The notes under the pieces are model-generated. The model did not search any database and was not told the origin of the DNA. It was given only the letters and a program-made list of their open reading frames with translations. 64,000 nucleotides of DNA, taken from contig OY729431.1 of assembly GCA_963422395.1 (NCBI GenBank), positions 512,001 to 576,000 of the forward strand, given 5' to 3'. The stretch is from Vicinamibacteria bacterium (GTDB lineage: Bacteria > Acidobacteriota > Vicinamibacteria > Marinacidobacterales > Marinacidobacteraceae). This document shows, one piece after another, positions 1 to 64,000 of the stretch; position 1 is the stretch's first letter, and the number at the start of each line of letters is the position of its first letter. Made by a program: the position numbers and the translations under genes.

Positions 1-111
1 ACCCTGGCCCAGGGGCTGCTCCAGCGGCAGATCCGGCTGCCGGCGGCGCTCCTCGACACCATCGCCCCCGAGGATCGACCGGTCTCGCCGGCCTTCGCCG
101 TCCGGTCATGA
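1..111 (+). CDS. 3' end of upstream gene, probably acyl-CoA (methylcrotonyl-CoA-type) carboxylase carboxyltransferase subunit
   Basis: Frame 1 open to TGA at 109-111, ATGA-overlapping the next gene; C-terminus PAFAVRS loosely resembles the FGVFRM end of MccB/LiuB; context. Confidence 0.4.
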   Translation, partial: TLAQGLLQRQIRLPAALLDTIAPEDRPVSPAFAVRS

Positions 112-926
112 CCACTCCCCACCTCGAGCTCCAACCGGGAAGCGACGGGGTCGTCCATCTGACCCTGCGCCGGCCCGAGGCGCGGAACGCGCTGACCTCG
201 GAGATGGTCGCCGGAATTCCGCTGCTGCTCGAGGAGGCGGCGTCGCTCGCGCCAGAGCGTTGCCGCGTGCTCGTACTTCGGGGCGAAGGGAGAATTTTCT
301 GCGCCGGGGCAGACCTTCGGGCGATGCGCGCTTCGGGACAGGCGGGCGAGGCGGTGAACCGCGAGGATGCGCGGCGCTTCGCGGCCCTCTTCCGCGCCGT
401 GGCGTCGTTCCCGGCGCCGGTGGTCGCTGCGGTTCAGGGAGCAGCGATCGGGGGCGGCTTCGGGCTCGCGGTCGCAAGCGATCAGGTGCTGGCCGAGGAG
501 AACGCCCGCTTCGGGACGCCGGAGGTGCGGCTCGGGCTGGTTCCGGCGGTCATCTCTCCGTATGTGGTGCGCCGACTGGGACCCGGTAGGGCGGGTCCGT
601 TCCTGCTCGGCGGCGCGTTCGCCTCCGGTCCGGAGGCCCTCGGCGCCGGAATCGTTCATGAGCTGACCTCGGTGGGAGATGTCGAGGCCGCGCTCGAGCA
701 GACGCTGGAAGGTTTCCTCAAGAGCGCCCCGCGGGCAGTGCGGCGGGCCAAGGCGTTGATGCTCCGAGCCGTGCCGCTGCCTCCCCCGGACCTCGAGGAG
801 CTGACGATCCAGACGATCGTCGAAGCGCGGGCTTCCGCTGAGGGACAGGCGGGAACGGCCGCGTTCTTCGCGAAGACCCCGCCGCCTTGGGTGCCGGCGA
901 GAGGTTCGGGCGGGAGCGCCCGCTGA
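108..926 (+). CDS. Enoyl-CoA hydratase/isomerase (methylglutaconyl-CoA hydratase, LiuC-like)
   Basis: Crotonase motifs RPEARNAL, FCAGADL, GAAIGGGFGL, PEVRLGL; adjacent biotin carboxylase. Confidence 0.9.
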   Translation: MTTPHLELQPGSDGVVHLTLRRPEARNALTSEMVAGIPLLLEEAASLAPERCRVLVLRGEGRIFCAGADLRAMRASGQAGEAVNREDARRFAALFRAVASFPAPVVAAVQGAAIGGGFGLAVASDQVLAEENARFGTPEVRLGLVPAVISPYVVRRLGPGRAGPFLLGGAFASGPEALGAGIVHELTSVGDVEAALEQTLEGFLKSAPRAVRRAKALMLRAVPLPPPDLEELTIQTIVEARASAEGQAGTAAFFAKTPPPWVPARGSGGSAR

Positions 927-946
927 CCGGAGCCTGCCGCCCCACC

Positions 947-2908
947 GTGCCGCGCCGCGCCGGATCGGCTCCGGTTCGACTCCTGATCGCCAACCGGGGC
1001 GAGATCGCCCGGCGGGTGCTCCGTTCGGCGCGGCGGTCGGGTTTCCAGGTGGGGGTCGTTTCCACGGCTTCCGACCGCGGCGCTCCGATCCGAGCCGAGG
1101 TGGACCGGGTGTTCGAGGTGCCGAACTTCCTCGATGTCGATGCGGTGGTGGCGGCGGCCTCCGACTGGCAAGCCGACCTGCTGCATCCGGGCTATGGGTT
1201 CCTGTCGGAAAACGCGGACTTCGCCGCCGCGGTCGAGAGTGCCGGGATCGGTTTCGTCGGGCCGACTCCGGAGGCGATGCGCAGCCTGGGCGACAAACAG
1301 GAGGCGCGGCGGCTGGCGGTTGCCGCGGAGGTCCCGGTGCTGCCGGCGCTTTCTTCTGCGCACCTCGCCGCGGTTCGGGACCCGGCGATGGCGCTGGAAC
1401 GGAGTGGTGTTGGCTTCCCCTGCGCAGTGAAGGCGGCGTTCGGAGGCGGCGGCCTCGGGATCCGGATCGTGCGCCGCCCTGCGGAACTCGACGAAGCGCT
1501 GGCGAAGGCGTCCGCGGAGGCGCGATCGGCCTTCGGCGATGGAACGGTCTATCTCGAGCGCTGGCTGGAACGGGCGCGGCATGTGGAGATCCAGGTCTTC
1601 GGGGACGGGCGGGGCGGCGGGATCCACCTCGGAGAGCGGGAATGCTCGGTCCAGCGCCGTCGGCAGAAACTGGTGGAGTGGTCCCCGGCGTTCGGGATGT
1701 CGGAAGAGCTCCGGCGGCGCTTGGGACAGGCGGCGCTGCGGCTGGTGCGGGAGTGCCGCTACCGGAACGCGGGGACGGTGGAGTTCCTGCTGGACGGCGA
1801 CGGAGCGTTCCACTTCCTCGAAGGGAACGCCCGGCTGCAAGTGGAGCATCCGGTCACCGAAATGGCGTACGGGGTGGATCTGGTGGACGCCCAGCTGTCG
1901 CAGGCGGCGGGAGAGTGGCCCCGATCGCTTCCCGATCCGGTGGATCGACCCGAGGTGTTCGAACCGGCCATTCCCCGGTTCGCCGCCGTCGAAGCCCGGA
2001 TCCTCGCCGAATCCCCTCGCGGCGGCTTCGCTCCGAGCCCCGGACAGGTGCGGCGTTACCGTGAGCCGGCCGGTCAGGGCATCCGGGTGGATTCCGGAAT
2101 CACCGCGGGCACCGTGGTTCCTCCCGGGTACGACTCGCTACTCGCCAAGGGGATCGCCGCGGGCGGAACGATGGCCGAGGCGGCGGAACGGCTTTCGGCG
2201 TGGATCGAGGAGATGGTCGTCCACGGCGTGGATACGAACTTCTCGCTGCTGCTCGCTATCCTCCGGCATCCGGATTTCCTCGCCGGACGGACGCATTCGA
2301 GTTGGGTCGAGGAGAGGGTGGACGAACTCGCAGTCTCGAAGCTGCCGCCGCTCCTCGATGTGCTCTTGCGTCGGGAACGAGTCGCGCAGTCGCTGGCGGA
2401 AGCGGCTTCGGGTCGGTCAGAGAGCCGGGGCGCGCGCTTTTTCCGCTCGGCGGGCGGGAACTGGAAGGCGCCCGCGGCGTTTCCGCAGATCGAGCCGGGA
2501 GACCGGCCAGGAGAGGTGCTGCTCTCCGGCGGAGCGGTCCGGGCGACGGGAGTCCGGGAACCGCTCCGACTCACCGCGACGGAGTTCGGCGGCGGGCGGA
2601 GAGTCGCAGTTTCCGCTTTCGGAGAGACCGTCGTTCTCCCGCTCCGAAGTGCCGGGGAAGAGTCCGATGTTTCCACCCGGGAGCGGGAAGTCCGGGCGCC
2701 TCTCGCCGGTCGGCTGTTGAGCATCCGCACCGACACCGGAAGCCGGGTGGAACGGGGGGAACAGGTCGCCGTCATCGAGTCCATGAAGATGCATTGGCAG
2801 ATCCGTGCCCCGGCGGATGGAGTGCTCGGGGAACCCGCCGCAGCTCCTGGCCAGACGGTGACCGCCGGCGCCCTCCTGTTCGCAGTCGCTCCGCCGTCAG
2901 CCGGCTGA
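947..2908 (+). CDS. Biotin carboxylase + biotinyl carrier domain (acyl-CoA carboxylase alpha subunit, LiuD-like); start approximate
   Basis: LLIANRGEIA, HPGYGFLSEN, ERECSVQRRRQK, RLQVEHPVTE, C-terminal ESMKM biotinylation motif. Confidence 0.92.
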   Translation: MPRRAGSAPVRLLIANRGEIARRVLRSARRSGFQVGVVSTASDRGAPIRAEVDRVFEVPNFLDVDAVVAAASDWQADLLHPGYGFLSENADFAAAVESAGIGFVGPTPEAMRSLGDKQEARRLAVAAEVPVLPALSSAHLAAVRDPAMALERSGVGFPCAVKAAFGGGGLGIRIVRRPAELDEALAKASAEARSAFGDGTVYLERWLERARHVEIQVFGDGRGGGIHLGERECSVQRRRQKLVEWSPAFGMSEELRRRLGQAALRLVRECRYRNAGTVEFLLDGDGAFHFLEGNARLQVEHPVTEMAYGVDLVDAQLSQAAGEWPRSLPDPVDRPEVFEPAIPRFAAVEARILAESPRGGFAPSPGQVRRYREPAGQGIRVDSGITAGTVVPPGYDSLLAKGIAAGGTMAEAAERLSAWIEEMVVHGVDTNFSLLLAILRHPDFLAGRTHSSWVEERVDELAVSKLPPLLDVLLRRERVAQSLAEAASGRSESRGARFFRSAGGNWKAPAAFPQIEPGDRPGEVLLSGGAVRATGVREPLRLTATEFGGGRRVAVSAFGETVVLPLRSAGEESDVSTREREVRAPLAGRLLSIRTDTGSRVERGEQVAVIESMKMHWQIRAPADGVLGEPAAAPGQTVTAGALLFAVAPPSAG

Positions 2909-2929
2909 GCTGCGGCGCCGGAGGATCGG

Positions 2930-3627
2930 TTGGCGGCGATCCGGGCGGCGAAGGTGCAGCTGGAAGCGGAGCAGCGGGCGCGGGACGAGGCGCGGGGGCG
3001 GGTCCCCGGACAGACCCACAGTCCGGGGAACGGTCGGCGCTACCAGCGCGCGCATGGGGAGCCGAAGGCGGAAGCGCAGGGGAACTTCACCGACCCCGAG
3101 AGCCGGATCATGAAGACGAGCGCCGAGGGGTTCCAGCAGTGCTACAACGCGCAGATGGCGGTGGACGGAGAGAACCAGCTGGTGGTGTCGAACCAGCTGA
3201 CGGCGAATGCGGGCGACCAGGGGCAGCTGCCGGCGCTGCTGGACCGGGTGCGAGAAGAGTTGGGCGCGGTGCCGGCGGTGGTGATGGCTGATGCCGGATA
3301 CTGCAACGAGCGGGACCTGGCGCTGCTGGAGACCCGCGGGATAGACGGGTATGTCGCCGTCGGACGGGAAGGGCGGAAGCGGGCGGCGGGCACTCCGCGA
3401 AGCATCACCCGGCGACCCGCCGGATGAGAGAAAAACTGGCGGCTCACGCCGGGCGGAAGATCTACGCGGCGCGGAAGTGGCTGTCCGAGGCGCCCCACGG
3501 GTGGATCAAGGAGGTGATGGGGTTCCGGCGGTTCAGCTTCCGGGGGCTGCGCAAGGCGCAAGGAGAGTGGGACCTGGTCTGCCTGGCGTTGAACCTGCGA
3601 CGGCTCCCGGGGTTGCTGGCAGCGTAA
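2930..3627 (+). pseudogene. DDE transposase fragment (IS1182-like), 5'-truncated and frameshifted near 3385-3400
   Basis: NFTDPESRIMK, QCYNAQ, ADAGYCNE in ORF 2930-3427; continues in another frame (3424-3627) with YAARKWLSEAPHGWIKEVMGFRRFSFRG and LALNLRRL. Confidence 0.85.
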
Positions 3628-3740
3628 ACGCCTGCCCCGCCCCGCCCTGGCCCCATCAACCCGCCCAATGGCCCTCCGGAGCGCCTTCCCGAACTCCCCT
3701 CCCACCCGAAAACTGCGCGATCCCGCCCCATGACTCCGAT

Positions 3741-3788
3741 CACGCGCTCCCGAACCCCCGAATCTCCCACGCGCTCCCGAACCCCCGA
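3741..3788 (+). repeat. Short tandem duplication CACGCGCTCCCGAACCCCCGA x2 (27-bp period)
   Basis: Identical 21-mers at 3741-3761 and 3768-3788 in the IS 3' non-coding region. Confidence 0.85.
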
Positions 3789-3819
3789 TCCGCCCCAACC
3801 TTTCTGCAGCGCAGACTCC

Positions 3820-4013
3820 TAGTAGCCTGTGGATGAAGTGGCGCGAGCCCCAAGATCGGTGAGGCGCGCGGCGGACAAGGCGCGATTCGGGAGGCATACC
3901 GGGAGTATTCCGACGGAATCGCAACGCCGAGCGAAGCGGTTCAGGCGGGGCCCCCACCGGGAGAACTGGGCATCGCCGACCTTTGGTCGTGTGACTTTGT
4001 CCACGGGCTGCTA
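3820..4013. mobile_element. ~194-bp MITE-like element with 20-bp imperfect terminal inverted repeats
   Basis: Left TAGTAGCCTGTGGATGAAGT vs reverse complement of right end TAGCAGCCCGTGGACAAAGT (16/20); internal imperfect palindrome; related partial copy at 19179-19242. Confidence 0.7.
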
Positions 4014-7000
4014 AGCCTCCATTCCCGCTCGCTCGCGCTGAGCCGCCCTTTGGAGCAGACGCTCCCAGGCTGCGGCGGAACCGCCGATACCGACGGTCAG
4101 GACCGCAGCGATGAGCAGGACTGGCCATCGTTTTCCCGGATCGGCGCCGGCGGCGAGGAGCGCCGCGATCACGGCGGGTTCCGGGTTGTTCCTGCCGGCC
4201 TCGTGGAGGGGAGTGTTGCCGGCTTCGTCGCGGCTGTTGGGATCGGCACCGGCGGCGATCAGCGCTGCGATCACGGCGGGGTTCGGGTTGTTCCAGGCGG
4301 CTTGGTGGAGGGGGGTGTTGCCATGCACGTCGCGGCTGTCGGGGTCGGCGCCGGCGGCGAGGAGTGCTGTGATCACGGCGGGTTTCGGGTTGCCCCAGGC
4401 GGTCTGGTGGAGCGGCGTGCTGCCCTGCGCGTCGCGTGCCTCGGGGTCGGCACCGGCGGCGATCAGCGCCTCGATCATCGCAGAGGCCCCGGTCGTCGCC
4501 GCCGCTTGGAGGGGGGTGCTGCCGTTCGCGTCGCGGCTGTTGGGATCGGCGCCGGCGGCGAGGAGTGCTGTGATCACGGCGGGTTCCGGGTTGTTCCTGC
4601 CGGCCTCGTGGAGGGGAGTGTTGCCGGCTTCGTCGCGGCTGTTGGGATCGGCACCGGCGGCGATCAGCGCTGCGATCACGGCGGGGTTCGGGTTGTTCCA
4701 GGCGGCTTGGTGGAGGGGGGTGTTGCCATGCACGTCGCGGCTGTCGGGGTCGGCGCCGGCGGCGAGGAGTGCTGTGATCACGGCAGGTTTCGGGTTGCCC
4801 CAGGCGGTCTGGTGGAGCGGCGTGCTGCCCTGCGCGTCGCGTGCCTCGGGGTCGGCACCGGCGGCGATCAGCGCCTCGATCATCGCAGAGGCCCCGGTCG
4901 TCGCCGCCGCTTGGAGGGGGGTGCTGCCGTTCGCGTCGCGGCTGTCGGGATCGGCGCCGGCGGCGAGGAGTGCTGTGATCACGGCGGGGTTCGGGTTGTT
5001 CTTGACGGCCTCGTGGAGGGGGGTGTTGCCGGCTTCGTCGCGGCTGTCGGGGTCGGCGCCGGCGGCGGCGAGCGCCGCGATCACGGCGGGGTTCGGGTTG
5101 TTCGAGGCGGCCTGATGGAGGGGGGTGTTGCCGTCCGCGTCGCGGCTGTCGGGGTCGGCGCCGGCGGCGGCGAGCGCCGCGAGCACGGCGGGTTCCGGGT
5201 TGTTCCAGGCGGCTTGCTGCAGCGGGGTGCTGCCGTTCGCGTCGCGGCTGTTGGGATCGGCGCCGGCGGCGGCGAGCGCTGCGATCACGGCGGGTTCCGG
5301 GTTGTTCTTGACGGCCTCGTGGAGGGGGGTGTTGCCGTTCGCGTCGCGGCTGTCGGGGTCGGCGCCGGCGGCGGCGAGCGCTGTGATCACAGCGGGGTCC
5401 GGGTTGTTCGAGGCGGCCTGATGGAGGGGGGTGTTGCCGTTCGCGTCGCGGCTGTCGGGGTCGGCGCCGGCGGCGGCGAGCGCTGCGATCACGGCGGGTT
5501 CCGGGTTGTTCTTGACGGCCTCGTGGAGGGGGGTGTTGCCGGCTTCGTCGCGGCTGTCGGGGTCGGCGCCGGCGGCGGCGAGCGCCGCGATCACGGCGGG
5601 GTTCGGGTTGTTCGAGGCGGCCTGATGGAGGGGGGTGTTGCCGTCCGCGTCGCGGCTGTCGGGGTCGGCGCCGGCGGCGGTGAGCGCTGCGATCACGGCG
5701 GGGTCCGGGTTGCTCCAGGCGGTCTGGTGGAGCAGCGTGCTGCCGTTCGCGTCGCGTGCCTCGGGGTCGGCGCCGGCGGCGACGAGCGCCGCGAGCACGG
5801 CGGGGTTCGGGTTGTTCCAGGCGGCTCGCTGCAGCGGGGTGCTGCCGTTCGCGTCGCGGCTGTCGGGGTCGGCGCCGGCGGCGGCGAGCGCTGTGATCAC
5901 AGCGGGGTCCGGGTTGTTCGAGGCGGCCTGATGGAGGGGGGTGTTGCCGTTCGCGTCGCGGCTGTCGGGGTCGGCGCCGGCGGCGGCGAGCGCTGCGATC
6001 ACGGCGGGTTCCGGGTTGTTCTTGACGGCCTCGTGGAGGGGGGTGTTGCCGGCTTCGTCGCGGCTGTCGGGGTCGGCGCCGGCGGCGGCGAGCGCTGCGA
6101 TCACGGCGGGGTTCGGGTTGTTCGAGGCGGCCTGATGGAGGGGGGTGTTGCCGTCCGCGTCGCGGCTGTCGGGGTCGGCGCCGGCGGCGGTGAGCGCTGC
6201 GATCACGGCGGGGTCCGGGTTGCTCCAGGCGGTCTGGTGGAGCAGCGTGCTGCCGTTCGCGTCGCGTGCCTCGGGGTCGGCGCCGGCGGCGACGAGCGCC
6301 GCGAGCACGGCGGGGTTCGGGTTGTTCCAGGCGGCTCGCTGCAGCGGGGTGCTGCCGTTCGCGTCGCGGCTGTCGGGATCGGCGCCGGCGGCGGCGAGCG
6401 CTGCGATCACAGCGGGGTCCGGGTTGTTCGAGGCGGCCTGATGGAGGGGGGTGTTGCCGTTCGCGTCGCGGCTGTCGGGGTCGGCGCCGGCGGCGGCGAG
6501 CGCTGTGATCACAGCGGGGTCCGGGTTGTTCGAGGCGGCCTGATGGAGGGGGGTGTTGCCGTTCGCGTCGCGGCTGTCGGGGTCGGCGCCGGCGGCGGCG
6601 AGCGCTGCGATCACGGCGGGTTCCGGGTTGCTCCAGGCGGCCTGATGGAGGGGGGTGTCGCCGTTCGCGTCGCGGCTGTCGGGATCGGCGCCGGCGGCGG
6701 CGAGCGCTGCGATCACGGCGGGTTCCGGGTTGTTCCTGACGGCCTGATGGAGCGGGGTGCTGCCGTTCGCGTCGCGGCTGTCGGGATCGGCGCCGGCGGC
6801 GGCGAGCGCTGCGATCACGGCGGGTTCCGGGTTGTTCTTGACGGCCTCGTGGAGGGGGGTGTTGCCGGCTTCGTCGCGGCTGTCGGGGTCGGCGCCGGCG
6901 GCGGCGAGCGCTGCGATCACGGCGGGGTTCGGGTTGTTCGAGGCGGCCTGATGGAGGGGGGTGTTGCCGTCCGCGTCGCGGCTGTCGGGGTCGGCGCCGG

Positions 7001-10000
7001 CGGCGGCGAGCGCTGCGATCACGGCGGGGTCCGGGTTGCTCCAGGCGGTCTGGTGGAGCAGCGTGCTGCCGTTCGCGTCGCGTGCCTCGGGGTCGGCGCC
7101 GGCGGCGACGAGCGCCGCGAGCACGGCGGGGTCCGGGTTGTTCCAGGCGGCTCGCTGCAGCGGGGTGCTGCCGTTCGCGTCGCGGCTGTCGGGGTCGGCG
7201 CCGGCGGCGGCGAGCGCTGCGATCACGGCGGGTTCCGGGTTGTTCTTGACGGCCTCGTGGAGGGGGGTGTTGCCGGCTTCGTCGCGGCTGTCGGGGTCGG
7301 CGCCGGCGGCGGCGAGCGCTGCGATCACGGCGGGGTTCGGGTTGTTCGAGGCGGCCTGATGGAGGGGGGTGTTGCCGTCCGCGTCGCGGCTGTCGGGGTC
7401 GGCGCCGGCGGCGGCGAGCGCTGCGATCACGGCGGGGTCCGGGTTGCTCCAGGCGGTCTGGTGGAGCAGCGTGCTGCCGTTCGCGTCGCGTGCCTCGGGG
7501 TCGGCGCCGGCGGCGGCGAGCGCCGCGAGCACGGCGGGGTTCGGGTTGTTCCAGGCGGCTCGCTGCAGCGGGGTGCTGCCGTTCGCGTCGCGGCTGTCGG
7601 GATCGGCGCCGGCGGCGGCGAGCGCTGCGATCACGGCGGGTTCCGGGTTGTTCCTGACGGCCTGGTGGAGGGGGGTGTTGCCGTTCGCGTCGCGGCTGTC
7701 GGGGTCGGCGCCGGCGGCGGCGAGCGCTGTGATCACAGCGGGGTCCGGGTTGTTCGAGGCGGCCTGATGGAGGGGGGTGTTGCCGTTCGCGTCGCGGCTG
7801 TCGGGGTCGGCGCCGGCGGCGGCGAGCGCTGCGATCACGGCGGGTTCCGGGTTGCTCCAGGCGGCCTGATGGAGGGGGGTGTCGCCGTTCGCGTCGCGGC
7901 TGTCGGGGTCGGCGCCGGCGGCGGCGAGCGCTGCGATCACGGCGGGGTTCGGGTTGTTCGAGGCGGCCTGATGGAGCGGGGTGCTGCCGTTCGCGTCGCG
8001 GCTGTCGGGATCGGCGCCGGCGGCGGCGAGCGCTGCGATCACGGCGGGTTCCGGGTTGTTCTTGACGGCCTCGTGGAGGGGGGTGTTGCCGGCTTCGTCG
8101 CGGCTGTCGGGGTCGGCGCCGGCGGCGGCGAGCGCTGCGATCACGGCGGGGTTCGGGTTGTTCGAGGCGGCCTGGTGGAGGGGGGTGTTGCCGTCCGCGT
8201 CGCGGCTGTCGGGGTCGGCGCCGGCGGCGGCGAGCGCTGCGATCACGGCGGGGTCCGGGTTGCTCCAGGCGGTCTGGTGGAGCAGCGTGCTGCCGTTCGC
8301 GTCGCGTGCCTCGGGGTCGGCGCCGGCGGCGACGAGCGCTGCGAGCACGGCGGGGTTCGGGTTGTTCCTGACGGCCTGGTGGAGGGGGGTGTTGCCGTTC
8401 GCGTCGCGGCTGTCGGGATCGGCGCCGGCGGCGGCGAGCGCTGCGATCACGGTGGGTTCCGGGTTGTTCCTGACGGCCTCGTGGAGGGGGGTGTTGCCGG
8501 CTTCGTCGCGGCTGTCGGGGTTGGCGCCGGCGGCGGCGAGCGCTGCGATCACGGCGGGGTTCGGGTTGTTCGAGGCGGCCTGATGGAGGGGGGTGTTGCC
8601 GTCCGCGTCGCGGCTGTCGGGGTCGGCGCCGGCGGCGGCGAGCGCTGCGATCACGGCGGGGTCCGGGTTGCTCCAGGCGGTCTGGTGGAGCAGCGTGCTG
8701 CCGTTCGCGTCGCGTGCCTCGGGGTCGGCGCCGGCGGCGGCGAGCGTCGCGAGCACGGCGGGGTTCGGGTTGTTCCAGGCGGCTCGCTGCAGCGGGGTGC
8801 TGCCGTTCGCGTCGCGGCTGTCGGGATCGGCGCCGGCGGCGGCGAGCGCTGCGATCACGGCGGGTTCCGGGTTGTTCGAGGCGGCCTGGTGGAGGGGGGT
8901 GTTGCCGTTCGCGTCGCGGCTGTCGGGGTCGGCGCCGGCGGCGGCGAGCGCTGTGATCACAGCGGGGTCCGGGTTGTTCGAGGCGGCCTGATGGAGGGGG
9001 GTGTTGCCGTTCGCGTCGCGGCTGTCGGGGTCGGCGCCGGCGGCGGCGAGCGCTGTGATCACAGCGGGGTCCGGGTTGTTCCTGACGGCCTGGTGGAGGG
9101 GGGTGTTGCCGTTCGCGTCGCGGCTGTCGGGGTCGGCGCCGGCGGCGGCGAGCGCTGCGATCACGGCGGGTTCCGGGTTGTTCTTGACGGCCTCGTGGAG
9201 GGGGGTGTTGCCGGCTTCGTCGCGGCTGTCGGGGTCGGCGCCGGCGGCGGCGAGCGCTGCGATCACGGCGGGGTTCGGGTTGTTCGAGGCGGCCTGATGG
9301 AGGGGGGTGTTGCCGTCCGCGTCGCGGCTGTCGGGGTCGGCGCCGGCGGCGGTGAGCGCTGCGATCACGGCGGGGTCCGGGTTGCTCCAGGCGGTCTGGT
9401 GGAGCAGCGTGCTGCCGTTCGCGTCGCGTGCCTCGGGGTCGGCGCCGGCGGCGACGAGCGCCGCGAGCACGGCGGGGTTCGGGTTGTTCCAGGCGGCTCG
9501 CTGCAGCGGGGTGCTGCCGTTCGCGTCGCGGCTGTCGGGATCGGCGCCGGCGGCGGCGAGCGCTGCGATCACGGCGGGTTCCGGGTTGTTCCTGACGGCC
9601 TGGTGGAGGGGGGTGTTGCCGTTCGCGTCGCGGCTGTCGGGGTCGGCGCCGGCGGCGGCGAGCGCTGTGATCACAGCGGGGTCCGGGTTGTTCGAGGCGG
9701 CCTGATGGAGGGGGGTGTTGCCGTTCGCGTCGCGGCTGTCGGGGTCGGCGCCGGCGGCGGCGAGCGCTGCGATCACGGCGGGTTCCGGGTTGTTCTTGAC
9801 GGCCTCGTGGAGGGGGGTGTTGCCGGCTTCGTCGCGGCTGTCGGGGTCGGCGCCGGCGGCGGCGAGCGCTGCGATCACGGCGGGGTTCGGGTTGTTCGAG
9901 GCGGCCTGATGGAGGGGGGTGTTGCCGTCCGCGTCGCGGCTGTCGGGGTCGGCGCCGGCGGCGGTGAGCGCTGCGATCACGGCGGGGTCCGGGTTGCTCC

Positions 10001-11470
10001 AGGCGGTCTGGTGGAGCAGCGTGCTGCCGTTCGCGTCGCGTGCCTCGGGGTCGGCGCCGGCGGCGACGAGCGCCGCGAGCACGGCGGGGTTCGGGTTGTT
10101 CCAGGCGGCTCGCTGCAGCGGGGTGCTGCCGTTCGCGTCGCGGCTGTCGGGATCGGCGCCGGCGGCGGCGAGCGCTGCGATCACAGCGGGGTCCGGGTTG
10201 TTCGAGGCGGCCTGATGGAGGGGGGTGTTGCCGTTCGCGTCGCGGCTGTCGGGGTCGGCGCCGGCGGCGGCGAGCGCTGTGATCACAGCGGGGTCCGGGT
10301 TGTTCGAGGCGGCCTGATGGAGGGGGGTGTTGCCGTTCGCGTCGCGGCTGTCGGGGTCGGCGCCGGCGGCGGCGAGCGCTGCGATCACGGCGGGGTCCGG
10401 GTTGCTCCAGGCGGCCTGATGGAGGGGGGTGTCGCCGTTCGCGTCGCGGCTGTCGGGATCGGCGCCGGCGGCGGCGAGCGCTGCGATCACGGCGGGGTTC
10501 GGGTTGTTCGAGGCGGCCTGATAGAGCGGGGTGCTGCCGGCTCTGTCGCGTGCCTCGGGGTCGGCGCCGGCGGCGGCGAGCGCTGCGATCACGGCGGGTT
10601 CCGGGTTGTTCTTGACGGCCTCGTGGAGGGGGGTGTTGCCGGCTTCGTCGCGGCTGTCGGGGTCGGCGCCGGCGGCGGCGAGCGCTGCGATCACGGCGGG
10701 GTTCGGGTTGTTCGAGGCGGCCTGATGGAGGGGGGTGTTGCCGTCCGCGTCGCGGCTGTCGGGGTCGGCGCCGGCGGCGGCGAGCGCTGCGATCACGGCG
10801 GGGTCCGGGTTGCTCCAGGCGGTCTGGTGGAGCAGCGTGCTGCCGTTCGCGTCGCGTGCCTCGGGGTCGGCGCCGGCGGCGGCGAGCGCCGCGAGCACGG
10901 CGGGGTTCGGGTTGTTCTTGACGGCCTCGTGGAGGGGGGTGTTGCCGGCTTCGTCGCGGCTGTCGGGGTCGGCGCCGGCGGCGGCGAGCGCTGCGATCAC
11001 GGCGGGGTTCGGGTTGTTCGAGGCGGCCTGATGGAGGGGGGTGTTGCCGTCCGCGTCGCGGCTGTCGGGGTCGGCGCCGGCGGCGGCGAGCGCTGCGATC
11101 ACGGCGGGGTCCGGGTTGCTCCAGGCGGTCTGGTGGAGCAGCGTGCTGCCGTTCGCGTCGCGTGCCTCGGGGTCGGCGCCGGCGGCGACGAGCGCCGCGA
11201 GCACGGCGGGGTTCGGGTGGAGCAGCGTGCTGCCGTGTTCCAGGCGGCTCGCTGCAGGGGGGTGCTGCCGTTCGCGTCGCGTGCCTCGGGGTCGGCGCCG
11301 GCGGCGAGACAGGCGGCCACTTCGTCCGGGGTGGCCCTCTCGAAGAAAGCCCAGGTGTTCCACGTGCTGCAGTCCAAAGTCTGCCTCTCGGCCGCTGCCG
11401 AACAGACTGTCACCATGAGGAACGAGGCCGCCGCAGCCAGAAAGCTCGTAGGAACCCGGATCATCACCAC
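4011..11470 (-). CDS. Giant ankyrin-repeat surface protein (signal peptide, 70 repeats, C-terminal TM anchor); frameshifted by a 17-nt insertion at 11219-11235, ~2480 aa when restored
   Basis: DxxGxTPLHxAxxNNPxPAVIAALAAAGADP repeats; signal peptide and cap lie in ORF 11099-11470, repeat body in ORF 4011-11363; hydrophobic C-terminus WPVLLIAAVLTVGIGGSAAAW followed by Arg-containing tail. Confidence 0.93.
4140..11310 (-). repeat. Coding tandem array, 102-bp unit (two 99-bp units), ~70 copies; terminal 405-bp four-repeat block duplicated (~4140-4950)
   Basis: Directly visible periodicity; a count of 70 repeats is consistent with the 2450-aa ORF length. Confidence 0.97.
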
Positions 11471-11617
11471 ACCATTATCGGTGCACTTGGGGAAGCCCCG
11501 CTTTCACGGATTCGTCGAGACGCGCCGAATACCGGGGATGTTGCGATGTGAGACGCCTTTTCTGCGGGCTGCGCCCCGAGAAGACTTCCGACCCTTCGTC
11601 GCTTGCCGTGCGGGCCG

Positions 11618-12658
11618 TCAGGGCTCGCCGCCGGCGAGTTGGCGGAAGGCCGCGGCGATCTCTTCCGGGCTGCTGCCGGCGCCGAGGGCGGCGGTGAGGA
11701 GCATCCGCGCTTTCAGGCCGTCGAGGTCTTCTCCGGAGACCACGCCGAGCTCCTGCTGGGATCCGGAGAGGACGACTCGCCCGCTTCCGGTGCGAGTCGT
11801 GAAGACCACTGCGGCCCCTGCTTCGCGCACCGCACCCACCGCCTCCATCACCGGCGGCGGAGCGTTGCCCCGTCCAAAGACTTCGACCACGACCCCGCGC
11901 ATTCCTCTCTCGGCAGCGGCGCGGATGGCTGCTGCGCCGCCGCCGGCAGTGAGACGGACGAGTTCCACGCGAGGCTCGATCTCCTCGGCCGGAAGATGGA
12001 TCCGGCGGCGCGGAGTGTGGAAGAGCAGGATTTCGCCCGCGTCCACCGCGCCCACCGGCCCGGTGTCCGGGGAGGCGAAGGCGTGGAGGGCGACAGAGTG
12101 GGTCTTTTCGACCTCCCGGGCGGCGTGGATCTGCCCGTTCAGCACCACCAGCACTCCGAGGTTCCGCGTCCGGGACGAGCCCGCTACCCGGATCGCGTCC
12201 AGCAGGTTGCGGGGGCCGTCGGTGTCCGGGGAGCGGGGCGCCCGCTGCGCGGCGGCGAAGACCACCGGGCGGCCGGCGGGAAGGAGCAGATCGAGCAGAA
12301 ACGCGGTCTCCTCCAGCGAGTCGGTGCCGTGGCTCACCACGATTCCCGCGAGCTCGGGGCGGCCCCCGAAGACCTCTGCGATCCGGTTGGCGAGGCGGAA
12401 CTGCAGCTCGGGATGCATGCGGGAGCTCCCGATCCGAGAGAAGTCTTCGGTGGTGAGCTGTGCCATCCTGCCGAGGTCTGGCAGCCGGGCGCGGAGATCG
12501 GCGGCTTCGAGCGGTCCGCTGGCTCCGCCGGAGATCGTGCCGCCGGTGCCGATCAGGTGGACCTCCGGCAGGGGCTGGGGTCGAGCGGCGGGCAGAGTCG
12601 GGAGCAAGAGTGTCAGGAGGGCCGCGACGGGGGCGGGCCCGAGAGATAGGAACTGCAT
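11618..12658 (-). CDS. L-asparaginase (type II-like, probable signal peptide)
   Basis: IGTGGTIS and HGTDSLEETA motifs, KTHS. Confidence 0.93.
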   Translation of the reverse strand: MQFLSLGPAPVAALLTLLLPTLPAARPQPLPEVHLIGTGGTISGGASGPLEAADLRARLPDLGRMAQLTTEDFSRIGSSRMHPELQFRLANRIAEVFGGRPELAGIVVSHGTDSLEETAFLLDLLLPAGRPVVFAAAQRAPRSPDTDGPRNLLDAIRVAGSSRTRNLGVLVVLNGQIHAAREVEKTHSVALHAFASPDTGPVGAVDAGEILLFHTPRRRIHLPAEEIEPRVELVRLTAGGGAAAIRAAAERGMRGVVVEVFGRGNAPPPVMEAVGAVREAGAAVVFTTRTGSGRVVLSGSQQELGVVSGEDLDGLKARMLLTAALGAGSSPEEIAAAFRQLAGGEP

Positions 12659-12762
12659 GAGGCGCTCTTTATACCGGGCCTTTCCTGCTCGGAGCTCCGA
12701 TGCTTCGGGCTACCGCAGTTTGCCGCGGAGCGGCCCCCGGAGCAGCCCGCCCGATTCCGCCG

Positions 12763-13584
12763 TCAGGAACCTCCGGTCCCGATGTGGATGGCGCCGTTCA
12801 CGGTGCGTACCCGGCACTCGCCTCCCCCCTCGTCCAACTGGACGGTTTTTCGGCGCCGGGTCGGGATATCCAGCTCCTCGGCGCCCGCGAGCTCCATGAC
12901 CACCCGCCCATTCACTGCCTGCGCGTCCACGCGTCCGTTCGCTTCGGAATCGAGGGTCAGCAGTACCTTTCCGTTCACGGTGCGGAAGGAGTGCTCGTCA
13001 CCCGGGCCGAAGCGGTCGAACGCGCACTCGATCCGCCCGTTCACGGTCTGGGCGTTCACGCTGCCGCGCTGCCCGGTGAGCAGGAGCGAGCCGTTCACCG
13101 TCTGGATGGCGACTTCGCCCGAAATGCCGGAGACCTCCACCGAGCCATTCACCGTTTCGATTCTCAGGTCGGCGCGCTCTGGCAGACGGATCGCGTAGTG
13201 GACGGCGCCGTGTTTCCCTCCCCACATCCCGCGCCGTTTCGGCCGCCGGGTGCGGACTTGAAGGCCCATGGAGGTCTGCTGGATCTCAACGGAGACCTCG
13301 TCGAGAGCGGAGTCGTCGGCTCCGACCTTTCGGGCGGTGATCTCCGCTTGGGAGCGGTCCCAAGCGGCGATCGAGACTCGTCCGTTCACATTCCTGAGAT
13401 CGAGCAGATCGCCGGAGTGGAACTCTTCCGTGAAGATCTCGGTTGCCTCGGCGTTCGGCTCCCAGGGGAGGGCGGTCGCGCACCCGGACGCCCCGGCGAG
13501 ACCGGGGACGAGAAGCAGGGCAGGCAGGCGATGGGGCAGCCCGGAACCGCGGGCTGCATTTCGAATTGCCGTCAGGCCGACCAT
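12763..13584 (-). CDS. DUF4097-like beta-strand-repeat protein, possible lipoprotein
   Basis: Recurring TVNGxV/I units; hydrophobic N-terminal stretch ending ASGC. Confidence 0.8.
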   Translation of the reverse strand: MVGLTAIRNAARGSGLPHRLPALLLVPGLAGASGCATALPWEPNAEATEIFTEEFHSGDLLDLRNVNGRVSIAAWDRSQAEITARKVGADDSALDEVSVEIQQTSMGLQVRTRRPKRRGMWGGKHGAVHYAIRLPERADLRIETVNGSVEVSGISGEVAIQTVNGSLLLTGQRGSVNAQTVNGRIECAFDRFGPGDEHSFRTVNGKVLLTLDSEANGRVDAQAVNGRVVMELAGAEELDIPTRRRKTVQLDEGGGECRVRTVNGAIHIGTGGS

Positions 13585-13733
13585 GACAGATCTTCGATAC
13601 GCACCCGGACTCCAAAGGGTTCCCTCGGCGGCCGATGCAGGGGGCTGCCCCCTCGTCGAGGACTCCGGTACCGCGGGTTCCCGTATTCTCCGGCATCCAC
13701 GCTCCGGCGTTTCCAGTATCCGGGAGGGTCCCC

Positions 13734-14960
13734 ATGCTTCGTACTCTCGGAGAGGCTGCGCGGCCCGTCAGCCTGTTCCTGTTTCTCGTCCTTCTCCTCG
13801 CTTCGTTCGCTTCCGCACAACGAGACGAGCGGCCCCGTGCCCGGGACATCGGCCTCTCGCCCGGCATCCTCCCCCCCGGTCCCGAAAATGCGATCACCGA
13901 TGTTCCGGGCGTGCTCGTCGGGCAGGTGACGCTCGTCGAGGGCGAGGCGATCCGCACCGGGGTCACTGCGATCCTGCCTCATGACGGCAACATCTTCCAG
14001 GAGAAGGTTCCCGGTGCGGTCCATGTGGGAAACGCCTTCGGCAAACTGGTCGGGTCTCCCCAGGTGGTCGAGCTCGGAACGATCGAGACCCCCATCGTGC
14101 TGACGAACACGCTCTCGGTATGGGATGCCGCGCGCGCGGTCGTGATCCATGCGTTGTCCCTCCCGGGCAACGAGGAAGTGCGTTCGGTGAACCCGCTCGT
14201 CGGGGAGACGAACGACGGTTATCTGAACGACATCCGGAGCCTCCGGGTGCAGGAGAGTCATGTGCTGGAGGCGATCCGGACCGCGGCCTCCGGCCCGGTC
14301 GCCGAAGGCGCGGTAGGAGCCGGGACCGGCACCTCGGCGTTCGGCTGGAAAGGCGGAATCGGTACCTCTTCCCGCCGGCTTCCCGAGGAACTCGGCGGCT
14401 TCACCGTCGGGGCGCTCGTCCAGAGCAACTACGGTGGGGTGCTGATGATGGACGGGCTTCCGGTGGGCGAGGAGCTCGACCGCTTCTACCTGCGCGACCA
14501 GCTGCGCGGCAATGCGGGAGGCGGCTCCAGCCGGGATGGGGCCGCCGCCGAGGACCCGGACGGATCGATCATGATGGTGCTGGCTACCGACGCTCCGGTC
14601 CGGTCGCCCGGACTGACCCGGCTGGCGCGGCGGGCCATGCTCGGTCTCGCCCGGACCGGCGCCACTTCTTCGCACGGGAGCGGAGACTTCGTGATCGCCT
14701 TCTCGAATGCCGCATCGCTTCGCAGTCCGTTCCGGAGTGTCTCGACGATGGAGTCCGGCAGCGTCCTGCGCGGCGACCGCCTCTCTCCGCTCTTCCAGGC
14801 GGCCATCGAAGCCACGGAAGAGGCGGTGTACAACTCGATGCTGCAGGCGATCACGGTCACGGGCCGAAACGGCCACCGCCGCGAGGCCCTGCCCCTCGAA
14901 GACCTGCTCGCGGTGGGCCGCAAGTACAACCGACTGCATCCGCCCGGCGAACCCCCATGA
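13734..14960 (+). CDS. DmpA-like aminopeptidase (peptidase S58/P1 family), signal peptide
   Basis: NAITDVPGVLVG, TGVTAILPH, NAFGKLVG, ETNDGYLNDI, EGAVGAGTG, DGSI autocleavage-type motif. Confidence 0.92.
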   Translation: MLRTLGEAARPVSLFLFLVLLLASFASAQRDERPRARDIGLSPGILPPGPENAITDVPGVLVGQVTLVEGEAIRTGVTAILPHDGNIFQEKVPGAVHVGNAFGKLVGSPQVVELGTIETPIVLTNTLSVWDAARAVVIHALSLPGNEEVRSVNPLVGETNDGYLNDIRSLRVQESHVLEAIRTAASGPVAEGAVGAGTGTSAFGWKGGIGTSSRRLPEELGGFTVGALVQSNYGGVLMMDGLPVGEELDRFYLRDQLRGNAGGGSSRDGAAAEDPDGSIMMVLATDAPVRSPGLTRLARRAMLGLARTGATSSHGSGDFVIAFSNAASLRSPFRSVSTMESGSVLRGDRLSPLFQAAIEATEEAVYNSMLQAITVTGRNGHRREALPLEDLLAVGRKYNRLHPPGEPP

Positions 14961-16111
14961 AGTCGGTTCGGCCCGGGGAACCGATTCAGATCGCCGGGGC
15001 CGGGCTTTCTGGGCTCTCCGCGGCGATCTCCCTCCGGGACCGGGGCTTCGAGGTCGAGGTCTTCGAGAAGCATCAGAGCCTCGGGAGCCGGTTTCCCGGA
15101 TCGCTTCAGATTCTCGACAACTTCACCTATCCCGGCGACTCTCTCGACGAGCTGCGCCGTCTGGGCGTTCTACCGTCGTTCGTGCGGCACCCTTTCTTCG
15201 GCTCGCGTTTCTTCACCCGCACCCGTTCCGGAGACGATCCCGGTGCCCATCGATATTGCGACCTAACGGGTGACCGCCCCTACGGCTACTGCGTGCGTCG
15301 GGGTGCGGAGCCCGGATGCCTCGATTTCGAACTGGCTCGGCAGGCGGAGGGCCGCGGTGCGCGGATCCGTTTCGGGACCTTTCTGGATCCCGAGAGCGCC
15401 GATATAGTCGCCACCGGACCGCGCGAAGCCGACGGCATCGCCGCCGAGCTCCATTTCTCGACGGGTGGCTCCGATCGGCTGGAAACCCTCTGGGATGAGG
15501 AGATCTTTCCGGGCGGCGGGTATTCCTATCGGATCGTGAGCCAAGGCCGCGGGATCCTCGCCATCGCTCTCATCGGCGCTGCCGACCGCCCGCGCGGGCG
15601 TTATGACGACCGCCTAGAGCGCAGTTGGGACTTCTTCCAGCGGCGCGACCCGATTCCCATGGTGCGCGGCCGGGTGCAGTGGTCACGGGTGAATTTCTAC
15701 CTTTGCGATTTCGCCCGTGCCGCGAAACCACTCCCGGGAGAAGCCGGCGGACTCATCGATTACACCGCCGGATTCGGCATTCGCGCAGCGATCGTTTCGG
15801 GATACCTCGCGGGGGTCAGTCTCGCCGAGGGGCTTCCCTTCGAGCGCCTGATCCGCCGGCGGTTCGGGCGCAGCCTGCGAGGGGCGATCGTGACCCGTGC
15901 ACTCATCGAGCGATTCGGCTTCGGCCCCTTCCTCCGCATCGCCGCGCACTCCGATTTTCGCCGTTTCATCGCCCGATTCGCTGGTCCCGGTCGATTCCGG
16001 GCGTTCCTGGCGCCGCTCGCCCAGCGCGCGCTCGGGCGAGCTGACCGCTGCCATCACACCGGTCCCTGCACCTGGTGCCGCCCCCGTTCGGTCTCGAGTG
16101 GTGCTGACTGA
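14957..16111 (+). CDS. FAD-dependent oxidoreductase (geranylgeranyl-reductase-like)
   Basis: GAGLSGLSAA Rossmann motif, GEAGGLIDYTAGFGIRAAIVSG, C-terminal CHHTGPCTWC; ATGA overlap with upstream gene. Confidence 0.75.
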   Translation: MKSVRPGEPIQIAGAGLSGLSAAISLRDRGFEVEVFEKHQSLGSRFPGSLQILDNFTYPGDSLDELRRLGVLPSFVRHPFFGSRFFTRTRSGDDPGAHRYCDLTGDRPYGYCVRRGAEPGCLDFELARQAEGRGARIRFGTFLDPESADIVATGPREADGIAAELHFSTGGSDRLETLWDEEIFPGGGYSYRIVSQGRGILAIALIGAADRPRGRYDDRLERSWDFFQRRDPIPMVRGRVQWSRVNFYLCDFARAAKPLPGEAGGLIDYTAGFGIRAAIVSGYLAGVSLAEGLPFERLIRRRFGRSLRGAIVTRALIERFGFGPFLRIAAHSDFRRFIARFAGPGRFRAFLAPLAQRALGRADRCHHTGPCTWCRPRSVSSGAD

Positions 16112-16973
16112 CCGGCAGAGGGACGCGGCGGCAGACCGGCTCTGCCGGCGGGTCGCACATCGGGCCGGCCCGAACTTCTCGGTGGGTTTCCGGCTGCTCC
16201 CGCGCCCGAAGCGCCGGGCGGTCTATGCCGCGTACGCATTCTGCCGCTTCGTGGATGACGAGGTGGACGAGGCGGCCGCCGCGGGCGGCATCGAGAACGC
16301 CCTCGACGCGTGGGAGGCGGAGCTGATGCGGGTGTACGAGGGGCGGCCGGAGCTCACCGTCGGGCTCGCGCTCGCGCGCAGCCTCGAACGGTTTCCGATC
16401 CCCCGGACGGCCTTCGAAGGTCTGATCGCCGGTTGCCGGCTCGACCTCTCGAAGACGCGGTATGCCGACTTCGACGAGCTGCTGGAGTACTGCCGGCTGG
16501 TGGCGGGGACGATCTCGACGATCTCCCTGGCGATCTTCGGCTTCGAAGACGAAGAGGCAGTTCGGCGCGGCGACCAGCTCGCCACCGCCTTCCAGTTGAC
16601 GAATGTGCTCCGCGATGTGGGGGAGGACATCCGGGAAAGGAATCGGATCTATGTCCCCGCTGACGAGATGGAGCGCTTCGGCGTCACCGAGGAAGATCTC
16701 CTCGCCGGCCGCCGTACCGAGCCGTTCCGCGAATTCATGATGTTCCAGCTGCAGCGGGCCCGGACCTGCTACCTCCGCGCCGAGCCCCTGCTTCGTCTGG
16801 TCCGGGAGGATGCGCGCCGCTGCATCTGGCTCATGGGGCGCGTGTATCTCGACATCCTCGATCGCATCGAAGCGAGCGGCTTCGCCGTCTTCGGCCCGCG
16901 TATCGGGATCCCGGCCGTCGGGAAAGCCGCCCTCGTTCTCAGGAGCCTCCGCGCCGACCTCAGCGGCTGGTGA
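16098..16973 (+). CDS. Phytoene/squalene synthase family protein (HpnD/CrtB-like)
   Basis: YAFCRFVDDEVDE, YCRLVAG, FQLTNVLRDVGED. Confidence 0.92.
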   Translation: MVLTDRQRDAAADRLCRRVAHRAGPNFSVGFRLLPRPKRRAVYAAYAFCRFVDDEVDEAAAAGGIENALDAWEAELMRVYEGRPELTVGLALARSLERFPIPRTAFEGLIAGCRLDLSKTRYADFDELLEYCRLVAGTISTISLAIFGFEDEEAVRRGDQLATAFQLTNVLRDVGEDIRERNRIYVPADEMERFGVTEEDLLAGRRTEPFREFMMFQLQRARTCYLRAEPLLRLVREDARRCIWLMGRVYLDILDRIEASGFAVFGPRIGIPAVGKAALVLRSLRADLSGW

Positions 16974-16983
16974 AGCGGCCCGG

Positions 16984-17667
16984 TCAGAGGGGCCATGCTT
17001 CCTGGCGCCAGGCCATGTCCCAGAACATCCACTCGTAGCGGGCGCTCATGGCGAAGTGCCGCGCCATGGCCCGCCGGGCGGGAACAGCGAGCGGGGCTGC
17101 GATCTGGTCGGTGAGATCCACCACCCGCTGCACCACGGCGTCGTATTCGGTGCTGCCGTAACTCTCGATCCAGCGCCGGTAGAGAGGATCGGGCGAAGGG
17201 GGCCGCCCGAGCAGCTCCTTGCCGACCTCCGCGTAGATCCAGTAGCACGGAAGGATGGCGGCGAGGCCTTCGTGGAAAGGGCGCGAATGCACCTGGGAGA
17301 GAAAGTAGCTGGTGTAGGCGAGGTTCGTCGGAGCCGGCTGGCGGGCGAAAAGATCGGCCCGTGCCCCGCCGAGTTCCGCAAGGAAACCTCCGAGCTGCTC
17401 GCGCTCTGCCTGCACCGTGGCTACTGCATCGCCGCAGAGCGCCGCGGTGATGTCCGGGTGGGGCGCCTTGCCGCCGAGAATCGCTACCGCCCGGGCGAAT
17501 TGGTGGAGGTAGAGCGCGTCCTCGATCACATAGAAGCGGAACACCTGGCGGTCCAGGCTGCCGTCGGCGAGCCTGCTGAGGAAGGGGTGGCGGAGGATCT
17601 CCGCGAAGGTAGGTTCGATGCCGGCCCAGAGGCGGCGGGTGAAACGGTCACTTCGGTTTTCCTTCAT
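16984..17667 (-). CDS. tenA: Thiaminase II / aminopyrimidine aminohydrolase
   Basis: HPFL, DALYL, AILPCYWIY, YRRWIESY, EWMFWDMA. Confidence 0.92.
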   Translation of the reverse strand: MKENRSDRFTRRLWAGIEPTFAEILRHPFLSRLADGSLDRQVFRFYVIEDALYLHQFARAVAILGGKAPHPDITAALCGDAVATVQAEREQLGGFLAELGGARADLFARQPAPTNLAYTSYFLSQVHSRPFHEGLAAILPCYWIYAEVGKELLGRPPSPDPLYRRWIESYGSTEYDAVVQRVVDLTDQIAAPLAVPARRAMARHFAMSARYEWMFWDMAWRQEAWPL

Positions 17668-17697
17668 GCGCCCGAATGCTAATGGGTCGAACGCCGC

Positions 17698-19149
17698 CTA
17701 ACCGAATACCACCGGCACCCAGAACACCGCGAACAGGCTCGCGAGGACGGCGCCGATGATGTTCACCCCGATCCCGGCGCGCACCATCTGCGGGATCGTG
17801 AAGTGGCCGGTTCCGAACACGATGGCGTTCGGAGGAGTGGCCGCCGGCAGCATGAAGGCGCAGGAGGCGGCGACGGTCGCCGGGACGAGGAGTACGAGGG
17901 GAGGGATCCCGGCGCCCGCCGACACCGCGGCGAGGATCGGAACGATCATCGCCGTCGAGGCGAGGTTCGAGGCGAGTTCGGTGAGGAGGATCACGAACAA
18001 CACCACGAGCACACAGAACACCGGGGTCGGAAGCGCCGATGCTCCAGCGAGGCCGTCGCCGAGCACCCGCGAGAGCCCGCTCACCTCCAGCCCGTTCGCC
18101 AGGGAAAACCCGCCGCCGAACAGCAAGAGCACATCCCAGGGGATCTTCACCCCCCATCGCCAATCGAGGATGCGCGCGCCGGCGGCGCCCGATCCGGCGG
18201 GAACGAGAAAACAGAGAACGGTGGCCGCCATGGCGATGGTGGAATCGGTGATGAACGCTCCGTTCGGCACGACTGCCGTCCACACCGGGCGCAGCATCCA
18301 CAGGAGCGCAGTTGCGCCGAAGAGCGCCGCCACCCGTTTTTCGGGCGTTGAAATCGGACCGAGCTCACGGTAGGCGGCCTGGATCGGCGCAGCGCCTCCG
18401 GGAAGTTCTCGCAGGCGAATCGGGAACGCGAAACGGGTGAGCCAGAGCCAGGTGGCGGGGAGGAACAGCAGAGTCAGCGGCAGGGCGAAGGCCAGCCAGC
18501 GCAAGAAAGTGATCCGGAGGCCCAGCTCCGCCTCGAGGAATCCGGCGAGGAAGACATTCGGGGGGGTCCCGATCGGGGTGGCGAAACCTCCGATGGAAGC
18601 CGCGTAGGCGCAGCCGAGCATGAGACAGACCGCGAACGGGAACGCACCGGGGCCGGGCCGTCGGTCGGCCCCGTGCACTGCGGCGGAGACCTCCCGGATC
18701 ACGGCCATGCCGATCGGCATCATCATCGCGGTGGTCGCGGTGTTCGACATCCACATGGAAAGCAGCGCCGAAGCCGCCATGAACCCGAGCACGAGCCGGC
18801 GGGGCGAACTGCCGATGGCCAGCACGATGCGAAGGGCGATCCGCCGGTGCAGGTTCCAGCGCTCGATCGCCCGGGCGATCATGAAACCGCCCAGAAAGAG
18901 ATACACGAGGTGGTTCGCGTAGGGAGCCGCAGCTCCGGCGGCGTCGGCGATCCCGAGCACCGGGAAGAACACCAGGGGCAGCAGCGAAGTGACGGCGAGC
19001 GGCACCGCCTCGCTGACCCACCAGGTCGCCATGATCGCGGCGACCGCGAGCATCCGCCGCGCCTCGTCGGGCAATCCCGGAATCGGGATCGCGGCGATCG
19101 CGGCGAAGAGCCCCAGTCCGAGGACGAGCCCGATCCGCTCCCGCTGCAT
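17698..19149 (-). CDS. SLC13/DASS family sodium:dicarboxylate or sulfate symporter
   Basis: SMWMSNTATT, TPIGTPPN, TELASN, FMLPAATPPNAIV; many TM helices. Confidence 0.92.
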   Translation of the reverse strand: MQRERIGLVLGLGLFAAIAAIPIPGLPDEARRMLAVAAIMATWWVSEAVPLAVTSLLPLVFFPVLGIADAAGAAAPYANHLVYLFLGGFMIARAIERWNLHRRIALRIVLAIGSSPRRLVLGFMAASALLSMWMSNTATTAMMMPIGMAVIREVSAAVHGADRRPGPGAFPFAVCLMLGCAYAASIGGFATPIGTPPNVFLAGFLEAELGLRITFLRWLAFALPLTLLFLPATWLWLTRFAFPIRLRELPGGAAPIQAAYRELGPISTPEKRVAALFGATALLWMLRPVWTAVVPNGAFITDSTIAMAATVLCFLVPAGSGAAGARILDWRWGVKIPWDVLLLFGGGFSLANGLEVSGLSRVLGDGLAGASALPTPVFCVLVVLFVILLTELASNLASTAMIVPILAAVSAGAGIPPLVLLVPATVAASCAFMLPAATPPNAIVFGTGHFTIPQMVRAGIGVNIIGAVLASLFAVFWVPVVFG

Positions 19150-19178
19150 CAGTCCTGCTTCCGGCGAGACGAATCGCC

Positions 19179-19242
19179 GGGATGCGTTCCGGAAGTATGC
19201 CGACCGCATCGCAACGCCGGGCGGCTTCGTCCACAGGCTGCT
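19179..19242. mobile_element. Degenerate partial copy of the MITE at 3820-4013
   Basis: 19179-19223 matches 3889-3933 at 37/45 nt, followed by TIR-like CTTCGTCCACAGGCTGCT (19225-19242). Confidence 0.65.
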
Positions 19243-19372
19243 GGAGCCCGCGGAACCTCATCCGGGGGTCTCGGGTTCGTCATCGGATGGCGCTACCGGG
19301 TGCGGCCCGCGATGTCGCCATGGATTTCCACGGGATGCTCCCCTTCGCGGCTAGGGTACTTTCCGCCGTCCC

Positions 19373-20197
19373 ATGAACGACGAAGCGCTGCGGCGGCTCC
19401 TGGGTCAGGTCGCCGCCGGCGAGGTCGCTCCCGGCGATGCGGAGCGCCGGCTGCGCCTCCCCTTCGAGGCGATCGGCGAGGAGGGGGAAACGCCGTTTGC
19501 GCGGCTCGACCACTATCGCGAGTTCCGCCGTGGGTTCCCCGAAGTCGTCCTGGCTGAGGGAAAGACTGCACCGCAGGTCGCGGCGATCGTTCGGGCGCTC
19601 TCCCGGACGGCCGGGCAGACGCTCGTGACCCGCGCTTCCCCGGAAGTCGCCGAGGCGGTCGCCGGCGCGGTGGAAAGCGCCGAGTGGCGTCCCGAAGCCC
19701 GGGCGATCGTGGTGTCCCGCGTTGCTCCCGAGCCGCTTCACGCCCGGGTCGGGGTCGTTTCCGCCGGAACCTCGGACATTCCGGTCGCCGAGGAAGCGGC
19801 GCTCACCGCCGAGCTGATGGGCGCCGAAGTTCGGCGTATCTTCGATGTGGGAGTCGCCGGCCTCGGGCGGCTGCTGGCCGAGGCGCCGGGATTTTGGGAT
19901 CTGCACTCGTTGGTGGTGGTCGCCGGCATGGAGGCGGCGCTCGCCCCGGTGGCCGCCGGCCTCGCGCCCTGTCCGGTGATCGCGGTCCCGACCTCCACCG
20001 GCTACGGGGCGTCCTGGGGGGGCCTCACTGCGCTCCTGTCGCTGCTCAACAGCTGCGCCCCCGGCGTCACCGTGGTGAACATCGACAACGGTTTCGGCGG
20101 CGGTTACGCCGCCGCTCTCGCGGTCGCGCACTTCCGCCGGCTGGAGTCCCGACATTCCGGGAGCCCGACGATTCCCGATCGCCTCGAACGCCGGTGA
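19373..20197 (+). CDS. larB: Nickel-pincer cofactor biosynthesis protein LarB (AIR carboxylase-like)
   Basis: RRGFPEVVLAEGK, SAGTSDIPVAEEA, DVGVAG, VAGMEAAL, PTSTGYG, VVNIDNGFG. Confidence 0.9.
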   Translation: MNDEALRRLLGQVAAGEVAPGDAERRLRLPFEAIGEEGETPFARLDHYREFRRGFPEVVLAEGKTAPQVAAIVRALSRTAGQTLVTRASPEVAEAVAGAVESAEWRPEARAIVVSRVAPEPLHARVGVVSAGTSDIPVAEEAALTAELMGAEVRRIFDVGVAGLGRLLAEAPGFWDLHSLVVVAGMEAALAPVAAGLAPCPVIAVPTSTGYGASWGGLTALLSLLNSCAPGVTVVNIDNGFGGGYAAALAVAHFRRLESRHSGSPTIPDRLERR

Positions 20198-21557
20198 GGA
20201 GCGCGGCGGCGACGACGGGGAGGTATTCGGCGATCCGGATCCAGGGCGGCAGCGACCATTCGAGGCCCGCCGGAGTGTTCCAGAGTGCGTGGTAGCTGAG
20301 CGCCGCGGTCAGGGTCAGGGTGAGTCCGGCGGCCAGCAGGCTGCGGCGTTCGGGGTGGAGGATGAGGAAAGGCAGCGACCAGAGGAGGTACCAGGGATGG
20401 GCGACGGGAGTGAGGAGGAAGGCGCTCCCGGAGAGGACGGCGATGGCGAGAGCGGGCGGCGTTCCCCGGAGTGCCAGCGCGGCGCCGGCGGCGGCCAGGA
20501 TGCCGAGAGTGATCGGGCGGGCGGCCGCCCCGAACGCCGCTTCGGTCAGGAAGAAAAGGCTCTCGTTGAAGCGCCAGTGCCGGGCGTAGAGCGAGAGGCT
20601 GAAGAGGAATTCCCCGGCGCGGGCGGCGAAACCGTCCCGGAACCGTTCCGGGGTGAGAAACGGCAGCAGCGGCAGGGCGGCGGCAGCAGCCGACACCGCG
20701 AGCAGCAGCGCCTTCCGGCGGACTCCGGCGGCGGCCCGGACCAGGAAGGGCAGGAGGGCGAACCCGGCGAGCTTCGCCATCCCGGAAAGCGCGGCGAGGC
20801 CGGCTCCGGCGGCGAGTCTCCCCCGTTCGGCAGCGAGCACTGCGAGAGCGAGGAGCGCCACTCCGAGAACGTCGGCGTGTCCGCTCCCCGCGATCTCGGT
20901 GAGAGGCAGCGGATTCCAGGCATACCCGACGATCAGCAGGGGGTTCCGGTCCCGCCTCCTCAGCAGGCCGAGGAGTGCCGCGATCAGGATCGCTTCGACG
21001 GCCACGAACGCCCCTTTCAGCGCCAGCGGCTTCGGTGATGCTGCCCCGACCGCTGCCCGGAAGAGTTGGGCGAGTGCCGGATCGATGGCCGGCAGTTTCC
21101 AGAATCCCACCCGGGCGCGGAGCTCGGGAAAGGTCTCCCGCAGTTCGCCGAGCACCGGGTGGTCGGGAGGGTGGGCCCAGGGATCGTGACCGGCGAGGAC
21201 GACCTGCCCCTCCCAGACCGAGCGGTACAGGTCGTCCGAGAGGACCGGCGGAGTCGGCAGCAGGAAGATGCGCAGGAGCGCCGCAGCCCCGAGCACGATC
21301 GCGAGTTCCCGCCCGCCCGAGCGCGCGGACCCCCGGAGGACCGCCACGACGACGATCCCGAGCGGGACGAAGAGCGCCGCATGGAGCCCGAAGTGCCAGG
21401 CTAACCCGGCCCGGGTGGCGAGCGCCGCGCCCAGGCCGGCGGCGAGGACGACCTGAACCGCGCCGAGTCCGAGGAGATGCCGGCGGCTCAGAATTCCTGG
21501 AAACCCCGGACCGATCGTCGGAGGAGCCGCCGCACTCTCGGACGGATCAGCCGGCAT
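20067..21557 (-). CDS. GT-C fold membrane glycosyltransferase (GT87/DUF2029-like); start approximate
   Basis: LSDDLYRSVWEG, AWNPL..E..GSGHAD, WRFN, PVAHPWY; multi-TM. Confidence 0.8.
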   Translation of the reverse strand: MPADPSESAAAPPTIGPGFPGILSRRHLLGLGAVQVVLAAGLGAALATRAGLAWHFGLHAALFVPLGIVVVAVLRGSARSGGRELAIVLGAAALLRIFLLPTPPVLSDDLYRSVWEGQVVLAGHDPWAHPPDHPVLGELRETFPELRARVGFWKLPAIDPALAQLFRAAVGAASPKPLALKGAFVAVEAILIAALLGLLRRRDRNPLLIVGYAWNPLPLTEIAGSGHADVLGVALLALAVLAAERGRLAAGAGLAALSGMAKLAGFALLPFLVRAAAGVRRKALLLAVSAAAAALPLLPFLTPERFRDGFAARAGEFLFSLSLYARHWRFNESLFFLTEAAFGAAARPITLGILAAAGAALALRGTPPALAIAVLSGSAFLLTPVAHPWYLLWSLPFLILHPERRSLLAAGLTLTLTAALSYHALWNTPAGLEWSLPPWIRIAEYLPVVAAALLTGVRGDRESSGSRNVGTPAGGSARPRERRRNRRRNRCRCSPR

Positions 21558-21849
21558 CGCCAACGGGACCGACTTGGGACCGTCCGCATCTCCCACTCGG
21601 GAACTCCGCACGGGTGGCAACCGACCGCCGGGGGAGCCGAATCCTGGTTCTGGTGGGTCGTCGCCGGCATTCCAGGAGGATCGAGCGAATGCGGGGAGCT
21701 CCGCGCCGCCGTTGCCGCTGGTGACCGCCTCCGGGAGTGCCCACGCCCACGGATTGCGGATCGTAACTGTCGGCGGCGGGCCCCGGCGGGGGGGTGATCG
21801 GGCCCTCGCTCTCGCCGGACGCGGCCTGCGCAGACACAATTCCCTCAGG

Positions 21850-23412
21850 ATGCTCCTCGCCGACGCGGTCCTGACCGCGTACTTCACCGTTCTACTCCTC
21901 CTCGCGCTCTACGGATCGCATCGCTTCCGGCTGCTCTTCGGCCTGGCCCGCCACGGGGCGGCTGCGGCCGCGGCGGCGGAGCGGCTCCGCGCCCGGGGCG
22001 CCCCGCTGCTCGAACGGGATCCGCCGCCGGTGCTGGTGCAGCTCCCGGTCTTCAACGAGAGGTATGTGGTGGAGCGGCTGATCCGGGCGGTGGCAGCGCT
22101 CGACTACCCGAAGTCCCGGCTCGCGGTGCAGATTCTCGATGACTCCACCGACGACACCGGGGCCATCGCCGACCGGGTGGCGGCCGAATGCGCGGCTGCC
22201 GGCCTCGAGATCCGGCGGCTCCATCGGCAGGACCGCCGGGGCTTCAAAGCGGGGGCGCTCGCCGCCGGCCTCCAGGCTTCCGAGGCGCCGTTCGTCGCCA
22301 TCTTCGACGCCGATTTCGTCCCGAAACCCGATTTCCTCCGCGCTACCCTCCCCTGTCTGCTCGCCGACGAGCGGACGGGCTTGGTCCAGGCGCGCTGGGA
22401 GCATCTGAATCGGGACGATTCCATCCTGACCGGCGTCCAGGCGGTCCTGCTCGACGGGCACTTCATCGCCGAGCACGGTGCCCGCCACGCGATGGGCTGC
22501 TTTTTCAACTTCAACGGCACCGCCGGGGTCTGGCGCCGTTCGGCGATCCGCGATGCGGGCGGCTGGGCGGGGGACACCCTGACCGAGGACCTCGACCTGT
22601 CCTATCGGGCGCAACTCCGGGGCTGGCGTTTCGTTTTCCTGCCAGAAGTCGCGGCCCCTGCGGAACTGCCGGTTTCCATGGGTGCGTTCAAGGCGCAGCA
22701 GCGCCGCTGGGCCAAGGGCTCTTTCCAGACGGCGCGGAAATTGCTGCCTCAGGTGCTCGCTTCGCCGCTGCCGATCCGGGTCCGGGTCGAGGCGTTCTTC
22801 CACCTGAGTGCCAATCTGGCCTACCCGCTGATGTCCCTGCTCAGCCTGTTGATGGTTCCCGCGCTGTTCGTCCGGGTGGACACCGGCCTCCGGGAGATGG
22901 CGCTGCTCGACATCCCCATCTTCGTCGCGGCGACGATTTCGGTGGTTTCCTTCTACGCGGTGTCCGAGCACCGGGTGTTCCACCTCGCTCCCGAGGCGGG
23001 GCGGGGCCGGCTCCTCCGGCGGCTGCGCCATCTTCCGGTGAGTCTCGCGGTCGGCATCGGTCTTTCGTTCAGCAATGCTGCCGCGGTCCTCGGGGGAGTG
23101 ATGGGCCGCCGGACGCCGTTCGTCCGCACTCCGAAGTACGGGATCGTCCGATCGGACCGAGGGGAGAGCCGCCCCTGGATCCGGAAGTCCTATCGTGCCC
23201 ATGAGGGCGCGATCCTGTTCCTCGAGTTGACCGTCGGCGCGGTGATGGCGGCTGCCACCCTCTATGCGATCCTCGAGGGGGTGATCGCTTCGGCTCCGTT
23301 CCTGCTGCTCTTCGCCGTCGGATACCTCTATGTGGGAGGCCGTTCGCTCGCGGAGTCGCGGCGCCGGGCCGCACCCGGAAGTGCTGCGGTTCGAAGCGGG
23401 ATTTCCGGATGA
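21850..23412 (+). CDS. GT2 processive-type glycosyltransferase (cellulose-synthase-like)
   Basis: QLPVFNE, LDDSTD, GFKAGAL, FDADF, LTEDLD, QQRRWAKG. Confidence 0.92.
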   Translation: MLLADAVLTAYFTVLLLLALYGSHRFRLLFGLARHGAAAAAAAERLRARGAPLLERDPPPVLVQLPVFNERYVVERLIRAVAALDYPKSRLAVQILDDSTDDTGAIADRVAAECAAAGLEIRRLHRQDRRGFKAGALAAGLQASEAPFVAIFDADFVPKPDFLRATLPCLLADERTGLVQARWEHLNRDDSILTGVQAVLLDGHFIAEHGARHAMGCFFNFNGTAGVWRRSAIRDAGGWAGDTLTEDLDLSYRAQLRGWRFVFLPEVAAPAELPVSMGAFKAQQRRWAKGSFQTARKLLPQVLASPLPIRVRVEAFFHLSANLAYPLMSLLSLLMVPALFVRVDTGLREMALLDIPIFVAATISVVSFYAVSEHRVFHLAPEAGRGRLLRRLRHLPVSLAVGIGLSFSNAAAVLGGVMGRRTPFVRTPKYGIVRSDRGESRPWIRKSYRAHEGAILFLELTVGAVMAAATLYAILEGVIASAPFLLLFAVGYLYVGGRSLAESRRRAAPGSAAVRSGISG

Positions 23413-23978
23413 CCCGCCTCACGGAACGCGGCCTCTTCTTCGGCGCCGGACTTCTTTTCGGCGCGGCGCTCGGCTTTCTCGCAAGCCGCACCCCCGAGCC
23501 GTCGAGGGCCCCGCCCGGGGTCGGCGCCGCTGCCGAACCCGAGGCGCGCCCCCTGGATCCAGGCCGGATGGAGGCACTGCTCGCCGAAGTCGAGGCCCGC
23601 CCGGAAGACCCGGCGGCGCGCGCTCGAGTCGGCGATCTCCATCTCGAAGCGCGCGCATTCCGCGATGCGGTGTACTGGCTGCAACAGGCGAGGAATCTGG
23701 ATCCGGCCGACCCCGATATTCGAAGCCGGCTGGCTTTCGCGCTCTTCGGTCTCGGCGAGGTGTCCGGCGCTGCTCGAGAGTACGAAGCGGCGCTGGCCGC
23801 AGATTCCGAGCACTTTCCCAGCCTCCTCGGCCTCGGCCGCCTTCGCCTCTACGCGGAACAGGATCTCGCTGCCGGCCTCGCGTTGTGGGAGAGGGCGATC
23901 GCAGCCGCCCCGGATTCTCCGGGAGCCGCCGCTCTCCGGGCGGAGATCGAGGCGCTCCGCTCGGCCCACCCCGAGTAG
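23409..23978 (+). CDS. TPR-repeat protein with N-terminal membrane anchor
   Basis: Helical A/L patterns with LDP-type turns; ATGA overlap with GT2 gene. Confidence 0.75.
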   Translation: MTRLTERGLFFGAGLLFGAALGFLASRTPEPSRAPPGVGAAAEPEARPLDPGRMEALLAEVEARPEDPAARARVGDLHLEARAFRDAVYWLQQARNLDPADPDIRSRLAFALFGLGEVSGAAREYEAALAADSEHFPSLLGLGRLRLYAEQDLAAGLALWERAIAAAPDSPGAAALRAEIEALRSAHPE

Positions 23979-23996
23979 AAATATCTGTCGCTGGGA

Positions 23997-25904
<1,908 letters not shown>

Positions 25905-25912
25905 TCAGACGC

Positions 25913-26950
25913 ATGAACCCTCTCCCCCTTCCGGACTTCTTCGACTCCGAGCGCGTCGGCCAGCTGTACCGGGTCCCGTATCAGGACCGCGCCCGCACGG
26001 CGCGCCGCTGGGCCGGCGTCCATGGGCTGCGGCCCGCTGCCCACGACGCGCCGCGGGTGGGTCTGCTGCTCGTGGACTGTCAGAACACGTTCTGTCTGCC
26101 GGGCGGGGAACTCTTCGTCGCGGGGCGCTCGGGGCTCGGTGCGGTGAAGGATTCGTGGCGTCTCTGCCAGTTCCTCTATCGTCATCTCCAGCGGATCACC
26201 GAGATCGTGCTGACCCTCGACACCCACACGGCGATCCAGGTGTTCCATCCGCACTTCTTCCGGGATGCGAACGGAGAACCGCCGCCTCCCTATACGCAGA
26301 TCACCGCCGGCGATCTCGAAGCGGGCCGCTACCGGGTGAACCCCGATGCGGCAGCGGCGGCGGGCCTCGACGCCGACGGGCTCGCGCGCCACGCGCTCCA
26401 CTACTGCCGCCGTCTCGAGGCGAAAGGCAAGTATTCGCTGGTCATCTGGCCGTACCACGCCATGCTCGGGGGAGCCGGTCACGCGCTCGTTCCCGCGATC
26501 GAGGAAGCCGTCTTCTTCCATTCCATCGCCCGTTCCGCCCAACCGGTATTCGAACCGAAGGGGCGGAATCCGCTGACCGAGAACTATTCGGTGCTCCGTC
26601 CCGAAGTCCTGGAGGGCGCAGACGGCGCGCCGATCGCCGAGCCGAACCGCGAGCTGCTGGACCGGCTGCTCGGTTACGAGGCCCTCCTGGTCGCCGGGCA
26701 GGCGAAGAGCCACTGCGTCGCCTGGACGGTCTCGGACCTCCGGGACGAGATCGCGGCCCGGGACCCGCACGGCTCGCTCGGGCTCGCCCGGCGAGTGTTC
26801 CTGCTCGAAGACGCAACCTCTCCGGTGGTGGTTCCGGGCGCGGATTTCACCGATGCCGCGGACGCTGCATACGCCGATTTCGAGCGTGCCGGCATGGTTC
26901 GGGTGCGAAGCACCGACCCACTCGAGGATTGGCCCGGCTTCCCGATCTGA
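25913..26950 (+). CDS. pncA: Nicotinamidase / isochorismatase-family cysteine hydrolase (long form)
   Basis: LLVDCQNTFC, TLDTH, IWPYHAM, KG.NPLTENYS, GQAKSHCV; directly upstream of pncB. Confidence 0.8.
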   Translation: MNPLPLPDFFDSERVGQLYRVPYQDRARTARRWAGVHGLRPAAHDAPRVGLLLVDCQNTFCLPGGELFVAGRSGLGAVKDSWRLCQFLYRHLQRITEIVLTLDTHTAIQVFHPHFFRDANGEPPPPYTQITAGDLEAGRYRVNPDAAAAAGLDADGLARHALHYCRRLEAKGKYSLVIWPYHAMLGGAGHALVPAIEEAVFFHSIARSAQPVFEPKGRNPLTENYSVLRPEVLEGADGAPIAEPNRELLDRLLGYEALLVAGQAKSHCVAWTVSDLRDEIAARDPHGSLGLARRVFLLEDATSPVVVPGADFTDAADAAYADFERAGMVRVRSTDPLEDWPGFPI

Positions 26951-28179
26951 GCGCCGAACCACCGGTCGCGTCCCTCCTCGATGTGGACTTCTACAAGTTC
27001 ACGATGGGGCAGTTCGTCTTTCGACACCACCCCGGGGTCGTCGTCCGTTACCGGTTCACCTGCCGCACGCCGCGGGCGAATCTTCCCGGCCTCGTTCCAG
27101 CGGAATCCCTTCGGGACGCCCTCGATGCCGTCCGGTCGCTCTCCTTCACTCGGGCGGAACTCGATTACTTGAGCGGTCTGCCGCCGGATGGGCTCTTCGG
27201 GAGCGATTTCCTCGCCTTTCTCGCCCGTCTCCGGCTTCCCCCCGTCCATCTCGAAGTCCGGGGGGGCGCCTTCCGACTGGAATTCGAGGCTCCCTGGCCC
27301 GAGGGGATCCTCTGGGAGACGCTCATCCTTTCGACGGTCAGCGAATTGCTCGGCCGCGCCGCGCTCGCAAGAGGGGGTGCTGGCGCCGGTCGGTCGGCGC
27401 TCGAGACCGGCCGCGAGCGCCTCGCCCGGAAGGTCGCGGTGCTTCGGGAGCGGCCCGGAATCCGCTTCGCCTCCTTCGGCACCCGGCGTCGTTTTTCGCG
27501 CGCCTGGCAGTTCGAGGCAGAGAGTCGGTTGGCGCGCGCCGTCCCCGACCAGTTCGTCGGTACTTCCTGTGTGGCCTCGGCGTTCCGGCACGGGCTCGCT
27601 CCGGTGGGCACGATCGCCCACGAGATATTCATGGTCGGCGCGGTGCTCGGCGGAACCTCGGACGAGGGCATCCGGAATTCCGGCCGCCGGGTGTTGGACT
27701 CCTGGTGGGGGATGTATGGAGAGCCCTTCTCGATCTTCCTGACGGATACCTGGGGTTCTGCGTTCTTCTTCGCCGATACCGGGGCCGCTCGGGCACGCCG
27801 TTTTCGCGGCCTCCGCCACGATTCCGGGGATCCCGCCGCCTTCGGCGAGCGGGTGATCGGCTGGTACGAGGGATTCGGCGTCGATCCGCGCCGGAAGTCG
27901 CTGGTGTTCAGCGACGGGCTCGAACTGCCGGAGATCCTCGCGCTCGACCGGCGTTTTTCCGGCCGTATCGCGGTTCGCTTCGGGTGGGGAACGAACCTCA
28001 CGAACGACTGCGGTTTGCCGAACTACTCGCTGGTGGTGAAGCCGGTCCGGGCAGGCGGCATCCCGCTGGTCAAGCTCAGCGACGACGAGGGCAAGCGCAG
28101 CGGCGCCGGCGCCGAGATCGCCCGCTACCGCCGTATCTTCGGCGCGGGACCGGGCGATTTCCGCATCTCGAAATCCTGA
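26929..28179 (+). CDS. pncB: Nicotinate phosphoribosyltransferase; start approximate (TTG)
   Basis: SLLDVDFYKFTM, FGTRRRFS, GTIAHE, RHDSGDP, FSDGL, FGWGTNLTND, VKLSD. Confidence 0.95.
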   Translation: MARLPDLSAEPPVASLLDVDFYKFTMGQFVFRHHPGVVVRYRFTCRTPRANLPGLVPAESLRDALDAVRSLSFTRAELDYLSGLPPDGLFGSDFLAFLARLRLPPVHLEVRGGAFRLEFEAPWPEGILWETLILSTVSELLGRAALARGGAGAGRSALETGRERLARKVAVLRERPGIRFASFGTRRRFSRAWQFEAESRLARAVPDQFVGTSCVASAFRHGLAPVGTIAHEIFMVGAVLGGTSDEGIRNSGRRVLDSWWGMYGEPFSIFLTDTWGSAFFFADTGAARARRFRGLRHDSGDPAAFGERVIGWYEGFGVDPRRKSLVFSDGLELPEILALDRRFSGRIAVRFGWGTNLTNDCGLPNYSLVVKPVRAGGIPLVKLSDDEGKRSGAGAEIARYRRIFGAGPGDFRISKS

Positions 28180-28201
28180 TCCCGGTTCGACCGCCGAGCG
28201 G

Positions 28202-29131
28202 TCAACTGCGGGGGTGGGTGCGGGTGTACACCTCGAAGAGCTTCGCGGTCGAGACATGGGTGTACTTCTGGGTCGTCGCCAGGCTGGAATGGCCGAGCAG
28301 CTCCTGGATCGCCCGCAGATCGGCGCCGCCGTCGAGCAGGTGGGTGGCGAAGGCGTGGCGAAGGGTGTGCGGTGACACCGCGCCGGCGAGCCGGGGAAGC
28401 CCCGCTTCGCCGAGATAGCGCCGCACGATGGTGCGCACCGACCGGTCGGAGAGCCTGCCGCCCCTGGCGTTCAGGAAGAGCGCATCGGGCTCGCCCCGCT
28501 TTCCGAGCAACCCGGTCCGGACTCGCAGCCAGGACGAAAGCGCATCGGCGGCCATCTCCCCGAAGGGGACGATTCGCTCCTTGCCGCCCTTGCCGAATGC
28601 CCGCAGGATGCGCTGGCCCGGATCGATGTCCGGAAGGTCGAGGCCGACGAGTTCGGAAACCCGGACGCCGGTTCCGTAGAGAAGTTCCAGAATCGCAAGG
28701 TCTCGCTGGCCGAGTGGAGTTTCCGGGTCTGGGGCGTGGAGCAGCGCCTCCACTTCGTCCTGCTCCATCCGGGTCGGAATCCGTTCGGGAACCCGCGGCG
28801 TCCGGAGGGACCGGGACGGATCTCGGGATACCGTGCCGGACCGGGTGAGATAGCGGTAGAGCGAGCGCAGTGCGGCCAACTTGCGGGCCACCGTGGAGCG
28901 GGACAGACCTCGCCCGTGGAGAGAGGCGAGGAAGGCGCGGAGCCGGCCTCCGTCGAGTCCTGTGGTGGTGGAGCTCCGGGATTCCTCGTCTCTCGGGCTG
29001 GCGCCGGAGTCCCGAGCGGCGAGGAACGAAAGGAACTGCTCGAGATCGCTCCGGTAGCTTCGGACGGTGTTCGGGGAGGCCCCCTGGCGCTGGGCGAGAT
29101 CCGCCAGAAAGCTCTCGACCAGCGGCCGCAT
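28202..29131 (-). CDS. xerC: Tyrosine recombinase XerC
   Basis: LYGTGVRVSEL, GKGGKERIVP, PHTLRHAFATHLL, QELLGHSSLATTQKYTH; downstream of dprA-topA. Confidence 0.9.
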   Translation of the reverse strand: MRPLVESFLADLAQRQGASPNTVRSYRSDLEQFLSFLAARDSGASPRDEESRSSTTTGLDGGRLRAFLASLHGRGLSRSTVARKLAALRSLYRYLTRSGTVSRDPSRSLRTPRVPERIPTRMEQDEVEALLHAPDPETPLGQRDLAILELLYGTGVRVSELVGLDLPDIDPGQRILRAFGKGGKERIVPFGEMAADALSSWLRVRTGLLGKRGEPDALFLNARGGRLSDRSVRTIVRRYLGEAGLPRLAGAVSPHTLRHAFATHLLDGGADLRAIQELLGHSSLATTQKYTHVSTAKLFEVYTRTHPRS

Positions 29132-29166
29132 CGGGGAGGGCGGCCCGGTCTTGGAGCCCGCCGGGG

Positions 29167-31479
29167 TCAAGGCGCCGCGGCGGAGGCGGCTCGGCGCCTG
29201 GCCGGCGGTGACCCTTTCTTCCGGGAGGCTGCCTTCTTCTTCGTCTTCTTCGCTGCCTTCTTCTTCGTCTTGCCCGGTTCGGGCTCGATGTAGCGGCACC
29301 GGGGGAAGCCGCCGCAGCCGACGAACGGCCCCCGGCGGCCCTGTCGACGCACGAGCTGCCGATCGCACTCGGGGCACTTCCTGTCCACGGGTTCCGGCGC
29401 GGCGCGCCGCACCAGGCTTCCGTTCCGGACATTGAGGATCGTTTTGCAGTCGGGGTACCGGGTACAGCCGAGGAAGGAGCCGAAGCGGCCCCGTTTTTCC
29501 GCCAGCGGAGCCCCGCACTCGGGACAGGGGGGCGCTTCGTCCCCGCCGGACTCTTCGGCCCCTTCGTCGAGCGAACGGCTGCCCCGGCATTCGGGGAACC
29601 CCAGACAACCGAGGAACTTCTCGCCTCCCGACCAGCGAAGAACGAGACCGCGATCACACTCTTCGCAGGTTTCGGCGGTCGGCAGTCCTTTCACCCGCGG
29701 CATCTCGAGCACCGCGCGCTCGAGGTCGCTGGCGAACGGGCGGTAGAAGGTTTCCAGGGTGCCTTCGAAGTCCGCCGCTCCCTGTTCGATCCGGTCCAGA
29801 TTCTCCTCCATCGCCGCGGTGTAGCGGACATCGAAGAGTGCGTCGAAGCTGGTCGAAAGCAGATCGCTGACCAACATCCCCACCGGGGTGGGGACGAAGA
29901 CCCGCTTCTTCGTGCGGACATATTCCCGATCCTTGATCTTGCGCAGGATCGGCACATAGGTACTGGGCCGGCCGATGCCGTTCTGTTCCAGCTTGCGGAT
30001 CAGTCCCGCTTCGCTGTAGCGCTTCGGCGGCGCAGTGAAGTGCTGCACGGGAACGATCCGCTCCTTCTCGAGCGGCTGGCCGCGCTGAAGCGGGGGCAGG
30101 AGCGTCTTGGAGTCCGTTCCCTCGGAAGGAGTGCCGGGATCCTCGGCGGTCTCCCGATAGAGCACGCGGTACCCGGGTTTCGCCAGCACCGAACCGCTGG
30201 CGTTCAGCCGATCCGGCGCCCGCCCGAAGCCCGGGATATCCGGCACCTCTCCTCCGGGAGGCTCGGCCCGGATCGCTACCCGGGTGTCTTGCCAAACCGC
30301 CGGAGTCATCTGGGAGGCGACGAACCGCTCCCAGATCATCCGGTAGAGCTTCCGCTGATCCTCGTTCAGATGCGCCGCTATCTGCGCCGGGTTGCGGGCG
30401 ATCGAAGTGGGCCGAATAGCCTCGTGGGCATCCTGTGCCGCCTTCTGCTTGCGGAACCGATTGGGCTTCTCCGGAAGGAATTCGGGGCCGAACTGCTCCG
30501 AGATCAGAGCGCGCACTTCCTGGAGCGCCGCTTCCGAGACCCTGGTGGAGTCGGTGCGGAGGTAGGTGATGAGACCCACCCGGTCGCCCGAGCCGAGATC
30601 GACTCCCTCGTAGAGCACCTGGGCGGTCCGCATGGTGCGGGCGGCCGGAAAACGGAAGGCGGAAGCCGCCTGCCGCTGCATGGTGCTCGTGATGAAGGGA
30701 GGCGGCGCCTTCTCCCGGCGCTCCTTGGATTCCACCTCGAGAACCTCGAATCGGCATTCCTCGAGGTGGCGCGTGATGGCCTGGGCGGGCGCCTCCTCCC
30801 GGAGCGCCGGTTTTCGGGGGAGCGCCTTCGGCCGGTCGGCGGTCGCCCGAATTTTTTCGCCGTCTTCGGTCAGCAACCGGGCATCGATCGTCCAGTACTC
30901 CTCGACGGTAAAAGCGCGGACCTCACGCTCCTTGGCGCAGATCAGATGCAGCGCTACCGACTGCACCCTTCCTGCGGAAAGCCGCGGAGCGACCTTGCGC
31001 CACAAGATCGACGAGATCTTGTACCCCACGATCCGGTCCAGCACCCGGCGAGTCTGCTGAGCCTTCACCTTGTTCCCATCGATTTCTCCGGCGTTCTCGA
31101 TGGCGGCCCGTACCGCCGGTGGAGTGATCTCGTGGAAGACGATCCGTTCGATCGGAACTCGCCGGCTATCCCCGAGCGCACTCGAAAACTCTTCGGCGAG
31201 GTCGTGGCTGATCGCCTCGCCCTCGCGGTCCGGGTCGGTCGCCAGGTAGATTCGCGACGCCTTCCGGGCCGCGCGCTTCAGCGTTTCGAGGATCTTCGCC
31301 CGGTCGGGTACGACCTCGAACTGCGGACGGAACCCGTTCTCGATGTCCACCGAGAGGCCCCGATGCGGGAGGTCCCGCACATGGCCGCCCGACGCCATCA
31401 CCCGATAACTGCGCCCGAGGAATCGTTCGATGGTCTTCGCCTTGGCGGCGGATTCGACGACGATGAGAGCGGGATCCAT
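29167..31479 (-). CDS. topA: DNA topoisomerase I
   Basis: IVVESAAKAKTI, ATDPDREGEAI, SAGRVQS, ITYLRTDS, GIGRPSTY; C-terminal zinc ribbons and Lys-rich tail. Confidence 0.97.
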   Translation of the reverse strand: MDPALIVVESAAKAKTIERFLGRSYRVMASGGHVRDLPHRGLSVDIENGFRPQFEVVPDRAKILETLKRAARKASRIYLATDPDREGEAISHDLAEEFSSALGDSRRVPIERIVFHEITPPAVRAAIENAGEIDGNKVKAQQTRRVLDRIVGYKISSILWRKVAPRLSAGRVQSVALHLICAKEREVRAFTVEEYWTIDARLLTEDGEKIRATADRPKALPRKPALREEAPAQAITRHLEECRFEVLEVESKERREKAPPPFITSTMQRQAASAFRFPAARTMRTAQVLYEGVDLGSGDRVGLITYLRTDSTRVSEAALQEVRALISEQFGPEFLPEKPNRFRKQKAAQDAHEAIRPTSIARNPAQIAAHLNEDQRKLYRMIWERFVASQMTPAVWQDTRVAIRAEPPGGEVPDIPGFGRAPDRLNASGSVLAKPGYRVLYRETAEDPGTPSEGTDSKTLLPPLQRGQPLEKERIVPVQHFTAPPKRYSEAGLIRKLEQNGIGRPSTYVPILRKIKDREYVRTKKRVFVPTPVGMLVSDLLSTSFDALFDVRYTAAMEENLDRIEQGAADFEGTLETFYRPFASDLERAVLEMPRVKGLPTAETCEECDRGLVLRWSGGEKFLGCLGFPECRGSRSLDEGAEESGGDEAPPCPECGAPLAEKRGRFGSFLGCTRYPDCKTILNVRNGSLVRRAAPEPVDRKCPECDRQLVRRQGRRGPFVGCGGFPRCRYIEPEPGKTKKKAAKKTKKKAASRKKGSPPARRRAASAAAP

Positions 31480-31533
31480 GGAGGTTCGGGGTCCGGGAGG
31501 CGGCGGGGGCAGTGTAACGACGCCCATCGCGTT

Positions 31534-32664
31534 TCAGCCGGATGCTTTCATGAAGTCTCCGGGGAAGCGCCGCACCAGCCCCCGCCGCTCGAGTTCGGAG
31601 ACCGCGGCGAGCGCGGCTTCGACCGGGAGCCCGCAACCGGACAGCAGTTCGTCGAGATCCGCCCCGGAGGGGAAGGCGCGGAGAACGCGCAGGAGCTGGG
31701 CGGCATCGGCGCCTGATGGCGGAATCGGTTCGTTCCCGACTGCTGCCGGGCGCGGGTCCGGATCGAGAGGCCTCGCCGGAGCCGGCGAGGAGGCGGGGAT
31801 CCCGAGATCTTCGAGGAGGTGCCGGACCGAGCCTACGAGTGCGGCGCCCTCCCGGATCAGAGCGTGACAGCCGGCGCTGGTCTCCGAGTGGATCGGACCG
31901 GGCACGGCGAACACTTCCCGGCCGGAATCCACGGCGTGGCGGGCGGTGGATAGCGAGCCGCTGCGCTCGGCGGCCTCCACGACCACGGTCCCGATCGTCA
32001 GGCCGGCGATGATGCGGTTGCGTCGGGGGAAGTGGTGGCGCAGAGGTTGCGTTCCTGGTGGGAATTCGCTCGCGACCGCGCCGGATCCGGCACATCGGCG
32101 GGCCAGCTCGCGGTGTTCGGGCGGATAGAAGCGGTCGTGGGCGGACCCGAGAATTCCGATGGTGACCCCTCCGGCGCCAAGCGCCGCCCGGTGAGCCCCC
32201 GCGTCCACGCCGCGGGCGAGGCCGCTCACGACCGTGAACCCCGCTCGCGCGAGGCCCGCGCCGATTTCTTCGGCGATCGAGATTCCGTACGGGGTGGCCC
32301 GGCGGGCTCCGACCACGGCCACCGCCGGCGCGTTCCAATCCGCGGGCCCGGCGACTTCGAGTGCGATGGGCGGAACCGGGATTTCAGCGAGTCGAGCGGG
32401 ATAGGCGTTCGTTCCGAGAAAGAGGAACCGCCGCCCGGCGCGCTCCGCAGCGCGCTGCCAGCGATCGGCTCCCTCCCGCAATCGGGGGGCCGGATCTCCG
32501 AAGCGGTGGCGGAAGGCCCGGACGGCCTCCTCGAGGCTCCGACCCTCGAAGAGAGCGGACCGCGCGCGGGCGGAGGGGGTTTCGGCGAGGGCGAGGGCGA
32601 TTGCCGCCTGCCGGAGTTCCGGCGGGATTTCGCGGGCGGGCGGCTCGTTCGCCGGGTGTTCCAT
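31534..32664 (-). CDS. dprA: DNA-processing protein DprA
   Basis: VVGARRATPYG, VSGLARGVD, FPRRNRIIAGL, VVEAAERSGSL, GREVFAVPG. Confidence 0.96.
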   Translation of the reverse strand: MEHPANEPPAREIPPELRQAAIALALAETPSARARSALFEGRSLEEAVRAFRHRFGDPAPRLREGADRWQRAAERAGRRFLFLGTNAYPARLAEIPVPPIALEVAGPADWNAPAVAVVGARRATPYGISIAEEIGAGLARAGFTVVSGLARGVDAGAHRAALGAGGVTIGILGSAHDRFYPPEHRELARRCAGSGAVASEFPPGTQPLRHHFPRRNRIIAGLTIGTVVVEAAERSGSLSTARHAVDSGREVFAVPGPIHSETSAGCHALIREGAALVGSVRHLLEDLGIPASSPAPARPLDPDPRPAAVGNEPIPPSGADAAQLLRVLRAFPSGADLDELLSGCGLPVEAALAAVSELERRGLVRRFPGDFMKASG

Positions 32665-32823
32665 GGCGGCGGTTGCTTCTGCGGCGGTTGAAAAAACTCC
32701 TTCCCCGATACTTAGACGGAATTTTTCGAAATTCTTCCCACCAGCCGATCGGCGGCCCTCCTTATCCCCGCGGAATTCCGGCGCGCGTTACTATCGGAGA
32801 TCTTTCACGAAACGGGGAACGCC

Positions 32824-33249
32824 ATGGTCCGTTCGAAGCGATCACGAAGCCCGATGCGCGGGACGGTGGGAAACTGCCGGCTCGCCGTCGCGGCGGCCGT
32901 CTTCCTGCTCGCCGCAGGCGTCGCGGCCGGGTCCGATGAGGAACGCTCCGGACGGGAGAACTCGTTCGGAGTGGAGGTGGCGAGCCGCGGCCTCTGGAAG
33001 GAGGCGGCCTACCGCTGGGAGAAGGCCGTCGCGATGGACCCGCTGAATGCGAAGGCCCGCAACAATCTCGCCGTCGCCTACGAACGGTCGGGGAAGTTCG
33101 AAGAAGCGCTCACCGCCTACGAGTCGGCGCTCGAGCTGTTCCCCGGCAGCGAGCACATCCGGCAGAATTACGAGCTCTTCCGCGAGGCGTACGAGCGCAA
33201 GAAGCGCAAGGACCGCGACGCCCGCCGCTCTTCTCGCTCCCGCCGCTGA
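32824..33249 (+). CDS. Small exported TPR protein
   Basis: Signal-like hydrophobic stretch; ARNNLAVAYERSGKFEEALTAYESALEL. Confidence 0.82.
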   Translation: MVRSKRSRSPMRGTVGNCRLAVAAAVFLLAAGVAAGSDEERSGRENSFGVEVASRGLWKEAAYRWEKAVAMDPLNAKARNNLAVAYERSGKFEEALTAYESALELFPGSEHIRQNYELFREAYERKKRKDRDARRSSRSRR

Positions 33250-33257
33250 TCCGCACG

Positions 33258-34154
33258 ATGCATCCCCGAAGGAGCCTTGCCGCGGGATGCGGCCACGGCA
33301 AGCGGGCGGTCACGCCGGCCTACCTGCCGACCTTTCTGCCGGGCCGCTTCGGGCTGCCGCGCCGCTTTTGCCTGCTGCCCGCAGCGTTCGCTGTCGGGAC
33401 TCTCGCCCTCTCCGCCTGTGCCGCCGGCTCTTATGTGGAGGTGCCCATCGAGATCCCGATCGATGCGAAGCTCGATCTCTCGAACTACGGGCGGGTCCTG
33501 GTGGGCAGCTTCGTGACCCAGAACAACGAGAATCTGGATCTCGATTCCGAGACCTCACGGCTGCTCCGCAACCAGTTGCGGTTGAATTCCCGGTTGGCAG
33601 TGATCGAAGCGGAGGTCGAACCGCTCGGCGATTTCTCGGATGCCGCGATCGAGTCGAGCGGGCTTTCCGCGCAGTTCGAGGAGATGGCGGAGGAAGCGGT
33701 GGCGATCGGCGATGGAGAGATCTCCCGCCAGGAGTGGATCGATCTCGAGCAGGACAAGCTCCTCGAAGACGAGGAGTACTGGCGCCGTCTCGGGGAGGAG
33801 TTCGAAGAGCCCCTCATCGTCAGCGGGCGGCTCCGGTTCGCCGCCGAGGAACGCTCGGGGTACTCGCGCCGCGACCGCTATCTGCGCGATCAGTTCAACC
33901 GGCCCCGGCTGGTGCGGAGCACCCAGTTCCAGGAGAGAAACGCCTACACCCTCACCGCCGAGTTCTATTTCATAGACGGCGCGAGCGGCCGCACGATCCA
34001 CCGAGAACGCTTCACCGAGGAAGTCATCTTCGGCCGTGATGAGGAGAGCTCGGCTTTGTCCTCCTATTTCGAGCTGATGGACCGCGTCCTGCCGAACTTC
34101 CTCAGCATCGTGACGCCTCAGACCTTCCGGGGCACGAGAGTTCTGTTGCGCTGA
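33258..34154 (+). CDS. Hypothetical lipoprotein; start uncertain
   Basis: LSAC lipobox after hydrophobic stretch; typical coding composition; operon spacing. Confidence 0.7.
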   Translation: MHPRRSLAAGCGHGKRAVTPAYLPTFLPGRFGLPRRFCLLPAAFAVGTLALSACAAGSYVEVPIEIPIDAKLDLSNYGRVLVGSFVTQNNENLDLDSETSRLLRNQLRLNSRLAVIEAEVEPLGDFSDAAIESSGLSAQFEEMAEEAVAIGDGEISRQEWIDLEQDKLLEDEEYWRRLGEEFEEPLIVSGRLRFAAEERSGYSRRDRYLRDQFNRPRLVRSTQFQERNAYTLTAEFYFIDGASGRTIHRERFTEEVIFGRDEESSALSSYFELMDRVLPNFLSIVTPQTFRGTRVLLR

Positions 34155-34172
34155 CCCGGCTTCGGGAGCGCC

Positions 34173-37100
34173 ATGGAAAGGAGCAGGCTGGTGATGAGAG
34201 AGTCTTCGAAGAGTTCCGGTTCGTTCTGGTCGCGGTCGGTGCTCGTTGCCGGGCTCGCCGCTTTCGGAACTGCAGCTGCCGCGCCGGCGCAGTACTTCAT
34301 TCCGTTCTACGGAAAGAACAAGGTCAAGTACGACAAGCACGACTGGCAGGTGTACCGGTCACCGCACTTCGATGTCTATTACTACCCGGAAATGGAAGAG
34401 GAACTCGGGCGCCTGGTCAGCTATGCCGAGAGCGCTTACGAGACGATTTCGGACGAACTGAAACACGAAATTCCCTTTGCCATCCCGCTGATCCTCTACA
34501 AGACATTTTCCGAATTCGCGCAGACGAACCTGTCGCCTTCGGAGATTCCCGAAGGTGTGGGGGCGTTCGCCGAATCCACCCGGGACCGGATGGTCATACC
34601 CATCGACAACCCGCCGGACGAGCTGCAGGAGCTTTTCCTCCACGAGTTGACCCATATCTTCGAGTTCGACATCGTCCCCCGCTCGCTTTTTCGGCAGACG
34701 GTCCCGCTCTGGATCGACGAGGGGCTCGCCACCTACATGGAAAACGAGTGGGATCCTCTCGATCTGATGGTGGTCCGCGACGCTGCGGTCGCCGACCAGG
34801 TGCCCACATTCGAGGAACTGAATCAGGCATTCGCCCGGACTCCGTATTCGTTCGGAGCATCCATCTTCGACTTCATGGAAGAGCGCTTCGGAAAGGAAGG
34901 GGTTCGGCAGTTCGTGTTTTCCCTGCGGCGTGCGGTGACCGGAGGCGTGAGCGAGGAGGTGTACGAACAGGCGTTCCGTATGGCCCCGGAGGATTTCTAC
35001 CGGGAATACAAGCGCTGGATGAAAGAGCGCTTCAAGCCGTACCGGGACAAGGAGATCCCCGAGGATTACAGTGTGGATCTCTCCCCGAGGGAAGGCCGCT
35101 ATCTCGGGGCCATTTCGGCGGCGCAGTCGCCGTCGGGAGAGGTGATCGCGGCGCTGGCCGGGAACCGCCGGGAGTCGGAGTACGATGTCGTGCTCCTGTC
35201 GGCCAAGGACGGCGAGATCCTTCGCAATCTGACCCCCGGGTATGCCGGCGAGTTCCTGAATGTGGTGGGACTCACCGGGGAGGATCAGCTCATCGGGCGG
35301 AATCTGAGCTGGACGCCGGATGGATCCCGCGTCGCCTTCTTCGGCCGCTTCCAGAAGCGCCGCGCCCTGCTTTTCGCCGATGTGGTGGAGTCGGAGATCG
35401 TGCAGCGCATCGAGATCCCCCTCGATCGAGCGAAGTTCCCGCATGTCGGCCCGAAGGGGGAGTGGGTGTATTTCGCCGCTCTTCGGGACGGTATCGGGGA
35501 CATCTACCGCGTGAACATCGTTTCGGAACGAATCGAGAACCTGACGCGCGACGACTTCCACGACAAGTTTCCAACGGTGAGCCCCGACGGCGAATGGCTC
35601 TATTACAGCCGACGCATCAGCGGCTACGACAAGCTCTACCGGCTGCGGATCGAGACCGGCGACAAGGAGCAGGTCACCTTCGGCACTTTCAACGATGTGG
35701 CGCCGACCTTCGCTCCGGGAGGACGAGACCTCGTGTATTCCTCTGACGAGGATGACGGGATCTTCAACATCCGAACGCTCGATACCGAGACTGGCGACAT
35801 CCTCCAGTACACCGATGTGCTCGGCGGCAATTTCTGCCCGAGCGTGATCGTGGATCCCGAGACCGGCCAGAACACCCTGCTCTTCACCAGCTACTACAAG
35901 GGGAACTGGGGACTCCACACCCTCGAAATGGACGAGCCGGTCAAGGAGATCTTTGCCGACACGATCGTCCGCACTCCGGGTCCGGTCATCGATTTCGTGC
36001 CCACCGTGAACCATCAGGTCATCAGCGAGAACAAGCGGGAGAAAGGCCGTTTCGAGAAGCTCTTCCTCGACGGTGTGCCTCCGATCCAGGCGGGGGTCAC
36101 GAGCGACGGCGACTTCATCGGCGGCACTGCGATCTCGTTCTCGGATGTGCTCGGCGACGACCGGCTGTCGTTCACCGCCTTTTCCGTCCGTTCCTACCGG
36201 ATCTACAACGCCCAGTACGCGAACTTGTCGGGCCGGTTCCAGTACGCCCTCGAGGGGCACGATCGCACCTCGTTCTTCTACCCTCGACTTCCCTACTACC
36301 TCACGAACTACTGGTCACGGGCCGACAGCATCGGAACCATCCGCTCTTCGGGCGCGTCAGCGCGGGCGCTCTACCCGCTCAGCCGCTTCCGCCGGTTCGA
36401 GATGGGTATCGGCTATGACTATCAGAACTCGGGTTTCGAAAACATCTACCTCCGGCCCGGTGAGGATCCGCTCTTGCCGCAAGAGTACGTGGACCCGTAC
36501 CGGGATTTCTACCAGCGAATCTTTCCCAGCGGCCATCTCCTGCCAGCTCGTCTGGCGTTCGTCCAGGACACGATTCGCTTCCGCCAGCTCGGGCCGGCGG
36601 TGTTCCCGCAGTCGGGAAGTACGGTGTACGCGGGCGCCGAATGGTCTCCCGGGGGACCGTTCCTCTCCCGGACGACCTTCGACATCGACGCCCGGAAGTA
36701 CATTCAAGTCACCAGCGCCAGCGTTCTCGCTGCGCGCCTGCGGTGGTACCACAGCTTCGGCGATGCGCCAGGATTCTTCTGGTTCGGCGGAAACGGAGAA
36801 CTCCGCGGCTACCCGCTGTATTCGATTTCCGGAAACCGGGGCGGGCACGCTACCGTGGAGTTCCGGTTTCCTCTCATAGACGCTGCGATCACGCCGATCG
36901 GCCTGATCGGCCCGCTCCGGGGCAGCATCTTCGTGGACGCCGGTGGCGCCGCCCATGTCGGAGAGAAACTCGGTCTCTTTTCTTCCGACCGGCGGGAATC
37001 CCGACTGGGGAGGCTTTGCGGCCCCCGGCAGAACTCGCTCTGTGTATCCGAAGGCTTCGGACTCGACGACTTCGTGGCATCTTACGGATTCAACGCCCGA

Positions 37101-37208
37101 ATCTATTTCCTCGGTCTGCCGCTCAATTTTGCCTGGGCGAAACGCACCGATTTCGCCACCACCGTCCCCGGCTGGAAATTCGCCTTCTGGATGGGCTGGG
37201 CGTTCTAG
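34173..37208 (+). CDS. Omp85/BamA-barrel protein with N-terminal zinc-peptidase (MA-like) domain and TolB/PD40 beta-propeller
   Basis: FYGKNKVKY, HELTH...WIDEGLA zincin motif, SPSG/WTPDG/SPDG propeller repeats, LRGY barrel motif, C-terminal F. Confidence 0.82.
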   Translation: MERSRLVMRESSKSSGSFWSRSVLVAGLAAFGTAAAAPAQYFIPFYGKNKVKYDKHDWQVYRSPHFDVYYYPEMEEELGRLVSYAESAYETISDELKHEIPFAIPLILYKTFSEFAQTNLSPSEIPEGVGAFAESTRDRMVIPIDNPPDELQELFLHELTHIFEFDIVPRSLFRQTVPLWIDEGLATYMENEWDPLDLMVVRDAAVADQVPTFEELNQAFARTPYSFGASIFDFMEERFGKEGVRQFVFSLRRAVTGGVSEEVYEQAFRMAPEDFYREYKRWMKERFKPYRDKEIPEDYSVDLSPREGRYLGAISAAQSPSGEVIAALAGNRRESEYDVVLLSAKDGEILRNLTPGYAGEFLNVVGLTGEDQLIGRNLSWTPDGSRVAFFGRFQKRRALLFADVVESEIVQRIEIPLDRAKFPHVGPKGEWVYFAALRDGIGDIYRVNIVSERIENLTRDDFHDKFPTVSPDGEWLYYSRRISGYDKLYRLRIETGDKEQVTFGTFNDVAPTFAPGGRDLVYSSDEDDGIFNIRTLDTETGDILQYTDVLGGNFCPSVIVDPETGQNTLLFTSYYKGNWGLHTLEMDEPVKEIFADTIVRTPGPVIDFVPTVNHQVISENKREKGRFEKLFLDGVPPIQAGVTSDGDFIGGTAISFSDVLGDDRLSFTAFSVRSYRIYNAQYANLSGRFQYALEGHDRTSFFYPRLPYYLTNYWSRADSIGTIRSSGASARALYPLSRFRRFEMGIGYDYQNSGFENIYLRPGEDPLLPQEYVDPYRDFYQRIFPSGHLLPARLAFVQDTIRFRQLGPAVFPQSGSTVYAGAEWSPGGPFLSRTTFDIDARKYIQVTSASVLAARLRWYHSFGDAPGFFWFGGNGELRGYPLYSISGNRGGHATVEFRFPLIDAAITPIGLIGPLRGSIFVDAGGAAHVGEKLGLFSSDRRESRLGRLCGPRQNSLCVSEGFGLDDFVASYGFNARIYFLGLPLNFAWAKRTDFATTVPGWKFAFWMGWAF

Positions 37209-37915
37209 CTCTGACGAAGACTCCGGATCCAGGCGACGGCTTCCGGCGCCAGACCCGGGCCGTCGTGCTTCACATAGAGATACAGCGTGTCCACGCGGTC
37301 TCCGAGCCGGTGGAGCATCTCCGAGATCGTCTGTCTTTCGGGCCCGCTATACGGCGGATCCCGGCGAAGGCGCACATAGGCGAAGTCGGCGGTCACCGGG
37401 ACTTCGGGTTCGGTTTCCAGTCCGCTGATTCCGGCGGCGAGCGCGACTCCGGCCTCTCGGCACGCCGCCTCCACCGCCGCCGAGCGCCAGGAATCGTGCC
37501 GGAACTCCAGCGCGAAAAGCCCCCCTCGAGGAAGAACGCCGAGGAACTCCCCCAGTCTTTCGTCATTCCGAGGAAACCAGGGGGGACACTGGAAGAGGAC
37601 GGGGCCGAGCCGCTCTCCGAGAGGCGCGAGCGCCTTCAGAAAGGAAGGTACCGATTCCGCTGCGCCGGCCAGCCGGGCGCGGTGCGTGATCCCCTGATGT
37701 GCCTTGACCGAGAAACGAAAGCTCTCGGGAGTACTCGCTCCCCACGCCGAGGAGAGCTCCGGTTTCGGAAAACGCCGGAAGGTGTGATTGATCTCGACGC
37801 TTTGGAATACCGAGCTGTAATGGGAAAGGAAATCAGCCGGTTTCGTTTTCGGCGGGTAGAACCGGCCCACCCACTCCCGAAATCCGTAGCCGGAGGTGCC
37901 GGCGTACAGTTTCAA
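37205..37915 (-). CDS. DUF72 family protein
   Basis: GTSGY, VEINHTF, FRFSVKA, LGPVLFQCP, LEFRHDSW, YVRLR. Confidence 0.92.
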   Translation of the reverse strand: MKLYAGTSGYGFREWVGRFYPPKTKPADFLSHYSSVFQSVEINHTFRRFPKPELSSAWGASTPESFRFSVKAHQGITHRARLAGAAESVPSFLKALAPLGERLGPVLFQCPPWFPRNDERLGEFLGVLPRGGLFALEFRHDSWRSAAVEAACREAGVALAAGISGLETEPEVPVTADFAYVRLRRDPPYSGPERQTISEMLHRLGDRVDTLYLYVKHDGPGLAPEAVAWIRSLRQS

Positions 37916-38358
37916 TGGCTTTCGAACAGGCTATCGAAAGCGGCTTTCGCGTCGCGCGCCGTGTCGAGCTTTCTGCCGGTCACATCGAGAACCTCGGTTG
38001 CACGGAACGAGATGCAGTCGTTTCCGGCCCACTTGTCCACGATGCGTTCGGAGATGTCAGCTCGGCACTCGTACCGCTGCGCCGGATCGAACAGCGAGCA
38101 ATGCCGGCAGGATCGCAGCGGAGTAGAGCAGGTGGGGCAAGTGGAGCCGACCACGATGGACACCTCACCGATCGGCCACTGATACCCGCAGCGGCCGCAG
38201 CGAGTGACCACGGCCGCCCGGCGGTCTCCGGCGAGCCGCAGGGTGCGCAGCTGTTCGGTGTTTCCGAGATCGGCGAGCCTCTCGTCCATCTCGCGATGAA
38301 AACGGCGTTGTCCGTCAGTGTCCTGACGCTTGTGCTGGCCGCGCCGGCTGTACTTCAT
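37912..38358 (-). CDS. Cys-rich (putative zinc-binding) hypothetical protein
   Basis: CGRC, CPTC, CRHC..FD, EC, NDC; ARDAKAAFDSLF tail; 4-nt overlap with DUF72 gene. Confidence 0.75.
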   Translation of the reverse strand: MKYSRRGQHKRQDTDGQRRFHREMDERLADLGNTEQLRTLRLAGDRRAAVVTRCGRCGYQWPIGEVSIVVGSTCPTCSTPLRSCRHCSLFDPAQRYECRADISERIVDKWAGNDCISFRATEVLDVTGRKLDTARDAKAAFDSLFESH

Positions 38359-38521
38359 TCGGGAGTCTTCTGGTTTGCTGCTGTTTCGGCGGGAAACACC
38401 GCCCGGTGCCCATGAAGCGGGAGTACCACCCACTTCCGAAAGCACCGAAGCCGCAAGGGAGATGCTTCCTCGGGAAGGCGCCGGAGATCCGGGCGCGACC
38501 CTCGATCACCGATTCCGAAGC

Positions 38522-39382
38522 CTAACACGATGCGATGGCCCGCCGTCCGAGCGGTCGTTCCGGTTGGCAGCGCGGACAGTAGAAGGAGGATCTGCCGGCG
38601 ATCAGGATCCGGACGATTCCGTCACGACGACAGGAAACGCAGATTTCCCCTTCCTGCCCATATACCGAAAAGCGTGCGCGAGTGCTTCGCCGGCCGGCGG
38701 CTCCGTCGCTCAGGTAGAGGATCTCGGGATTGCGCGTTTCGCGGATCGTCCGGCGGAGTGTCCAGCGGATCGCCCGGTGGAGCCGCAGCGCGGCTTCGGT
38801 TTCGATCGCAGCGGCGCTTCGTGCCGGATGGATTCCGGCGCGCCATAGCGCCTCGGTCGCCTGGATGTTGCCGATCCCGGCGATCCGGTCCTGGTCCATC
38901 AGAAGCGCCTTCACCGGGCGCCGGGACGCGGCGAGCAGCCTGGCGAGGCGGCGGCCGGTGAACGAGGCATCGAGTGGTTCCGGTCCGAGCCGGGCGAGCC
39001 GGCGTTCGTCTTCGGGAAGGCACAGCGAGAAATGGCCGAAACGCCGGGTATCGGAGAACACCACCCGGAGGCCGCCGGCGATCTGCAGGCTGGCCCGCAC
39101 TGCGGGAGGGTCGGGCGCGCTCCGGCCCCGCCGTACCCACTTGCCGCTCATCCCGAGATGGCTCAACAGCGGCGGGCCGGCGGCGGCGAGTTCGATCCGC
39201 AAGAATTTGCCGCGCCGCTCGACGGCGCGCACCACCCGACCCTCCGCCGCCCTCCGGATCGCACCCTCGTCCTGTCCGCGGCGAGTGAGCGCATCGGGGA
39301 CGGCGATTTCGAGAAGCCGTCGTCCGGCCAGCCAGTCGGTCAGATTCTCCCGATGGATCTCGGCTTCGGGCAGTTCCGGCAC
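38522..39382 (-). CDS. mutM: Formamidopyrimidine-DNA glycosylase / AP lyase
   Basis: PELPE N-terminus, RRGKFL, HLGMSG, GIGNI, C-terminal CVSC...CPRCQ zinc finger. Confidence 0.95.
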   Translation of the reverse strand: MPELPEAEIHRENLTDWLAGRRLLEIAVPDALTRRGQDEGAIRRAAEGRVVRAVERRGKFLRIELAAAGPPLLSHLGMSGKWVRRGRSAPDPPAVRASLQIAGGLRVVFSDTRRFGHFSLCLPEDERRLARLGPEPLDASFTGRRLARLLAASRRPVKALLMDQDRIAGIGNIQATEALWRAGIHPARSAAAIETEAALRLHRAIRWTLRRTIRETRNPEILYLSDGAAGRRSTRARFSVYGQEGEICVSCRRDGIVRILIAGRSSFYCPRCQPERPLGRRAIASC

Positions 39383-39421
39383 GGGAGGCAGCGGGATGAC
39401 GAGAGTCCGGAGGAAGGCTTG

Positions 39422-41332
39422 CTATTCGGCGAAGATCTCTCCGATCGCCCGCTGGGCCTGGTCCATGGCAGCCTGGGTGTATGCGTAGGCGCCGGCGTCG
39501 GCGTTCGCGATGTGGATCCGACCGAACTGCCGGCGGCCGATCTCGTGGGGAGCCTCGCCGGGGGCGAAGGGGGGATCCCACAGTGAGTTGTATTCGAAGG
39601 AGTACCCGTGCGGCCAGCGATTCACGGTGATCCCGAGGATGTCTCGGGCCGGATCGAACCCCCCGGGGCCCAGCGCCCGGGCGAGCTGGCTGCGGGTTTC
39701 GCGTTCGAAGTCCGCGAAGCTGGTTCGCAGCAGCTCGTTCTGTCCGGCCCGATGCTGGACCCGCGCACTTTGCCCCGGATAGCACGGAGTGCGAACTGCA
39801 TGCAGCACGATGAGATCTTCGGGGCCGCTCGAAAACGAATACCCACCGAGGCTCACCGGGAAGTCGAGGGCCACGGTCGAATGGAATCCGGCGGGGGAAT
39901 AGACACTCGAAGCGCCGAGTTCGACGAACGAGGTCCAGTTCCGGATCAGGATGTTGCTGTAAACGAGCGGAACCTTGGGCGGGTAGGCGAGTGCCCGGCG
40001 CTGCTCCTCGGGCAGCTCCGGCAGGAGATAGGGGATGACCTGGTTGTAGCAGGCGAGAACGACGCGTCGGGCGCGGACGCGCACTTCGGCCCCGTCCCGC
40101 ACATAGGTCACGCTCGCTCCTTCGCCGCCGCCGTCCCGGACCCGTACCGCGGTGCTGTTCAGGCGGATCCGGCAAGCAGAATCCGGCCGGTCGAGCGCGG
40201 CATAGTCGAGCCGGGCTCGCACGATGTCTTCGCCGCCAGTGCCGGCCGCCGCCGCCGGAATTAGCTTCCGCACCAGCAAGCGGGCGATGGTGGCGTTTCC
40301 GTCCGGAAAGTGGAAGATGTACGGCTCGGGGTTCGGGTTCGGTTTCGCAGTGAGGCTGAGCCGAGGGTGGTCGCCGGGGAGGAGCCCCATGTCGTCGAAA
40401 CCGGGATATCCGAGCGACCAGAGGTCGAGCGCCGGCACTCCGTCAGGCCCCATTCCGAAGAGACCGTGAGGGCGCTGGCGATAGAGCGCCCGGATCTCTT
40501 CTCCCATCCCGAGCGCCTCGAGGAACGCCTGGTAACTGGTGGCGGCGAGCCGCTCTTTCTTCGTGGAGTCCTCGAGCTCGGGCCAGGGATCGCCGGGGGA
40601 ATCCCGCAGACGGACGAAGTCCGCCCGGCCAGCCGCGCTGAGCGGCGCGGCGGCGGCGAACTCCTCGGCGGAAAGCATCCCGAACCCGGCGACCAGCCGA
40701 TCCTCGGAGAAGTCTTCTGCCCCGAAGAAGACCGCATCGCTCAAACCGAAGGAGCGGTAGAGGCCGCGGTCGAAGGCAGTGTGGAACAGGTCGAGATCCA
40801 CCCCCAGCTCGTCGAGCAAACCGCGAGTCCCGGGGCTGAAAGTCGCCGGAGAGTCGAGGGACTGGGTGCCGCCGTAGCCGAGGATCGTCCGGCCCTCGTG
40901 GGTGAACTCGTTGCGCTTGGCATGACCGCCGAAGTCGTCGTGGTTGTCGAGGACCAGGATGCGGGCATCTGCGCCGGCGGCCTTCCGGTAGAGCCAGGCT
41001 GCGGTGAGCCCGCTGATGCCGCCTCCGACCACCACCAGGTCGAAGTCGCCGCCATCCTCTGCCCTCGAGTCGTCCCAACTGCCGGCGGTCCGGAACTGGT
41101 CGCGAAGGGTGTGGGCGACCTCGAACGATCCGGGGTGGCTGCCGCGGAGCCCGGTGCGCGCAGGCGGATAAGGACCTGCCGGCGCGGGAGAGGCACGACT
41201 TGAGGCCAGCCCTCCGGAAAGGCTGGAGAGCGCGAGCACCCCCGCGCCCAGCGGGATCCCGTTCAGGAAATCTCGCCGGCTGATCTCCCGCTGCATCCCG
41301 AGCTCCCGGTCCCGGTCGCGAGAAGGGTGCAT
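39422..41332 (-). CDS. Tat-exported FAD oxidoreductase, spermidine dehydrogenase (SpdH)-like
   Basis: SRRDFLNG, YPPARTGLRGSHPGSF, GGGISGL, NHDDFGGHAKRNEF, VNRWPHGY. Confidence 0.85.
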   Translation of the reverse strand: MHPSRDRDRELGMQREISRRDFLNGIPLGAGVLALSSLSGGLASSRASPAPAGPYPPARTGLRGSHPGSFEVAHTLRDQFRTAGSWDDSRAEDGGDFDLVVVGGGISGLTAAWLYRKAAGADARILVLDNHDDFGGHAKRNEFTHEGRTILGYGGTQSLDSPATFSPGTRGLLDELGVDLDLFHTAFDRGLYRSFGLSDAVFFGAEDFSEDRLVAGFGMLSAEEFAAAAPLSAAGRADFVRLRDSPGDPWPELEDSTKKERLAATSYQAFLEALGMGEEIRALYRQRPHGLFGMGPDGVPALDLWSLGYPGFDDMGLLPGDHPRLSLTAKPNPNPEPYIFHFPDGNATIARLLVRKLIPAAAAGTGGEDIVRARLDYAALDRPDSACRIRLNSTAVRVRDGGGEGASVTYVRDGAEVRVRARRVVLACYNQVIPYLLPELPEEQRRALAYPPKVPLVYSNILIRNWTSFVELGASSVYSPAGFHSTVALDFPVSLGGYSFSSGPEDLIVLHAVRTPCYPGQSARVQHRAGQNELLRTSFADFERETRSQLARALGPGGFDPARDILGITVNRWPHGYSFEYNSLWDPPFAPGEAPHEIGRRQFGRIHIANADAGAYAYTQAAMDQAQRAIGEIFAE

Positions 41333-41518
41333 CGGATCGCTGCTTACTCGGGGCAGCGCGAGGCGCGGGTACCGGTCGGGCGGCCTCGAAGATTCCACCA
41401 TGGAGGTGAATCTTCCCACTTCGCCGTTTCGAGGCTTCGAGAGCGGCCGCGGCTGTTCTCCGTGTTTCCGCGCATCCGGTAAATTGTCGGGTCCCCCTGT
41501 CCCTCCGGAGGCCCTCCC

Positions 41519-42667
41519 ATGCTCACTTCGAAGTCCCGGCGCGAGACGCTCCGGGTCCTCTCCGCACTCGCTGCCGCCGCGGCGCTGCCGAAGGGCGCCT
41601 TCGCTCGTTTCGGCGCGCTTCAGGACGAACCGATCATCCCGTTCACCGATGTCCCGGAGGACTTTTCGACGAAGCGCGGCGAGTTCGTCTTTCGGTTGGA
41701 TCTGAGGGAACTGCGCACCTTCATCACTGCCAACGAGGACTTCTTCTCGGTCGCCCACTACGACCGGCCTGAAATCGCCTCTGCCGACTGGTCGCTCCGT
41801 CTCGACGGGCTCGTCGAGCGGCCGGCTACCTTCACTCTCGACCAGTTGCGCGCCATGCCCCGCGTGGAGCGCACCGTCACCTTCGAGTGTTCGGGAAACC
41901 AGGGGATCAGGCACCACGGCATGGTCGGCAACGCGGTCTGGGGCGGAACCCCGCTCCTGCCGCTCCTCGAGGCTGCGGGTCCGCATCAGACGGTGATCGA
42001 AACGGTGTTCTGGGCCGCTGACCGCGGGACGGAAACGATCCGCAACAACGAGTACCCCCAGAACTTCGCTCGTGCCATGTCCTTCGCCGACACGAAAGAG
42101 TCCGGGGCGATCCTCGCGTACGAAATGAACGGCGAACCGCTTCCGATGAAGAACGGCTTTCCGCTGCGGGTGGTCGTTCCCGGCTGGTACGGGATCGGCC
42201 AGGTGAAGTGGCTGACTCGCATCCAGCTGGCCGACCGCCGGCTCATGAACCGGTTCATGGGGCGCGACTATGTAACGATCATCGGTGAGGAGATGGACGG
42301 CCAGACCGTCTGGTTCGAGCGCTCGGTGACCCGTCAGCGCATCAAGTCGGTCATCGCCCGCGTCACCCGCGCAGCGAGTGGCGGAACCCGCGTTTTCGGG
42401 GTGGCCTGGAACGACGGAACGCCTATCCGCGAGGTCCAGGTGCGGGTGGACGGCGGTGCTTGGCTGCCGGCGACCCTGGATCGGAGCGGCAACCCGTACG
42501 CCTGGACCTTCTGGGAGGTCGAAACCGGAGCGCTCGCGCCGGGCGAACACACCTTGGTCTCGAACGCGGTGGACGAGCTCGGCCGCGAGCAGCCTGCCGA
42601 TCTGAGCCTGAAGAAAACCTACTGGGAGGACAACGCCCAGTTCCCGCGCACGGTGATGGCCGGCTAG
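41519..42667 (+). CDS. Tat-exported sulfite-oxidase-family molybdoenzyme
   Basis: SRRETL signal, FECSGN Mo-ligand Cys, AYEMNGEPLP..NGFPLRVVVPGWYG..VKWL, C-terminal dimerisation domain. Confidence 0.9.
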   Translation: MLTSKSRRETLRVLSALAAAAALPKGAFARFGALQDEPIIPFTDVPEDFSTKRGEFVFRLDLRELRTFITANEDFFSVAHYDRPEIASADWSLRLDGLVERPATFTLDQLRAMPRVERTVTFECSGNQGIRHHGMVGNAVWGGTPLLPLLEAAGPHQTVIETVFWAADRGTETIRNNEYPQNFARAMSFADTKESGAILAYEMNGEPLPMKNGFPLRVVVPGWYGIGQVKWLTRIQLADRRLMNRFMGRDYVTIIGEEMDGQTVWFERSVTRQRIKSVIARVTRAASGGTRVFGVAWNDGTPIREVQVRVDGGAWLPATLDRSGNPYAWTFWEVETGALAPGEHTLVSNAVDELGREQPADLSLKKTYWEDNAQFPRTVMAG

Positions 42668-42673
42668 CAGATC

Positions 42674-43864
42674 GTGCGGCGGCGCGGCTTTCTGCAGTCG
42701 ATTTCCGGGATGGGGATCGCCGTGGTTCCGGGGTATCGGGGGCTCGCTCCGGCGCGCCGCCTCGGCGGCCGGATCGGGGTCGTCGGCGGGGGAATCCTCG
42801 GCTCCTCCATCGCGCTCCATCTCGCCCGCCGGGGCGCCGAGGTCCTCGTGTTCGAACGCGAAGGACCGGCGGCGGGTGCTACCGGAAACTCGTTCGCCTG
42901 GATCAACGCCAGCTTTTCCAAGCGCCCGCAGTCCTACTTCGAGTTGAACTGGTTGGGCGTGCTGGGCTGGCGGCGGCTCGAGGCCGAACTCGATGCCGCC
43001 TCGGCTGGCCCGTTTCGGATTCGCTGGGGCGGCAGCCTCGAATATCGGGTGGACGCCGACCGGACGCGCCTGCTAGCAGAACAGCTGGCCCGTCACCAAC
43101 GCTGGGGATACCCGGTGCACCGGGTGGATACCGAGCGGTTTCACGAGCTGGAACCGGGGGCGGCGCCCGAGGCGCCCGTCCTCGGTGCCGCCTGGGCCAG
43201 CGCCGAAGGGAGCATCGAGCCCCGATCGGCGACCCGCGCGCTCTGGACCGCTGCCGAGGCTGCGGGAGCGCGGTTCGTGCTCGCGGAGGTGACTTCGCTC
43301 GATCTCGGCCGCGAGAGGCTCCGGGGAGTGGGAACGACGGCAGGAGATCATGCCCTGGACACTCTGGTATTGGCGGCGGGCGTCCAGGCGCCGGCACTGG
43401 CTCGGCAGGCGGGGGTGGATCTCCCGCTCATCGAATCTCCCGGAATCCTCGCCCACTCGGTGCCGGCGGACGCGGTGGTGCACAGAGTCCTGCTGTCCCC
43501 GAATGTCCATGTGAAGCAGACCTCCGAGGGGCGAGTGGTGGCGGGCGTCGGCTTCACCGGGGCGGGCTCCCGAGACGCCTCCCGCGCGGTGGGGAAGGGG
43601 ATCCTGGAGGCGACCGCGCGGGTGGTGCCGGCGGTTCGGGACCTTCCGCTCGAGGAAGTCACGCTCGGTTATCGGGTGCTCCCCGAGGACGGGCACCCCA
43701 TCGTGGGCTTCGATCCGTCCGCGCCCGGGCTCTATTTCGCCTCGATGCACAGCGGCGTCACCCTGGCGCCGGTCATGGGAATGCTGGCTGCCATGGAGAT
43801 CCTCGACGATGTCGAGGTCGCGCTGCTGAGCAGCTACCGTCTCGCCCGCTTCGACTCGGTCTGA
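42674..43864 (+). CDS. FAD-dependent D-amino-acid-oxidase-family oxidoreductase, probable Tat signal
   Basis: RRRGFL, GGGILG, ATGNSFAWIN, RVLPEDGHPIVG, HSGVTLAP. Confidence 0.87.
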   Translation: MRRRGFLQSISGMGIAVVPGYRGLAPARRLGGRIGVVGGGILGSSIALHLARRGAEVLVFEREGPAAGATGNSFAWINASFSKRPQSYFELNWLGVLGWRRLEAELDAASAGPFRIRWGGSLEYRVDADRTRLLAEQLARHQRWGYPVHRVDTERFHELEPGAAPEAPVLGAAWASAEGSIEPRSATRALWTAAEAAGARFVLAEVTSLDLGRERLRGVGTTAGDHALDTLVLAAGVQAPALARQAGVDLPLIESPGILAHSVPADAVVHRVLLSPNVHVKQTSEGRVVAGVGFTGAGSRDASRAVGKGILEATARVVPAVRDLPLEEVTLGYRVLPEDGHPIVGFDPSAPGLYFASMHSGVTLAPVMGMLAAMEILDDVEVALLSSYRLARFDSV

Positions 43865-43874
43865 AGGGTCCGCG

Positions 43875-44061
43875 ACGCATCGGACATCGAGGGATCTGGA
43901 TCGAGCTCGCCGATGGGTGCCGCGGGACATTCCCTCCCGGCACGCTCACGGGTGGATTCCACCACCCCTTCGGGCTGCCGCTTGGGGATGGGTGGGTCTT
44001 CGTGCGACAGCCCCCGGCTAGGCCGGACGCCGGATGTAAGGAGGTGAACTCTCCGACGCAT
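43875..44061 (-). ncRNA. Candidate structured ncRNA (~187 nt; 6S-sized, family unassigned)
   Basis: Intergenic between convergent genes; ends pair (AUGCGUCGGA / UCCGAUGCGU); internal hairpins; extended -10 just upstream. Confidence 0.5.
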
Positions 44062-44066
44062 ACGAG

Positions 44067-44075
44067 AATCTACCA
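44067..44075 (-). promoter_or_regulatory. Putative extended -10 element TGGTAGATT
   Basis: TGn + TAGATT about 6 nt upstream of the 5' arm of the closing stem. Confidence 0.4.
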
Positions 44076-44104
44076 CAGGAAGGCGCGGCGCCGGGGGTCT
44101 CGGA

Positions 44105-45067
44105 TCAGCGAAACCGATAGGCGCCGAAGACCACTTCGAGGTCGCGGCGGGCCCGCTCGAAATCGGAGCGCGGACGGTGCTCGGGGTCTCGAACCGAGCG
44201 GAGGAAGTCCCGGGTCATGGCCCGAAAACCCATCAGGTCGGAGAGCGGGCCGAAGCGGAAGCGGAATTCCCCGCGAGCCCGCCGAGCGCAGTACAGCCCG
44301 TTGCTCTCGAAGACGAGGCTGCCGTCCTCGCCCTCGATCCGCGAATGCTGGAACACGCCTCCGGGAAGCGACCGAGCATTCCAGGCGTAGTCGATTGCGC
44401 CGCGCGCTCCCGAGGGGTACTCGATTTCGATTTTCGCCTGCCGTTCCGGAGCTCCGGCGTCCGGAAACGAGGCTTGGACCTCGGCCGGGATTTCAGGGAT
44501 CAGAGCGCCCAGGAGCGCCACGAAGTGGATGCCCCCTTCCAGCAGGGCTCCGTGCCGCGTTCGCCAGCCCGAGACCGTTTGCCGGACGAGCTTCCGCAAG
44601 TGGACCCGGCGGATGGCGCCGATGGCAGGGAGCCAGGCCTCGAGGCGGCGGAGCGAGGGTTTGTAGAGATAGTTCTCGGCTACGGTGAGCGCCCCGGGCG
44701 GCGCGGCGGCGAGGGCGCGGCCGATGGCGGTGACTTCCGCGGAGGACACGGCGAGCGGCTTTTCGACCAGCACCGTCTTTCCGGCGCGGATCGCGGCGAC
44801 GACCTGGGCGGCATGCGCCTCGGGTGGGGAACAGATCACCACCGCAGCGATGTCCTTGCGATCGAACACTGCTTCGGGGGCGGCGGCGGTTTCGCCGCCG
44901 AAGCGAGCGGCGAACGCTTGCGCCGAAGCGGAGCTGCGGCTTGCGAAGATCAGCCGGGCGTGGGGGGCGAGGTTCGCTGCGTGGACTCGGGCGATCCGAC
45001 CACAGCCCACGATGGCGATCGTGAGAGCGGGGGGGGGCTGCGGTGCGTCCCCTGCTGCGGCTCTCAT
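44105..45067 (-). CDS. Gfo/Idh/MocA family oxidoreductase
   Basis: IAIVGCGRIARVH, VLVEKP, GALLEGGIH; 4-nt overlap with GMC gene. Confidence 0.9.
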   Translation of the reverse strand: MRAAAGDAPQPPPALTIAIVGCGRIARVHAANLAPHARLIFASRSSASAQAFAARFGGETAAAPEAVFDRKDIAAVVICSPPEAHAAQVVAAIRAGKTVLVEKPLAVSSAEVTAIGRALAAAPPGALTVAENYLYKPSLRRLEAWLPAIGAIRRVHLRKLVRQTVSGWRTRHGALLEGGIHFVALLGALIPEIPAEVQASFPDAGAPERQAKIEIEYPSGARGAIDYAWNARSLPGGVFQHSRIEGEDGSLVFESNGLYCARRARGEFRFRFGPLSDLMGFRAMTRDFLRSVRDPEHRPRSDFERARRDLEVVFGAYRFR

Positions 45068-46581
45068 CGGGTGGTCGCCCCGCGGGCGATCGTCTCCGCC
45101 ACCCGGAGCGCGTTGGCGGCGATGGTCAGGCTCGGATTCACTCCGCCAGACGCGGGGAAAGCGCTCCCGTCGGTCACGAACAGGTTGTCCAGGCCCCGGA
45201 AGCGTCCCGTCGGGTCCAGGGGAGCTTCGTCGGCCCGATTCCCCATGCGGAGCGTGCCGACCGCGTGCGAGAAGGACGAGATCGGCCAGATGTGGGTTGC
45301 GAGACCGCCCGCCGCGCGCAGGATACGCCGCGCCTGCCGGGTGAGGAGAGCCAACCGGTGCTCGTCGGACTTCCGGTAGCGGTGCTCGATCCGCACCCGC
45401 TCCATGCCGAGTCCGTCGGTTTCGGGCGAGAGGGTCACCCGGTTTTCCGGGTTCGGTTCGTCTTCTGCCACGCAGAGCAGGTTCTGCAGCCGGCGCACGA
45501 GCGGCGCCCGCAGGAGCAATCCTCCGAAGCGTCCGGCAGCGCGGCGCACCACCGCGGCGTCCGGAGTGTAGATGTCCTGGACGACACCCACCGCGAGGCC
45601 GTCCCGGTCGCGTCGCTGTTCGTAGAAATCGGTGAAACAGACCTGCTTGTGGAATACCTGTTCCGGGTTCGTCTCGAAGGGGAACAGCGCGGCGACGACC
45701 CCGTTGCAGTGCCGCATGAGAAACCGGCCGATCGGCGAACGTCCGGGCTCGCCGAGGCCGGAACGAAGCAGGATCGCGGGACTTCCCAGCGCGCCGGCGG
45801 CGAGCACGAACAGAGGCGCCTCGAACGACACCGGGTCCAGCGACTCCTGATCCACACCCACCGCCGCTGCCACCCGCCCGCCCCGGATGAGGAATCGGCG
45901 CACCGCGATCCCGGGGTGGACCCGGAGACCCTTCCGCTCGGCGCCAGCGAGCAACCCGGCGGCGTCGTTCTTCGCCTCGATGGCGCAGGGAAAGCCGTCG
46001 CAGGTGTTGCAGCGCGCACACTTCGATCCCCTCGCCCCGGTGAAGTCGATCGCCAGCGGGATCGGGAACGGCCGAAGCCCGAGCGACACCCCGGCCTCCC
46101 GGATCCTCATTGCGGGGGCGGCATACCGGATGGCAGGAAAGGGGAAAGCCCCCGATCGGGGCGGCTCCAGCGGGTCGGCGCCGGCGCCTCCGTGGACCCC
46201 GAGCAGTCGTTCCGCCTCGGAATACCAGGGTTCGAGGTCCTCGTAGTCGATGGGCCAGCGGTCGAAGTCCCTCGGGCGGAGCCGGAGCGAGGCGCCGCCG
46301 TAGAACACCGACAGACCCCCCACCGTCTCGTTCAGCGAAAGCGGCCGGAAGCGGCGTTCGCCGCGCTGGCGCACCGCGAGCGGGGTCTTTCCCCGGTAAC
46401 GCAGATCGTTCAGGATCGCCTGAGGGTTCCAGTCCTGCTGATCCCGGTGGGGCCAGCGCCCGCGTTCGATCATTGCGACCCGGGCCCCGGCCTCGACCAG
46501 GCGGTGCGCCGCCAACGCTCCGCCGAGGCCCGAGCCGATGACGACGGCGTCGTATCCCGCGCCGCGTCGGGGGTTGGGCAT
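45064..46581 (-). CDS. GMC family oxidoreductase
   Basis: IGSGLGG, VGGLSVFYG, CARCNTCDGFPC, LLRSG, GRFLMRH, HAVGTLRMG, GGVNPSLTIAAN. Confidence 0.92.
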   Translation of the reverse strand: MPNPRRGAGYDAVVIGSGLGGALAAHRLVEAGARVAMIERGRWPHRDQQDWNPQAILNDLRYRGKTPLAVRQRGERRFRPLSLNETVGGLSVFYGGASLRLRPRDFDRWPIDYEDLEPWYSEAERLLGVHGGAGADPLEPPRSGAFPFPAIRYAAPAMRIREAGVSLGLRPFPIPLAIDFTGARGSKCARCNTCDGFPCAIEAKNDAAGLLAGAERKGLRVHPGIAVRRFLIRGGRVAAAVGVDQESLDPVSFEAPLFVLAAGALGSPAILLRSGLGEPGRSPIGRFLMRHCNGVVAALFPFETNPEQVFHKQVCFTDFYEQRRDRDGLAVGVVQDIYTPDAAVVRRAAGRFGGLLLRAPLVRRLQNLLCVAEDEPNPENRVTLSPETDGLGMERVRIEHRYRKSDEHRLALLTRQARRILRAAGGLATHIWPISSFSHAVGTLRMGNRADEAPLDPTGRFRGLDNLFVTDGSAFPASGGVNPSLTIAANALRVAETIARGATTR

Positions 46582-46610
46582 GGGCTTCGACCCCGCGCGG
46601 TCCGCCGGCG

Positions 46611-47423
46611 CTATCCGCCGCTGCCCGCCTCGAAGAAGGCGGTGACCGCGACCGCGAGGATCAGCATCCAGGCCGCGAGGTGGAGCTTCTCCCGTCGCGC
46701 GGTCTCCACCCGCGGCAGGTCCGGACGGAACTTCCCGGACCGGTTCCGCTGGATGTAGGTCTTGTAGTACTCCACCAGAAACCGCTCGAGCCCTCCGTTC
46801 ATGTACACGAGCACCCCGAGCGCCACCGGTTCCTCCGGGGTGCGGAGCCAGTAGAACAGCGGGGAGGCGAGGGCGAGCGTCAGCCCCGAGCGGAGGAACT
46901 TGAGCCCGTGGAAGCCCTCGAACGGGGCGTCCTTCCAGGCCCCGCCACCCGACACCAGGAGTCCGGTCAGATAGGCCGCGGCGAGGTATCCCCAAAAGCT
47001 GGTGATCGGCGTCCCGATCGACAAGACCCCGAGAACCATCCCGACCAGGACCACGCCGGCGGCGATCCGAAGCCCCCGACCCGGAAGCGGCCGCCCCAGC
47101 AGCCTGAGCTCCGACGGGACGAAATACTTCTCCTGCGGCTCCTGCCGGAAACACCCTTTGTAGAGCTCGGTGAGAAACCGCTCGAGGCCCATCACCAGGA
47201 AGAAGAGCTGGACGAAGCCGAGTTCCCCGACTCGTCCGCGGAGCGCCGGGACGGCGAGCAGAAACCCGTAGATAGCGATCGAGAAGAGGACGCTGCGCGG
47301 GAAGGTGCGCCGCTGGAAGCCTTCCCAGGGGGAATCCTTGAAGGCTCCCCAGAGCGAGGTGTAGAGCCCGGAGAGAGCGGCGACCGCGAGGCCGGCGCCC
47401 CATCCGGCGTCGGCCAGCGTCAT
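46611..47423 (-). CDS. Hypothetical integral membrane protein with two internal homologous halves
   Basis: GAFKDSPWEGF...GLERFLTELYK and GAWKDAPFEGF...GLERFLVEYYK; multiple TM stretches. Confidence 0.8.
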   Translation of the reverse strand: MTLADAGWGAGLAVAALSGLYTSLWGAFKDSPWEGFQRRTFPRSVLFSIAIYGFLLAVPALRGRVGELGFVQLFFLVMGLERFLTELYKGCFRQEPQEKYFVPSELRLLGRPLPGRGLRIAAGVVLVGMVLGVLSIGTPITSFWGYLAAAYLTGLLVSGGGAWKDAPFEGFHGLKFLRSGLTLALASPLFYWLRTPEEPVALGVLVYMNGGLERFLVEYYKTYIQRNRSGKFRPDLPRVETARREKLHLAAWMLILAVAVTAFFEAGSGG

Positions 47424-47454
47424 CCGGAGGTGGGAGCGCTCCGGGAGCGGAGAC

Positions 47455-49707
47455 TCACCGAAGGATGTCGAACTGGTGCGTGTACTTGACGGTCAGGCTG
47501 CGGTTCTGGGGGCCGATCAGGGTGTTGCCGAGCCCCTCGGTGTCGTTGTACACGATGAAGAGGCCGGTGCCGGCGGTATTCAGCCAATTGAGGCGGATAT
47601 TGGAAGACCAGACATCGGCGTCGTCGTTGTACTGAACCAGCGCCTGGAGATAGATCAACGGCGTGAAGTTGAAGGCCATCCGAACCTGCCCCAGATTGGC
47701 CACGAAGTCGCCTTCGGCGAGCTGAATGTCGTTGTAGAGCCACGCCACCGAAGTGATGAGCCGGGTCCCCCAGCGGTAGTTGATGGTGGTGTCCACCGAA
47801 CGCTGGTCGCCCGAGAGGAATCCGCCGTAGTCGAGGGCGCCGCTGTAGGAGAACGGGTCGGAGCGGTTCGTGTTCCAGCGCCAGCCGATCTGCCAGTGTT
47901 CATAGGTCCCCGGAGGAACGACGATGCCTTCCCGGATCTCGAAAGGTTCCTCGAGACCTTCCACGATGCGGTTCATCGCCGGGCTCAGGTAGTACCCGTT
48001 CTCGAAGTCGATATGGCTGTCCACATGGAGCCGGCTCGTCTCGAGGAACCCGTCGAGGGTGCGGAAACCGGAGTAGGTGATGTGCGGACGCAGTTCCCGG
48101 ATGGGGATCGGCAGCTCCGCGAGGAATTCCGGACGGTAGTAACCGAAGTAGCCGTAGTCCAGGTTGCGGTAGGCGGTCCTGCGGAGGAATCCGACCTCGG
48201 GGTTGAAGTCGGCGGCGACCTCGGTCATCCCCAACCAGAGACGAAGGTCCCGGCGGAAGTATTCGCCGCGGGCGCTATAGGCGTACTCGCCGCCGTCGAG
48301 CATTTCGTATCCCGGCGTCTCGGTGCGCGCCGCGAAACCGGTGAAGGTGAGCGTTTCCCCGATCCCGAGCCGGCCATCCACGCCCCAGGTGCGGTTCCAG
48401 TCGTCCTCGATGGCGGCGGCTCCGGTACCCATCCGGTTCACGAACATGCCGCCCAGCGAGGAGCGTTCGCCGAACTCCCGGCTCAGGCTCATCACCGAGA
48501 AGTTGTTGGCAGCGATCACCCCGGAAACCTCCTGCGTCTGCATGTTCAGGAAGCCGAGGTTGTAGGCGCCTGCCTTTCCCGAGAGGCGGGCGCCGCCGAG
48601 AATGGGCACCGGAACGCCGCCCGGCCCGATCCCGATCCGCCGGCTGAAGAACAGATCCACCGAGCTGCCCCGCCCCATGGAGAAGTTGCCCGCGTTCTCC
48701 AGGAAGAACGGGCGTTTTTCCGGGAAGAACAGGTTGAAGCGGGTCAGGTTGACCTGCTGGTCGTCCACTTCGACCTGGGCGAAGTCGGTGTTCACGGTGA
48801 GATCGAGGTTCAGGCTCGGGGTGATCCCCACCTTGGCGTCCACGCCGAAATCGGCGTTGGTCTGCGCTTCCACTTCGGCGGCGAAGTCGCGGCCGGCCGC
48901 AGTCAGCGCGTAGGGAGTGACCTTGAAGTTGCGGGGGCTCGGGAGCTCGAGTCCGTGGAGCTCTCCGGCGGAGGACAGCCGGTAGAGGTCGTAGATCCGT
49001 GCCACCGGGGACCAGTAGTCCTCTTCGCGCTTGCGGCGGATGTTCCGGTGGAAGTTGACCCCCCAGGTCTGGGGGCTCGTTGCGTAGCGGAGGGTCCGGA
49101 GGGGAATCGCGAACTCGGCGGTCCAGCCCTCGTCGGTGACCGTGGTCGCCACCGTCCAGCTGGCGTCCCAGTTGACATTGAAACCTCCGCCCGAGCCGGT
49201 GCGCGCGCGCATCTGGGGGCCTCCGCCCCCGCCTCCGCCTCCGCCTCCGGCGTTGCTCAGCTGCCCGTCGTATTCGAGTCCTGCCGGGGTCGTGCCGAAG
49301 ACGAAGCCGTTTTGCAGATCGTGGTAGGTGTCGAAGACGACCCGGAAGGAGTCGGTGTCTGCGAGGCCCGAATCGCGGCGGGCGTCGGTGGCGATGATTC
49401 CGTCGGGGTCGCTGTCGTAGAGCATGGCGCCGACATAGACGGCCTCTTCGTCGAAGAGGATGCGTACTTCGGTCCGTTCGGTCGCCGGCTGCCCCTCGAA
49501 GGGCTCCGCCTGGATGAAGTCGGTCAGGGGCTCGGCCGCCGCCCAGACATCTTCGTCGAGCCGCCCATCGATCGCGGGGGCCTCGAGCGCGGGCGCCGCT
49601 CTGCCGATTCGGGTGGCAGCGCTCGTTTCCTCCTCGGCTTCGGCCGGCGAAGCGATCGCGAGGGGCGCGCTCGACAGGATCAGCGGGAGGAGCAGGAACC
49701 AACGCAT
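47455..49707 (-). CDS. CBM9-like / DUF5916 outer-membrane beta-barrel protein
   Basis: Signal peptide, PAIDGRLDE..W, TAEFAIPL, NTDFAQVEVD, FFPEKRPFFLE, LFFSRRIG; Gly10 tract. Confidence 0.88.
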   Translation of the reverse strand: MRWFLLLPLILSSAPLAIASPAEAEEETSAATRIGRAAPALEAPAIDGRLDEDVWAAAEPLTDFIQAEPFEGQPATERTEVRILFDEEAVYVGAMLYDSDPDGIIATDARRDSGLADTDSFRVVFDTYHDLQNGFVFGTTPAGLEYDGQLSNAGGGGGGGGGGPQMRARTGSGGGFNVNWDASWTVATTVTDEGWTAEFAIPLRTLRYATSPQTWGVNFHRNIRRKREEDYWSPVARIYDLYRLSSAGELHGLELPSPRNFKVTPYALTAAGRDFAAEVEAQTNADFGVDAKVGITPSLNLDLTVNTDFAQVEVDDQQVNLTRFNLFFPEKRPFFLENAGNFSMGRGSSVDLFFSRRIGIGPGGVPVPILGGARLSGKAGAYNLGFLNMQTQEVSGVIAANNFSVMSLSREFGERSSLGGMFVNRMGTGAAAIEDDWNRTWGVDGRLGIGETLTFTGFAARTETPGYEMLDGGEYAYSARGEYFRRDLRLWLGMTEVAADFNPEVGFLRRTAYRNLDYGYFGYYRPEFLAELPIPIRELRPHITYSGFRTLDGFLETSRLHVDSHIDFENGYYLSPAMNRIVEGLEEPFEIREGIVVPPGTYEHWQIGWRWNTNRSDPFSYSGALDYGGFLSGDQRSVDTTINYRWGTRLITSVAWLYNDIQLAEGDFVANLGQVRMAFNFTPLIYLQALVQYNDDADVWSSNIRLNWLNTAGTGLFIVYNDTEGLGNTLIGPQNRSLTVKYTHQFDILR

Positions 49708-49834
49708 AAGAGGCTAATTTACTTCGCCGAGGTACTCTGCGGCGCCCTGTCTGGGCGCCCGCCGCGAAGCGGGTCGAACCGCTCGAAGCCGCCGGGCTCG
49801 GCGCTTCGGAAGGGACCGGGAAACCGAACAGACG

Positions 49835-50617
49835 ATGACCGCAGCCCGGCCGCCGAGCAACCGCCAGCTCCTCGATTTCGCCACCGAAATCGCTGCGGAA
49901 GCGGGGCGGCTCGTGATCCGCTACTTCCAGGCTGGAGTCTCGGTACGGCAGAAGCCGGACCGCACCCCGGTTACCGAAGCCGACACCGCCGCTGAGCGCT
50001 TGCTGCGCCGCCGCATCGGGGCCAGGTTCCCCGGCCACCGGATACTCGGCGAGGAAGACGGCGAATCGGGCTCCGACCCCGCCCACCGCTGGATCCTCGA
50101 TCCCATCGACGGCACCGCCTCCTTCGTCCGGGGAGTGCCGCTGTTCGGAGTCCTCATCGGCCTCGAAATCCACGACGAGCCGGTCGTGGGCGTGTGCCAC
50201 CTCGCCGGGTTGGGCGAAATGATCACCGGGGCGCGGGGCGAAGGCGCCTTCTGGAACGGGCGTCCGGCTCGAGTGTCGCAGGGGACCGGGATCGCAAACG
50301 CTCTTGCGACCACCACCGACCCGGCCACGATCGGCCCGATCTGGGATGCACTGGGCCTGAAGGGCGCTGTCCGCCGGACCTGGGGAGACGCCTTCGGCCA
50401 CGCACTGGTAGCGACCGGCCGCTCCGAGATCGCACTCGATCCGGAGATGGAGATGTGGGATTCGGCCCCGTTCCTTCCGATCCTCGAGGAGGCGGGGGGC
50501 CGATTCACCGACTGGGACGGGGACCGCACCATCCACGGAGCGAACGCGCTCAGCACGAACGGGGCGCTCCACGACGAGTTGCTCGCCCTGCTGGCGGAGG
50601 TTCGCACCGAGCGTTGA
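49835..50617 (+). CDS. hisN: Inositol monophosphatase family, histidinol-phosphate phosphatase-like
   Basis: KPDRTPVTEAD, GEEDG, WILDPIDGTASFVRGVP, WGDAFGH, WD. Confidence 0.75.
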   Translation: MTAARPPSNRQLLDFATEIAAEAGRLVIRYFQAGVSVRQKPDRTPVTEADTAAERLLRRRIGARFPGHRILGEEDGESGSDPAHRWILDPIDGTASFVRGVPLFGVLIGLEIHDEPVVGVCHLAGLGEMITGARGEGAFWNGRPARVSQGTGIANALATTTDPATIGPIWDALGLKGAVRRTWGDAFGHALVATGRSEIALDPEMEMWDSAPFLPILEEAGGRFTDWDGDRTIHGANALSTNGALHDELLALLAEVRTER

Positions 50618-50725
50618 CGCGGCCCGGACCCCCGCCGCCGGGCGGCAGCGGCTCGATCCGTCGGCCGGCGCGGAGAGCCCCGATCCGGATGATGCCCTCC
50701 GGGTACTGGGTGGGGAAGCCTCCGG

Positions 50726-52159
50726 CTATTCCGGCGGTATTCCGCCGCCCTGCACGCGGGCCACGACTTCCCGGACCTGACCGGCGAAGCCGCGCGCTCT
50801 CTCCATCACGGCGCTCTCGTCCACGGTGGTGATCTCGCCGTCGCGCACCACGATCCGGCCTCCTACCAGCACGGTGCGGACATCGCCGCCCCGGGCCGCA
50901 TAGACCAGATGCGAATACGGACGGTAGAGCGGGGTCAGACCGGCGCGGCGCATCCCCACCAGCACGATGTCGGCCTGCTTGCCGACTTCGAGCGAGCCGA
51001 TGCGATCTTGCAGATTCAGGACCCGGGCGCCTCCCATGGTGGCCATCCGGAATACCGTCTCCGCAGGGAGGACGGTCGGATCGCCGGACGCGAATTTGTG
51101 GAGCTTCGCCGCGGTGTCCATCTCGCCGAACATGTCGAGATCGTTGTTGCTCGCCGGGCCGTCGGTGCCGAGCCCGACCGGAACCCCGGCGGCGAGCAGC
51201 TCGGCGACCGGCGCCGCGCGATCGCCTCCGAGCTTCATGTTGCTCTCGGGGTTGTGGGCCACTCCGGCGCCGCTCGCCGCGATCCGGCGGATGTCCGCTT
51301 GTGTGAGATAGACGCCGTGAGCGAGCACCGTTCCGGGACGGAGCGCCCCGATCGAGTCGAGCGCTTCGATCGTTCTCATCCCCAGGCTCGCGCGGATACG
51401 TTCGTCCTCGTCCTTCGCCTCCACCGCGTGGATCTGGAACGGCGCCCCGTGCCGGGCGGCCGCCTCGAAGGCGGCGCGGGTGTCGTCGAGGCTGGTGGTG
51501 TAGAGGGCGTGCGCCGAGGTGCCGGGCACCAGCAGCGGATGGCTGTGGTAGCGCTCGAAGAAATCGTCGGCGCCGGCGAGCGATGCGGCCGGGGTTGCGA
51601 AGTCGGGCGCCGGAAAACCGATCACGCTCGGCCCGGCCACCGCTCGGATGCCCGCTTCGATGATCGCCCGCGCCACCTCTTCGCGGAAGAAGTACATGTC
51701 GGCGAACGTCGTGGTTCCGCTCTTGAGCATCTCGATCGCGGAGAGCAGCGTCCCCCAGTACACGAACTCCGGCGCGACGAGTTCGGCCTCTGCGGGGAAG
51801 ATGTGTCCTTCCAGCCACTCCATGAGCGGCAGGTCGTCGGCGAGGCCGCGGAGCAGCGACATGGCGGCGTGCCCGTGGGTGTTCACCAGGCCGGGGATCA
51901 CCAGCTGCCCCTCGGCGTCGAGTACCGGGATCCCGGCGGGACGCGGGGCTGCCCGATCCAGGAGGCCGACGATCCGGTCCCCTTCGATGAGGACCGCGCC
52001 TCCTTCGAGGACGGCACCGGCCTCGTCCATCACCACCACCGTCCCGCCGTCGATCAGCAGCCGGCTGGCTGTCGGAGCCGCAGCGCTCTCGGGGCTGGAG
52101 CAGGCGGGCGCGGCGAGCGGAATGGCGAGCAGCAGGCTTTGGGTGGGAGTCGGAGTCAT
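50726..52159 (-). CDS. Metal-dependent amidohydrolase (MtaD/SAH-deaminase-like) with possible lipoprotein signal
   Basis: PGLVNTHGHAAM, EMLKSGTTTFADMY, HNPESNMKL, GLGTDGPASNN; N-terminal LAAPAC. Confidence 0.88.
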   Translation of the reverse strand: MTPTPTQSLLLAIPLAAPACSSPESAAAPTASRLLIDGGTVVVMDEAGAVLEGGAVLIEGDRIVGLLDRAAPRPAGIPVLDAEGQLVIPGLVNTHGHAAMSLLRGLADDLPLMEWLEGHIFPAEAELVAPEFVYWGTLLSAIEMLKSGTTTFADMYFFREEVARAIIEAGIRAVAGPSVIGFPAPDFATPAASLAGADDFFERYHSHPLLVPGTSAHALYTTSLDDTRAAFEAAARHGAPFQIHAVEAKDEDERIRASLGMRTIEALDSIGALRPGTVLAHGVYLTQADIRRIAASGAGVAHNPESNMKLGGDRAAPVAELLAAGVPVGLGTDGPASNNDLDMFGEMDTAAKLHKFASGDPTVLPAETVFRMATMGGARVLNLQDRIGSLEVGKQADIVLVGMRRAGLTPLYRPYSHLVYAARGGDVRTVLVGGRIVVRDGEITTVDESAVMERARGFAGQVREVVARVQGGGIPPE

Positions 52160-52211
52160 GGAACGCTCGATCCGCGGAATCACCGGCGCGAACCCGTCTG
52201 GAACTCGAGGA

Positions 52212-54062
52212 TCAAGGGTACTCCGCCGGAGGGCTCTTTCCGCCGCGTTTCCGCTGTTCGCGAGCCCTCGCGGAACGCTCCGCCGAGCGGATTCGGTTCA
52301 GGACGGCGGCGATCTCGTGCCGCCGGGGCCGGGCGAGCCGGCCCGGGTGTCGGCCGGCCCGCCCCGCTTCCGTCAGCGAATCCAGCCCTTCGCGATCGAG
52401 TTGCGCCTCGATGCCGTCGAGCAGCGCGGCGACCGGGAGGCCCCCCGAGCTGCGGTAGGCCAGAGCGAGGGCATGACCGGCAGCGCGGGTCTGGCTCGGA
52501 TCGAAGAGCTGGTCGAGCGCGCCGAGGTCCACCTCTTCCTCGCCGTAGAGGAGCGCATCCCGCCGAGCGGCTCGGATCCGGGGTCCGCCGCGTCGTCCCG
52601 CCGGGTCGAGCCGCGAACTGTCGGGGATTCGGCCTTCTCGGGCGAAGGTGCCGGCGGCCGGTTCCCGAACCCGCCGGCTCGGCAGCTCCGCCGCCACTCG
52701 CCGCGCCTGGGCGGTCACTTCGCGCGGGCGGTAATCGGCCAGCTGGATCACCGTGTCGGCAGCCTCGAAATAGTCGCCCGAGCCTCCCATCACCAGGATC
52801 GTCGAAACCCGGTGTTCGTCGTAGAGCTCGCGCACCCGGTCGAGGAGGGGGACGATGGGCTCCGAATCCCGGGAGACGAGCGCCTGCATCCGCGCGTCGC
52901 GGATCATCAGGTTCGTCGCCGAGGTGTCCTCGTCCATCAGCAGGACCCGGGCGCCCGCTTCCAGCGCCTCCACGATGGAAGCCGCCTGGCTGGTGCTTCC
53001 GCTCGCGTTTTCCGTGGTGAACGCGGTAGTGGTCCGGCCGCCGGGAAGCTCGCGCAAGAACGGGCTCACATCCACCGAGAACACCGGGCGGCCCTCCTCG
53101 GCGCGGATCGTCACCGCATCGGAGCGGGTGACGACACGTTCCCGCCCATCGCCCGGAAGGTGCGGTGCGACGGCGCGGGCGAGCGCTTGGAGCAGCGTGG
53201 ACTTGCCGTGGAATCCGCCGCCGACGATGAGAGTCACGCCTTCCGGGATGCCCATCCCGGAGAGCTGCGGCGAGCCGCCTTCCGGATGGAGCAGCGGCAG
53301 GTGCACCCGGAGCGGCGGCGGGCTCGTGAAAGCCACCGCTGCGCTGCCTTCCAGCGGGAGTTCGCTCGCCCCGCTCGCCCGCGGCAGGACCGCGCCGTCG
53401 GCCACGAACGCTGCGAGTCTTCGCTCCGCCAGCCGGTCGCGAAGGTGCTCCTGATTCTCGATGTCCCGCACGAAGGCGTCCGGACCGCCGGTCGGGAGGT
53501 TCGAGAAGACGAGCGCCTCGGCGGCGATGCGGGTCAGCTCGGAGACCAGGAGATGCGCGGCGCGCTCTCCGAGGATGCGGCGCCCGGCGGCGGGCAGACC
53601 GACCTCGAGGCGTGCCTCGACCCAGGGGGCGCCCGCGCCGCTTCCGATCCGCACCGCGGCCCGTTCGAGGACTTCCTGCCCGCCGCAGTCCACTCGAACC
53701 TCCCCGCTGCGGCCCGAACCCTGCCGGTTCTCCGAACCTCGGATCGCCAGCTCCACCCGGCGCGCCAGGTAGTCGGCGAGCGCGACCCGCCGGATGCGGT
53801 TCGAGAAGAGCTCCGCCGGGAAGCCGGCAGTACCGCCCTCCACCCGGAGCCGCATCCGCGAGGGCGGTGCGAACGGATCCCGCGCCGCTCGGTCGAGGAA
53901 GACGGTGATCCCTTCCCCGACCGGCCACGCCCCTTCGAGGCCGCGGTACGCCGGATATCCCCGCCCGTCGAGCCGCCGGCACGCAGCCGCGAGGTTCTGC
54001 CCGTGCGGGGGGCGCGGCGTCGGCCGCCCGGTGCCGCAGGGGTCGGCTCGGTCGGAGATCAC
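52212..54062 (-). CDS. ABC-class ATPase-domain protein (soluble, ABC_ATPase/MRB1590-like family)
   Basis: DGRGYPAY, DPFAPPS, GGGFHGKST Walker A, ASGSTSQAA, LLMDEDTSATN. Confidence 0.88.
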   Translation of the reverse strand: MISDRADPCGTGRPTPRPPHGQNLAAACRRLDGRGYPAYRGLEGAWPVGEGITVFLDRAARDPFAPPSRMRLRVEGGTAGFPAELFSNRIRRVALADYLARRVELAIRGSENRQGSGRSGEVRVDCGGQEVLERAAVRIGSGAGAPWVEARLEVGLPAAGRRILGERAAHLLVSELTRIAAEALVFSNLPTGGPDAFVRDIENQEHLRDRLAERRLAAFVADGAVLPRASGASELPLEGSAAVAFTSPPPLRVHLPLLHPEGGSPQLSGMGIPEGVTLIVGGGFHGKSTLLQALARAVAPHLPGDGRERVVTRSDAVTIRAEEGRPVFSVDVSPFLRELPGGRTTTAFTTENASGSTSQAASIVEALEAGARVLLMDEDTSATNLMIRDARMQALVSRDSEPIVPLLDRVRELYDEHRVSTILVMGGSGDYFEAADTVIQLADYRPREVTAQARRVAAELPSRRVREPAAGTFAREGRIPDSSRLDPAGRRGGPRIRAARRDALLYGEEEVDLGALDQLFDPSQTRAAGHALALAYRSSGGLPVAALLDGIEAQLDREGLDSLTEAGRAGRHPGRLARPRRHEIAAVLNRIRSAERSARAREQRKRGGKSPPAEYP

Positions 54063-54135
54063 TCGTCCCTCAGATGAGGGTCGGGGTACGAAAGCGCGGC
54101 CTCATGGTTGTTCTCTTCGTGGTTCTCTTCGAACG

Positions 54136-54792
54136 CTACTCCGCCCTGGCGGTTCGAGCCGGCCTCGCCAACCCCTCCAGGCAGGTCAGCCACGCACAGA
54201 ACCTCGGGCATTCGGCGCAGATCTTCGCCAAGCCGGCCAACCGCGCGACCCGCGGGCCGTGAAGGCGCTTCCGGTATCCCGGCACCGCGGCGGCGACCCG
54301 CTTGCTAGGGGCGCTTTGCGGACCGTCGTCGATGTCTTCGGGGGTGGCGAATTGCCGCCGCACCGCTGACAGCCTCCCGATAGCCGGGTCCGTCACACTG
54401 TCGATCGTCCGAAAAGCCGCGGTATCGGAAAACAGAAGGCCCTCGAATTCGTGTTTCTGGACATAGGGGAACACCCGCCCGCCGCCAGAGACTTCCTCCC
54501 CGATCTTCTGCTCCAGGCGTCCTTCCAGTGCCTCGACGGTCAGGTCTTCCTTGTCACGAAAACCGTAGAAGTCGACCAGCGAGGTCACGGCGTCGAAAGA
54601 GTGGTGCAAGTGGAGCATTTCCGATACCAGCCGTCCGACGGTGACATTGCCGCCGCCGGTACTGCCGGTCCGGGCGCGGCCGAGCAGGATCGGGGTCGGC
54701 TCGACTTTCCTCGGCCGCAGATGGTCGACGAGCAAAGTCTTGATGAATTCCTCTTCGGTCTGGCCGTCCACCGTTATGGCGAGACGGGTCAC
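54136..54792 (-). CDS. DUF4276-like (TOPRIM-like) protein
   Basis: VDGQTEEEF, LVDFYG, YVQKHEFEGLLFSD, PEDIDD, PSKR, CPRFCAW; GTGA overlap with ATPase. Confidence 0.82.
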   Translation of the reverse strand: MTRLAITVDGQTEEEFIKTLLVDHLRPRKVEPTPILLGRARTGSTGGGNVTVGRLVSEMLHLHHSFDAVTSLVDFYGFRDKEDLTVEALEGRLEQKIGEEVSGGGRVFPYVQKHEFEGLLFSDTAAFRTIDSVTDPAIGRLSAVRRQFATPEDIDDGPQSAPSKRVAAAVPGYRKRLHGPRVARLAGLAKICAECPRFCAWLTCLEGLARPARTARAE

Positions 54793-55913
54793 GGGCGGCC
54801 TCCGAGCAGGTTCTTCTGCCAAAGCTCGCCGGTCGTGTAGTCCTCCAGCCAGTTTCGATACGCGCTTTCGTCGCAGCGGTGAACCTCCGTCCGCTCGTTC
54901 TGCAGTTCCAGAACCAGGATCTCGTCGAGGTCGAACGCATCGACGAGCAAGGGCGACTGTGTCGCCGCGATGACCTGACGATCTTCTGCGAGCACCTTGA
55001 TCATGTCGCCCACCAAGGCTGTGGCGGCCGGATGCAGCCCCAGCTCCGGTTCGTCCAGCAGAAGTACATCGGGGAGCATCTCGGGCGGGAGGTTCAACAG
55101 CGTCACCAGCGCGAAGAGACGAAGCGAGCCGTCGGAGGTCAGGTGGGCACCGATGCTCTTCTCCATGCTCTTCGCTCTCCACCGCAACAAGACCTTCCCG
55201 TAGTCTTCCTCGAGTTCGAAGCAGTCGAAGACCGGCAGCGCCCGCCGGACATGATCGCAAATCGAATCGAATCGCCGCTTGTCTTCTCGTTCGAGACGGA
55301 GCAGGATCGCGGCCAGATTCCCGCCGTGGGATCTGAGATAGCGATTGTCCCTCGCGTCCCATCTTTTCTTGAAGTACGAATCTTTCGAGGTGTCGTGAAA
55401 TTGGTACACAGCGCAACGCCGCAGTAGTTGGACGAGCACGCGGGCCGTCTTCGGATCGGCTTCGAAGTTTTCGCCTTCCTGAGTTGCCTCGACGATCTTC
55501 GCTTCAGAGTGGCCGCTTCCGAGATGCTGCCAGGGCGCTTCGGTATCCCATCCCTCCCGGTTGAACCGAAGCGCCTCATCGGTGAACATGAAACGATCGG
55601 GGTGGGCGTAAGCGAGCGTGAATCGATAGTCATTTCGTCCTGATTCCGTTCGCATGGCGATTTCAGTTTCCATCCGTGGGCTGACCTTGCTGCCGCCGAA
55701 CAGTTGGTCGTCGGCGCCGCCTTCACGCTGGACGAACTCGGCAAGTCGGGAAGCCCCGATCATCCAGCTCATCATCTCGAAAAAACGGATGAAGTTGGAC
55801 TTCCCGGAGCCGTTCGTGCCGATCAGGATGGCTGCTTTCGGCAGTTTTTGGATCTCGATGTCTGCGAGGGAACGGAAACCCTTGATTCTGAGGGATTCGA
55901 TCAGGTTCGACAT
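54789..55913 (-). CDS. AAA_21/AbiEii-like ABC-type ATPase
   Basis: IKGFRSL, GTNGSGKSN, SDGSLR signature, LLDEPELGLHP, ATQS. Confidence 0.9.
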   Translation of the reverse strand: MSNLIESLRIKGFRSLADIEIQKLPKAAILIGTNGSGKSNFIRFFEMMSWMIGASRLAEFVQREGGADDQLFGGSKVSPRMETEIAMRTESGRNDYRFTLAYAHPDRFMFTDEALRFNREGWDTEAPWQHLGSGHSEAKIVEATQEGENFEADPKTARVLVQLLRRCAVYQFHDTSKDSYFKKRWDARDNRYLRSHGGNLAAILLRLEREDKRRFDSICDHVRRALPVFDCFELEEDYGKVLLRWRAKSMEKSIGAHLTSDGSLRLFALVTLLNLPPEMLPDVLLLDEPELGLHPAATALVGDMIKVLAEDRQVIAATQSPLLVDAFDLDEILVLELQNERTEVHRCDESAYRNWLEDYTTGELWQKNLLGGRP

Positions 55914-56169
55914 GAGCTGCGCTGGTTCCCTCGATCTGGTGTGGAAGCGGATCGATGCATGAAATCGAAACTGGGAATGGGGGTCGAACTCGTGGACGAT
56001 CTCGATCGAATCAGCTGTGTCGCGCCGCCGTCGCGGCAGGTTCGGTGAAGAACGCGGTCGGGCTCGAGATCGAGCCGGCCGCGGGGAACCGCCTGCCGGC
56101 CCTTCGCCGCACCTCGATGCCCGATGCCGCAAGGCCCCGGGTGCCGCAAGGGATGGCCCGGAAGGTAGC

Positions 56170-57192
56170 ATGATGAGCGGCATGGCGGGCGGCAGCAGCA
56201 TGGGGAAGAAGGCGCGTTCTTTCTGGTGGGATCGGACGCCGGAGCTGCGCGCCCGGCTCGCCGAGGCGGTGCCGCGAGAAGAGTTGCGGCGGCTCCATCG
56301 GCGGCGGCCGGTGCTGCACTTCCTGGTGCTCGGCTGGCAGTTCCTCCTGCTCTTCGGGGGTGCGGCGGCGGCGTGGCGGGCTTCTTCCTGGTGGCTCTGG
56401 ATTCCGGCGGCGGCGGTCGTCGGGTTCACCGTCTTCAACTTCACGGTGATGCTCCACGAGGTGGTGCACGCGTCGGTGTTCCGCAGCGGACACCGCACCG
56501 CGTACCGGGTGCTGCGCCATCTCTACGCCTTTCCGAGCGGGATTTCGGCGACCCAGTTCAGCCGCTGGCATCTCGACCACCACGCCCAGCTCGGCGACGA
56601 AGAGGCCGACCCGAAGCGGCACTGGCTCTCGCCGAAGCGGCACGCCCGCTGGTTCAAGGCGCTCTATCTGACCCCGGCGCTGATCCCGATCTACTTCCGG
56701 GCGGCGCGGCGGGAGACCGCCGGCTATCCCGAGGCGGTCCGCCGGGCGATCTCCCGGGAGCGCGCGCTGACGATGGCCGGCCACCTCGGGATCCTGGTCC
56801 TGCTCGCCGCCGCCGGCGGCGTTTCCATCGCCTTCAAGGTGTATCTGGTGCCGGTTTTCCTGGTCTTCCCGATGGCGTTCACGCTGAACCGGCTGGGGCA
56901 GCACTACGACATCGTGCCGGAGAATCCGGCGCTCTGGGGAACCGTGCTGCGCCCTTCGCGGTTTTGGGACGCTGCGTTCCTCTGGTCGGGCTATCACCTC
57001 GAACATCACTACTTTCCGCGGGTGCCCTTCTACAACCTCAGGAAACTCCACTTCCTGCTCCGGCCGTTCTTCGATGAGATCGGCGCCCGTCCGACGAGTT
57101 ACGGGCGGCTCCTCTGGGAGTGGTTCGGGCGGAACCGCGCCCCCCACACCGACTGGAGTGGCGCCGGCACACCGGCCAGCCCGCCGCCGTGA
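56170..57192 (+). CDS. Membrane fatty-acid desaturase family protein
   Basis: Three His boxes HEVVH, WHLDHH, YHLEHH; TM segments. Confidence 0.9.
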   Translation: MMSGMAGGSSMGKKARSFWWDRTPELRARLAEAVPREELRRLHRRRPVLHFLVLGWQFLLLFGGAAAAWRASSWWLWIPAAAVVGFTVFNFTVMLHEVVHASVFRSGHRTAYRVLRHLYAFPSGISATQFSRWHLDHHAQLGDEEADPKRHWLSPKRHARWFKALYLTPALIPIYFRAARRETAGYPEAVRRAISRERALTMAGHLGILVLLAAAGGVSIAFKVYLVPVFLVFPMAFTLNRLGQHYDIVPENPALWGTVLRPSRFWDAAFLWSGYHLEHHYFPRVPFYNLRKLHFLLRPFFDEIGARPTSYGRLLWEWFGRNRAPHTDWSGAGTPASPPP

Positions 57193-57479
57193 CCGCACCG
57201 GTGGGTGAGAAGATGCGCGCCGCCGTGGCCGAGGGAACCGTGAAGTGGTACGACCCCCGCCGGGGGGAGGGTTACATCCTGCGCGTCGAGGGGCCCGATG
57301 TGCATGTCCCGGCGAGCGCCCTGCTCGACCCGGACCCCGGCTTCCTCATCGAGGGTCAGTCGGTGGAATTCGAACTCTTGAAGATTCCCGGCGGCTTTCG
57401 CGCGAAGGGTGTGCGCGTGGTGGGCTGGGGCTCGGCGGCGCCGCCGAACGACCCGCCTAACGAACCCGCCGGGCGCTGA
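57189..57479 (+). CDS. Cold-shock domain protein
   Basis: EGTVKWYD..RGEGYI, DVHV, EGQSVEFE; GTGA overlap with desaturase. Confidence 0.85.
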   Translation: MTAPVGEKMRAAVAEGTVKWYDPRRGEGYILRVEGPDVHVPASALLDPDPGFLIEGQSVEFELLKIPGGFRAKGVRVVGWGSAAPPNDPPNEPAGR

Positions 57480-58440
57480 AACGGGCGTCCGGCGGAGACC
57501 GGCGCCGCGCGCGCTCCGCCAGCCCTCCGGCGAGTCCGCGGCCGTTCCGCTCGGCATCGGCGATGGCGATCCCGACCGTCACTTCCAATTGCTGTTCGGC
57601 AGCCCCGCGGAAGGTTCCCCGCGTCGGGGGGACATCCCGATAATCCCGTCCGACGGCCACCCGGATGTGGCGCCGCGGGGGAACGGTGTCGTTCGTGGGG
57701 TCTGCTCCCACCCAGCCGAGGCCCGGCAGCAGGCACTCGACCCAGGCGTGGCTCGCATTGGCCGTCAGCCTCTCGTCGTCCTCACCGCTCGCGAAGAGAT
57801 ACCCGGAGGTGTACCGGGCCGGAATTCCCCAGCCGCGGACGATGGCGAGCATGATGTGCGAGAAGTCCTGACACACCCCGCGGCCGCCCTCGAGCGCGTG
57901 ATCGATGGGCGAATCCACCCCGGTCGCGCCCCGCTCGAAGGCGAGGCCGCCGTGGATCCGGGTGGTCAGTTCGCGGATCGAGGCGAGGGGGGTATCGCCG
58001 CGCTCGATGCCGCACTTCTTCACGAAGTCCCCGAGCGCCGGCGTCGGCCGCGTGAGCGGCGTCGGATGCAGCAGGTGCCACCGCCGGCTCGTGCCGAGCG
58101 CCGAAAGGTCGTCCCACCCCGGCCCCGGCGCGTCCGGCGGGTCGGCGAGATGGAGGCCTACCAGTGAGCGGGCGGCCACCGTCAGGTCTTCGTGCTCGCT
58201 CGGGATGTCGAAGAAATGGGCGGTGTTGCCGAAACAGTCCTCGAAATCGGACAACTCGGCGCCCGGCTCGGTCCCGAGCCGGAACGATTCGAGGTGCTGC
58301 GAGGCGTCGCTCGTCGGCTGCAGGTACAGCGTCACCACCTCCTCGCGCACCGGCGCCGAATACCGGAAGCGGGTGATGTGCTCGATCTCGTAGAAGGTCG
58401 AGTCCTCGGTCCGGTTCATCCGACCCGGTTCATCCGACAT
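57457..58440 (-). CDS. Transglutaminase-like protein (N-terminal domain + Cys-His-Asp core)
   Basis: IEHITRFRY, GVCQDFSH, ARYTSGY, SHAWVE, ADPTN, GRDYRDVPP. Confidence 0.93.
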   Translation of the reverse strand: MSDEPGRMNRTEDSTFYEIEHITRFRYSAPVREEVVTLYLQPTSDASQHLESFRLGTEPGAELSDFEDCFGNTAHFFDIPSEHEDLTVAARSLVGLHLADPPDAPGPGWDDLSALGTSRRWHLLHPTPLTRPTPALGDFVKKCGIERGDTPLASIRELTTRIHGGLAFERGATGVDSPIDHALEGGRGVCQDFSHIMLAIVRGWGIPARYTSGYLFASGEDDERLTANASHAWVECLLPGLGWVGADPTNDTVPPRRHIRVAVGRDYRDVPPTRGTFRGAAEQQLEVTVGIAIADAERNGRGLAGGLAERARRRSPPDARFSARRVR

Positions 58441-59404
58441 GCAGCGCCTGATCGGCGGGATAGGAGATGTATCGCCGGTAGATCTCGTCGTGGAGCTCCC
58501 TCGTGAGCCGCCGCACCTCGTCGAGGACGACGGCCAGGTTCCCGGCCTGTTCCGGACTGTAGGCGAGCAGCGCTCGGAGCTTTCCGGCGAGCCGGTGCGG
58601 CGTCTGGAGCGGATGGCGGGCGCCTCCGGCCGGGTCTATGCGGTCCAGGCCGCGGCTGATCTCCTCGGCGGCGAAACGGAGAGTGTGCGGCGACTCCGGT
58701 TCGTAGATGAGGAAGGCCATCACCCGTTCCGGTTCGATGGCCGCCGTGTGGTGCTTGCAGTAGGGCTCGAAACTCGCGCAGTTGCGGAGCAGCAGCGACC
58801 AGTCCCGCTCGGCTTCTCCGCGGCCTGGACCCGGCCGGTATGCCTCGAGGACCTCGGTGGTGACCTGGATGCGCTCCATGAACCGTCCCAGCCGGATGAA
58901 GTCCCAGGCCAGCCCGTGGCGCAGGCTGTTGTCGGTGAGGCCTCGGAAGAGATAGATCCGGGCGGAGGTCTCCCGGTAGAAATTCTCCGGCTCCCGGTTC
59001 CAGATGGAGTGCAGCTGGGTTTCCCGGAGCGCGAGATAGGAACGATTCAGCTGACCCCACATCTCCGAGGTGATCTCCTGCCGCGCCTGGCGCGCGTTCT
59101 CCCGGGAGCGAGCCCAGAGCGCCGTCACCGAAGCGGTGTTTTCCGCCTCGAAGGTCATGAAGTCCACGAGCGTGTAGGCGTCGGCGAGCAGGAAGTTCTC
59201 GTTCCTCGGCTCCAGGTAGCGCTCGTCGCCCCCCGGCGGGGTCGTCGTCAGGCTGTGGAAGAGCCGCTTCCAGCCCTCCGCGACCTCGGCGCCCGAACGA
59301 TCGGCCAGCGAGCCCACCTGAACTCCCAGCAGCCGGGTGGTCTGGTCGGCGCGTTCCAGATACCGACTCATCCAGTAGAGGTTGTCGGCGACCCGGGCGA
59401 GCAT
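58430..59404 (-). CDS. Alpha-E domain protein (DUF403)
   Basis: MLARVADNLYWMSRYLERA, RENARQARQEITSEMW, LGRFMER. Confidence 0.92.
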   Translation of the reverse strand: MLARVADNLYWMSRYLERADQTTRLLGVQVGSLADRSGAEVAEGWKRLFHSLTTTPPGGDERYLEPRNENFLLADAYTLVDFMTFEAENTASVTALWARSRENARQARQEITSEMWGQLNRSYLALRETQLHSIWNREPENFYRETSARIYLFRGLTDNSLRHGLAWDFIRLGRFMERIQVTTEVLEAYRPGPGRGEAERDWSLLLRNCASFEPYCKHHTAAIEPERVMAFLIYEPESPHTLRFAAEEISRGLDRIDPAGGARHPLQTPHRLAGKLRALLAYSPEQAGNLAVVLDEVRRLTRELHDEIYRRYISYPADQALHVG

Positions 59405-59408
59405 TCGG

Positions 59409-60884
59409 TCAGTTGCACCCGGCATCCACGATCCAGGCGTCCTTCGAACCCCCGCCCTGGCTGGAATTCACTACCAGGCTGCCCTTCTTGAGCGCCACCC
59501 GGCAGAGTCCTCCGGGAACGATCTCGGTCCGGTCCGCTTGCAGGACGAAGGGTCGGAGGTCCACATGGCGGGGCTCGATGTGCGAGCCGACCAGACAGGG
59601 CGCCCGCGAGAGGTCGAGCGTCGGCTGCGAGATGTAGTTGTCGGGATTTTCGCGGAGCGCCCGCGCGAATTCGTCCCGTTCCGCCCCGCTCGCATGGGGC
59701 CCCACCAGCATCCCGGAGCCCCCCGACTCTCCCACCGCCTTCACCACCAGGCGGTCCAGGTTGTCGAGGGTGTAGGCCAGACCGTCCGGCTCCCGGCAGA
59801 GCGTGGTGGGCACATTGGCGAGAAGGGGTTTCTGGTCCAGGTAGTACTCGATGATCCGAGGAACATACGCGTACACCCCCTTGTCATCGGCGACTCCGGT
59901 GCCCGGAGCGTTCGCGATCACGACCCGGCCCGCGCGGTAGGCGTGGAAGAGCCCCGGCACCCCGAGAACCGAGTCGGGCCGAAAGGTGAGCGGATCGATG
60001 AAATCGTCGTCGATGCGGCGGTAGATGACATCCACCGCGCGAAGGCCGCCGGTGGTGCGCATGAACACCCGCCGGTTGTGGACCAGCAGGTCGCGCCCTT
60101 CGACGAGTTCGATGCCCATCTGCCGGGCCAGGAAAGCGTGTTCGTAGTAGGCGGCGTTGTACACCCCCGGCGTGAGGAGCACGATGTTCGGGTCGCTCGC
60201 GTACGGCGGGGCGAGGGAGCGGAGGATGCCGAGCAGCCGCTGGCTGTACTGCTCCACATCCCGGACCCCGGAGCGCCGGAAGAGGCGGGGCAGGCTCCGC
60301 TTGACCGCATCGCGGCAGGCGAGCATGTAGCTCACTCCGGAAGGCACCCGCAGGTTGTCCTCGAGTACCTGGAACCCGTCGTGGGTGCGCACCAGGTCGG
60401 TGCCGCAGACCGACACATAGGCTCCTTGCGGAACCTCGATACCGCGCATCTCGATTCGGTAGTGCTTGCTGCCGTAGATCAGGTCGGCGGGAACCACCCC
60501 GTCCCGCAGGATGAGACCGCGGTGGTAGATGTCGTGGAGAAAGAGGTTGAGCGCCCGGACCCGCTGTTCGAGCCCCCGGGCCACCTCGTCCCATTCGCTT
60601 CCCTTCACGATGCGCGGCAGGCAGTCGATGGGGAAGACGCGCTCGATGGTCTGTTCGTCGCCGTACACCGTGAAGGTGATGCCCTCGTGGAGGAAGGACT
60701 TCGTGACCCGTTCCTGGATCTGCCGGAGCTCGTCCGGCGGAGTCTTTCGGATGGTCTCGAAGAAGTCGGCGCAGTGCTGCCGGGCCGCTCCGTCCGGCCC
60801 GAACATCTCGTCGTAGAAGGTCGAATCGAAATCGTACTGCCGGAACGAGGGGCTGGCAGCACGCACCGCCGCGGCTGCGCTCAC
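59409..60884 (-). CDS. Circularly permuted type-2 ATP-grasp protein
   Basis: GITFTVY, LEDNLRVPSGVSY, LTPGVYNAAYYEH, IYRRIDD, GVADDK, RHVDLRPF, VVNSSQGGGSKD. Confidence 0.95.
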   Translation of the reverse strand: MSAAAAVRAASPSFRQYDFDSTFYDEMFGPDGAARQHCADFFETIRKTPPDELRQIQERVTKSFLHEGITFTVYGDEQTIERVFPIDCLPRIVKGSEWDEVARGLEQRVRALNLFLHDIYHRGLILRDGVVPADLIYGSKHYRIEMRGIEVPQGAYVSVCGTDLVRTHDGFQVLEDNLRVPSGVSYMLACRDAVKRSLPRLFRRSGVRDVEQYSQRLLGILRSLAPPYASDPNIVLLTPGVYNAAYYEHAFLARQMGIELVEGRDLLVHNRRVFMRTTGGLRAVDVIYRRIDDDFIDPLTFRPDSVLGVPGLFHAYRAGRVVIANAPGTGVADDKGVYAYVPRIIEYYLDQKPLLANVPTTLCREPDGLAYTLDNLDRLVVKAVGESGGSGMLVGPHASGAERDEFARALRENPDNYISQPTLDLSRAPCLVGSHIEPRHVDLRPFVLQADRTEIVPGGLCRVALKKGSLVVNSSQGGGSKDAWIVDAGCN

Positions 60885-60937
60885 CGCAGCCGTGGGGAGA
60901 TCCCGGCGGAGCGGCGCCGGGGCGTGCTCATCGAATC

Positions 60938-62242
60938 TCAGGCGGATTTCGGCAGCCCGTTTCGGGCCACATGTTCGTATGCCTCACAGAAGGTGTCGAG
61001 TTCGCCCATCGTGGTGTACAGGTTCGGAGTGACCCGCAGCCCCCGGAATTCGTCGTGCAGGATGGGGGTGACGATGATGTGGTGCTTCTCCCAGAAATAG
61101 TCGCGCAGTCTGGAGGGATCGACCGACTCCAGGTCGATGTTGCCGATCGCACAGCTCATCTTCGGGTTGCGCGAGGTGTGGAGCTTCGTCCCCGGGAGAG
61201 CCGAGAGACGGTCCGCCCAGGTGTTCTTCAGATAGCGCAGCCGGGCCTCCTTGCGCTCGGAGCCCATCGTGTTGTGGAAGGTGATCGCCTCTCCGACCGC
61301 CACGAAGTTGGCTGCCGGATGGGTGCCGATCTCCTCGAACTTGCGGATGTCGGCGTCCATGCGCTCCGGAGCGGGCATCATCGGCCAGATCTTCGGGATC
61401 TTCTCCTTCTTCACATAGAGCATCCCCGTGCCCTTGGGCGCGAGCAGCCACTTGTGGAGGCTGGTTCCGAAGTAGTCGCAGCCGATGTCTTCCTGCCGGA
61501 AGTCGAACTGGGCGAAGGAGTGGGCGCCGTCCACCATCACCTCGACCCCGCGCTCCCGCGCCGCCTCGGCGACCGCCTTCACCGGGAGGATCTGACCGGT
61601 GAGGTTGATCTGGTGGGACATCAGGATGATCCGGGTGCGGTCGGTGATGGCGCTTCGGAACCCCTCGACGATCTCCTCGTCGGTTTCGGCCGGGGTGGGG
61701 ATCCGGATGTATTCGATGTCGATGCCTTCCCGGCGCGCCCGCTGGCGCAGGGTGGTGAGCATCCGCCCGTAGTCCTGTGTGGTGGTGAGCACCTGGTCGC
61801 CGGATTTCAGGTCCATCCCGAGGAGGAGGATCTCCATCGCCTCGGAGGTGTTGCGGACGAGCGCCACTTCCTCGGGATCGCAGCCGAAGAGCCTGGCGAG
61901 CCGCTGGCGCACGTTCTCCTTGCGGGGTTCGAGGATCTGCCACATCGTGTACACCGGGGCCTCTTCCTGTTCCCAGGTGTAGCGGACGAACGCCTCGGTG
62001 ACCATGCGGGGCGACGGACAGACCCCCCCGTTGTTCAGGTTGATGATGGAGCGCGAAACACTGAACGCATGCTGGATCTCGGCCCAGTAACTTTCGTCCT
62101 GGGCGATGTCTTCGGGACTCCGCTGCGCCGCTTGCCGGCCGGCGGCCTCCACCCGGCGGATGGTTTCGGGTCCGAACAGGGTGGCGACGAGAGCGCCGCT
62201 CCCCGCTCTACCGGCTGAGGAGAGAAAGCGTCTGCGCAACAT
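60938..62242 (-). CDS. Class V PLP aminotransferase (isopenicillin-N-epimerase-like), probable Tat signal
   Basis: RRRFL signal, LNNGG, VDGAH, SLHKWLLAPKGTG. Confidence 0.88.
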   Translation of the reverse strand: MLRRRFLSSAGRAGSGALVATLFGPETIRRVEAAGRQAAQRSPEDIAQDESYWAEIQHAFSVSRSIINLNNGGVCPSPRMVTEAFVRYTWEQEEAPVYTMWQILEPRKENVRQRLARLFGCDPEEVALVRNTSEAMEILLLGMDLKSGDQVLTTTQDYGRMLTTLRQRARREGIDIEYIRIPTPAETDEEIVEGFRSAITDRTRIILMSHQINLTGQILPVKAVAEAARERGVEVMVDGAHSFAQFDFRQEDIGCDYFGTSLHKWLLAPKGTGMLYVKKEKIPKIWPMMPAPERMDADIRKFEEIGTHPAANFVAVGEAITFHNTMGSERKEARLRYLKNTWADRLSALPGTKLHTSRNPKMSCAIGNIDLESVDPSRLRDYFWEKHHIIVTPILHDEFRGLRVTPNLYTTMGELDTFCEAYEHVARNGLPKSA

Positions 62243-62343
62243 CGTTCGACCTGCTCCTTCGCGGGGAACCCCGCACGGCTCCGTTTGCCCGGATGCAGCC
62301 GGAGCGTCCCCCGAATGTACCACCGGCGCTTACCATCCCGGCC

Positions 62344-63870
62344 ATGTTCCATGCCCTCTCGGACCTCCTGCGTCGGGTCCCGCCGGTCTTCGACTCCACC
62401 GTCGGCCATCTGGTGATCGCACTGGGTGTGCTGATCGCCACGCTCGGATTCGCGCTGCTCGCGGTCGCCCTGTTGCGCCGGGCGCTCTCGCGTCTCGGCA
62501 TCGGCGATCGGGTCACCTCCCGGATCGGCCGCGCCGTCCGCATCGTGCTCGGGCCGGAACGCGCCTCGAAGCAGGATGTGGATCAGATCTCCGGCCGCAT
62601 CCTCTTCTGGAGTTTGCTGATCCTGGTCATCGCGGCGGTGGCCTCGGTGGTGGATTTCTCGAGCCTCGGCGGCGTCGGCGGGGCGACTGCCGGGCGCATC
62701 ATGGGCCTCGTCGCACAGCTCGGTCAGGCGTTGCTCTTGCTGCTGGTCGCCTGGTTCCTGGCGGCGGTCCTCCGGCGGGCGGTTCGGGTGGCGCTCGAGG
62801 TCGCCGGAGTGGATGAGCGGCTCGAAAAAAGCTCGGCGGCGGCTCCGGGCCGGATATCCCAGGCGGTGCCCGAAGCGGTGTACTGGATCGTGCTGCTTCT
62901 CTTCCTGCCGCAGATCCTGAGAACCCTCGATCTCGATGGAGTGTTGTTCCCGATCGAGACGATCGTGGATCAGCTGATCCGGTTTCTGCCCGATGTCTTC
63001 GGCGCGATCGTCATCTTCCTGGTCGGGTGGTTCGTGGCCCGCATCGCCAAGGCGGTGGTGACCAACCTCCTCGCCGCGGTGGGACTCGACCGCGCTGCCG
63101 AAAGGTTCGGGCTGCGCCGGCTCCTCGGCTCCCGCGCGCCGTCGGCGCTCCTCGGCGGGATCGCCTACCTGCTGGTGCTCTTCCCGGTCCTCCTGACCGG
63201 ACTAGACCGCCTCAGCCTCGAGATGATCACCCGGCCGGCCAGCGACATGCTCGCCCGGGTCTTCGGCGCGCTGCCCCTGGTCCTCGTTGCGGCGGCGCTG
63301 CTCGCGACCGCGTATGTGGTGGGCCGGGTGGTGTCGAACCTGGTGCGCGATCTGCTGCGGCAGGCGGGTTTCGACCATGTGCTGACCCGGATCGGGCTGA
63401 CGGACGCGGGCACCACCGAAGAGCTCGCAGCATCGAACATCGTGCGGGTGCTGCTGCTCACCGTCGTCATGTTGTTCGCGAGTATCGAGGCAGCGAGCCT
63501 CATCGGCTTCGACAACGCCGCCGAACTGTTGACCCGGCTCCTCGAGTTCGCCGGTCAGTTCCTGCTCGGAGTGGTGTTCCTGGGTTTCGGGGTCTTCCTC
63601 GCCAACCTGTCGGCGCGGGCGATCAGCGCCAGCTCGATATCCCAGGCGCGTCTGCTGGCCCTCGCGGCGCGGATCGGCATCCTGCTCTTCACCACTGCGG
63701 TCGGGCTTCGTCAGATGGGAATCGCCAACGAGATCATCGAACTGGCCTTCGGTATCGTCCTCGGCGCGGTGGCCGTCGCGTTCGCAGTGGCCTTCGGACT
63801 CGGCGGCCGTGACGCGGCCGCCCGCCAGATCGAGCGTTGGCGGGCCCGGATGTCCGACGAGGAGGAGTAG
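62344..63870 (+). CDS. Multi-TM helix-repeat membrane protein (CmpX/MscS TM-repeat family)
   Basis: FLPDVFGAIVIFLVGWFVA, GLRQMGIANEII, AVAFGLGGRDAA. Confidence 0.82.
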   Translation: MFHALSDLLRRVPPVFDSTVGHLVIALGVLIATLGFALLAVALLRRALSRLGIGDRVTSRIGRAVRIVLGPERASKQDVDQISGRILFWSLLILVIAAVASVVDFSSLGGVGGATAGRIMGLVAQLGQALLLLLVAWFLAAVLRRAVRVALEVAGVDERLEKSSAAAPGRISQAVPEAVYWIVLLLFLPQILRTLDLDGVLFPIETIVDQLIRFLPDVFGAIVIFLVGWFVARIAKAVVTNLLAAVGLDRAAERFGLRRLLGSRAPSALLGGIAYLLVLFPVLLTGLDRLSLEMITRPASDMLARVFGALPLVLVAAALLATAYVVGRVVSNLVRDLLRQAGFDHVLTRIGLTDAGTTEELAASNIVRVLLLTVVMLFASIEAASLIGFDNAAELLTRLLEFAGQFLLGVVFLGFGVFLANLSARAISASSISQARLLALAARIGILLFTTAVGLRQMGIANEIIELAFGIVLGAVAVAFAVAFGLGGRDAAARQIERWRARMSDEEE

Positions 63871-63879
63871 GTAGAGCCG

Positions 63880-64000
63880 ATGTCCCTCGGATTTCGCTGG
63901 AAAGGCCGCACCATCCGCCGCGCGGCGGTGATCGGTTCGGGTCAGATCGGACCGGACATCGCGCTCCATCTGGTCGAGAAGCTGGCCCCGCACGGCGTCG
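63880..64000 (+). CDS. 5' end of 3-hydroxyacyl-CoA dehydrogenase-like protein (partial)
   Basis: MSLGFRWKGRTIRRAAVIGSGQIGPDIALH Rossmann motif; runs off the window. Confidence 0.7.
   Translation, partial: MSLGFRWKGRTIRRAAVIGSGQIGPDIALHLVEKLAPHGV

What the first reader, a model, noticed from the sequence alone, without database searches (positions are those of the whole stretch)
4011..11470. 70-repeat, membrane-anchored, exported ankyrin solenoid (~2480 aa)
Seen: signal peptide, then a two-Cys cap (DCSTWNTWAFFERATPDEVAACL), 70 ankyrin repeats, one TM helix and a short tail. Known: human ankyrins have 24 repeats, and ankyrin proteins of sponge symbionts have been reported to modulate host phagocytosis. 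Inference: a very long extracytoplasmic rod with type-I membrane topology, acting as a multivalent host-interaction or adhesion factor. How an inner-membrane-type anchor would display it in a diderm is unexplained. The 34-aa unit has NNP where the usual consensus has GH.
Basis: partly seen in the sequence, partly recalled or inferred. Interest (0 to 1): 0.75.

Follow-up and report, generated by a model that had tools for sequence, protein, structure and literature searches.

The report
Giant exported ankyrin array, frame-broken
A bacterium of a host-associated type carries a gene for 70 near-identical ankyrin repeats behind an export signal and a conserved two-cysteine cap. In this assembly a 17-base insertion splits the gene, so it is not known whether the protein is still made.

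Summary
On the minus strand, 4011-11470 encodes a Sec-type signal peptide, a two-Cys cap and 70 ankyrin repeats (68 of 34 residues, two of 33). It ends in a hydrophobic helix (Kyte-Doolittle 2.02) and a 17-residue tail. A 17-nt insertion at 11219-11235 puts the signal, cap and start of repeat 1 in a different frame from the other 69 repeats. Public contigs could not show whether this break is real.

The array is not over-assembled. In run X1, repeat contigs have 8x and 27-30x the flank depth, which matches the assembled k-mer multiplicities.

The cap is not private to this gene. It opens the ankyrin cassettes of a very large exported family found in metagenome genomes of many phyla, several bearing sponge-symbiont names. 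I found no Pfam or NCBIfam model and no solved structure for it.

This gene departs from that family in three ways:
- One unbroken array, built by amplifying a four-repeat cassette, where relatives string together short cassettes.
- No family C-cap.
- An orphan C-terminal helix, absent from 270 relatives checked.

Most likely it is, or recently was, a periplasm-exported multivalent binding scaffold. A host-interaction role rests on analogy only. This is a new variant of a known kind.

The parts
11390..11470 (-). Signal-peptide-like leader, residues 1-27 (start at GTG 11470, GTG 11467 or ATG 11464). It has one Arg, a hydrophobic core and AAA before E28. The Cys at residue 23 lies inside the leader.
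   Evidence: Searches give the sequence. One search gives KD 2.2 over 12 residues and 2.06 over 15. By homology, 56 of 63 N-terminal caps in relatives follow such a leader. No SignalP run was available.
11276..11389 (-). Two-Cys N-cap, ERQTLDC..WNTW.FF..A....V..CLAAGADPEARD. It is a degenerate first ankyrin unit. Its second half aligns with helix 2 and the loop of a normal repeat.
   Evidence: C, W, F and C are invariant in 14 of 14 aligned caps. Cys-Cys spacing is 20 in 197 of 209 caps. The PDB profile search matches only from profile position 19 onward.
11181..11275 (-). Repeat 1 (I-type unit), interrupted by the insertion.
   Evidence: The frames on the two sides of the insertion read ANGSTPLQRAAWN and PNPAVLAALVAA. 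These are the two halves of the I-type unit that recurs inside the array.
11219..11235 (-). 17-nt insertion, an extra copy of cggcagcacgctgctcc from the next unit about 100 nt downstream. It shifts the reading frame.
   Evidence: One search gives the sequence. In one search an internal-copy contig laid here shows '17 left out' at 11219. In one search the 31-mers starting at 11189-11261 are unique in the genome.
4959..11180 (-). 61 core units of 34 aa (102 nt). They are built from a four-unit cassette (I, A/J, B, D) plus a variable number of G-type units.
   Evidence: mean pairwise DNA identity 89.4%; the two commonest unit sequences each occur 8 times; longest exact internal repeat is 778 bp.
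4149..4958 (-). Two copies of a diverged four-unit cassette (Y Z a b / c Z a d). The Y and c units are 33 aa and lack the NNP turn.
   Evidence: One search lists the units; this block is 81% identical, in register, to an internal I-J-B-D block.
4065..4127 (-). Hydrophobic C-terminal segment WPVLLIAAVLTVGIGGSAAAW, a candidate stop-transfer membrane helix. It directly follows GADPGKR, where relatives have a C-cap.
   Evidence: KD 2.02, reached by 0.84% of chance windows; helices at 279-288 and 295-314 of the model, pLDDT 49-68; no homologue; no sorting-signal model matches.
4011..4064 (-). Tail of 17 residues, ERLLQRAAQRERAGMEA (4 Arg, 3 Glu), and the stop codon.
4050..12899 (+). Antisense shadow ORF of 2949 aa. 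It is not a gene.
2909..3627 (+). Context: a remnant of an IS1182-family transposase in two frames, about 380 nt downstream of the ankyrin stop codon.
   Evidence: NF033551 at E 1e-31, covering profile positions 206-351 of 488. One search gives the frames.

Best explanation
This is a real gene of a very large, uncatalogued family of exported bacterial ankyrin proteins. Members have the plan: Sec signal peptide, two-Cys N-cap, ankyrin repeats with an xNPxAV turn.

In this lineage a four-repeat cassette was amplified in tandem, recently and repeatedly. The result is one unbroken stack of 70 repeats. The usual C-cap is replaced by an unrelated hydrophobic helix with a short Arg-rich tail.

When the frame is intact, the inferred route is as follows.
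1. The protein is exported unfolded through Sec.
2. It folds in the periplasm, with a disulfide locking the cap.
3. It forms a very acidic, curved solenoid that presents the same four-repeat binding surface about 11-15 times.
4. The C-terminal helix tethers it to the inner membrane, unless it is released.

In the assembly a 17-nt templated insertion inside repeat 1 separates the signal and cap from the array. This copy is therefore either an inactive allele or carries an assembly error.

Shown: the ankyrin identity, the repeat count and structure, family membership of the N-terminus, the break, and the diderm envelope. Inferred: export, the disulfide, the membrane tether, multivalent binding, and any role toward a host.
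For: Identity:
- Ank_2 scores 1358 bits over the array.
- Ankyrin-1/2 chain 4rlv matches at E 8.8e-83.
- AlphaFold2 models eight helix pairs in the last 315 residues with pLDDT 81-94 in the middle. Foldseek gives probability 1.0 to DARPins and ankyrins.

Family:
- A search of 1.84 billion representatives with the 54-aa cap query found 23474 proteins at E<=1e-3 and 199 at E<=1e-30.
- 107 of the 150 best carry the cap motif, 63 within the first 90 aa and 54 in two or more copies.
- 56 of those 63 have a hydrophobic leader before the cap.
- A named-genome scan returned 77 loci, all in metagenome genomes of many phyla, including sponge-named lineages such as Ca. Palauibacter rhopaloidicola and Ca. 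Porifericomitaceae.

Disulfide and export:
- There is no Cys in the 2401 residues after the break.
- The own genome has DsbA (2 matches), VKOR (1), Omp85 (3) and secretin (2).

Amplification:
- 35 distinct DNA unit sequences occur among 69 units, and two of them occur 8 times each.
- The longest exact internal repeat is 778 bp.
- The terminal and internal four-unit blocks are 81% identical in register.

Copy number:
- An X1 repeat contig has depth 303.4 against 37.7 on the flank, a ratio of 8.05. The assembled copies of that segment have 31-mer multiplicity 7.7-10.1.
- Shorter contigs sit at 27-30x the flank, while the assembled multiplicity spectrum reaches 24-40.

Binding surface:
- Variation among the 61 core units is highest at unit positions 20, 24, 10, 17 and 12. 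Fifteen positions are invariant.
- Positions 10, 12 and 20, together with the less variable positions 9 and 21, map to the positions randomised in DARPins (recalled).
Against: - The gene is not intact as assembled. The main ORF begins with about 50 out-of-frame, Arg-rich residues and has no export signal.
- No contig of runs X1, X5 or X6 covers the N-terminal unit, so the insertion is neither confirmed nor refuted.
- The C-terminal helix has no homologue. It is absent from the relatives checked: 3 of 150 reach KD>=1.8 at the C-terminus, none convincing by eye, and none of the 60 rows printed from 120 near-length hits exceeds 1.53. It is modelled with low confidence and has atypical GC3 of 0.65.
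- The family C-cap signature occurs in the last 60 aa of 43 of 150 relatives and is missing here.
- Only 1 of 27 other genomes of the same family has a full cap (G024); G008 and G011 have partial ones. No orthologue was found, so conservation cannot support function.
- No expression data exist.
- An inner-membrane tether in a diderm argues against direct host contact.
Confidence: 0.6

Rival explanations
1. Recent pseudogene. The 17-nt insertion is real and fixed, the array is no longer exported or made, and the locus is decaying. This fits a reduced genome with insertion-sequence remnants nearby.
For: - The insertion is a templated duplicate of sequence about 100 nt away. That looks like a replication or recombination event, not a base-calling error.
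- An IS1182 transposase remnant lies about 380 nt downstream.
- The genome is small, at 2.9 Mb.
- No orthologue was found in 40 relatives or in JGI metagenomes.
Against: - Apart from this one break, 2401 codons stay open, with GC3 of 0.92 and no other stop or frameshift. Any inactivation would be very recent.
- The insertion is not confirmed by independent data.
Confidence: 0.35
2. The frame break is an assembly or polishing error, or a minority variant, inside a repeat. In the organism the gene is a single intact ORF of about 2480 codons.
For: - The break lies at the edge of a 7-kb array of near-identical units, where consensus building is hardest.
- In X1 all depth at 11219 comes from a contig without the 17 nt.
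- The remaining 2401 codons are intact.
Against: - That X1 contig has 8x the flank depth and carries the internal-copy variants (G>C at 11258). It derives from internal units, not from repeat 1.
- The low-depth path through repeat 1 would be lost to bubble removal whether or not it holds the insertion (my inference), so the contigs give no test.
- A 17-nt templated insertion is not a typical consensus error.
Confidence: 0.35
3. The protein is exported and then released, not anchored. On this reading the hydrophobic C-terminus is not a stable membrane helix, or it is cleaved off, as in other family members and in phage ANKp, which are secreted without a membrane segment.
For: - None of the relatives checked has a C-terminal anchor.
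- The Ankyphage ANKs are described as having signal peptides and no transmembrane domain (10.1101/608950, passages read).
- The helix is interrupted by GIGG and modelled at pLDDT 49-68.
- Two secretins are present in the genome.
Against: - KD 2.02 over 19 residues exceeds the usual 1.6 criterion (threshold recalled) and is rare by chance, at 0.84%.
- Arg-rich flanks fit a stop-transfer segment.
- No sorting-signal model matches the tail.
Confidence: 0.2
4. Over-expanded assembly: the true array is much shorter.
For: - Near-identical 102-nt units with exact repeats of up to 778 bp are hard to assemble.
- Repeat-to-flank depth in the most repeated bin differs between runs: 1690/37.7 in X1, 293.9/13.2 in X5 and 47.9/7.3 in X6.
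Against: - The genome is one 2.9-Mb contig.
- X1 k-mer depth ratios of 8.05x and 27-30x match the assembled multiplicities of 7.7-10.1 and 24-40.
- The tool warns that summed contig depth is not a copy number, so the differences between runs are only a hint of strain variation.
Confidence: 0.07
5. Cytoplasmic, tail-anchored ankyrin array translated from an internal start downstream of the break.
For: The main ORF can start at GTG 11363 and ends in a hydrophobic C-terminus.
Against: - That start would add about 50 out-of-frame, Arg-rich residues.
- The N-terminal fragment is a perfect family-type signal plus cap, followed by the first half of an I-type repeat, so the two ORFs are one gene.
- The absence of Cys and the disulfide-type cap point to an oxidising compartment.
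Confidence: 0.05

Closest known systems
Exported ankyrin cassette proteins with the same two-Cys cap in metagenome genomes. Examples: P0154 (3059 aa), P0008 (772 aa), the roughly 400-aa protein of relative G024 (L002), and the 565-aa paralogue in this genome. Uncharacterised; no family model was found.
   Same: Signal peptide, then C..WNT..FF..A....V..CL.aGAD cap, then repeats with the xNPxAV(I/L)xxL turn.
   Different: Relatives have 3-9 repeats per cassette. Each cassette is closed by a TP(W/F/M)D.A...Y.RL C-cap, and cassettes are often strung like beads. This gene has one unbroken run of 70 repeats, no C-cap and a hydrophobic C-terminus.
Ankyrin-repeat 'eukaryotic-like proteins' of sponge symbionts. 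Sources: Nguyen et al. 2014, seen only as a reference entry; PMC13747020, passages read.
   Same: Bacterial ankyrin proteins enriched in sponge-associated genomes. The cap family is found in many such genomes.
   Different: Those proteins were tested functionally for escape from phagocytosis when expressed in E. coli or Synechococcus. Nothing has been tested for this gene. I did not compare sequences with the tested proteins.
Ankyphage ANKp (Jahn et al., preprint 10.1101/608950; passages read).
   Same: Short ankyrin protein with an N-terminal signal peptide, proposed to be secreted.
   Different: ANKp is phage-encoded, small (a 568-nt gene) and has no membrane segment. No cap-bearing relative was found in viral contigs (0 confirmed of 130 pattern matches).
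Membrane-binding domain of eukaryotic ankyrin-R/B (24 repeats, 4rlv) and NOMPC (29 repeats, 5vkq).
   Same: Long continuous ankyrin stacks. They are among the best sequence matches in the PDB: 4rlv at E 8.8e-83 (the top match) and 5vkq at 3.3e-52.
   Different: These are cytoplasmic, with 33-residue repeats that differ from one another and each have their own partners. This array is exported, has 34-residue near-identical units, and holds more than twice as many repeats. The maximum commonly quoted in print is 34, in a Giardia protein (PMC7055287, passage read).
[quoted passage not shown] 2000. The title was seen in the reference list of PMC2830190; the paper itself is not held.
   Same: A bacterial ankyrin protein that acts in the periplasm. 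It is precedent for a non-host, envelope-internal role.
   Different: AnkB is small, sits in an operon with the catalase katB, and supports catalase activity. No such partner lies here: the upstream gene is an asparaginase.

Membership tests
Ankyrin repeat (Pfam Ank_2 PF12796, Ank PF00023) | Score above the curated cut-off on the repeat models. | tested here: met
   Ank_2 scores 1358 bits against a cut-off of 27.3, and Ank scores 989 bits.
Ankyrin repeat | Helix-turn-helix plus loop, stacked into a solenoid. | tested here: met
   AlphaFold2 gives eight regular helix pairs, mean pLDDT 81. Foldseek gives probability 1.0 to DARPins and ankyrins, but TM-score is only 0.4-0.53 and rmsd 6-9 A.
Exported two-Cys-capped ankyrin cassette family (defined here) | Hydrophobic signal-type leader directly before the cap. 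| tested here: met
   The leader has KD 2.06-2.2 and AAA before E28. The first Cys lies 6 residues after the predicted cleavage site. The same layout occurs in 56 of 63 relatives. No SignalP run was available.
Exported two-Cys-capped ankyrin cassette family | Cap motif with invariant C, W, F, C and a Cys-Cys spacing of 20. | tested here: met
   All are present. C34 and C54 are 20 residues apart.
Exported two-Cys-capped ankyrin cassette family | C-cap of the type TP(W/F/M)D.A...Y.RL closing the cassette. | tested here: not met
   All 70 units read T(P/L)L(H/Q/Y). The array ends GADPGKRW followed by a hydrophobic segment. The signature lies in the last 60 aa of 43 of 150 relatives.
Exported two-Cys-capped ankyrin cassette family | A disulfide between the two cap Cys. 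| not testable with these tools
   No model coordinates are returned, and no solved structure contains the cap.
C-terminal sorting signals (PEP-CTERM, GlyGly-CTERM, MYXO-CTERM, LPXTG; family names recalled) | A match to an NCBIfam sorting-signal model in the last residues. | tested here: not met
   No NCBIfam family matched the last 49 aa at E<=1.
Legionella Dot/Icm ankyrin effectors (NCBIfam T4SS_AnkY, AnkH and others) | Score above the equivalog cut-off. | tested here: not met
   The best score is 49.7 bits against a cut-off of 600. This is generic ankyrin similarity only.
Sponge-symbiont ankyrin proteins that modulate phagocytosis | Reduced phagocytosis or intracellular survival when expressed. 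| not testable with these tools
   This is a functional definition (PMC13747020).

The most novel reading that the evidence does not exclude
The locus is a contingency-type gene for a periodic, multivalent envelope protein. A four-repeat binding surface is copied about 11-15 times into a superhelical 'spring' of more than two turns. On this reading the length varies between host populations: repeat-to-flank depth is about 45x in run X1, 22x in X5 and 7x in X6. Expression would be switched by templated indels in the first repeat. The array would act either as a periplasm-filling scaffold or, after release, as a high-avidity decoy for a repeated host ligand.
Probability: 0.12. Interest if true: 0.7.

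Novelty: new variant of a known kind. Interest (0 to 1): 0.5.

Why it matters
Ankyrin 'eukaryotic-like proteins' are the best-known genomic mark of sponge symbionts. Which of them leave the cell is rarely known.

The two-Cys cap found here follows a signal peptide in most relatives. It occurs in tens of thousands of predicted proteins across many phyla, and no Pfam or NCBIfam model matched it. It could therefore serve as a simple sequence marker for the exported subset, and as a target for structural work.

The gene itself shows how far tandem amplification can take such a cassette. It has 70 regular repeats in one stack, about twice the maximum commonly quoted in print. It also gives a natural near-consensus ankyrin polymer for studies of folding and mechanics. 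If the array length or the frame break varies between hosts, the locus would be a marker of strain-level adaptation.

Tried and rejected
- RNA evidence: no RNA holder was listed by the look-up of sequencing runs.
- Raw Hi-C reads of run X10: 0 reads were laid, so no test.
- Contigs of X1, X5 and X6: the unique flank contigs stop at 11292 (X1), 11278 (X5) and 11311 (X6). No contig represents repeat 1, with or without the insertion, so the frame break stays untested.
- JGI metagenome contigs: an exact 31-nt probe from the cap found nothing. A protein scan gave 55 loci, the best 38-54% identical, and no orthologue.
- Relatives: in 40 relatives only the ankyrin part matched, except in G024, G006 and G003. 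In the relative genome G005 the ankyrin genes at a similar genome coordinate (551-556 kb) are kinase-ankyrin and signal-less 33-residue arrays, not orthologues.
- Viral contigs: 130 pattern matches for the cap, none confirmed.
- C-terminal tail search: 838 candidates, none at E<=10. The tool itself calls this weak evidence.
- NCBIfam sorting signals: none matched.
- Rfam over the window: no match.
- Sigma-70 promoter scan of 3000-12800: 0 sites. The two terminator-like hits are repeat sequence on the wrong strand.
- Programmed frameshifting: I saw no slippery heptamer at the break (reading). A shift there would leave six extra residues in repeat 1. Rejected.
- Lipoprotein reading of MVTVC: Val at position -1 is atypical for a lipobox (recalled consensus). 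Not pursued.
- Taxon name: genomes reached through named loci are given no kinship, so the phylum is not stated.
A 5-row alignment worked.
- Counting repeats in other giant ankyrin proteins by regex is crude. Proteins such as P0160 (3039 aa, Ank_2 1538 bits) and P0161 (4026 aa) hold as much ankyrin sequence or more. 'Largest' therefore applies only to regular, unbroken arrays among the hits examined.
- Literature searches turned up no description of the cap or of such an array. They cover open-access text only.

Full report
**What is there**

The window is G000:C1:512001-576000 of a single-contig genome of 2,908,270 bp, 93.8% complete, at about 69% G+C. On the minus strand two ORFs abut: 11099..11470 (123 aa) and 4011..11363 (2450 aa).

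The first ORF reads as follows:
- a signal-type leader, VVMIRVPTSFLAAAASFLMVTVCSAAA;
- ERQTL;
- the cap, DCSTWNTWAFFERATPDEVAACLAAGADPEARD;
- the start of an ankyrin repeat, ANGSTPLQRAAWN, after which it runs out of frame.

The second ORF begins with about 50 Arg-rich out-of-frame residues. It then reads PNPAVLAALVAA and 69 further repeats.

The DNA shows why. Seventeen bases at 11219-11235 are an extra copy of a stretch that lies about 100 nt further on, in the next unit. The sequence before and after them is the two halves of one 'I-type' unit that recurs inside the array. So this is one gene with one frame break.

**Counts**
- There are 70 G.T[PL]L[HQY] motifs, 1 before and 69 after the break, spaced 34 aa 66 times and 33 aa twice.
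- Tandem Repeats Finder reports period 102, 69.5 copies and 87% matches over 4141-11218.
- Read through with an X at the break, the product would be about 2480 residues (computed the length only).
- The plus-strand ORF of 2949 aa is a shadow. Its codon-position G+C is the mirror image of the ankyrin frame, and 1000 aa of it match no Pfam family above cut-off.

**Is the array real?**

The longest exact internal repeat is 778 bp, so only long reads could have assembled it. The genome is one contig.

Six public runs hold half or more of the sampled words of the flank, and three further runs hold a small share. In run X1 the single-copy flank contig has depth 37.7 and no differences over 1359 nt. 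A 224-nt repeat contig has depth 303.4, which is 8.05x the flank. The seven assembled copies of that segment have mean 31-mer multiplicities of 7.7-10.1. Contigs of 38-47 nt sit at 27-30x the flank, and the assembled spectrum has 31-mers at 24-40x. This fits the assembled copy number. X1 may, however, be the source data.

The frame break could not be tested. The 31-mers starting at 11189-11261 are unique in the genome, yet no contig of X1, X5 or X6 represents repeat 1 in either form. I take this low-depth path to have been lost as a bubble beside the 8x internal path. That is my inference. The raw Hi-C run gave 0 reads.

**What kind of protein**

The array is ankyrin beyond doubt. Ank_2 scores 1358 bits, and ankyrin-1/2 chain 4rlv matches at E 8.8e-83. 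The alignments place one extra residue in the turn between the two helices, which is where the NNP sits.

AlphaFold2 models the last 315 residues as eight regular helix pairs, with pLDDT 81-94 in the middle. Foldseek gives probability 1.0 to DARPins and ankyrins. TM-scores are only 0.4-0.53 and rmsd is 6-9 A, which may reflect a different curvature.

After the break the 2401 residues contain no Cys, 27% Ala, 290 Asp+Glu and 104 Lys+Arg.

**The cap is a family signature**

A search of 1.84 billion representatives with the 54-residue cap query found 23474 proteins at E<=1e-3 and 199 at E<=1e-30. Many of the weaker ones will match only the ankyrin half of the query.

Of the 150 best hits:
- 107 carry the motif C..W[N..]..FF...C by my regex;
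- 63 have it within the first 90 residues;
- 54 have it two or more times, at the head of each of several ankyrin cassettes;
- in 56 of the 63, a hydrophobic leader precedes it;
- the two Cys are 20 residues apart in 197 of 209 caps.

In a 14-row alignment C, W, F and C are invariant.

Pfam and NCBIfam have no model for the cap. The 123-aa fragment gives only Ank_4 below cut-off, and the 78-aa N-terminus gives nothing. In the PDB a cap profile matches only from its position 19 onward, which is the part equivalent to helix 2 and the loop of an ordinary repeat or of the DARPin N-cap.

The xNPxAV turn is a family trait as well. 129 of the 150 hits have it, and 98 of the 107 cap-bearing ones do.

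A scan of one genome per prokaryotic species returned 77 loci, all in metagenome-assembled genomes. They come from Alphaproteobacteria, Gammaproteobacteria, Gemmatimonadota, Acidobacteriota, Nitrospirota, Nitrospinota, Latescibacterota, Deinococcota, Cyanobacteria, Spirochaetia and Thermodesulfobacteriota. Several bear sponge-symbiont names. I recall, but did not check, that many of the bin names come from sponge studies.

Two such genomes hold dozens of full caps each. This genome has only two cap-bearing genes: this one and a 565-aa paralogue, which sits beside an IS5-like transposase-like ORF (named by eye, not scanned). Among 27 other genomes of its family, a full cap was found in 1 (G024) and partial ones in 2.

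**How this gene differs from the family**

Relatives close each cassette of 3-9 repeats with a C-cap of the type TP(W/F/M)D.A...Y.RL. That signature lies in the last 60 aa of 43 of 150 hits. Even the giant P0154 (3059 aa, the best near-length hit at 41% identity) is a string of such short cassettes.

This gene is one unbroken stack. By a crude motif count it has 61 consecutive regular units, against 15 or fewer in the 16 other long proteins examined. Other proteins hold as much ankyrin sequence or more.

The stack was built from a four-unit cassette. The internal block I-J-B-D and the terminal block Y-Z-a-b are 81% identical in register. A/J-B pairs recur 11 times, and 35 DNA unit sequences cover the 69 units.

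Variation among the 61 core units is concentrated at unit positions 20, 24, 10, 17 and 12, while 15 positions never vary. As I recall the DARPin design, positions 10, 12 and 20, and the less variable 9 and 21, are the target-binding positions.

**The C-terminus**

The array ends GADPGKR, then WPVLLIAAVLTVGIGGSAAAW, then ERLLQRAAQRERAGMEA. The hydrophobic window has KD 2.02, a value reached by 0.84% of stop-free windows of the same length in this genome.

Against that, several points weaken the anchor:
- the segment has no homologue;
- no sorting-signal model matches it;
- its GC3 is 0.65, against 0.92 in the array;
- it is modelled with low confidence and a break at GIGG;
- no relative checked has such an end.

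I treat the anchor as possible, at about even odds.

**Cell envelope**

The genome has Omp85 (3 matches), secretin (2), DsbA (2) and VKOR (1). LpxC was not found. It is therefore a diderm that can form disulfides outside the cytoplasm. A protein with a cleaved signal and a C-terminal stop-transfer helix would sit in the periplasm, not on the surface.

**Context**

Upstream on the same strand lies a type II asparaginase-like gene with its own leader. Downstream lies a remnant of an IS1182-family transposase in two frames. No Rfam family matched the window, and no promoter-like site was found in 3000-12800.

**Comparison with what is known**

- Ankyrin proteins are a recognised mark of sponge symbionts, and single ones can let bacteria escape sponge phagocytosis (PMC13747020, passages read). 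Nguyen et al. 2014 was seen only as a reference entry.
- Phage ANKp has a signal peptide and no membrane domain, and lowers phagocytosis (10.1101/608950, passages read).
- A periplasmic ankyrin-like protein, AnkB, is known in Pseudomonas. Only the title was seen, in a reference list; the paper is not held.
- The repeat maximum quoted in print is 34 (PMC7055287, passage read).
- My six literature searches found no description of the cap. They cover open-access text only.

**Verdict**

This is a real, very unusual member of a large but uncatalogued exported ankyrin family. It was made by recent tandem amplification, has an orphan C-terminal helix, and is broken in this assembly by one templated insertion whose reality is open. 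Function toward a host is analogy, not evidence.

Noticed in passing
window 2909-3627 (+): Remnant of an IS1182-family transposase in two frames. It covers profile positions 206-351 and then a C-terminal piece, and lies between the carboxylase gene and the ankyrin gene.
   Followed up: partly
L011 (G005:C1:545001-562000) 4359-7442 (-) and 7982-11380 (-): A relative of the same family carries a Ser/Thr-kinase-like (by eye, not scanned)-ankyrin fusion (1027 aa) and a 1132-aa array of about 33 near-identical 33-residue ankyrin repeats. Neither has a signal peptide. Amplified ankyrin arrays therefore recur in this bacterial family in a second, cytoplasmic-type form.
   Followed up: partly
L145 (G000:C1:1887001-1893000) 678-1238 (-), 1648-2301 (+), 2462-4159 (-): The 565-aa capped paralogue has a second, degenerate cap in mid-protein. 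It lies next to an IS5-like transposase-like ORF (named by eye, not scanned) and a small 186-aa ankyrin ORF with a cap-like C.GW...F...EC motif.
   Followed up: partly
window 11100-11310, runs X1, X5 and X6: Repeat-to-flank contig depth in the most repeated bin is about 45x in X1, 22x in X5 and 7x in X6. This could mean array-length differences between populations, or only differences in coverage and filtering.
   Followed up: no
whole genome G000: Omp85 and secretin are present but no LpxC match was found (genome 93.8% complete). The control genomes of Deinococcus, Thermus and Thermotoga show the same pattern. The organism may be a diderm without classical lipid A.
   Followed up: partly
window 11618-12658 (-): The type II asparaginase-like gene directly upstream has its own hydrophobic leader. 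It scores 193 bits against the TIGR00520 cut-off of 314, so it is a divergent, probably exported asparaginase or glutaminase.
   Followed up: no
window 3700-3830: Short direct repeats (peptide images PNPRISHALPNPRS and GFGSAWEIRGFGSA) lie between the insertion-sequence remnant and the ankyrin stop codon. They may be an insertion-sequence end.
   Followed up: no
genomes G041 (Trueperaceae MAG) and G042: Each of these genomes, about 3.1 Mb, holds dozens of full-length cap matches. That is an extreme expansion of the capped ankyrin family compared with two copies here.
   Followed up: no
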